A DNA stretch of 64,000 nucleotides from Bugula neritina (GCA_964035545.1 OZ037765.1:16244995-16308994); one strand, 5' to 3'; numbered from the stretch's first letter, positions 1-64,000 are shown. Program-made: numbers and translations. The notes: generated by a model not told the origin, from the sequence alone.

Positions 1-1259
1 CTTTTAGCAAAGAATTTTAATAGCATTTTTTGATTAGAAATATAAAACACCATGATACATAATTAATGTAGTATATAATTTTGACTCTTCATTTCCATTT
101 TTATCAAATTTTGGTTATTGAATAGAAAATCCTTCATTTTATTTTTATTTGTTTTTTTTTGTCTTTCAACCTGCTTCTTTGTATTTTTGTATCTCAATTC
201 TATCACTAGGTAGAGTTACATTCCTATAGCTGATCATATTAAAAGTAAAAAATAACGTACTTCCACAACATTTATAGCAGATGATAATATTTAGGGCTAT
301 ATGGAAACTACAGAAGTTTAGAGTAAGATGAAACTTAGTGAGGTGTGAGTAGAGATTTTGACATATAAACATTTTTGTTAACAATTTCATGCTTTGTAGT
401 TGTTGAAAATAAATTTTGAAGTTAATTTGAGTTATTAGGCATTGGTCTGTCATATGTATACAGTATAATGTTGTACTTCCAAATCCTCGACCTCACATAT
501 CAAAATAAATATACATGCCAAGGTATTTAGACATCAAATTTTAGATTAGATTATCATTAATGTTTTTTGATTTAATCAAAATCACAGGAATCAGGGGAAC
601 TACAGCTAGAAAATAGAAAACTTTCATCACTTCTTTTTCAAAAACTATTTGGAGTTATCTCCATAAGTACTTGTAAGAATAAATGAAGAAATTGTTAAGC
701 AGAAGAAAAAATTTGAGAATAAAAGCTGAAAGATTTTAATTGCAATTATACTATAAAAGCATTAATAAATGATTGTGGTAGATTAATTGAAGCTATTACT
801 CAAAAGTTACATATTTCAGTTTTTTTAAAGTTCAATACCACAATTCAACTTTTAACTTTTTAAACCATTCAAATGTCCAAAACAAGTTCTCACTATTATT
901 GGATATAGTTATTTAGCTATTTAAATTTCATCAAGTTTATTTTGTCATAGTAAAAGACAACTCCAGATAGCTGGTACTAAAACTTATTTTATGAAAGTGA
1001 TCTATTGAGCAAGACTAAACAATACCTTGTAAATATTGGTGTGTAACCTCCAGTTGCTCTATAGAAAATAATAAACACACAAACTATGTTACAAGTAGCC
1101 ATATCATAAAGAACAGGGAAATATATCATAATATAAGCAATGAAACGAAAAGAAACCTTTGTTTTTATTTTTGTCTCTTGGTATCTCTAACATGCAATAC
1201 ATAATAGATAGAAATTTTAAATCTATAAAGATGACAGTAATTTTTACCAAAAAGAGCAT

Positions 1260-4200
1260 TTAAATTGACTTAGGAGGGTGCCATTTTACTGAACTTAGGC
1301 CTAGGCCCTGAAACTTATTTCTGTTAAAAATGCATCTGTCTAACCAAAGAAAACTACCAAAACATTAAAGAAATATTGGGAAAAATGACCAGCAAAGTAA
1401 CTACATAAATGTGATAGCATGTTGATACTGGAGTACAAAAAAACTATTCAACATAATATTAAGCTCGGCTATAATCTATACTACATTAGTTTTATAATCT
1501 CCACCTAAGAATTGAAAACAACAGCAATATTGTTGACACTTACGGCCTCTTGTAGTCACTGAAACCATATAATCCCATTTCCTCTTCAGGGTTGTGTCCA
1601 GCTTTCCGCTCATTTTCATCAACTGAAAATTAAGCAAAAGACTTCATTTACTTGCATATTATCTAAAAAGTACTAGAAGTCTAATGATGGACATGAAAAA
1701 ATTCAGCAAGCTCTATTCGATGTGGGACTATCTACAAAGTTATTTGTTTTCTATTTCAAATTAATAAATATATAATATGTTTATCAATATGAATAAAGTC
1801 AAAACTTTTAGTGACCATCAGCAAGGTTTGAATTGCTGGACTGTGGTGTGTTATTTTAAGTATTAGAGTGATTTGTTTTCCTTTTAATAATCTACACAAT
1901 TATTGCTGCTACCACTTTCACTTAGCATACCACTTTTAGTTGCTAAGGAGGGTTTGTGTGCATTTCTCTACATAATCATCAGCCACTCCTAAATGTGTTC
2001 TTTGTTTTTTTATTTACTTTTCTCTGATTGGGATGAAGAATATTTAGCCACAAACAAATCTTTTCAGCAGTAAAAAAGTTAAGTCAACATCCAAGATGAC
2101 TGAATTCAATAGAAATCAATGGCTGATCTAATTATTGATGAAGTTCAAAGGCTTGCAAGCACATCACCGGTTTTAACAGATAAGTGCTAATATCCTTGCA
2201 CAGGAAAAGCAATTTAAGTTTATTGGCCTCATGATTGTATGGAATCTCTTTGAATTTGAATCATCAGATATTTATGGTTTTATGTATTTCATAGATCACT
2301 ACACAAGGAGGAAGGAGGCCTTTTCACCAAGTCTTGACATTTCGAATAGCTAGTAGTTTTGTTTAAACAAGTTGTAGCCATTTTTTCTAGAACACAGCTC
2401 TATTTATTTCTAAGCTAATGTCGTAGTTCTCTCGGCTAATAAAATGTATCTATATTGAAACTGCAGGTGTCTTACCATAGTAGTTTTCACCTTGATGTTG
2501 ACGAACACAGCAAGCTATGAGTATGAATATAAGTATAACAAAAAACACAGCTACTATTACTCCAATGAGCCACCAATCCTGAAATCCTGCAGTAACCACA
2601 GTTGTTGATGAGCCTTCTAAAATCAAAAAGTCATTAACTCAACTTCCTGTTTTAAACAAATTCATTAAGAATCATCGACACAGTTTTAGTTTAAAAAATG
2701 CTTTTTGGTAAAAAAAATCACTGTTTATTTTTATTCAACTTATCAGCAACTGGTTGATCCACAGTTATGCAAGAAGAAAAATTATAGTTTTCGTTTTGTT
2801 ATTTTGACACCTAATATGGCTAAAGCTGCCTCAAGCTAAGGAAGAGCATATTAGTAGGAGCAGTTTCCCAGCAACAACTCAACAATAATTTTAAGCATTC
2901 AGTGCATATAATATGCAATATACTTATACTACCAATACTCGCAATATAAAATAATATTGGGCTAAATATAAAGCAATTGAAGTAGTAATTGGTATTAACA
3001 AATCTAGGTTAGGTGAACTTTTGAAATTAAGATATTTTCTATTTAATTTTGATCAAATATTATTAAATACAAATTAACACAAACTATTTTAATGTTTAGA
3101 TCTTCATTTTCCTGCTCAGAATTATTTGGTCCTTTACTAGCCTAATAATATACAGAGTGGAATCTTACTCTCAATAACCAAACTCGTGTTATCAATTGAC
3201 AGCTGTCTCAGCACTGGATCAATTAATATGTAGTCAGGAAGCAAAATAATGGAAAGGATACAAAATTTTGTTAAATGCAGCTGAATTAGATGCATCAAAT
3301 CTAAATGCACTATTGATTTAAATAAATATTTGGGGTAGTTTCTGTCAGCAAATTCATTTTTCCTCTGCGATTTGTTTTGTCATGAAAAGATAAAAACAGT
3401 TGAGTGATTGCTGATGACCTGCTGTAAACATAGAATTATTCTATAAGCAGCTCCGAGTTGGGGGTGAATGAGTGCAGTAGTTTAAAGATCTTGAGTTTAG
3501 AGTTGAAGGTTTAGCAAAACCTCTCCCATTTTAAACTCGAGAACAGCTAACTGCTGCAAAAAAGTGTAAGCTGCTACCGTATGCATAGAGATCCAAAACA
3601 CTGAAATCTGAATTCCCACCTAAATAATTGAATAACAACTTCGATACTAACTTTTAGCTACATCAAAAGGTATCTTCAAACTTTCATAAGACAAAAGTGT
3701 ATCATTTCCATAGAATTTCATGTTGATGACACACCACCAAACACCACCAATGATAGACTTTTGCACAGTTGAATCCAAGTAATCAAACTTGAGAGTTGAA
3801 TACACAGTTCTGTTTTTCCTGTCAAACTTGTAGGTAATAGTCTACAATATATTTTAGTAAATTATCAATTTTCAGTCCAATTATACTGAGCAATGCACAT
3901 AATATTTGATTGATAGATTATTATACATTATCATTTGAATTCTAACCCAGCTAAAAAATGTTAGTAATGTACATCTACATCTATATTTTACTCTATTGCT
4001 GAACAGATTTCTCTTTAAATGTTCTCTGAGTGATAATTGTGTTTAGCTCTCCTGAGATGAAAATATATAAAATAATGTTAAACGAAAGTAGTTCACACTA
4101 ACATGTCATTTACTTTTTGCTTGTTGTTATAGAACAAGTTGACACATGAGAATAGGTTATGCCTTTATACACACATAATTAGCAATTCAATTACACTGGA

Positions 4201-7200
4201 ACAACTAAATAGATGACAAGCTATTCATGAAATAAGACTCTTTGTTTGTAGACAAATATTAACCGGCTTTCCATGTACCGATCTCAGCGAGATCGATCCA
4301 TGGAAAGACGCCAAAGATCGATCTCCGTCGATCTGAGCTGGTCGGTCTGTGGAGCTCGAACTCAGATCGATCTCATGTCAATAAGACCATGGAAAGACGT
4401 CAGATCGATCTGAGAAGTAGAAAAAGACTGCGCGCTACAATGTTGTCTGCTAATAAAAATGATAACTTATTGATAATTACTAAGCAAAGCATTAAATAAT
4501 CATGATAACCACTTTTTCAGATGCCAAAACTTTGACTTTCAGTACAATGATTAAAAAAACTCAATTATATGCAGTAGAAGGTAAGAAAATGGGAAAATTT
4601 AAATTGAATTTAAATGACCATCAAAACTTAGTCTCATTAGCTATTTTCTTTGTAATTTTAAGCCTAACAGCCCTGTAAGTTTATTAATAATCTGCAAGAC
4701 AGCCATTAATGTTATATAAGCTGTCAAGCTAAAAAAATTAAAATTAATTATTTTAAATTGGCCAAATTACCATACACTGAAAGCTTTGCTGCGTATAGTT
4801 TATAGCTGGGATTAATTTTTAGACTACTACCATCTTGTTTTCAACAGTAGTAGCTTTAATCACTCAAATAAGTGAACAAATTATACTTTTAAAGTATCCT
4901 TCATTTAAGAGGAGGCAACTTCGCGAGATCGATCTGACACTCTCATGGAAAAACGATCGATCTGAGCACACTTTTCAGATCGATCTCAGCGAGATCGATC
5001 TGAGATCGGTACATGGAAAGCCCGTGATTGTCTCATTTGTTACCTGTTCTACAAGTCAAAGTTCATTACATAACAAGCCAAAAACTGCTGGAGTTAAAAT
5101 GGTGCCAATGTCAACACTCTTCAAGAAACTATGAATATCCATTTTCTCAGACTATAATTCTACAGTGCATTTATCTACAAGCAACTTGGGAATTTTCTGT
5201 TGAGCTGCAGACTCTATATAGCTTACATGAATGCTATAACCCCTAAACTGCCTATGTAGCCTATATAACCCCTAAACTGCCTATGTAGCCTATAACTTTA
5301 AGGCAAATGCACAAAGTAATTTTTTGTTCAGAGAGGTTTTTGGTAGTAATAATTAGCAGCTGCTTATTCTAAAATCAAAACAAATTAAGTTGAATTTAGC
5401 TCAATTTTATAAGCAAAAACAATAACATCGTGCAAGCCTATAAACTGACACGGTTTCATCCCAGATAGACGCTTCCCAGTTAGACGATAGACCAAATTTC
5501 CCACTTAGGCATTTCCCACTTGGGCGCTTCTGAGTTAGACACTATCTTTTATTTTGGTGCAATTACATATAGTAACATACCTGTATAAATGTTGCATTGA
5601 TTACTAAATAGTTATAGCTTATAATAATATAAATTATCTGAAATAATATTTCCATTTTCATGGATATGTGTATGGAAAAAAGCAGTAATAAATTAATAAT
5701 TGATATGATCATTAACGAATACTTATCAACAAAATATCTTTTTAAACAACAAGAAGTATAGTAAATGCAAAATTAAGAGGTTAATGCAGATCAAAGGAAT
5801 TTATTTATATGTGCTAAATAACAAGCAATTGATCCAATTTTATTTAAATATACATATATTTCAAGAATATTCAAATAAATTGCACATAGAATATATATTG
5901 TACCAAAATAATAAATAGCGTCTAACTGGGAAGCGTCCAAGTGGGAAACGCCTAAGTGGGAAATTTAGTTTATCATCTAACTGGGAAGCATTTATCTGGG
6001 ATGACACCACCCACATTAGGACTGGTTAAGCTTTCTTTTAGTTTTAGAAGAACTTTGAAAAAAAAAATTGTTGACATCGACCAAACATTACAAACCTATG
6101 CTAAACAAAGACCTTAATTTCTACACGTAAAAGTTTTCTCACCCTAATTCCAATGTTATGTTTCCCAGTAAGTTGTTCCCCCTGTAGTTTGGTGTGATTT
6201 GACATCCAATGTACAGTAGCTTCTATCACCTTTGGGTCAAGGACTGCTTGGCAATGAAACAATAGGTTCTCCTCTGTGTAGTTTTTTGAGATATAGTGAC
6301 CACCTTCAGGGCTTATAGTAATGTTAGGTTTTGCTAAAGAAGAAGCAATTGTAGTTTACAAAAGTCACCAATATGCTAATGCAAATTGCAATACACTTTT
6401 GGGATAACTGGCCCTTTCAGAATGATTTGTGATTATTTCTGCACAGGAAAATACCTATGGGCAAATTTTTTCAGATAATAAAAAATAACTGCTTGTATTA
6501 TTCGTTGAGCTGCATATTTTTTCTGTCTTGAGCAAGTAGCGATTTTTGGCCACAAATTGATTAACTTGGCAATGACATAGCTCAACTAAATGCTGGACTG
6601 CTAAACATCAGCTTATAATGCTTCTTGGTTTGAAATGTGGGCGAAACTTGCTGATTCAAAAACACATTCCAAAACTTTAAAACAACATATAAGTAGCCAG
6701 TTTAGAGTTTTTATTGAGCAGTTTATTCTAAGCATAATAGAAACTGCCCGTATTGTATCAGCTGACACATCTACATACAGTGACATGGCTGCAGCATTTA
6801 GCTCAACGTTTTCCGCATAGTTTAATTTTTTCATAGCACAAACTCTTACTGCATTCCTATGCCGTTTAGCAATGTTCAGTTAATGTGTCTAGCCCGCTCG
6901 GACTACATGCAGACAATCTGCTTAGCCCAAAAAGGGGCTGTTGTGTGCGGATTTTTATGCGAACAACATGCTGAGCAGAGAGTGCAGAAAGCTCGTGTAA
7001 GTTTGATCTAATTGGCTGATTTCCATTATAGCGAGCAAACCTTTTGAATTTCACTTTGCGTTAGGATTTTTAGTGAATTGAATTAAAACACTTTTCAATA
7101 GTTTGCATTTCAGCTTTTATAATATCTAAAGTCACTTTGCTGATGTCGTAGATTTAAAAACAAATGCCTGTAGGCAAGCAGGGAAGTTAATAACACCAAA

Positions 7201-10200
7201 ATCATTAGCTAATAAATTTCCTCACCCACAACCAACGCATTGTGTGTGACAGGTTGTTCTCGGATTTTCAAGCACTTGAACCCACATGCAGAAAATGTGT
7301 CAGCCTAGCCTTAATATGGTCACAACAAACGCAAACACACTCTGCATTTTTGTTATACAGAACTTAAAGTACTCATACATAACTATAAAGTAAAAACTAC
7401 ATAAATTTTTTCACATCACATGTTTTGCAAATTACTGTTGTGAATTCAGGCGAAAGAAGGTGATAAAACTACAAATTGTTTTGAGTAACTCACAGAACAC
7501 GTTCAATTGTGCTGAATTAAACATGACGCCAGCATCATTGGTAGCAATGCATGCAATCATAGCAGAGTCATTTCTTTGTACATTCATGAACTTTACTGAA
7601 TCTCTACCACCTGCAAGTATAATAAGGTCTCAATTAATTTAATATTCTAATGCTATTATGTAAAACAACGATGAGTGGATAGTTTATTTTGGGCTTTAAC
7701 AACTAGAGTTAGCTTTGAAGTACACTTGAAATATTTCTTATTCAAAGCTCACAGTTTTATGTACATGATGAAATAAACAAGAAAGGGGGCAGCTGTGATC
7801 TGGGAAGTAGAGCGTTTGCCTAGTAAGCACGTTTGCCTAGTAAGCACGAAGTCATGGGTTCGAACCCTTACAAAGGCCATTGGTGATGTTAGGAAGAACA
7901 TCCAGTCATAATTGCTTCTGTGCCCCATCTGAATAAGTCCTTAGCCGATAAAGGATGGCAACTATAAACTTCCGTGAGGTTTTTTCATGAAATAAACAAG
8001 AAAGGGAGTTTTAAAAATGTTTGAATCCTTATAACAATTACCAGATGGTTATAAACTATTTTTTGTAACTTATTGTTCAATTCTATCTAAGTTCTTATGG
8101 CTGATTTGCAAGGATTTAGTTATTAATATAACTTTTGGTAACTAACAGTGAAACTGCCTCTACCCCAAGTATAACTATCTTTAATGACGTACATTGTAAT
8201 CTTAAATCTTCTTCTTATCATTTTCAAGGTATAGAAAGTATTGGTAGGTAGTGCAGGCTATTAAAAATAACTGTAAAATGGTTTCTTAAAACACTTACTG
8301 TTATATGTTTGTCCATTCACATAATATGTTAGTTTAGTTTTAGGCATTTTAGCACTGCAAGAAAAATCAACATTTTTTCCAACTTCCACAATCCTATCTT
8401 TCATGTCACCAACGTACAACTTTGGATACTGCTTTACAATCACCTGGTAAATAAAGACCAAATTTCTATACAAATTTATCTTCATACTGTTTGAATTTTT
8501 TAAATAAAAACTTTTTACCACCCTATTTATTCAAAAATTTTAACCATCCAGTTATTTCATTAAAACTGAAGTTCTCCTTCTAACAAACAGGAAGGATAAT
8601 ACAACAAATGATCATATTACATACTATATATAACATGCAATGGTGTTAATATGTCTAATTTATATTGCTTTTTATGACAGCCCAGGTTTAAAACATCAAT
8701 TTTTCAACACATGCACTGATACTGGCTATAAAATAGTACAGTTGGTACGTGAATAACACAAAAAGCTTAACAATTCTGCATTTTGTACAGGTGTATTAAA
8801 AGCCACTATTTGTACTCAGTATTTCTTAGAGGAAGTCAGATATAAAGTATTATAAGTTGAATCATTAAAAAATATGTTTGAATTCTACATATTTAACACA
8901 AATGACAGAATTTATTGAAATAAAGTTCAGCGTACCACAATTTTTCATCAGATTAATAGTGGGGCATTCTTGATTTCAACATATTTTACAAGCTGATTCA
9001 AGTTGATAAACATATTATCTTTGCAAATTCCTACTGTACTAGATATTTTTACATAGGTAAAGTTATGCCAGGTTATAGAAATGTTAGCTGTAATGTATGT
9101 ACAAGAATGAAAGTCAATAGAGCTTACATTTATTCTCCCACTACCCTCTTCAGAGTGATTAGTTTTACAAGTCCAAGTACCAGCTGTTTCTTCATAAGCC
9201 GTGAAGTAGACTGTGTTGCCTTTTACTTTAGCGGTTATTGAATTTGATTTGTTAGTGAGTAAGAGACCAGCAGGTGTGTACCAAATGGGAACAGGAGATG
9301 TATTTGAAACACCACTTCTACAGGTCAAAGTAGAAAAAATTCCATTTATCATTTGTTTGTAAGTCTACAAACACTAGGATAATTTATTATTTTATTTTCT
9401 ATGTTGGCAAATTTTGTGCTACTAAGTATCCTTTTAATGCTATAAAATAATTTATCATTGTAGTAGTCACATCTCAACTTCTATTTAAAATCAACCTCTA
9501 TCAGCACATCCTTAAATTGATATATTTGCAGGCAGATGGGAAAAGAAGGAAACATTATGTACAATATTTACCCCCCTCCAAAGATGCAGGTTAATGAACA
9601 AGTTTCTTGTTCTAAACAAGTTACAGTCCGGTCTGCTAAGCTAACAGGGTACATCAGGCGAACAGGTGGTTTCACACTGTTAGTGTTGACCGAAAGCCTA
9701 TGTCGACTAACACTGTGTTGCTCTGGGGAGTCCCCAATACTCATTGTACACTGGTACTGTGGATCCGTGTCTCCATCACCTGTCCGATCTCCATCAATAA
9801 GATAGGTGAAAAATAAATCTCCTGCAAAACGAATACAAGAAAAATAGTAAAGCCAACCAAAAGTGAGCATTTGACAATATTTTTGTGTAATCCTAGGTTT
9901 CAGTTTTTGAGTTGCTAAAAGGGTATTTGTACAGTTATTAAATATTGTGTGTACTACCAGCCTAGTTCTATACTGATAACTCAAAAAAAGTTTTGTTGTG
10001 GGCAATAGGCCAGCTGACAATAAACTGACAACTTTTTTCTACTTGCCAGACAATTTAAGTTTGTCATACTACCCTAAATATGTGGTTTGTTACCTGTTCT
10101 AGGATCAATTTTTATTCTGTCTCCATATTCTATAGACACAAGCCTGTCACCATCATTAATTCGATTAGGAGCGTATATAGCCCATTGAAAAGAGGCTAGA

Positions 10201-12475
10201 TCATAGTTTAATAAATCCGCTGGAATCAATTCCATTTGATCAAGATCCACACAAGGCAGTCGAAAAGGCTCTGACAGCAGCCCTTTTTGCAGTTTAATAT
10301 CCGGAAGGTTACTGTATTTCCCTTGAACTCCTGGAAGGTTTACGAGTAATCACCTCATTAATGTTAAGTAATGACAGGCTCAAACTCATTCAAAGGAGCA
10401 AGTTAATACAATATTCAGTGTCTTTTAACAGCCACAGATTTTACAACAAAATATGCAATTATGTCCTACAATATTCATATTTTGGTTAGACATGCCAAAG
10501 CTCTATATTTAATACAGATCATAAAATATCACTCAATTCTATAAGGTAATTCAATTTAGCTACATGAAAGAGAAGGTGTCACTTAATGTAAAGAAACAGC
10601 AGCACATGATAGGAAGCTCACCGGGTATAATCAGTCTTATAGGTGGAGTCTCTACCATGTAACCAAATCTGTTAGTTGCCACACATTTATAGTATCCATT
10701 CATGTTAGTTTTCTGCCTCTTATCTACTACATTTCTATCACTGACTACTCTAACTAACTCATTAGTTTTAGCATCTTGTTCAGTTGGTTCCATAAGTATA
10801 GCACTAGGTATGCTCTGGTTGAAGGGTCCTTGTAACAGCTGTGAGTATCGCCATACAACCACATCTGCATTCTTTACAGAGCATATTATTGTGTTGTGCA
10901 ACTGGGTGACATTTCCCAGGAGAATGAGATTTTTGGGATCATCCATTTTTGCAGGGAGAGTGAATATCGGTGGTGCATCATGTTGACTAGGCTGAATGCT
11001 ACACGCTGAGAAAGAAATAACAGATATATATAAACTGATGTAGAATGTAAAGAGCAGACACACAGCTATATAGTACTTGCATAGGCTGACATACTTATAT
11101 GGCATTGCCAAGCTAGAAATATTGATTAATTTATGCAAGTAATGTTTTCTAAAAAACACTGTGAAGTTGTTTTTGCTACAAAATAAGCTACAAAACTTCA
11201 TAAAAAACGACAAGCATGCTGCTACTATAGATAATTGTATAATATATTGAAAATATTGCCTATTATACAGTTACAAGGTCTTCCAACAGCATGAAACTGT
11301 AAATTATTTTTGTTTTTTTACTTTTAGTAAACAATATTTCTTAAAATATGACGTATGACTGAAACTGGCCAGCATTACCATTTCATATTTATAATTAACT
11401 GACTTTACACTTACCTTTATCTGTTTGTTCTATAGCGGTTATATTACATCATTTACTAATATTTATAACTATTTATAAATTAACCCATAAATTTTCTTTG
11501 CTCAAATACCACAATTATGTTTTGAATTTTCAAAAACAGTTTTCAACTAGCTGAAATTTTTCAATAAATATGTGTATGAAGCTAAGACTGAATCAATTTT
11601 ATGTAACTTAAAGGGTAGTCCTTTGGAAATATGAAACTTGAGTAAAATAAAATGGCATCATGTCAAAGCATCAGTTTATGATGCATGACAAAACTTATAG
11701 GTTAAATAAATGATAACATGAAACTTATTTTAAAATTTAATTTAATTTTATAAGAGGAATGAGAATTGGGGTAGGTCAAAGCATAGGTGGGAAATCATCA
11801 TTTAGGAAAAACCTTGAAGCCTGTGGCGGAAAGCAAGAAGATACTCGACATTGATGGAAATGTCTGGTGGAAATTGTTTTTTGACAAACATCTGCTACCT
11901 GTACAGAACAAGGTGAACAGGGTGAAAATTTCTCTATTTCACGATAATAACTTGAAGCTGAACACCACATCACCATCAACAATGATCTTACTAGCAAATG
12001 TAAACTTAAATCTTTTCTATTAAAATCTGCAATTTCTGCACTTTTGCTAAGATGAGACTATTTCAATACAGTGGCACATGAATACAACTCTTTGACTGTA
12101 TGTGATGATTATTAAGTACACATTGAACACAGAAAGATGAAATACTTCATGTGACACTATTGTCACATACTACTATGTTAGCTATTCAATGTTATGTAAT
12201 AGAAATAGTGATAAATAGCAGTTTGAATAAAGCAGAGTTTACTGGAAACTATAATATTATATTATAACTATCTCTTTCTAGGCTGTGGATGCAGATGGCA
12301 AATAAGTATTTGAGATTTGTTTCAACAATGCCAGCAGGTGTGTGCCTACTGTTCTATTGATTTCAACTCTGCACCTTTTGACATTGAGTTATGGTATGTA
12401 GAGTGCTTTGAACTTACCATAAACAAAAGAGGTTAAGAAGTAAAGCAATTGATACCCATTCATTTTACACTCCAT
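1260..12475 (-). CDS. L1CAM/neuroglian-like type I membrane protein: signal peptide, ~5 Ig domains, TM, L1-like juxtamembrane tail, no FnIII. Exons: 12475-12418, 11005-10622, 10330-10094, 9821-9572, 9317-9128, 8443-8299, 7610-7494, 6333-6143, 3841-3652, 3213-3169, 2616-2476, 1622-1544, probable last exon 1320-1260
   Basis: GT-AG exons join in frame. Ig motifs include GYYKCVATNRFG, RIKIDPRTGDLFF, LTCIFGG, GTWTCKT, DSAMIACIATNDAG and FHCQAVLDP..VHW. TM is WWLIGVIVAVFFVILIFILIACCV, followed by RQHQGENYYVDENERKAGHNPEEEMGLYGFSDYKRP, which resembles the neuroglian membrane-proximal tail. The start ATG (12475 or 12463) and the last exon are less certain. Confidence 0.75.
3441..3555. repeat. Degenerate partial copy of the small hairpin element at 62395-62541, opposite orientation
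   Basis: ctataagcagctccgagttgggggtgaatgagtgcagtag...aaactcgagaac aligns by eye with the reverse complement of 62541-62430 (ctataagcagccccgaatcgggggtgactgagtccagtaa...aaacttgagaac). Confidence 0.6.
4265..5022. mobile_element. MITE / non-autonomous DNA transposon with GATC-rich subterminal repeats
   Basis: Perfect 23-bp TIR ggctttccatgtaccgatctcag / ctgagatcggtacatggaaagcc. Multiple (ga)gatcgatc(tc) and catggaaa motifs near both ends, AT-rich core. TSD not resolved. Confidence 0.85.
5236..5296. repeat. 29-bp tandem duplication
   Basis: tataacccctaaactgcctatgtagccta occurs twice in tandem. Confidence 0.85.
5452..6008. mobile_element. MITE with ~95-bp modular TIRs (foldback/MULE-like architecture)
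   Basis: ggtttcatcccagatagacgcttcccagttagacg...cccacttagg at the left mirrors cctaagtggg...tctaactgggaagcatttatctgggatgacacc at the right. The TIRs are built from repeated ttccca(c/g)tt units. No 9-bp TSD seen. Confidence 0.85.
7788..7986 (+). mobile_element. tRNA-derived SINE with 20-bp target-site duplication
   Basis: tRNA-like head with A-box-like sequence and B-box GGTTCGAACCC (~7857-7867). Internal 17-nt tandem duplication gtttgcctagtaagcac. Non-tRNA body ending in a T-run. Flanked by direct repeats atgaaataaacaagaaaggg (7768-7787, 7987-8006). Confidence 0.85.
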
Positions 12476-15400
12476 CTTTGTTGCACCTAAAAATATAAAC
12501 AAGTGTGTAAATAAAACAACTTCACACTTCCTAATAGCATGCGCTAGTTTAGGGAGTAGTAGACCATCAGTCATTAATTGCAACTTGCAGAAGTCTTGTA
12601 TTAGTTTTCTGAAACTTTAACATTGATAGGTGAATATTGAAGAGGAACAAATGTGCAAATCTTACTCTTTAATAATCACTAAAACAGCACAAAATAGCAG
12701 ATTTATGTTAATAATATGGAATGCATCTAATAAAATGTATTGCCAGCCTTAATGATTACCATTACTATAGAGAACACATACCAGCAATAATTTGGTGGCA
12801 TAGCATCAAGTGATATAGCAGACAAACACAAAAGCTCTAATGTATAAAAAACTTATTTTGCAGAAACTAGAAAGAAACCAGCAAACACGGTATTGCATGT
12901 AACTTAATATTGCTAATCATAGTATTTCATTATCATTTATTATGACAATTTAGTAGACATGAAGAAAAAATAGACAAAGACTTTTGCAATTACAAAAGAA
13001 TAGGAAAGAAGGCCCAATTTCTTAATGAGGTTTTATTGATTTTTGATGTGTAATTACGAGCAAATTAACATACACTGAGTTGGCAATTACTACATGAATA
13101 AAGAAGCTCACACTATTCTTTGCAACATAATAAAGAAAGAGCATAGATGGGAAAGGCTTAAATGCTTAGTGTACAGTAAGTACATGTTTGTTAGGCTACA
13201 AACCGTTCAAGTATTTGCCTACATCATTAGATAGTTGGACAAATACTTGATGTTGAGGCATTAACCTCAAATCTATGTGTAACTATGTTAGAGTTACAGA
13301 GGTTACTACCCCTCACTATTGCATACATGCTCTGCATGTTATAAACTTACGTCAATATAGAACATTTAAAACCGAAGCAATGATGACACTTTATACTTAT
13401 AGCTATAGGCTTCTACTGTATCCTATTTATTGTCAGCAAGTAGGCTAAATGACAAAATATAACAGTAGGCCCAACATTATTCACTAATCTAAGATGATCT
13501 AAAAGACAGACAATTGCTGTATTATTCAGCAACTGTTGCATGTAAATAAATACAACATATGGTGATCATGAAAAATAGTAGGAGTTTGCAAAAGGTCCAT
13601 GAGAATTAGAAACACCTACATAATGGACACAAATATAATATCAGCAGGTATTATAAAGAAGTTGAAATTGAGTATAATGTTTCTAATTTTTATGAAACTA
13701 ATGGACTTAGCCCCATAAGCCTAGGTTCAACTTTAGAAATTTATGGATTTTCAACCTGGAACCAAAATATTCAAGTTTAATTTTTATGTAAAAAACCTAT
13801 AATTGAATTATGTAGATACATCTTAGTATTGTATGCAATCCAGAGCATTAGTGCACAAGTGATAGATTTACAGTGTTGTCTTATTATATTTCCTGCTTTA
13901 CAAAATCTAAAGGTGAATTTTAGTTTAATTTGACTTATTTTACCTGTATGCTTGCAGCTATTCATTAAAGTTTATTTTATAGACCTTGGTAATACCTCCA
14001 ATAGAACTGTGTATACCTACAGCTGTACATCTGGCATACTTACAGCTGTATGTACACATACACTGCATATACTTGCATACTTGTTTTGCTACGCTATAAT
14101 GTAGTGGCAGGAACCACTTCGATTTTACACAATAATTACATAGCATGGCTATGCACAGGTAGCTAACCGTCTGTACTGATATGGCTTTATATGTTGCATA
14201 TCTTTAAGATCTCACCCTGCCTATAATTTTATTCTTCGCTACTGCAGCATATCCAGAACAGTAGCATTGTTAGTATTATTGTTAGTATTATAGGTAATGC
14301 CTCAATATGGTGTAATAAGTTAAAGAGAATAATTTTCAGTATTACTGTATCCACAGACAGAGTCTATTCTGCAGGTCAATAATTACCTAATCATAAACAC
14401 CGGTCATTGGCTATGAATATTCAATAGACTGCCAACATCTCCTGAACATCATTATAATTCATTTATTAGAACTGCACTAACTTGGTAGATTGTGAAAATA
14501 AAGAAATTTCTAGTTATTAAATAGCAACATCTCAAGCCCAAAGTAAATTATTTTTGAACAGTTGGGGGGGGGAGAGGGAGAACTGGTTGTGTTTACTCTT
14601 TAACACTATATGTCTTATGTAATAGTAACCATGTACACTGGGTTTATTTCTGGTGCAGTAGCAGCTACATCAGTGCCACAAATTCAACTGATCAAAATAC
14701 AGATGAGCCAAGCGAAGGAATAGTAATGACTCATAGTTATAATAGTTCAACTCGAGTGATTTGGTCAGCTGTCACAGTGTTTTCTTAGTAATCTAATTGT
14801 AGAAAGAAACCCTATAGGGTATTGTCATGACAGTAATAATATTTGCTACCACAAAGTTTCAAGTAAGGTAAATTATTTTCAATATGGTGTTTAGGTATAT
14901 CTACCTTAAACAAATGCAATTACTTTTTCAGTGTCATTATAACATAACCCATATAAGTTTATCTTAAGGAGAAACCTTACATAATTGGAGTCAATCTGCA
15001 TCACTTATTTCTGTTGCTGATAGATTCACTCACTAAACTGAGCTATGCAGCGCAACAAGCTCACTGCTCAGTAAGCCTATGCAAGGATGTATGTTTTACC
15101 TGGCTAAAAGAATAGATATGTGGGCTACAATAAGCTTCAAAATTGATTGATGCACAACTTGCTATTACTGCTCTACCTCACAACCAATTCATTGATTTTG
15201 AAGCTACGTTGGCTATGAAGCGACTTATTCAGCAGAATTTCAAAAGCCCGCCATGTTTACTTTGCTTACTAAAATTATCAGAAAAATGTTTCTTTAAAAA
15301 TAGCTCAACAAAAAAAGTAAATAATCACTAAGAAAACTAGCCTCAGTATAGACTTTCATAACTATTAAGTATAGCCATGCACATAATGAAGCTGCTTGCA

Positions 15401-18400
15401 ATAACTAGTACACAACGACAGCTGTGGGAAGGAAGACCTTGGCTTAGTAAATCCTTATGCAGTTGGATGACAAGATAGTTAATTATTTATGTGTTTTAGA
15501 TGTATGTTTCTATACAAGTTGGATGCAGGCCTATTAAAGCAAACTACTGTTACCAATGACAAAAATATAGCTGTAAACTACGAATCAGATATTTTGAAGC
15601 TGCTTATGCTTTGAGTTTAATAAGTTAGTTTCTAGCTAATTTATCCATTATATTATAGTCTAATTCCTGAATGATGATCACGTAATCAGAGTTGCTGCCT
15701 TTCATTTAAATGATTCTCCAATAGTTAGAAATAGTTAGAAATTGGAGGGTCAATTTCAGGTGGAGGTAGAAGTTTTTTCAGAAATCAACCCATTTTAGTG
15801 CAAATGGAAATAAGAAAGCTCTTGCTGTCTAGTTAAACAAACATTAGGGTGGTTTAGCCAGCTTGGTGTTTCATTTTTAAATACAAGCACACTTATAAGT
15901 TGTGTACACATTGTTACAAAGCAAACAAGAGTCTCTACTTTATAGTCGACCTACTTTAATAGAGACATGTCACAGTATAGTATGTAGTTGGAGATATCAT
16001 ACTTTTCACTGCCTGCTATGTTATTTGTACAACTGGTGGGCTAATATTATTATGGAGGCCACTTGAGACTTGCTATGACTAAAAATCAATATGCAGCATG
16101 CATAGACCATGGCAATGCAGCTAATGTGAAATCAGCAAATGAGTTTTACCTTCCATAGGTCTTGTATGCTATACAAATTCTAAGCCATGGTTATTGCAGC
16201 CAGCTATCTATTCTATAGACAATATGATATCTATTTTTATGCACTGCTTATTTTATTTTTTTGTTAAGCCAAAATGTCTTTCCTATTTGCTTTCAATGTA
16301 GGGTATCTGCTTAAATTAGGGTTTTGCCTAATTTGGTGAAAGTGACCCTTTTGTTCAACCATTTTAATTTCTTTTAAATGATTTTCAAAATTAGCATTCA
16401 GCAACATCCTTTTGCAACTAGACTAAGAAGTGCAAATCTAACATAAACAAGACTGACTAGTTTTACATCATTATGGCCATATTATTATTTGCTATATTGT
16501 GTAGTGCATGTTGAAGGTACATTAATAGCATAAAGGCCAGGAGCTTGCTACAAAAGTAAATACTTTAACACCATAGTAACCAAAGGAAATGGTCATGGCA
16601 GTTGTCTAGCACTACCAAATTTTTAAATGAGTCGCCTCACTCTCTTTTTAAACCTGGCAACCTACCAGCAGCGCAACGGTTTCAAAGGAACTGCTATGCA
16701 ATTGATATATGAATTATTCTCAAGCCAATACTTATCAGCAGTCAGGTGCAGAGAAATGCCAGCTCCATATTCACCCTTACTGCTCACGTTTCAATAAAGT
16801 CTTATCTCCTACCAAAGTCTATGTAATTTTAATACATGGCAGTGAAGCTGATGATAAGATAACAGCTTGTGTGACACCAGATACTATAGAACAGGAAAAA
16901 ACTTGCTAGTAGACTTTTAGGCAAAGTATGTTTTTCTAACTTGTAACTAAAGATGTAAGTTCAGTTGGTGAGCAACAGCAGTAGCAATGGTTCATGCTAT
17001 GTAACAACCACCTTTTTTTACTTGTCCAATGTACAAGCACAAGTAGAAGTCAACTAGGGGTAGAAAGTAGTGGATAAGTATAAGTACTGATTGACCTGTG
17101 GTATGTCATGCTACTAAAATAATATAAGAAATTGGTGGATGGTGGGGTTACTATAAGCTTCCATAAACAAAGTGCACAAGATATCTAATATAGGTCACCT
17201 ATAAATGCATTTCTGTAGAAGTGATTTATAGCCATACCTGTTCATTTCCCACAACCACCAAAAGTAATAATAGTAATTTATATTGATCCTATCTTTATTT
17301 ATGCCCTTTTATTGCATAATACCTACTATGAAATAATCACATGTGACAGTAATCAGCTGCCCTCCTTTAAAAGTAGCATTACACATCAAAGAAATACCAA
17401 AACCTTTGACTTTGAAGAAAGGGCTTAAGCTTTGTGTATGTATAAGCTACACATCCAATTGAAAATTATTAGACATTTTCAACACAACTTGAAGAAATTG
17501 ACAAATTATTCCTTTAAAGTCTAAATCATATCACTCCGTTAAATATCAAAGACTGATAAATTCACTCACCCACCTTCAAAAATATTTGCAGACTATCATT
17601 ATATCTGAAAATTCTAGTTAAAGTAATAGCTTAACCCTTTGTCTATGCATAACCAATGAAGACATTTGTGACATAAAATTAGCAGCTGATCTAAAAATGG
17701 CTGTCAAGTACAAAAGCCTCAACTGTACACAGCTATCACAAAATATTTATTTACCGTTTCTTAGAGTTTAAAAATGAAACCTACAATCACAGTAGGCTGC
17801 AATGGTGATAACCCAAACAGCTCTCACTGAAAAGTATTATATATCAATCATTGAATATGCCTTATATTTATTCAAATACTTATTTGATATTTCTAATTAG
17901 GTATTTAGTTATGATCGATGCATATGGATTGCCCATTTTTAAGGGATGGCGGTAATACCAAAAACATGTACCATTAGGCATTACAACATTGCTTTTACCA
18001 CTTCTGCTAGATTAAAACATCAAAATACGTAAGAAAAATCTATCTGAAATATATCCACTATATATAAACCTTGACAAGAAGAAGTAGTTAAGAACTTTAT
18101 ACATGTAGTAACATTTAACCCTATATGCATATTGATGTTCAACTCACTTTGTTACTAGTATAGCAGTCTTGTAGTAAACATATCCGTTGGTAGTAGATTC
18201 AGCTAATGCTAATAGTAATAGTAATAGGCAGTTCACTACTACATTAACAGTTCACAAGTATTTATTACCAAGCGTACTGCTTATATGGTAATAGGCTGAA
18301 TGAATTATCCTTACAGAAAGTTATTATAAAACATAATATATCGTAAGCATACCACTATTATTGAACGGTCAATCAATAGAATTTCTGTATTGTTCTTAAC

Positions 18401-20367
18401 ACACGCTTCCACATAGTTGAGAACTGCCAGTTCATTGGTTAATTCAAGTCTGCTTCAATGCCAGGGGAGCACAACTGAAAAGTAATAGCATATAAACACT
18501 GATAGGAGTATTATAGATTTGCACATAGCCAAACAACCAAAACAAACACAAACACAACATATAGAAAATAGCCCAGATTTGCTAACACTTTATGTTCAGA
18601 GTATCAGAAATCATGCAAAATTTGCTTGGGAAGAGAGAAAACAGTTTACTATACACTGCAACACTTGATGTGATGTATTGTTGAAATGCTTACACTTAAT
18701 TACTATTAAAGTAAGTACTATTGGTTTTAATGTGGTTTGAGTCTGTATAGTTTATAGTTTCATCGGTTAGCCTGGGATGAATATGATCATTTTTTGTAAG
18801 GGCTGTCTGTTGACCTCACCTCAGTTCCTGGTAGTATTATCTAGTTCACACTTCTATACTTTGGTCGCGGTGTTGTTAGAAGCTTTTGTAGTGGCATTTG
18901 CTATATTTTGTATAAAAAATGTTTAAACCATTATATTATTTCGCATATAAAACCATTTTTATGCTTATATAAATAATATGAGATAAAAGCTTCAAGTACA
19001 TATAAAAACTTAAATACACATCCATAGAAAATAAAAAATAAGCAGTTTGAAATTGTTTCTTTCTTGTTTGAATTGGCTGCATGTTGTTATATATAAAAGG
19101 ATCGTTTTGCAGAATTTTTCAAACTCTAAATTTTGTAACTGAAAGTAACTCTATAGATTTTATTATAAAAGTGAATAACTATTCATGAGTTATGAATACA
19201 TGTACATTTCAAGTTTTGATACCATTTGATGCAAATCTAATAAAATAAAATATGTATAATATAAAGAAGCATTAAAATCTGAAAACCCTTGTTATGCACC
19301 AAAACATACATAGTTTATAAGCTATAGCAATATTACTTACACAGTTGACACATGTTTTCCTCATTTTAAGATTCATCCTATTAATCAGCATATCTCTATC
19401 TGAGCGTTATCATGTAAAACTGAAGGCTTATAATTCATTCCATATAACATTATTATTACTCCATACTAGAAACACAGCTGTATAGCAGATTATAGAGCAT
19501 TATAGCTCACTGTTGTTGACAATTCTACCATAGTCCTGGTGGATGGTGTTCCTAAGTTTTATGCAAAGGATTTATATATTTTTTTTTAAACATCTTCAAT
19601 TTATAGTAACTAAATAAACTAATTTACTAAACTTATTTAACATATAATATAAAAATATTTAGTGCATAAAAAATAAAATCTAAATTGTAAAAGTGCTTGT
19701 AGAGATGGTCTATGAATACATTATGCAAAGTTAAATTGCAATACTTTTTGGCCATGCATTCCCGGTTTCTTTGCAGACAGAATCTTATGACCCAAAAATA
19801 GGAGTGAAAAAGCTAAGTTCTGTTATATGCACATTATATTATAATATTAGGCTTAGTAGTTTGTATAATATTATTACTTTATTACAATTGTCTTGCTACC
19901 TATAATGCTAAGTAGGCCTACTGCAAACAAACTGCTACTAAACAACACTAATAATGCTGAAGTATTAACATTTTAGCTGTTATACAATGTAGCCTCTCAT
20001 CTGTTGTTGCCAATAATCACAGTCTGCCTTTTGAAGAACCATGACTACATGGCCTACTATATTATATTGATTGGTACACACCATTACTCCGAATACTATT
20101 GTTATAGCAATAACATCGCTCTGCTATAATCAATACAAGCTGAAGTTTCCTGTCTACTATAGCTTCGATTGGCAAAGTGAATCAAATGAGTGAATGGTTG
20201 AGAGTTGTGTCTCTTAACCAATAATTATTGAACATAATTGATTTGCAAAAAAGTTTTGAGTAATATGTTTCTAAAAAATTTTTAAAGCAATAATTATTAA
20301 GTTTGGTTTTTTTGATGTGACAAAAAACATAAGCTTGCAGTTGAAATAGCTCACAAGAATATCCATC

Positions 20368-24891
<4,524 letters not shown>

Positions 24892-26393
24892 TCTCTTCCG
24901 GGTTTATATCAAGTTGATCATCACACCCTTTCTAATCTATACTGTTCATACCATGTTTGATTAATATAAAATATACTATATCTTGATCAACAGCTTGTTT
25001 ATTGATCTCTGCACATGTTACTTAAAAAAGATGATACAATTTTACTAAAGTAACAGTGCATGTGTTTGAACATATTCTGTTTAGCATTTAGAATAATGGT
25101 TTACAGCTATAATTTTTCATTTCTCATTAGGGTTATTGAAAACATGCAATGCAAGTTTTTAGAAAATCCTGGTGTGTTGCAGTCAGTTCAATAATCGCAT
25201 GTTGAACTTACTAGTGCTTTGAATTACCTGAAAAATCAAGTCACAGATAAAACTTGCAAGAATTATTTTACTGGTTGCTATAGAAAATGTCCGCATGTGG
25301 GTAAAAATTAAAAGGTTGGTTACAATTAAATCCCTAATGCTATTTCAACTTTTACATTGCACTGTAATTAATGCTCTATTAGTAAACTAAACTAATATGA
25401 AATTAGCTAGAGGTAACAGTAGTATTCCAAAATTAACTGCCAAGAACGATGAGTGAGCCTAGGAACCCAAAAAAATTGAATTCTACTTGAGAAAATAATA
25501 TTTACATAGTGTCTATCGGATATAAGTATAGATTTATTATCAATAGCATAATATATTAAACATAAGATTTCAGTCATGAATAAAATAAGCATTGTCTAGG
25601 CAAAATCTGATGGAACTAATTTCAAGGTTGGTCTACAATTTTTTTATCTCTTTTTTAATATTATATGTATCAAGATCACAAAAAGCACTACAGTCTATAG
25701 TAAATATTATTGAGTTTAGTTAATGTACTTCCAAGACATTCCAACTCTCTACTGTATACTGCTGTGACTGCTACACCTTTATATTATAGTGACTTTTGGT
25801 CAGTGTTGCATGCTTTCAAGGAAAATTACATGAAATTTTAGTAATGTGGCAATAGAGGTCACACAAATAAGATTTACTTCGATTGTTTATCCAGCATCTT
25901 AAAAATAGTACAATAATGATTTATAAGAGATGGAAATGTACAGTAATTGAACAAGCGTTTCATAGGACAGTTTTGAAAATATTTATTCAAGGTTTATTTT
26001 GTTAGCCTCAGTAAAAATATAAATAGGTTGAATCCTAAATGGTGGTTCTCAAAAAACCTCAATAAAAACTTGACTAAGTTATAAATTTTAAAACTCTGTA
26101 AACTATTTCTAACAATATAGAAATACTAGCTGCAAAAGAATATGAACCCTTTCTTGCAAGCAGTATAAATTATTCTATTGCCATGGAAGCTTGGCAAATC
26201 AAAATTTAGTGACTTTAGTTTTACACCTGTATCAGTGAAAAACCTATTCAAGACTTGCCATTTTTTAGAATCACTCAAAATTCAAACTAAAGCATTCATT
26301 TTTTCTTGATTTATCACTAATACCATCCATACTCAACAAAACAATTAAATAATATGTTGATGTACTTTTGGTATACAAGTCCAGCTAACATAA

Positions 26394-29300
26394 CTAGTTC
26401 TCTTCAGCAGGGTGCATTTCTAAACTGAACAGTCCAGAGAGAAGCGACATATTTCTAAACTTCTCAAGAGCTCGTTTGAAATCTTGAAGATTCATTTTAC
26501 GAAGAACCGGATTTTCTTCTCCCACCATTTCCCTAGAAACAGAGTACAATTATGATGCTATCCAACACCTGACAATATATCAGAGCAGCAGTCAAAATAT
26601 TAAATAATCTCAACTTAAATTCTTATTATTTTGAGCCCAAAATAAGTAAAGAATTAAAGAATTCCTGACACACTTTACTTATATAGCATGAAAATATTCA
26701 TCTATGTCTTAGCTATCATTTTAACACTCTTTTAGGGTTTCAGGTCTAAACAATTTTGTTTTATAACAGTTTTAGTGCATGCATGTCCAAAAAAACTTCG
26801 AGAATTTTTTTCGCCCTTCTGTGACGTATTACACCGCAGTTGCGAGAAATAGATGGAAACGCCGCCTGTAAGACATTCGGAAAATAAGTATAGGCTATAT
26901 TTTCCGTTGCATGTAACCTTAGTTTTAGCATTTTTAATTTATCGGACGTCTGTCTAGCCCCCCAATTAGTATTTTTTTGTGGAATTTAGGTTTTATTTCA
27001 TAAACAAATTTCGCGGCAATAAATACATAGCTACCAACTTACCGTGTCCGAGTCTGTGCAGTGTAATTGTGATAAAGATAAACCTAATACAGAAATAACA
27101 TAAATACGATATTAATATGAACATATCTGGCTCTGACGAAGAATACTTAGAGCACAGTGAGAATCGCAATGAGTATGACTATGACAATCACACTCACGCT
27201 GTCACTGAGATTTCTGAAGTAATGGGCTATCAGTTTGAGCCGTTTACGTATCAAGATGAAAATGGAGATGATAGTCATGACAAGGATTTTACTGTTACTG
27301 ATGAGCAACAGGTGATAATATTTATAATTTTACAGTATCAGTACGATTTAATTTTATAAACTATAGTGTTACTAATACCGTAATACTAATAGTAATACTA
27401 ATACTAATAGTAATACTTTAACTTTGAGTTATAAGTATAAGCTAGTATAAGTTATAAATTATTATAATTATAATATTTCATTTTCATTTTGTAATCGTAA
27501 TTCCAATGCTCAATGCCAATGCTCGTATTGATCCTGGCTTAATTAGTTAATATAGCTGAGTTTTGTGCTACTAAAGCTTTAGAGCAAGCATGATATCAAA
27601 TTACAAGCTAAATATTTGATGATTGCTATTGGTTTATATAATATTATTAATAATAAAGTGATAATCATTAAATTTAATGATTACAAATTCCAGTCAAGTA
27701 ATTAAATATTTGATCAATACTAATTTTGTTATTACTACTACCAATACAGGTATTAGTATTAATTATTTGTAGTTAGATTTACCTGATAATTTAAGTCAAG
27801 GGAAAGACTGTATTGTTATAAATGCATAATAATGATAATTATTATTCACTTTTATTGTAATTGTGGTTATACCGATCCTTAACAAAATAAGTTAATCACA
27901 TACATAATCATGTCAAACTTGCATTCACGATGATAGCATTTAGTATTTTATTTCTAAGCCCCCTATTTCTCTGAATTTCTGCTTTTATAGTATAACATAT
28001 AGTACTAACAACAATAAAATATTTTAAAATTTCTGAAAATTAGTTTATTTCATAGCAAAAATTATGAGTTTGTTTTAATATAAAAAATCTAATTAATTTT
28101 CAACTATAAATATAAAAATAGTTTGAACAGTAATGCAAACTTGGAATATTTTAAAACCCATGATTTTAAAGTATTTTCAAACTTCAGCCTCATTGGACTC
28201 AATTTTCAATACAAAGAAAAATACAGGAAACAAATTTAGACACAGTAATTAATGGACTTAATGTGGATGATACTGGTAATAACGTTTTTAGAAAAGCTTG
28301 TTTGTTTTGTAGAAAAATATAAGGCCAGCCACGGAGTGGTGCACTTGCCACCGCTGCCAAAATCAGCCTACAGTGGAACAGTCTGTTTGTTGCCGTGATC
28401 ATGCTGCAAACCTTCGATTAGATAGCAGCATGGAATGTATAACACAGCACCCGGGAGTACAGCAATTGACGCAACCAGCTGTATTAGAAGTTGCATACAG
28501 CAGCTACCTGAGATATCATGGTTAGTCAATTGCTACTGTAGATCAGTAACTGTCATTGTTAGTTTTTCTAGATAGTCTTACTTGATTATTTAGCCAATCA
28601 TTTATTTTGGTAGATGATTTGTTTGATGAGAAGGCCCATTCTCTCAACACTAAAAAAAGGTTCTGCAGCTACCGGTTTTTGGTGTTCTGGCTGTTTCCAG
28701 ATATTAAAAAGGGTGAGAGACGCCCTTTACCAGCTTGCTTATACGATTGGGTGCAAGCTACATTCCCCCCAACTGAAGATGAGGAAGAATTTGCTGAATG
28801 GATGTTCAGCAAATTCGTGTACAATGAAGATTTATGAACATTAACACTCTGGTGATTTTTAGTAGCAGTCAGTTGCTACTGCCTCTTGTAGTGTGTACAG
28901 CTTACTATGAGAATAAACCTCATTATTTGCAATCTCCCTGACCTTTGAAATTAATTTACCGTTGAGTTTGAGTTGCAATAATGGTGAATATACTTCAATA
29001 TGGTGACTATTTTTGCGCTGAACTTTTCAAGTGACTCTAAGATCATATTCTACAATATCTACATTTCAATGGAAACTGAGACTACAAGTAGATATATTGT
29101 CCAAATTTATTTTTGACACACCTTGAGGTGGAAAATTAAAAATATTATTTCCATTACACAAAAATATTTGGTTTTTTGTTGCATTAGAACATGCATTTTA
29201 AATAAAAATAAATATGGAGAAAAGCTATGAATTCAGTTTTTGAGCTAAGTGAACAATACTATTTCGCCATATTTCTATATACCAGCATTGAACAGCTTTG

Positions 29301-32300
29301 CTTCTAATCTTTTTCTGCATCCTTTTAGGTGTTTGCACATATTTGTTGTGTCCTATTCCTTTCTGTAGGCCCTTCTTTTCTGGCTTACGATGGAGAGCTG
29401 GTTTTTTTGTTTGACTTGGCAAAGCTCTAAAATATTATTATATATGAAGGTAACTGGAAAAGTATTATTGAAACAGCTGCAGAAAATCTCCATTGCTGTC
29501 TATATCATATTTCAATTTTATTGCTCAAGATCGCATTTTCAATATTATAATCCTTACAGAAAACCAGGGTCTGTTCTTTTTAACCAGCGAGCTTCTTTAG
29601 GTGTGATAGTGGCCGCCTGCTGACTTTGTTTCCGAGGAGTTAATGGAGTGCATCCAGTTGCACCCTCAGTTTCCACTAAATGAATAGTTGGGACTGCTGT
29701 TTTCTCTAAATGCAATCTAAAGAGTAAATCAAAGACAATGAATTTTTATTCTTTCAATAAGTGAACAATATTTACCATTAATTTTTACTGGTATTGATGA
29801 TGGGCACCATTACCAGTATCATACTCATAGCATGAGTATCAGTGCGTATGAATCATAATATTAATGGTATGTATCCAAGTGACTATGACACATTCTGATA
29901 ATCATAAGTCTTTCATATTATCGCCATTATAAATGAATTTCCTTACAATAATGGTTATCGTGTAAATCATAAATGCAAACTTGTACTTGCAAGTTTATGT
30001 CATAGTCACATGAAATTGAATCAACACGGTCATGACAATCCTATTGACTTATACCAACTTGTAGTAATACTTGATAGTTATAGTTATACTTATTGTTGAA
30101 AATCAACATTAAAAAAACTATCATTAGCCTATCGTCTAATTATATCACAATCACTAAGTCATTAGTCAGTATCACTATGACTATGAGTTTGAGTGAGTTA
30201 TTCACTTACATGTTAATGAGTTTTGCTTTATACATGCCCATGTTTGTAAATTGTTCATCACCAAAATGCTGAAAACACAAACGAGAGTTGTTATCAGGCA
30301 GAAAGTTTTTTCTTTTCGTATTGACAAACTTGGTCCATTTTTCACCACACGCAGTATCAGCAGGCCATTTAAACATCAACATGTGTTTTTCCTTGTACGA
30401 ACACATTGCAGCTTCACACACTCTTCTTTTGCATTTGCCTTTAGAACTTGAAGCCATTCGTGTAGTCATGTCGACAGTAAGTGTAACTAGTAATATAGGT
30501 AATAAGTTTGTTCATTAGAGTCCAATGGCAATATGAATATGAAATCTAATTTATATAGATAGCGAGCGACTACTACTAGTAGTAGTACTACTAGGCACAG
30601 GTTATATTGGTAATATCCGGTTACGGTAATGATAATCTATTTGGAAGCGTAATAATATGCAATTATTTGTAATGTTTTATAGAAAAGTTTACCACTCGTT
30701 AGATTTAGCTAATTTCTTTCAACAATATCGTGTTATCGCCGTACTTAGCCACCCGTTCTAATTACATCGTGAGGGTGAGGCTATTTCATTTTTCCGATGC
30801 TCAAAATTTCTAACGGAAGTAACTTTAGCTCTTAATATCAATAATAAAATGGTATCATTTGTTTTTTTCATTGAGCCTTAGTTGTACTCTGTGTTTTAAA
30901 ATTTATGTCAGTTTAGTGATTTATCTGTGTGTTGCAGTGGCTAAAAATAAAACGCTGTGAAAGTATGCAATTATTACTATTAGTTATATAGTAACTAGGA
31001 CTCGAAGCAGACCGGAAACCGGCGTAATACGTGTGCACTGAGAGCTTAGAAATCCGAAAGTTTTCTGGACATGCATGCACTAATCTTGTTATAAAACAAA
31101 ATAGTCTAGCCATCCACCCTCAAAGGGGTGGTCTAGTGATAGCTAAGATATAGATGAATATTTTCGTGCTATATAAGTAAAGTGTGTCAGGGATTCTTTA
31201 AGCATTTTGACTGCAGTAATCTTTATTACCAAAAATTATTGAGCAGTCATTTTTAAAACCAAATGAAGCACAATCTCTTAAGCTTTTGAGAGAAAATTCC
31301 CATATATTTTGAAGTAGGCACAATTGAATAGCACTAACTTCAGTGAAACTTGATTTACAACTTGACCAAATTTTCAGCTATCTGATAATTTTTGAACTAT
31401 CTATCATCACTCATTTCTACATTAATAAAATTATTTCCACTCAACACAGTATTTAATAATATAGTTTACTAATAATATCTACTAATAAAAATATTGCTCA
31501 AACCTAGCTGCTGGCTCATTATTGATGTAGTCCCGGACTCTGAATAATGCGGCATGACGGCATAACTCCTTCAGATCACTTCCTGACAAACCATCACAAT
31601 TGGCAGCCATCTCTTTGATCACAGATGCTTTATTAGTGATATCCTCATTTCGAAGCACCACTTGCAATATTTTTTCTCGTTCTGATTCAGTCTAAGAATA
31701 TATACATAAAACTGATTGATATATAAGGCTGATAGCTAAAACATAACATAACTCAGCAAAAGGCTATTCAAACAAGTCATATAACTATTTTGAAGATGGA
31801 AGTGAACCTGATTAATGCACAGATTGCAAATACAAATAAAATGATTAATATAGATTTATGCTTTCCCCTTCAACTACTTTTAAAATAAAAGAAACTAAAA
31901 TAACATTAACAAATCAATTGTAAGTGCATAATTTTTATTTACATATTACAAAATAATAAGCTACTGTGTGTTTTCATATACTAAGCCTATTTCAAATGTT
32001 TTTGAATATAAATAAAAATATTTTATATAACATGACTCATTTTTTAAACATTTAAACTATTGAAAAATATTATTGTTGATATTTATCAATTATATTTATA
32101 GATGCATAGCTGTGTCGGTTAATATTTGGGTCCTGCCCCAAAAGAAGTCAAGTTGCAAGTTATAATTCTGATCTCTATATTAATTTTTAACAAATATCGA
32201 AAAAAAATCTTCAGGCAGAAAAATCATTTTGTTATATATTTTTCTTTCTTTCTGAGTTTAAGCAGAGACAAGTGCAATTCTGGTTGACTACTAATATTAT

Positions 32301-35300
32301 ATGCGAAATGTTTTCTTGCTAGCTAGGTTAGATGAAATACATTTATAGGAGCTATAATTCTAAAACTAGGTAAAAGAATATTTAAAATAGGTTTGCTCAG
32401 ATGAAAACACATTTACATGAGCTGTACCTGCTTATAGTAATGATAACTTATACAGCTCCCAGTATGACATTATTTTATAAATCAATAGAGGCTTTTCACA
32501 AGCCCTCTGGGGACATTTGTATTTTGAAGTTGTCTCCTCCCAGAAGGGCGAAGTGTGGTCTCCATGATATATAGAACAAGCACATAAAATCAGTAGAAAT
32601 TTAAGGTTTGTGGGAAGACTATTGCTAGTACGAGTTTCATTTTTTCTGAGATTAATATTTTGGCATAAGCACACAGGTTAGCAGTTCCAGAAAATTTTTA
32701 AAAATTTTCTTTCTTCAAAAATCTTGAGAAAAATTAACTTCAAAGCATGTTTGTGGTTTTGGTTACTGCATGAGCAAGCTGAATTGGCAACTATGAGATA
32801 AGTCCCATTAATCAGTTGTTATGCTGGCTGTCATATTCAATTTATAGCTGTTGACCTTTCAACTCTTTGGTCAGAATGTGCTGTTAACACAGTGTTAGAG
32901 CACTGCTACTCTGCTAGTGCACTGAATGAGACAGCAGATTAGCTGTGTTAGCATTTTCATTACACTTACACACTTATGCTATGATAATAGCTAGACTATA
33001 ACCTCAACATCCATCATTTTCACAAAAAGCATTTTCACAAAGCTATAGATATATATTAAATATAGACAGATTAAATTTGTAGTATCAAAATGATGCGTGA
33101 TAGCATGTGCACTTAATTACACTTTGAAGAGTTTGTGCTACATTATGTTCAAAGGACCGTAAATGCTTTACATAGTTTCATGTTATGGCTAAAACTTCTT
33201 TAAAAGAAAAATATTACCAAGAAAAGCAAAGCTCAGTTTATGCAAAAATTTATTAAAAATGCTTTATATTTAGGCAGGCATCTTTTCATTCAGTATCGAT
33301 CCATCTTGAAATAATTTGTCTGCTCTAAATCTTCATTGCATATTTTACAACAGGTCTAATAGTTTTATTTAAAAGGTTTAATTGAAATGTTATACTTGAT
33401 TTTAACTTACATATCCTCGCGCATGCCTATTTTAAGATAATACCTGTAATATTCTAATTGGTGCTGTCGTGACTTATAGCCACACTCTAAAATTTTATGT
33501 CATTCAAATATGAGTCTCAAATTTAAGAAAGGCTTTATATTTTATAACATTTTGTGACCCATGGGATCAGCCAAGCTAGTTGCATAACTGCAGTTGAGTG
33601 TCAATAACACTAGCTCATGATATTTGAAGCATGAGAAGTTGAGGAGCTATAACATTAAACAGTTTAACTGAAAACCCAAGCAAAATGTTAATAACCCAAT
33701 TTTATCAACATGCTTTCACTGCTTCACTTGTAAGAATCTGCTTAATACTTTTCAACCAGAATTTCCTTCTAAAGTAATTGTCAGAGAATTCAGTTTATGC
33801 TGCAATTTGATGAGTTGGGAAACTTGGGCTTTCAGGTGCAGTAGTGATTAGCTTAGTTTACTTATTTTATATTGTATATCCATTTTATTATATAACTATA
33901 CTTTAACCTACCATACATTAACTAGGATCTTGAATCTACTGCAGTTGACGGAGATGACTACTACACACAAGGTAGATGCAGTACTAATGGAGAAATTGAG
34001 AAAAGCCTTTTTTCTAGATTAGAAATGTAGCAAAAAAGTTGTGTTATACGCAACACCAACATTCGTAAAGAAAGTTAAAGAACTTAGGCTATCTCAATTT
34101 CTTCACTACTGTATGCTCCTAAATGCTACAAGCCACAGGCATAATTAAGAAATAACAAAGCTGCATGTAACCCAAGGGCCTGAATGCCAACTGCTAAAAG
34201 GCTATCTCGGTTTCTGATTAAATTATCTAGATATATATTTATTTGAGCACAATTGTTACAATTGCAATAGATGCATTTAACCTGTATTAGAAAATTAACC
34301 GACATGTATCAAAGCACATTTCATATTCGTTCTATACTACAAATTTAATCTGTCTATTTAATATAATATATCTATAGCTTTGTGAAAATGCTTTTTGTGA
34401 AAATGATGGATGTTGAGGTTATAGTCTAGCTATTCTCATAGCATAAGTGTAATGAAAATGCTAACACAGCTAATCTGCTGTCTCATTCAGTGCACTAGCA
34501 GAGTAGCAGTGCTCTAACACTGTTTTAACAGCACATTCTGACCAAAGAGTTGAAAGGTCAACAGCTATAAATTAAATATGACAGCCAGCATAACAAATGA
34601 TTAATGGGACTTATCTCATAGTTGCCAATTCAACTTGCTCATGTAGTAACCAAAACCACAAACATGCTTTGAAGTTAATTTTTCTCAAGATTTTTGAAAA
34701 AAGAAAATTTTTAAAAATTTTCTGGAACTGCTAACCTGTGTGCTTATGCCAAAATATTAATCTCAGAAAAAATGAAACTGGTACTAGCAATAGTCTTCCC
34801 ACAAACCTCAAATTTCTACTGATTTTATGTGCTTGTTCTATAAATCATGGAGACTACACTTCGCCCTTCTGGGAGGAGACAACTTCAAAATACAAATGTC
34901 CCCAGAGGGCTTGTGAAAAGCCCCTATTAGAGATGCAAAAGGATTGGCTTACTGGTAAGTTTATTTGTAACATGCAGGGCATTCGCCTTCTGAAAGCTGG
35001 GTCTACATCCATTGGCCTGTTAGTAGCACCCATGATTAGGATTTTGTGACTAGCATCTGTTGTTAGACCATCCCACAAACTCATGAACTGTGCCTTAACC
35101 ATAGCAGTAGACTCATGGTCGTTAGTATTACGGGCACGTAAGAAAGCATCTAAAGGTACAAAGACAAGATAATATGTACAACTGAAGCTTAGCATTTTAA
35201 TTATTATACTAAAACCTAAATGATCTGAAACACAGAACTTGTACAGCGTAAGGGAAATCGTTGTCAGGAGTTGCTTGAACCTGACTTACAACACAAATGT

Positions 35301-37983
35301 TATTACTGTTACTTTAACACCATTTAGGTAACAGTTCAGCCTTTAATGCAATCCTTTCTTCATTACTTTGTTTTTGCTTACATATGTCCCATATTTCTAA
35401 TTGCTTTTTACATAAAGTTGCTGATAGTTGCTATCACTATGTTGTTAATTTTCAACAAATTTCTCAAAGTACTGCATATAAAAAAGGTATAAAGCCAAGA
35501 ATATTAAAGTTAATACAAATTTCATATTGAAATTTGTAGCTCCGTTACAAAAAGAATTTTCGCAAACTGTGACTAGATTTACACAGTCAGACTGAGTTAC
35601 AGCAGATTAAGCAGCATTACTTGCAGTTACAAAAACAATAAATAATAAAATAAACTTAAATAAAAAACTAGGGCAAAAGTAAAACTTACTTTTTGAAACC
35701 CTGAAACAAGCTTTAATTTAACTTATCAACAGCACAAAAAAGCTCTTTAATTGTAACAAAACTTAGCCTACAAATATCAATTCTCTAAGGCGAGGTTCCT
35801 GGCAAAAGAACTAATATGAACAAGAAGCTATGTTTGTTGCACTATAAACTATGGTTTTTGCATTTGCAGCCAGTAAGAAAAATAGAAAGAATACAAAAGA
35901 TAAGATTCTACAACAGCAATGCACTTTCTGAACAGTCGGAGTTATGTCTCTCTCGCACAATACTATCACTCAAGAGAAATTCGATACAAATAGAAAATCC
36001 ACCTCTTTCCCATTGAGGATTAATTTTATCAACTGAAAGAGAGGCTGTGTTAACTGCAACCTGTGCACCGTATAGGACTTTATTTTCTCTCAATGTGTAG
36101 ATGAGCTGAAGCATTAAAACAATATATGAAACTAATGCAGGAAAGAATCATTTTAAACTTCTGCTGAATCAATTTGAAAGAATATTTATGTCTAAATTAT
36201 ACATCAAGTAATAGAACCATTATTTTAATTTAATTATGTTAAAAGATAATGAATCAACTTTGTCACGGTTACATTTTACTGTTTAGCATAAAAACAAGTT
36301 GGTATTGCTCACCAATTTCATCGATGAAAATGATTGTGGGCTCTAGTTTAGCAGCCTGTAATGAGAAAAAAATGAATTACACACATATTTTACAACAGTA
36401 AAATGTTAGATAATGCCCCATGATTTTGTAAAAAATATGCATCTGACTATTACAAATTTTTTATAGATGTTTTGAAAGGCTTTTGTGAGTTTATAGTTTA
36501 TCCAACTTTTTCCTACCAGAGAAAATATAGCTTCAGCTCTTTTCTGCGATTCCCCATACCATTTATCAAATAAAGCTGAAGCTTGAAGGTTAATAAACCT
36601 AGCACCAGAAGCTTTAGCTGTGGCCTTAGCCAACATGGTTTTTCCACAGCCAGGTGGTCCGTATAATAAAACACCTAAAAAAAGAAATCTGCAGATACCC
36701 ATACGTGTTAATAAAAGTATTGTTACAACCAGCAAGTTCAACAACCTATTGTAAAATATACCCATTTAGAACAATTATTATTTCCACTTGTATAGCCATA
36801 CCTAATGCCAGAAGAAATTATATATAATGACATACTTTGATGATGCAGATTTCGTGTATGAAATCCAAAATGAATTTTATTCATGTTAGAAGTCAACGAT
36901 ACTTCAAAATATTTCTTTGTTTTCGAAAATAACCACTTGACAAATATTTAGATATGAACTTTCTAGTGAAAATTCGACATTTTTAGAGCTTATGAAAAAA
37001 AACTTTCATTAACAACAATGATGTTTCATACCTTTAGGAGGTTGCAGCAGTTCTGAAGAACTGAAAAGATCGGGTCTTGTAAATGGCAGTATGATTACTT
37101 CATTGATCTCTTCAATGATGTGTTCTAGACCACCTATGTCTTTCCACTCAATCACCATAGAATTTGTATCCACTAGATTGGACGCAATACATAATTCATA
37201 TTCTGACAATGGTTCCTCTAAACATATGCCTAACCTTTCTATCATCTTTTGTGCCTGGAAATAGAGCAAAAAATTTCCAGTTATACTCAGGTGTAGCAAT
37301 TTTTGCAATTTTGAAATTGAAAACTACCTGCATGAGTCATTACTAAAATAAACTGGATTTTATAAATTACTGGATGCACCAAATAACATAAAGCATATTA
37401 AAAATATTTATTCAGACCAACTGATTGCAAATAAATCATGCAAAGCTTTTAAAATTATGTTAAAAATGTTATAAAATTTGTATTGGGTTCCAAAAGAAGA
37501 ATTTCAACCACTTATTGCGTAGTCACATTACAAGTGGCGCTTTCCATACTTTTATTACGACAACAAGACAAAATAATTAGAACTAGTTCCAAATTCATGA
37601 AAATATAGTATATGAGGTAATTTCATACACACATTGATTTCAAATGACCGAGAAAAAGTCCTGCGGTAATCAGATACTGATTTCTTGCAAAATTACGGTA
37701 AACATTGTGACAGGAATGTTTCTATTTGTATAGTAGCAAGCACATATTCATTCCTTTTGAGTTTATTGCTTGGATGTGTACTCTAGGAAAAAAAAGTTCA
37801 AAATGAAAAAAATGCTACACTCACTATGGCTTCTGACTTTTTCTTTTCTGAATCAGTTGGATCTAATCTTTTTAGGAGTGTGTTGAAAATATAATAAGCT
37901 GGTACCAGAGAGATACCAAAGCCAACCAGTGTGACAATAATTTCTCCTTTTGTTTTAGCTGGAACACTGAAGGAGTTTCCCAT
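26394..37983 (-). CDS. ATAD1: ATAD1/Msp1 membrane-anchored AAA+ dislocase. Exons: 37983-37825, 37254-37032, 36674-36517, 36355-36313, 35149-34953, 31691-31504, 26532-26394
   Basis: N-terminal TM followed by [23 protein letters not shown], Walker A GPPGCGKT, pore loop DKWYGES, Walker [43 protein letters not shown] and [12 protein letters not shown]. All junctions are in frame. Confidence 0.96.
27117..28837 (+). CDS. KolX-like / P2X7 cytoplasmic ballast-like (nanor-like) Zn-Cys protein, ~208 aa. Exons: 27117-27311, 28313-28520, 28614-28837
   Basis: In-frame GT-AG splicing gives an acidic N-terminus with GYQFEP, then [71 protein letters not shown]. This matches the WCxCxxC..CC..CIT..RxxxYRx(3)W..LPxC..FP signature. 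Confidence 0.88.
29554..30469 (-). CDS. THAP (C2CH zinc finger) domain protein, ~140 aa; N-terminal part of the element's transposase gene. Exons: 30469-30210, 29716-29554
   Basis: Exon 1 has CEAAMC..FKWP..KWTKFV..RLCFQHF. Splicing to exon 2 supplies the diagnostic AVPTI box ([13 protein letters not shown]), followed by a stop. Confidence 0.88.
32484..34928. mobile_element. Foldback-type non-autonomous DNA element with ~600-bp inverted arms (32484-33085 / 34334-34928) and ~1.25-kb spacer, in an ATAD1 intron
   Basis: The arms are near-identical reverse complements (aatagaggcttttcacaagccctctgggg... / ...ccccagagggcttgtgaaaagcccctatt) with scattered substitutions and small indels. The ORF track shows the same peptide on both strands. 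TSD is ambiguous (TA or AT). Confidence 0.9.
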
Positions 37984-38523
37984 GCTGATGGTAAATTATC
38001 TACTGTATAAGAAACAATGTATTAGCCTGCATTGGTCTTCACTTCGGACTTGTGAGATTGAGTGTCATTAAGAAAAGATTAATAAAGCCATCTACAGTAG
38101 ATAGCATTAGCCTTACTGCAACTGCAAAAACTCTACCTATGACCATGGGCGCCTTCCTGAAGGAAGGAATAGTAAAAACAAATTATTATTTAATCTTCAA
38201 GATATTTCTTTTCAATCTCAAATTAATCTAAATTATGAGAGAAGTTTGAAGAAATAACAATGTGCTGGTATTAGGCACCAAGTCTGTCACAACTAGTGTG
38301 ATCTACAATTGCATAACTGTTGCCTGCAACAATCTAAACTTTATAAATTATAAAAGTTGATATATTATTATAATAAATCATGTCCTTAGTGTTATAAAAG
38401 AACAAGGTTAAATTAGAAATAATTGAACCAGCAAGAATATCATTGCTATCAATGCAATTACAATACTTCCAAAGGAAGACACAACACAATTATGCAAGAT
38501 TAATGGTGATTGATGCAAACTAA

Positions 38524-40874
38524 GGGCGCTTTCGGATTCCCTACGCGTAGGGGTAACTGTAGGCCCTACGCGATGCCCATTCGGCAACCATCACGCGTAG
38601 GGCGCAATTATTCGAGCAATTACAGTAATTTTATTCTGACATTGCGTCATTTTTGTAAACGAGTGTAAGCGATAGAATAGGTAGTTACCCCTACGCGTAC
38701 CGGGGTACTCGTGGTTACCGAACACGCGTCGATCAAATTATTAGCCTTAGTAACTAATAGCACACACTAAGATTTTAAAGCTACTTTAGCGAAACCATTC
38801 GCAGAAAGAATGTTTGTATAACTACCGTTTTCTCCAATGTACTTTTCTTTTATTACACTAGCAGCTAAACTTTGGTATATAATCTAGTTATCAAGCTGAA
38901 TAATATTAATCACTACTTGAAGTTATCGTTACTTTACACCAACAGAACAAAATATTTATTTCATCATTCATTCAATGTTTCAATTACATTGTTTATATTT
39001 TTCTACAACTTGAAATTATTATATATGATATTTTAGCCTGGTTAGTAGCTGAATGCCTTGCTATCGTGTACATACTCTAATACAAAGAGAAGACAACTTT
39101 ACATTTAAGTGTTGCAACTCGCCAAAATTCAAATGAAATGCTTTTTGCATTTATGCATGTGAAGCCTAGAATGCTACTAAACCAATAGAAATAGGTCATT
39201 CTATCACTTGATAATAACAATAAAAATACAATGGTGACAACAGCGTATTGTAACTACACAATTGAAGTTATATGGCAATATATGAGATGTTTGGATTAGC
39301 CTAAATAATACTAATGGCCTAAATTAGAGAAAAATAGCTAGTATATACATAGTACTAGAGCAGTGAGTGAAGATTTATAACTCAAAAGAACAAATAGTAC
39401 ATTACAAAATCCACAAGGCATTATCAAAATACCTGAATGATTATAACGATGGTAAACAACATTGTATATGTTCTATTATAGCAACACAATATGAATGGAA
39501 CAGAAATGTAATTTTACAGCAAAAGTTATAGTGATTGACTAAAAAACATTGATAAAGAAATTTTGGCAAATCTGCAGAATGTCAGGACAGCCACATCTAC
39601 TAGCACTCCTCAGTAGCACCTGTCAAGTCATTGGCAAATCTGCTTCTCCATCCCATCGACTCAGACTAAAAGTAAAACAAGAAGTTATACACTAAAACTA
39701 AAAAGTAAAGTACAGTAATTTAGAATATCAATCATACAATTGCAGGATTAAAACTATCAACTATTATATTATTTGCATTTAATAAAACTTTAATATTTCA
39801 TGAAATTCAATGCTATCAAATTCAATAATATTATTTATATTAATATTATTTTTTAATTTATGAACATAACTATTTATAGTTGTTAAGTATAATTAAATAT
39901 CATACTAATACTAATAGTAATACTAACAGTAACTGCAATAATATATTTATTTTATAATCGTTCATAATTCATAGTGATGCTGATAGTCATACTCATAATC
40001 ATCATCATGTCTCATAGTGATAGTCATACTGATACTCATAATCATAGTAATACTGATATAATTTAGTGATAGGTGACAATCATGATGATAATCAATAAGT
40101 ATAACGATAACGATGATAATAATAATTATAATTATTAGTAATATTATAATGCAAATAATCATAATGTTAAACTTAATCATAATGACAATGTTATGTTTAT
40201 AATATTACAAATACTAATAGTAATAGTGAAATACAATAGCAATTACTATAACTATTAGTATTAGTATTACTATTGCCGTATTGGTATTACTATTAGTATT
40301 ACTATTAGTATTAGTCACTATTACTATTAGTATTAGACTTAGTATTAGACTTAGTATAAGTATTACTATTACTATTAGTATTAGTATTACTATTAGTATT
40401 AGTATTAGATTTAGTATTACTATTACTTCTTTTAATTTTATAATTATTCTAAATATCATAATGAAATAAAAATTCAAAGTGATATCCTACAATTATACTT
40501 TCAATTAGACTATGCATCATTTCAAGACCAATATTGAACAATTTTTGAAGTTACCTGCTAAAGCTTGGAGTTCAAGTAACAAACTCGCAGGCCACAGCAA
40601 TAATAATAATTAATACTATTAAAATTAGTAGTTCCCGCCCAGCGCGTGCTATGAAAATAAATGTCAATACTTGTGCAGTCAGTAAGGTCGAAGGTCATAT
40701 TAAATACTTGTTGCCCTACTCGATGAGTGCTACGTGCACCCCTACGCGATGCATTCGGTAGCCAACGCGTACCCCATCAAAAAAGAAGCTCATCGAGGGG
40801 TACTCGACGGAGAGAAAGTGAGCAAATTCATCGATGAGCCCAGTAGGCTACGCGTAGGGAATCCGAAAGCGCCC
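38524..40874. mobile_element. Non-autonomous TIR DNA transposon (~2.35 kb; PIF/Harbinger-ISL2EU-like or Kolobok-like ends)
   Basis: Perfect 27-bp TIR gggcgctttcggattccctacgcgtag / ctacgcgtagggaatccgaaagcgccc. Flanks are ctaa / ttaa. Repeated subterminal ccctacgcg motifs at both ends, CpG-rich ends, no transposase ORF. Confidence 0.88.
39900..40480. repeat. A-N-T periodic low-complexity tract
   Basis: Runs such as agtattagtattactattagt and aataataattata. This tract explains the spurious poly-Ile ORFs. Confidence 0.9.
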
Positions 40875-42329
40875 TTAAAGTAACACACTACTGATACCGA
40901 CCAACAGTTTAAACAAATGTCCAAAATCAAATGCTAACATATATAAATATTTACACCAGTCATACTTGGCAGGTTCACCTATTTTTAGGAACTTGTTTTT
41001 GAACTTGAATTGATGATTTAAAAACCTTAATTGACCTACAGCTGATAATGTCAAATTTTTTTACTGTACAGTATTGGGCCTAATATCCTTAGCTATAGCA
41101 TATAACACAGCTCTCAAGGCAAAATAATTTCTATTGAAACGATGTAAATTTTTCCAGTCGTCTAGCTGTCTCTGTAATTATTAAATAGCATGACTAAAAT
41201 CATTCAAAATAAACTTATTGTAAATATTGAAGGCGGCTCAAAAACACACTACATAAATTTGTTTCAGCTGTATTATAACTCCAACCAATCACGTTCATTT
41301 TCAAGTCCATCAGAATAAATCATAAAATGAGTCAAGCCTTTTATATCTATTTTTTCAACAAAATTATGCCGATTTGAGCAAGGAGTTCATGGTCATCCAC
41401 TACAATGTTATACTTCTGTAGTTTGCTGCTAACTCCCTTATACTCACACAGTACATAACAAACAAAAAGAATTAATACAAAAGAAGTTTAACTACATTAT
41501 CTGTGTTAAATTTAGTAAAACTTAAAATTCATAAGCCTATTTACTTTATTACCATCGATTTACAAAAACCAGTAAATCTAAATAGACAAAGTCTATAGTT
41601 TGTTCTGATGTTTTAAAGTCTGCCAAATTCACTGCCTGGTGATGGGCTAATCCCAACATCCTTGGGTTTGTAAATGAGACATTTTCCACCAAACACAAAA
41701 TATTAATCAATCTGTCATCAGCATTTAATTGCATTCAGTAGCTGTTGCCTGCTTTAGTAGTTTACTTTACAAGTCCCACCAATCTTTGTATAATACTTAT
41801 CAGAGAAGTTTTGAATAAAATATGGTATCTAGAGCTGCAGGCTTCCATCAGTTAGTTCGACACCAAGCTGCGGCTGTTGAAAGTGAATCTGCAAAACCCA
41901 AACTTGTGTGTATCTCTGGTTTAGCCTTCCTTCACCAACTCTTTCTAGCATCTTCACTAGGTAGTTTTGCTTCTCTTGATATAAGATGATGCCTTAGTTT
42001 AATTTTCTATTTCACACAATTAGATGCAATATCTTTCCAGCATACTGTGTCTGTGTTGGTAGCCTTCATATACCCTTCTTGCAGGTATTTTTGAAGCAAA
42101 CTTGACGTCATCCAAAACTTAGACTAGCCAATTCAACATACCCAATGAATTCAAGAAATTTCCATACTGGGTACAAGAACAAATCAGTACTCTTTGAGCT
42201 CTTAAAATAACATTTTGTGTAGTAAAAACTGTTCAGGCTTCTTTTCTAGCCTCTCATATTTAATCTAAGATTTGCAGCCATACATGTATAAAGGTGCTGA
42301 CAATGCGCCCAATTTACGCTGTTATTTTT

Positions 42330-43066
42330 GTAATGCTTGCTATGATCTAGTTGAAAAATAAAACGACAAGAATATTGTCAATGGTTCCGGATCTACTAGA
42401 AACTTTACAAGGTGGCCATAATGAAAAAAAAAGGCAGCAAGCAATGCTGATGTGAAGAAACTGTGATGCTCATACTCAGTGAATGTGAAAAGTAGGAACA
42501 AAGATAACATAAGAAGATACATGATCATGCGATTTCAATAATTTATTGAAAGTTGTGTAGAATTCATGGGCTTCAGAGGAGCAAGAATTAGTTTGACCAT
42601 CAAGCAGTCAAACATGGAAATTGACATCATAAAGATGGTTTGAGATTTCAACATAAACAACGACAAAGTCATCTAAATTAGGAAGCCTGAAACTGTGATA
42701 GTTGACAAGCGTTATGCAGAAAAAATGGTTACTGATATTACTGAGCCTGATGACTACCAAGTGAAATAGAAAGGAACATATAATAAAGAGAAGTATCAAG
42801 ATCTGGCACCTGCCTTTCCACAACATTAACAACAATCCAAGACATTGTGATTAAAACTCTTGGAGCTACATACAAGATTGTTAATTAGATAGTACTACAT
42901 GAAGTAGCTGAGAACAAATATACACCGATTCAACAGACTGCTTCACTGGAACCAGCTCAAATCTTAAGAATAGTCTTAACTAACTCAGCTTAGTGGAACT
43001 AAATCGATAGTAGATTACACCAACAAAATAAATAGCTGTGATAACTGATACAACTAATAATAATGA
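42330..43066 (+). mobile_element. Decayed 3' end of an RLE-type non-LTR retrotransposon (R4/Dong-like)
   Basis: EETVMLILSECEK (zinc-knuckle remnant), KMV*DFNINNDKVI*IRKPETVIVDKR..TDITEPDD..KEKYQDLA (restriction-like endonuclease RPD..D..K motif) and IQQTASLEPAQILRIVL, ending in a (TAA)n tail. Confidence 0.75.
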
Positions 43067-43732
43067 TAGTACTTAGCCTGCATCAATGAACCTATAATGA
43101 TATCCACTTTAAGTATAAGCCCATCACATATTAACGTTAGTATTGCCAAAACTATCACTTTGAGTACCAGTATTGCAAAAATGCAAATAACATCAATGTC
43201 AATAAGCATAACATAAACTGTGAAAACAATTATGAAAAACTGATAACTATTATTATAGCAGTTATAGTTACTATGAGTAGTATTAATAGTAATAATTTCT
43301 AACTCTAAGGTTAATTTTAACTGACAATGGTAAAGTTCTGTAAGTATTGATATTATAATTATAAACCATTAACCGTGATTAAATATTAAAAAGCTTACAT
43401 GATTGCCACATGCAACAACTTGTGAATTACAAAGTCAAACGTTTTCTCTTACTCTAAAACTCTTAGTCTTAGCCTTATGGCTTAGTCCTACAGTTTTGAG
43501 TTACACTTCTGTTAGTGCTACTCACACTGTTAGCGCTACACTAACACTTACAGTTAGTATTACTATTACTGTTACTTTTAGTCTTAGTACTTACGGTTAG
43601 TAATGCTAATATTTCTACTGATATTAACAGTAAATGTAATAGTAACTGAAAGTGAAAGGCTAAGAATAAGAGTTAAGTTTCAGTTTGTTCTGTGTTAATT
43701 GTTGCTGCATGCAATTGCAACAAGTGAACTAC

Positions 43733-44263
43733 CTATCACTTCGTTTATAATTAACAATATTTGAGTTTAGTGAGTTTAAACCCAGTTGAACTCGGTCACA
43801 TAAATGCTAAAGCTGCAGGCGGACGGATCTTGATGTAAAGCTAATGCAATGCTCATGAATGCTCATATTCATATTGATATTCCAATTCATTGGGAAATTT
43901 TTTTGAAACACGAAGTAGTTTCGCTTTATACTTTAATGGTTAGTATGGCAAAACTCGCTGGAGGGCAAGATTTTCGAAACGCCAAAATACAAACGCAAGC
44001 TAGAAGCCAAAGATCATAGAGTTATTTCTCTTATTGAGAATACAACTCTAAAAACAGCAAGCTTTTTTTTACATCTTTTCATATGTCAAGCTGTAGCATA
44101 TTCCTACACATACATCATTACAATGAAAATTAAAAGTTAAATTTATCTAATGTGAAATAAAATTAGCTAAGATTATTAATGATAAAACAATTACAAAGCG
44201 AAAAAATATTTTCCTAAATTTTAGTGTTTCTAAGTTCGCGGATCGTTACAACTCAACCTAGCG
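43733..44263. promoter_or_regulatory. Putative bidirectional ATAD1/PTEN promoter with non-coding first exons
   Basis: Outward-facing donor sites (minus ag|gtagtt at 43732; plus cg|gtaatt at 44264) bracket a locally CpG-containing segment. Both genes have splice acceptors just upstream of their ATG exons (~38004, ~47449). Inferred only. Confidence 0.5.
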
Positions 44264-45149
44264 GTAATTATTGATACTACCTACTCCTATGTAATACTAA
44301 TACTAATACTAATAGTAAGTGCTAGTTGTTGATCAACTTAAAACATATACTAATAGTAATACTTATAGTATTACTATTAGTAATACCAATAGTTATTAGT
44401 CATTGCTTTGTTATTCTCTTGCTATTTCTTCAATGTTATTTTAGATTATTATTATAAATATGCATTTAACGTATCGTATGGTTTCAGTTTGTCACTTGAC
44501 CTTGTGCAGTTTGAGTTTGTTCTGTCTGTTAGTATTTAATTTTAAATATTTTTATTTTAAAATTTGCTAAAACTAAAAGTAAATTATTATCATCAAATTT
44601 AACAATAATTTTATTTTTAGTTTAAATTATGATATTCATATTGATTTTCATTCTGATTTAGATTATCACAATCACATTCAATTTCATTATGATTGTCATT
44701 ATGATTATCATTATGATTTTACTTTTAGCTTTCAGTTTCACACCACTGGGCTGCCTGGGACACGGAATGGGCCAGAGTCAGAGTGAGACTGAATAGACGC
44801 AGTGAGACTGGGTGTCAAGGTGGATGTGACAAATTTTGAGACTCATATCAACACCATATTTTAATGATACTCATACTATTACTAGTTAAAATGAAGCGTG
44901 AAAGGCAGTCCAAATCATACTCATACTTATAGTGATACTGATAGTGATAGCAATAGACCATAGTGATAGTCAAACTCAATGTCATAGTTATAGTAAAAGT
45001 GTGAGAATGTTTAATCCAATCATAATTATTGAATTTTATCCTCATTCAATTTCATCATGATGATTTTATTAATTATAATCAGGGATTAAATCACGATGAC
45101 AAAAAGTAAAACAATCACAATAAAAAAAATTTTAATATTAGTAATAATG

Positions 45150-45881
45150 CGAAGTCTGAAGGGAGGGTCTCAAATTAAGTGGAAAAATAACTGAACATCT
45201 GGTACCAGTGAGTAACAGAGTGATGTTGAAAATAGTAAAATATGATAGTGAAGAATATGCTGAGCTCCCACAGACAAAATTGTTCAATTATCTTGGAACT
45301 ACGATTCACCAAGATGGGAGATGCAAAGCAGAGGTGGAGAGAAAAATAGAAAAAGCATGGGACAAGTGAAGAGGACTAACTGGCGTGTTGTGTGACAGGA
45401 AAGTTCTAACAAGACTGAAGATGTTAATGTGTGCATTCGACTGGCATTGCTGTATGGCAATGAGATATGGCCGCTCACACATTACCTAGAAAACCGGATT
45501 AGTTCCATTGAAATGAGAATGTTCATCCATGGCATCAGCCTGGAAGAACAAAAGAAGAATGAGGAGATCAGAGACATTGCAAGAGTAAATCTAGTGACGT
45601 TGATGAGAAAGAAAAAACTAGAATGGTATGGACATATATGCAGGAAAGATAAAGAGGACATGGAGAGAATTGGCAACATCAGTGTTGAAGGCAAGAGAAG
45701 GGATAAAGACCAAAACAATGGTGGATGGACACCATCAAATCTGATAAGAAAGCATGGAAATTTAATAGCTAAGACATGAGTGATAGTATCAGATGGAAAA
45801 AATGCGTTGGCTATGCAGAACTACGTTACCCGCAAGAATGAAAAGCAAGAATGGAAATGGTTCGGGTGAAAATAATAATAA
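45150..45881 (+). mobile_element. 5'-truncated RTE-clade LINE fragment (C-terminal RT/thumb region)
   Basis: FNYLGTTIHQDGRCKAEVERKIEKAW..GVLCDRKV..LLYGNEIWPL..IEMRM..NEEIR..LEWYGHICRKD..VEGKRR. Contains frameshifts and stops and ends in an (AAT)n tail. Confidence 0.88.
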
Positions 45882-47535
45882 GTACATATTCCTGTGGTTA
45901 TTGACATTGTAGCTAATTTGTGGTAACCAGTACTCAGCAATTTTCAAGCAATAACATTAACATAAAGTTAAAGGTAATGCGAATGTTAAACTTGATAATA
46001 ATGATTTTTGAGTGTTCAAATATACTGGTAATAATATTAAATTTAATTAATAGTTTTAAGCAAAATTATTGTACCTAAAGTTAATAACTAGCAGTATCAT
46101 ACGGATACACTATGATTTATACTCAAAGTCAAAGTTTAAGTTAATGTTATTAGATATAAGATTAAGTATGGCACTATTTTCGTATGACTGAATTTAACAA
46201 TTGGCTACTGATTGTATGACTGTATCAGCACGTGGTTCACTTCATTTGCAGAGAAGTTAAAGCACGATAATTAGAATCAACCATACAAAAATTGAACAGC
46301 AATATGAATATGAGTTAACAGTGGAATCAAATTCCCTTATACTTATAGTTATCAAATTTATGCAAATCAAATAGAGGGTGTTACCAAGCACTATCTACAG
46401 CCTAGAATAGTGTAGTGAGTGTCAATAAAAGCAGTATTTATACTATAATATTTGATAGCTTTGCCTTTAGTTTTAGTCATTCAATTTTTTATATACAATC
46501 AATAAGTAACAAACTTTATAGTAGACTTATCATGTTGGGTATCTTTGTTCATTATTGCTGAAGCTGTATGCCTTTGCTTATGATAGGACTATTTTTATGC
46601 TCATATTGCTATTGATGTTGCAGTTTACATGCTAAGCCTACATTGGAAGTTTCAATTTCAAACTAAATGCTAATTTAAAAGATCAACATTACAGTCATTT
46701 CAGTGACGAGTGAATTTTTTAGGTTTCACTAGACTATCAGAATCAGTTTAATGCTTTAGATCTTCATCGTGGGGATACTAATAGTCATTTTCACAGTTTA
46801 ACTTGAAATAAAATTCTCATTAAAAAAAGACTGAATCGTTACCTGTAGATATTTTACTTTCCCATCGATTTTGTCTTCATAGAACTGAAATATAGATAAA
46901 AAAATAATTTTCCATTCATTGTCTATTTTTCATGTTTGAAAGTATTCATATTTTTACTGTTGTAATGTTTCCCATGCTTAGTAAGGAATTTATCAGACTA
47001 TGTCATTTGAATATACATTAGAATAGCTTTTTATGAAAGCTTCATTTGCTTCAAACATAAAGTTCTATAACTTTGTTTGCAACATTTTAATTATAATCTA
47101 TTAAAATTATTAATTTCTTTAGTTTTAGTCATTATAAGCTGCTTTTGAAAATTATATAAATTTCCATTTTATTTTTTTTGTGTATTTACTGAGATTATTC
47201 ATTTCTAAAATAATTATTACATTAGCAAAAATGTATCAACATAGAAAATACTTGCTGTGGTCAAGAACACCTACCTGCTTTACAGATTTTGTTGCAAATT
47301 TTGCATACAACCATCATTTCTTCTACCAAAAAAATTCTAAGAACAGATAATGCTTTTTGCTTAAGTTAAAGTTGTTTGCCTGCTGCTGATGAATATTTTC
47401 TATAATTGCTTCACCATTACAGTAAGTTTTCACGTGTGTGATTTTACAGCGATTAGCCAAAGCAGTCTCATGGTTACAATGTAATTAATCCGGGGTGAAT
47501 CTTTTCTGACAATCCAGTCTCTCCTCACACAGATC

Positions 47536-54654
<7,119 letters not shown>

Positions 54655-56008
54655 TGCCAGTACAATTATACAATGGTCAGAAACTGCTAGGATATAGGCA
54701 CGTAGTCCATGGGTGTTGATAGGTAATGTTGGCTTCAATATAATTTTCAATAACTAATCATGGCAATAATACTTCCACCAGGGTTCGAGTATATATTGCT
54801 ACTATAGGGTGTGCTGGCATTTCAAAGATCCCATTTGGTTCACAAACAGTTGAACGGGTCATTTTCTCGATTACATGCCATCGATAGTTAATGGTCATAC
54901 ACATATCCGGTGAAGTTGTTAGTTCAACTACTTCTTTACATGCGTCAATGTTTTCTTGTTTCATGTTCAAGTTTGGCAGCTTGATATTTTCATCTACTGT
55001 GATTTTGTCATCATATTATGTTTTAATATGTAATAGATAAGCATTGCTGCATGCCAATTTAAAACTTAGGCAAATTGTATATCTGGTGTATTATTATAGG
55101 TTTAATTATTCCAATAAATTATGTTCATTATACATTTTGTGATGTACCTGTAGCTTTTTCAGCTACAGTAGTTCTTCCACACACACACATACATATATGG
55201 ATGTATACATGTATGTATACAATTGGTTCACTTGTTTTGGTTTACGGATAATATATTTAATTGGAGTTATTTTTCTACTAAAATAATCATTTAATAGTAT
55301 TCTATCAATTTTTCTTAATATGAAATACGTTTTCAGTTTTCATCTTATTTTTAATATTTTAGATAGTGTGGTATTTTTTAAAAAAAAATAGCATTAGCTT
55401 TTAGACTTGATTTGTGTAACCTAGGAGATTTGTGGTATTCCTATATCAAGTAGTAGTCAAGCTTTTGCTTAATATGCTGTAACCATCATAATAAATGTCC
55501 CAATTTTATATTCTTGATAACCTAATCTAAGCCGTTGAGCCAATTTTTCTGTGCAGTTTTCATCTCTTGTATGAAATTTCTAACTACTTATTTGTAACAA
55601 TTTAATTAAATAAAGTACTTTGTTTAAACTACATCAAGATTTTTTACACACATGATATTTGTACATTTTGACATAAAATAAACAGTTCACTATGGTAGGC
55701 CTGCCAAATAGAAATATTTATTTTATTATAAGCATTTCCAGAAAGCAAATTTTAAAAATATCAATAAGTTAGTTGGTTGATTACAAAAGTTGTAAATGTA
55801 ATAAAAATAAATTGCTAAGAGTTGATAACTTCAAGGAATAATCTATGTGTGCAACAAAAACTAGCAGTAGCCATTGTATACATAATATGCAATACACCAG
55901 TTGCAGCAAAAAGACTATCCAACTACATAATTAAAAAACTTAAAAACTGCCTCAATTGACTGAATTAAAGCTTACTTGTTATAGAATATTGTAGCGGGCT
56001 TAACAAAT

Positions 56009-60272
<4,264 letters not shown>

Positions 60273-61406
60273 TGTTACTGAAGTCTTAATCAAATGTTTT
60301 ATTGCTATCTACAAAACAAGATCATAGTTTTAGTAAAAGATTCAAACAATTGAACTAAATAATTATATAAATTTCACATATTTTAAATAATGATGATCTA
60401 AATAAAGTATAAAAGAGATTATGTGTGTGAGAGAAGACAAGTAGAGAATAAATGAAGAGAGACGGAAAAATATAGAATATAGTGAGACATGGAGTGAAGT
60501 TCTGAGTATACATAACCAAGTAACTGGAGTATATAGGAAAACTCATAGGAATATGTTAGGGTATGCTATGCATGCTCGGCCCAGAACCCTAGACTGCAAA
60601 GCACCACCAGACGAATACCCTAACCCAGAGGCTTAACTCTCCCTAGTCCCTACAGATTAATAGGAGCTGGAGTTACCTCACAGCCAAGTCAAGTACCTGT
60701 ACTAATATACCAATCCCGGGCTAACCCAAAGGCTACAAGATAGTATTATTCAGTGAGTTGACAATTAACTCCGAACTGCAGATTACGTTGTAACAACGCA
60801 TATATATGTACAATATATAGATGTACAAACATACTTTTGCCTGCAAACTTTTATAAAACAATTTTAGGTATCCATACAATTTCCAGGGAAAAATCGGATT
60901 AACCAGTAGTATCAGTAGCCTCAACTTATCATGGTCATTTTTATAAAAATTGTTGAGTTTTATTAACAGGTAAAAACCCATACCTCAACTTATCAATACT
61001 GAAAACAGTTTAATCATGGCCAAGGCATCAATCATAATGATATTGAATGATCATTCTAAAGTGAAAGGAGATCTTTGTGACTCTTCATTCACATTATGAT
61101 TATTAGTAAATATTATTATTTCAGTGGCTTTAGTAACAAGTCATAAGATTAACTTTGAATAATAATCATAATCATTATTTTAATTTCAACATAATGACAA
61201 TCATAATTATTATAACTATTGTTACTATCTTAATAATTATAATATTTAAACTTTTACTTTCGCTAACTCAGCTCACACTTAAACCTCAAGCTGTTATTGT
61301 CAATTTCATTACTTTACAACTCCTTCTTTAAATCCAACAAATTCAAATTGTGACAAGCTGAAATGAAAAATAAAAAATTAACTTTTACTTTTCTTTTGAC
61401 CCATAC

Positions 61407-61700
61407 TCTATTATCATAGTTATCCGATCTATGTTAACCTTGAGGCTTCAAACTTAAAAGGTAAAGTCAACGATTCAATGCATTTGATCCATAACCCTGC
61501 GGCTACAGAGCACATCCAAGTTACTGTTGATCATAATGTCACTCAGTCTGAATTTTCTTATAGTTATTGAGTTATTACGTCATTTGATTTAGTATTATAT
61601 TTCTAATCAATATCAGCATGATTATATCAATATCAATATGAATAGAAAATAAATATAATAAATATATCCTTATTGATATTCCTTATACTAATACGTATAG
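61407..61700. promoter_or_regulatory. Putative Hippo promoter / non-coding first exon, possibly shared with a divergent gene extending beyond the window
   Basis: Minus-strand donor ga|gtatgg at 61406 and an acceptor at 60309 upstream of the Hippo ATG. A-N-T tracts on both sides and a plus-strand acceptor ttttgtttcag at ~62632. Inferred only. Confidence 0.35.
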
Positions 61701-62394
61701 CCATATTTAATTTTATAGTAAACGTTATACTTAATAATTTAAATTTTAACGTATACTCATACTGGCACTGGTAAACTCGATGCTAAATTAATACTAATAG
61801 TGATACCAATTGGCAATAGTATTACTCATTTACTGTAATACTAATAGTAATAGTAACAGTTACATTTATACTTGCTTAGTCTAAGTCTTACAGTTTCAGT
61901 TTGAGCTTTCAGTTAGTGTTGCTGTTAGCACTTAAAGTTAATAGTTAACACTAGTAGCTACATCTACAGTTATTGTAATTAATATTATATCTGGGGCACT
62001 CCATTATATTTAATTTTATTATTAGTATTACCATTATAATTATAATAAATTTTAACTTTAAATTTATTATTCAATTATTTGAAAGCTTAACTTCAAGATT
62101 ATGTTAAAACTTGAAGTTTTTGTTAATAATAGCTATAACTATAAGTATAGGGTTATTTCTTTTTTAATTTTAATTTTACTTTTAGTTTTACTTTTAGACT
62201 ACGTGAAGTGACTCACTGACAGTGACAGTAATTGTAAGTGTTACTGTTAGTGTGACAGAGCCGTATAGCTATCACTATGAGTATGACTATATCTTTTACT
62301 ATCACTATCAGTACTAGCTAGTAGTAGTATTAAATTGTAAGATTTAATAGAATTGTAATGATTATGCTAAGCCTACATAAAAAATCGAATTCTG

Positions 62395-62541
62395 CTCTAA
62401 ACAGCTCCGAGTTGAGACCGAGTACGATAGTTTGGCGTTCTCAAGTTTGGAGTTGGGGTTTAGGTTGAAACTATGAACCCCAACTCCAAACTTATTCTGA
62501 ATTACTGGACTCAGTCACCCCCGATTCGGGGCTGCTTATAG
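62395..62541. mobile_element. ~147-bp palindromic mini-MITE
   Basis: Imperfect terminal IR ctctaaacagctccgagttg / cgattcggggctgcttatag and a perfect internal 18-bp IR aagtttggagttggggtt (62443-62460) / aaccccaactccaaactt (62476-62493). A related copy lies at 3441. Confidence 0.75.
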
Positions 62542-64000
62542 ATAAAAATTGTTTATAGCTTTGGTTCTTGGGTTTGTAAAACTAAACATTACAATTTCCT
62601 GATGTGGATGTAACATACTTATTTTGTTTCAGATTATCCTAGTCTACAGGCAAAATAAATCTTGAACTGAATAATAATTATTTCTAGTTCGGCGGTTAGG
62701 CACGCCAAGATTTTCGAAGTTATCTCCCACATAATATTATAATGTTCACATGAGTAATCGATTTCACGCCTCAGTAATTTGAAGTTAACAGCACTGTATT
62801 GCACATTAGCAGGTATTATAGCTCAGTCTGTCGTCTTGAGACCTGTTAAATTTACAGTATTGCCATTAAATTTTAGTTCGGGAGAAGAACTATAGAGGCA
62901 AGTACTTTAAAGCTACAGCAGACAAATATCAAACAGGTTAGTTAAGTGGCTGTTAACTATTATTATTCACTTAATGAAAATGGTGGCACAGTATTCACTA
63001 AAGGTGCAGGCTATGTTATTATTAATGTTATAAATATAAAATGTTCATTTAAGTCTAGGAATTTAAATTTTTATTAATTGAAACTTTTTATAGTGTAATC
63101 AAGTGTGTATATATTCCAAAATGTATAATCTATCTAAAAAGAATTGTTAGAGTTATTTGCATTTTGCAATAATAATGGTTGAGTAATGGTCAACTATAAC
63201 CTGAAAATATTATCATTTTCCACCTTCAAGGCTACATGATAATGAATATATACTTGCAATGATTATAATATCACTATGATAGTGATTATATGGTGTGTAG
63301 TTTTTAGGATATGCCTGTTCTAACATGCTTAAAATATATTGGTGTTGCTATAAGCTATAATAAGTTAAATTGGCCTAAAATATTTATATTTATTTACTGC
63401 CAAATAAGTTGCTAAGATAAATGTACATTTGAACAGATTTAGTTTAGTTGCTCGTGTCATTGTAAAACACAGTCCTAGCCAAATGCAAGCTACAAAGCAC
63501 ATCCTATAAATCCATAGACTGCATGTTGATATTGTCAGAAATACGTGACTAATTTGCCTCCAGCCATGCAACCCAGCTTGAGACTGGCATAGGAGTGACT
63601 GTAGTGCCCTTCTCCATGTTATCCATTACCCTGCTGCAGGTTTGGTCCACCAAGCTGACTGCAAGTGCATGGGGTGTGCAAGCTATGCAGGCACTTCCCT
63701 TTGCTAGGCTATGGTCGCTTTTTGGGGGTTGCTTAAAGCATGGCATTGGTTTTAATTAAACCTATGCTTGAACTGAGTGTACCTTTCTCTTCTCAGTACT
63801 TTCTCGGCTGGAGTAATTGCAATAGCTGTTTTTGATTATATACTATGCTGTGTCAGCTGCTTGCAAATGGCAAGTCGCCTTCAATTTTTAGTATAGTAGT
63901 ATTCATGTTAATAACCTAAATTCTAGCTTCTAATAACTTCTGTAAGATAGGCTGTTCTGAGTTAGCCCCAACTTCAAAGCTAATCAGCGGTACTTACAGA

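Follow-up and report, generated by a model that had tools for sequence, protein, structure and literature searches.

A young non-autonomous Kol0 Kolobok family in Bugula neritina that retains KolX and the first exons of a THAP-led transposase

The Kol0 lineage of Kolobok transposons encodes, in addition to its transposase, the accessory protein KolX (Kojima and Bao, PMC9587614). KolX, from which the P2X7 ballast domain derives, has no known function. The THAP domain leading the Kol0 transposase is defined here by the C2CH residues, the P/W/F positions and the AVPTIF box (PMC6004289). In another superfamily, KP is a 207-aa repressor derived from a deleted P element (PMC7776569). In this study, we compared with these systems a Kolobok-type element from Bugula neritina, found within a stretch of 64,000 nucleotides (hereafter the window) and initially annotated as a transposase-less element with two open, spliced genes.

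The element occupies positions 26658–31197, and its termini read AG..CT, i.e., 5′-RR/YY-3′. The annotated TTAA target-site duplication is present at its edges, at 26654–26657 on the KolX side and at 31198–31201 on the THAP side. The terminal inverted repeats (TIRs) had been described as near-perfect over 61 bp; 58 of the 61 outermost positions are indeed identical, but the real repeat is longer, with ~84% identity across 143 bp ungapped and ~180 bp when gaps are admitted. On the KolX side, the TIR (26658–26800, plus strand) starts with AG and shows weak similarity as far as ~26836, and it is matched by the THAP-side end (31055–31197, minus strand). TTAA on both sides together with differing flanks was observed in 21 of the 21 long copies fetched, and the terminus pattern gave 319 matches in the genome versus 0 for a control pattern, indicating that many short relatives exist. 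The window element is thus genuine and belongs to a young non-autonomous Kol0 Kolobok family. An 88% identical element is present in a Bugula neritina draft assembly.

The insertion lies in the last intron (26533–31503, minus strand) of a host AAA-ATPase gene; this intron measures 427 bp without the element and 4,971 bp with it. The intron has GT/AG borders that keep the reading frame and is followed by the last exon (26532–26394, minus strand), and Pfam AAA and AAA_lid_3 were matched in the upstream exons. From our own reading of the motifs, the host gene is probably Msp1/ATAD1-like. The THAP gene is transcribed in the direction of the host gene.

As annotated, the element carries two tail-to-tail, intron-containing genes that start near the TIRs, and both are open in the window copy. 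The plus-strand gene, KolX, is an open frame of 208 aa with GT–AG introns. Each exon was searched separately against the databases, and the spliced models were joined for translation and for comparison with fetched loci. KolX exon 1 (27117–27311) encodes an acidic N-terminus (29% D+E), and its splicing is supported by an RNA contig of a related copy. Exon 2 (28313–28520) holds six Cys (75, 77, 80, 91, 92, and 107) of the P2X7-ballast Zn cluster, and exon 3 with the stop (28614–28837) holds the seventh (176) in an LPAC motif; their PF20478 matches (E 0.0059 and E 0.0023, respectively) are below the cut-off. All seven Cys are positioned as in the P2X7 ballast, which agrees with the initial description of a P2X7-ballast-like protein. 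Additionally, exon 3 shows weak similarity to P2X7 chains (chain 6u9v, E 0.02) and has 49 relatives at E≤0.001. Neither a PDB search with exon 2 nor a metagenome scan gave a result. Three of four KolX relatives sit on contigs too short to give context. The proposed junctions 27311/28313 and 28520/28614 are borne out by RNA from a related copy, of which one contig has both introns removed; splicing of intron 2 is also seen in another study.

The minus-strand THAP gene starts at 30469. Exon 1 (30210–30469) encodes the C2CH finger (PF05485, E 6e-6, above the cut-off), with an in-frame 6-bp insertion near 30377–30382, and exon 2 (29558–29716) encodes the AVPTIH box followed by a linker, with a donor at 29557. 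The THAP motifs are complete (C18, C23, C65, H68, P36, W45, and AVPTIH). The initial annotation had ended a stand-alone THAP protein within exon 2 (~29554); such a 140-aa gene is ruled out because exon 2 splices on at 29557. The 131-bp intron 29557–29427 is removed in RNA contigs from three runs, placed on the copy L030; one run contains the joint, and two runs contain pieces ending at the exon edges. It leads into a third exon (29426–29283), a basic linker ending KIRSKAVQC, which in the parent element continues in frame into an acidic exon 4. As the window copy lacks everything past intron 3, this exon has a donor without its downstream exon, and the simplest product reads through into intron 3 as far as a stop at 29225 (29225–29426, minus strand). 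The predicted product can be 206 aa long, comprising the THAP domain and a basic low-complexity linker. Intron 3 sequence is present in RNA contigs, none of which crosses the donor by 31 letters, and the exon 1/2 junction 30210/29716 is absent among the RNA joints listed. A crude scan after the THAP domain found no leucine-zipper-like heptads (best 4/8 hydrophobic a/d positions). With the read-through, ~390 bp rather than the annotated ~700 bp separate the stops of the two genes. The annotation had also considered that the THAP exon might splice on at 29557 into a complete DDE domain: it does splice on there, but no DDE domain is reached in the window copy. The "stand-alone THAP" is therefore the first three exons, or the 5′ quarter, of a transposase.

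The missing part of this transposase can be traced in longer relatives. Neither DDE coding sequence nor an H2CH finger was found in the window copy; between its two genes, the annotation had likewise recognised no DDE region. L023 is a 7,419-bp long sister in the same genome, with the same TIRs and TTAA and 97% identity. Compared with L023, the window copy consists of two colinear blocks at 97% that overlap by 3 bp, and it otherwise differs by a central deletion. We mapped the deletion junction to 29054–29056, where a 3-bp microhomology (ATT on the minus strand) marks the absence of 2,846 bp relative to L023 and ~3.4 kb relative to an inferred ~7.95-kb parent. The adjacent remnant (28838–29053) of the converging KolX/transposase 3′-end zone aligns to L023 5297–5516, beyond the point where the transposase of the parent apparently stops. 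In the extra 2,846 bp of L023 lie the exons for the second Asp (TTDRH), DxxH, and Glu (ESFHA) of the transposase, as well as a His-His-Cys-His motif that we read as a probable H2CH finger. In trees of both arms, L023 nests with the window's clade (support 100/99). As an active parent, L023 was rejected, because its KolX is frameshifted and 101 bp of filler, copied in inverted orientation from the L023 flank, stand in place of the first-Asp exon. A contig from another Bugula sample, L058, is 96–97% identical to L023 and adds the missing 638 bp, including the first-Asp exon; L058 itself contains two frameshifts. L023 together with these 638 bp gives a parent of ~7.95 kb, in which KolX and an intron-rich THAP-DDE transposase occupy opposite ends in tail-to-tail orientation.

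The reading of the element as an internally deleted Kolobok derivative with KolX thus holds, and L023 and L058 identify its ~8-kb parent; no intact parent was found in the assembly. The first-Asp exon of this Kol0 family was likewise not found in the assembly, where only distant families at 40–47% were recovered; the active source is therefore either missing from this haplotype or was recently lost. The 283 bp that the window copy lacks compared with 4.85-kb copies were considered as a place for hidden DDE exons and proved to be only intron 3 and 3′ sequence. The distant element L051 was rejected as the mobilising element, as no similarity to the window TIRs was found; the own ends of L051 were not located. 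PF20700 matches elsewhere in the genome are single-exon transposases unlinked to the window's family. Judged by its coding content, the window copy is a non-autonomous derivative and not an autonomous member.

Genome searches, each of which scored 40 candidates, yielded 22 long copies with 92–100% identity. The window copy's clade comprises eight copies, 0–0.6% apart, that have the junction in common at eight TTAA sites; one member, on another contig, is 100% identical to the window copy over 4,540 bp. Because eight copies at eight sites share one junction, this exact derivative was mobilised after the deletion. The amplification is observed directly, and the parent family's transposase, acting in trans, would be its source. 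An older subfamily, ~7% diverged (L034, L040, and L054 from another assembly), shares the two-gene layout but has a different junction. Moreover, the sister copies L025 and L027 have a THAP frameshift in common, suggesting that a broken copy was still mobilised. Derivatives shorter than 1.2 kb with TTAA also exist (L039).

The RNA contigs carry neither strand nor level information. Among the RNA variants listed, 33/39 match the older L054 type and 0/23 match the window copy, which suggests that the main spliced transcript comes from the older subfamily. L054, the genomic copy that best matches the RNA, is frameshifted in both genes. In one run, shallow pieces show 0–1 differences from the young family, one of them at the exon 3 edge, and one shallow RNA piece covers sequence absent from the window's clade. 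These results bear on the early domestication that the annotation had envisaged inside a housekeeping gene. Domestication of the window copy within the ATAD1-like gene would be consistent with its two open ORFs and with a THAP gene co-directional with the host gene. However, the family has 22 long copies, the window copy is one of eight near-identical ones, its TIRs are intact, its identical twin lies on another contig, and no RNA variant links a transcript to it; we regard this explanation as very improbable.

Overlaps of 3–5 bp or filler at deletion junctions are the hallmark of post-excision gap repair that has aborted. Among seven primary breakpoint pairs, five have 3–5 bp overlaps and the others have filler; at the junction of the old subfamily, the filler includes a copy of a terminus. 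We consider the element to be, more likely than not, an ordinary internal-deletion derivative generated by gap repair from a ~8-kb Kol0 element and mobilised in trans. After excision, gap repair would copy inward from both ends and would sometimes abort, and the aborted arms would then be joined via the few bases of microhomology or the filler DNA seen at the junctions. Since both genes start near the termini, central loss removes the catalytic exons and spares KolX and the THAP exons. With its TIRs kept, the shortened element could be cut and pasted to new TTAA sites by the parent-family transposase. That the ORFs are open reflects the very young age of the clade, and older copies show their decay; any product, whether THAP-only or KolX, would be a by-product.

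The positions of the breaks are strikingly confined. In the seven deletions, the retained arms measure 2,150–2,799 bp on the THAP side and 2,167–2,614 bp on the KolX side, relative to a THAP read-through stop at 1,979 and a KolX stop at 2,204. On the THAP side, six of seven breaks fall in intron 3, and on the KolX side they crowd the KolX stop. A longer arm on one side goes with a shorter arm on the other (Spearman −0.89, p 0.007), and the two arms together total 4,573–4,998 bp. Several deletions are mutually non-derivable, as each retains sequence that the other has lost, and common intermediates could reduce the seven deletions to three independent events. In a uniform-breakpoint simulation, ranges this tight, which were chosen after the data were seen, arose in 0/40,001 trials for seven events and at a frequency of 0.004 for three. 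Furthermore, no young derivative with arms of 0.75–2.1 kb was found among the best 40 candidates per search. This clustering could be explained by a limit on repair length or size, by a requirement in cis, or by selection on the products; since the ORFs decay neutrally, the first and second explanations are favoured over the third. The narrow zone may most simply reflect a limit on the repair tract or on element length (arms 2.2–2.8 kb, total <5 kb). For the requirement in cis, mobilisation would need sequence or transcription, such as promoters or internal binding sites, over the outer 2 kb of each arm, and length above ~5 kb would be penalised; amplification would then be restricted to derivatives with both arms, and the genes would simply ride along. 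The anti-correlated arms and their narrow sums are consistent with such a constraint, which accommodates clustering together with neutral ORF decay. In contrast, the TTAA-flanked derivatives of <1.2 kb and the 319 terminus matches indicate that the ends alone seem sufficient, and a 7.4-kb copy also inserted recently; the constraint in cis is accordingly improbable to us.

Selection on the products was evaluated among the copies. Both ORFs are intact in 6/8 young copies versus 1/13 others; at least one ORF is lost in 14/21 copies, and the THAP ORF is broken in 9/21. The dN/dS comparison proposed in the annotation gave ~0.9 for KolX and ~0.5 for THAP. For KolX (11 synonymous and 29 non-synonymous changes), dN/dS is 0.86 (p 0.39; singletons 0.94), and KolX evolves neutrally among copies. 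For THAP exons 1–3 (15 synonymous and 23 non-synonymous), dN/dS is 0.51, with an uncorrected p of 0.035–0.04 that is not significant after correction for two genes; selection on THAP among copies is borderline. Substitution density is 0.069 in coding versus 0.079 in non-coding sequence (p 0.31), and frame-keeping indels account for 14/25 coding versus 22/46 non-coding indels (p 0.62). In-frame indels were discarded as a sign of selection, 6-bp insertions being equally common in introns. Between subfamilies, a dN/dS of 0.2–0.42 places KolX under purifying selection, which is the expected outcome if the autonomous ancestors required both proteins. The null hypothesis of the annotation, a recent deletion with no selection, fits most of these data but leaves the breakpoint clustering and the borderline THAP dN/dS unaccounted for.

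A selected regulatory derivative is another explanation. The THAP-only protein, created by deletions running from intron 3 to the 3′ end, would occupy transposase sites and damp transposition in the manner of KP, and/or KolX would be supplied in trans, with selection at the host level in favour of derivatives retaining both genes. The breaks do cluster just outside both ORFs, again in the older, 7% diverged subfamily; the THAP motifs are complete, with dN/dS ~0.5; exons 2 and 3 are spliced in three runs, one piece being identical to the young family; KP provides a precedent; and the purifying selection between subfamilies indicates that KolX matters to the lineage. However, autonomous ancestors alone predict that selection, the loss of at least one ORF in most copies and the neutrality of KolX among them are at odds with a maintained function, and the best RNA-matching copy is broken in both genes. 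In addition, no heptad zipper follows the THAP domain, whereas KP dimerises, according to a title cited in PMC7776569. We therefore judge this explanation unlikely, and we give no more weight to a two-gene module, a THAP-only binder plus KolX, kept as a regulator or helper of the family in trans while catalytic exons are repeatedly shed; if such a module were kept for regulation, the convergence of seven deletions on one layout would mark selection. The KP-like repressor of the initial annotation thus fares poorly, with no zipper heptads, one or both ORFs lost in most older copies and a dominant transcript from the other subfamily, and KP-like repression is unproven.

With gap repair as the preferred origin, the locus represents a bryozoan Kolobok family that is young and apparently still mobile and whose series of deletions can be traced. 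Because a parent transposase, a KolX conserved by purifying selection between subfamilies, and naturally DDE-less substrates occur together in this family, it lends itself to a transposition assay in which KolX is either present or absent. Should the clustering prove to reflect selection, the family would contain a KP-like regulatory derivative in another superfamily, and a selected two-gene module would give a handle on the role of KolX.

Compared with known systems, the element is closest to the Kol0 lineage (Kolobok-1_XT type; PMC9587614), with which it shares TTAA, RR..YY ends, KolX with the ballast Cys, and a THAP-led transposase; the tail-to-tail plan also occurs in L051, the distant element in the same genome, and in an element (L064) of Watersipora subatra. 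It differs in that the window copy lacks the DDE and H2CH exons, which mark an autonomous Kolobok and are present in L058 and partly in L023, both genes are intron-rich, and several separately deleted two-gene versions have amplified. The same protein parts are found in domesticated Kolobok genes (Xenopus XKol, PMC6004289; Nanor and the P2X7 C-terminus from KolX, PMC9587614), but those genes are non-repetitive and conserved by selection, whereas this element is multicopy (22 long copies), TIR-flanked and decaying, with near-neutral change among copies. Similar to KP, it is a high-copy deletion derivative with a potential THAP product of ~200 aa; unlike KP, it has no detected zipper-like segment, its THAP ORF is broken in many copies, and it belongs to another superfamily. 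Finally, maize Ds-del (PMC3260210) and deleted P elements (PMC7776569) likewise keep their ends, lose the middle, are mobilised in trans, and show short homology or filler at their junctions. In contrast to both, the window element keeps a whole second gene, and its breaks are confined to a narrow central zone.

Insertions of 6 bp are very common across all the young copies, that is, the clade of eight to which the Kolobok (Kol0) copy in the window belongs, with an example at approximately 30377-30382 of the window. Each is made up of a tandem duplication of 4-5 bp and a spacer of 1-2 bases. These insertions occur in both exons and introns, and they are present even between copies less than 0.6% apart. 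They look like either the excision footprints of a different DNA transposon or the product of a strong mutational bias, and they may be a source of the hexamer-rich introns of the Bugula neritina genome.

Rearrangements are also observed in other family copies. Because the two arms of L021, and likewise those of L022, cluster with different clades, the sequences suggest that both are mosaic copies formed by template switching or gene conversion. In the 7,419-bp sister copy L023, the internal deletion carries a 101-bp filler that exactly matches the element's own flank in inverted orientation (L023:3744-3844 versus 7727-7827). At the deletion junction of the older subfamily (L040, approximately 3146-3200; L054, from another assembly, approximately 10128-10192), the filler includes approximately 18 bp of an element terminus, and the breakpoint coincides exactly with the exon 4 acceptor. 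Additionally, Gypsy-like LTR retrotransposon sequence is inserted within the old copies L038 and L040.

Around the window copy, the host ATAD1-like gene contains an inverted duplication of 98% identity (32484-33054 versus 34366-34928), which takes in part of an exon. A Cupin_8/JmjC gene (22291-24721, plus strand) lies with its 3′ end tail to tail with this gene.

Across the genome (G000), a KolX exon-3-like fragment of 39 codons plus a stop occurs at more than 100 near-identical places, and KolX-like exons form a tandem run at C6:12.94 Mb; together, these probably represent another high-copy Kolobok derivative. A distant, intron-rich Kol0 element, L051 (G000:C6:5892000-5901900), holds KolX and a complete set of THAP-DDE exons. 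The termini of L051 were not located; the first-Asp exon of a relative at C5:13.49 Mb is 90% identical. Finally, a Watersipora subatra locus (L064:8594-12796) holds a 4.2-kb Kol0 copy with TTAA and TIRs, whose decayed transposase is cut after the second Asp and fused to an inverted piece of KolX.
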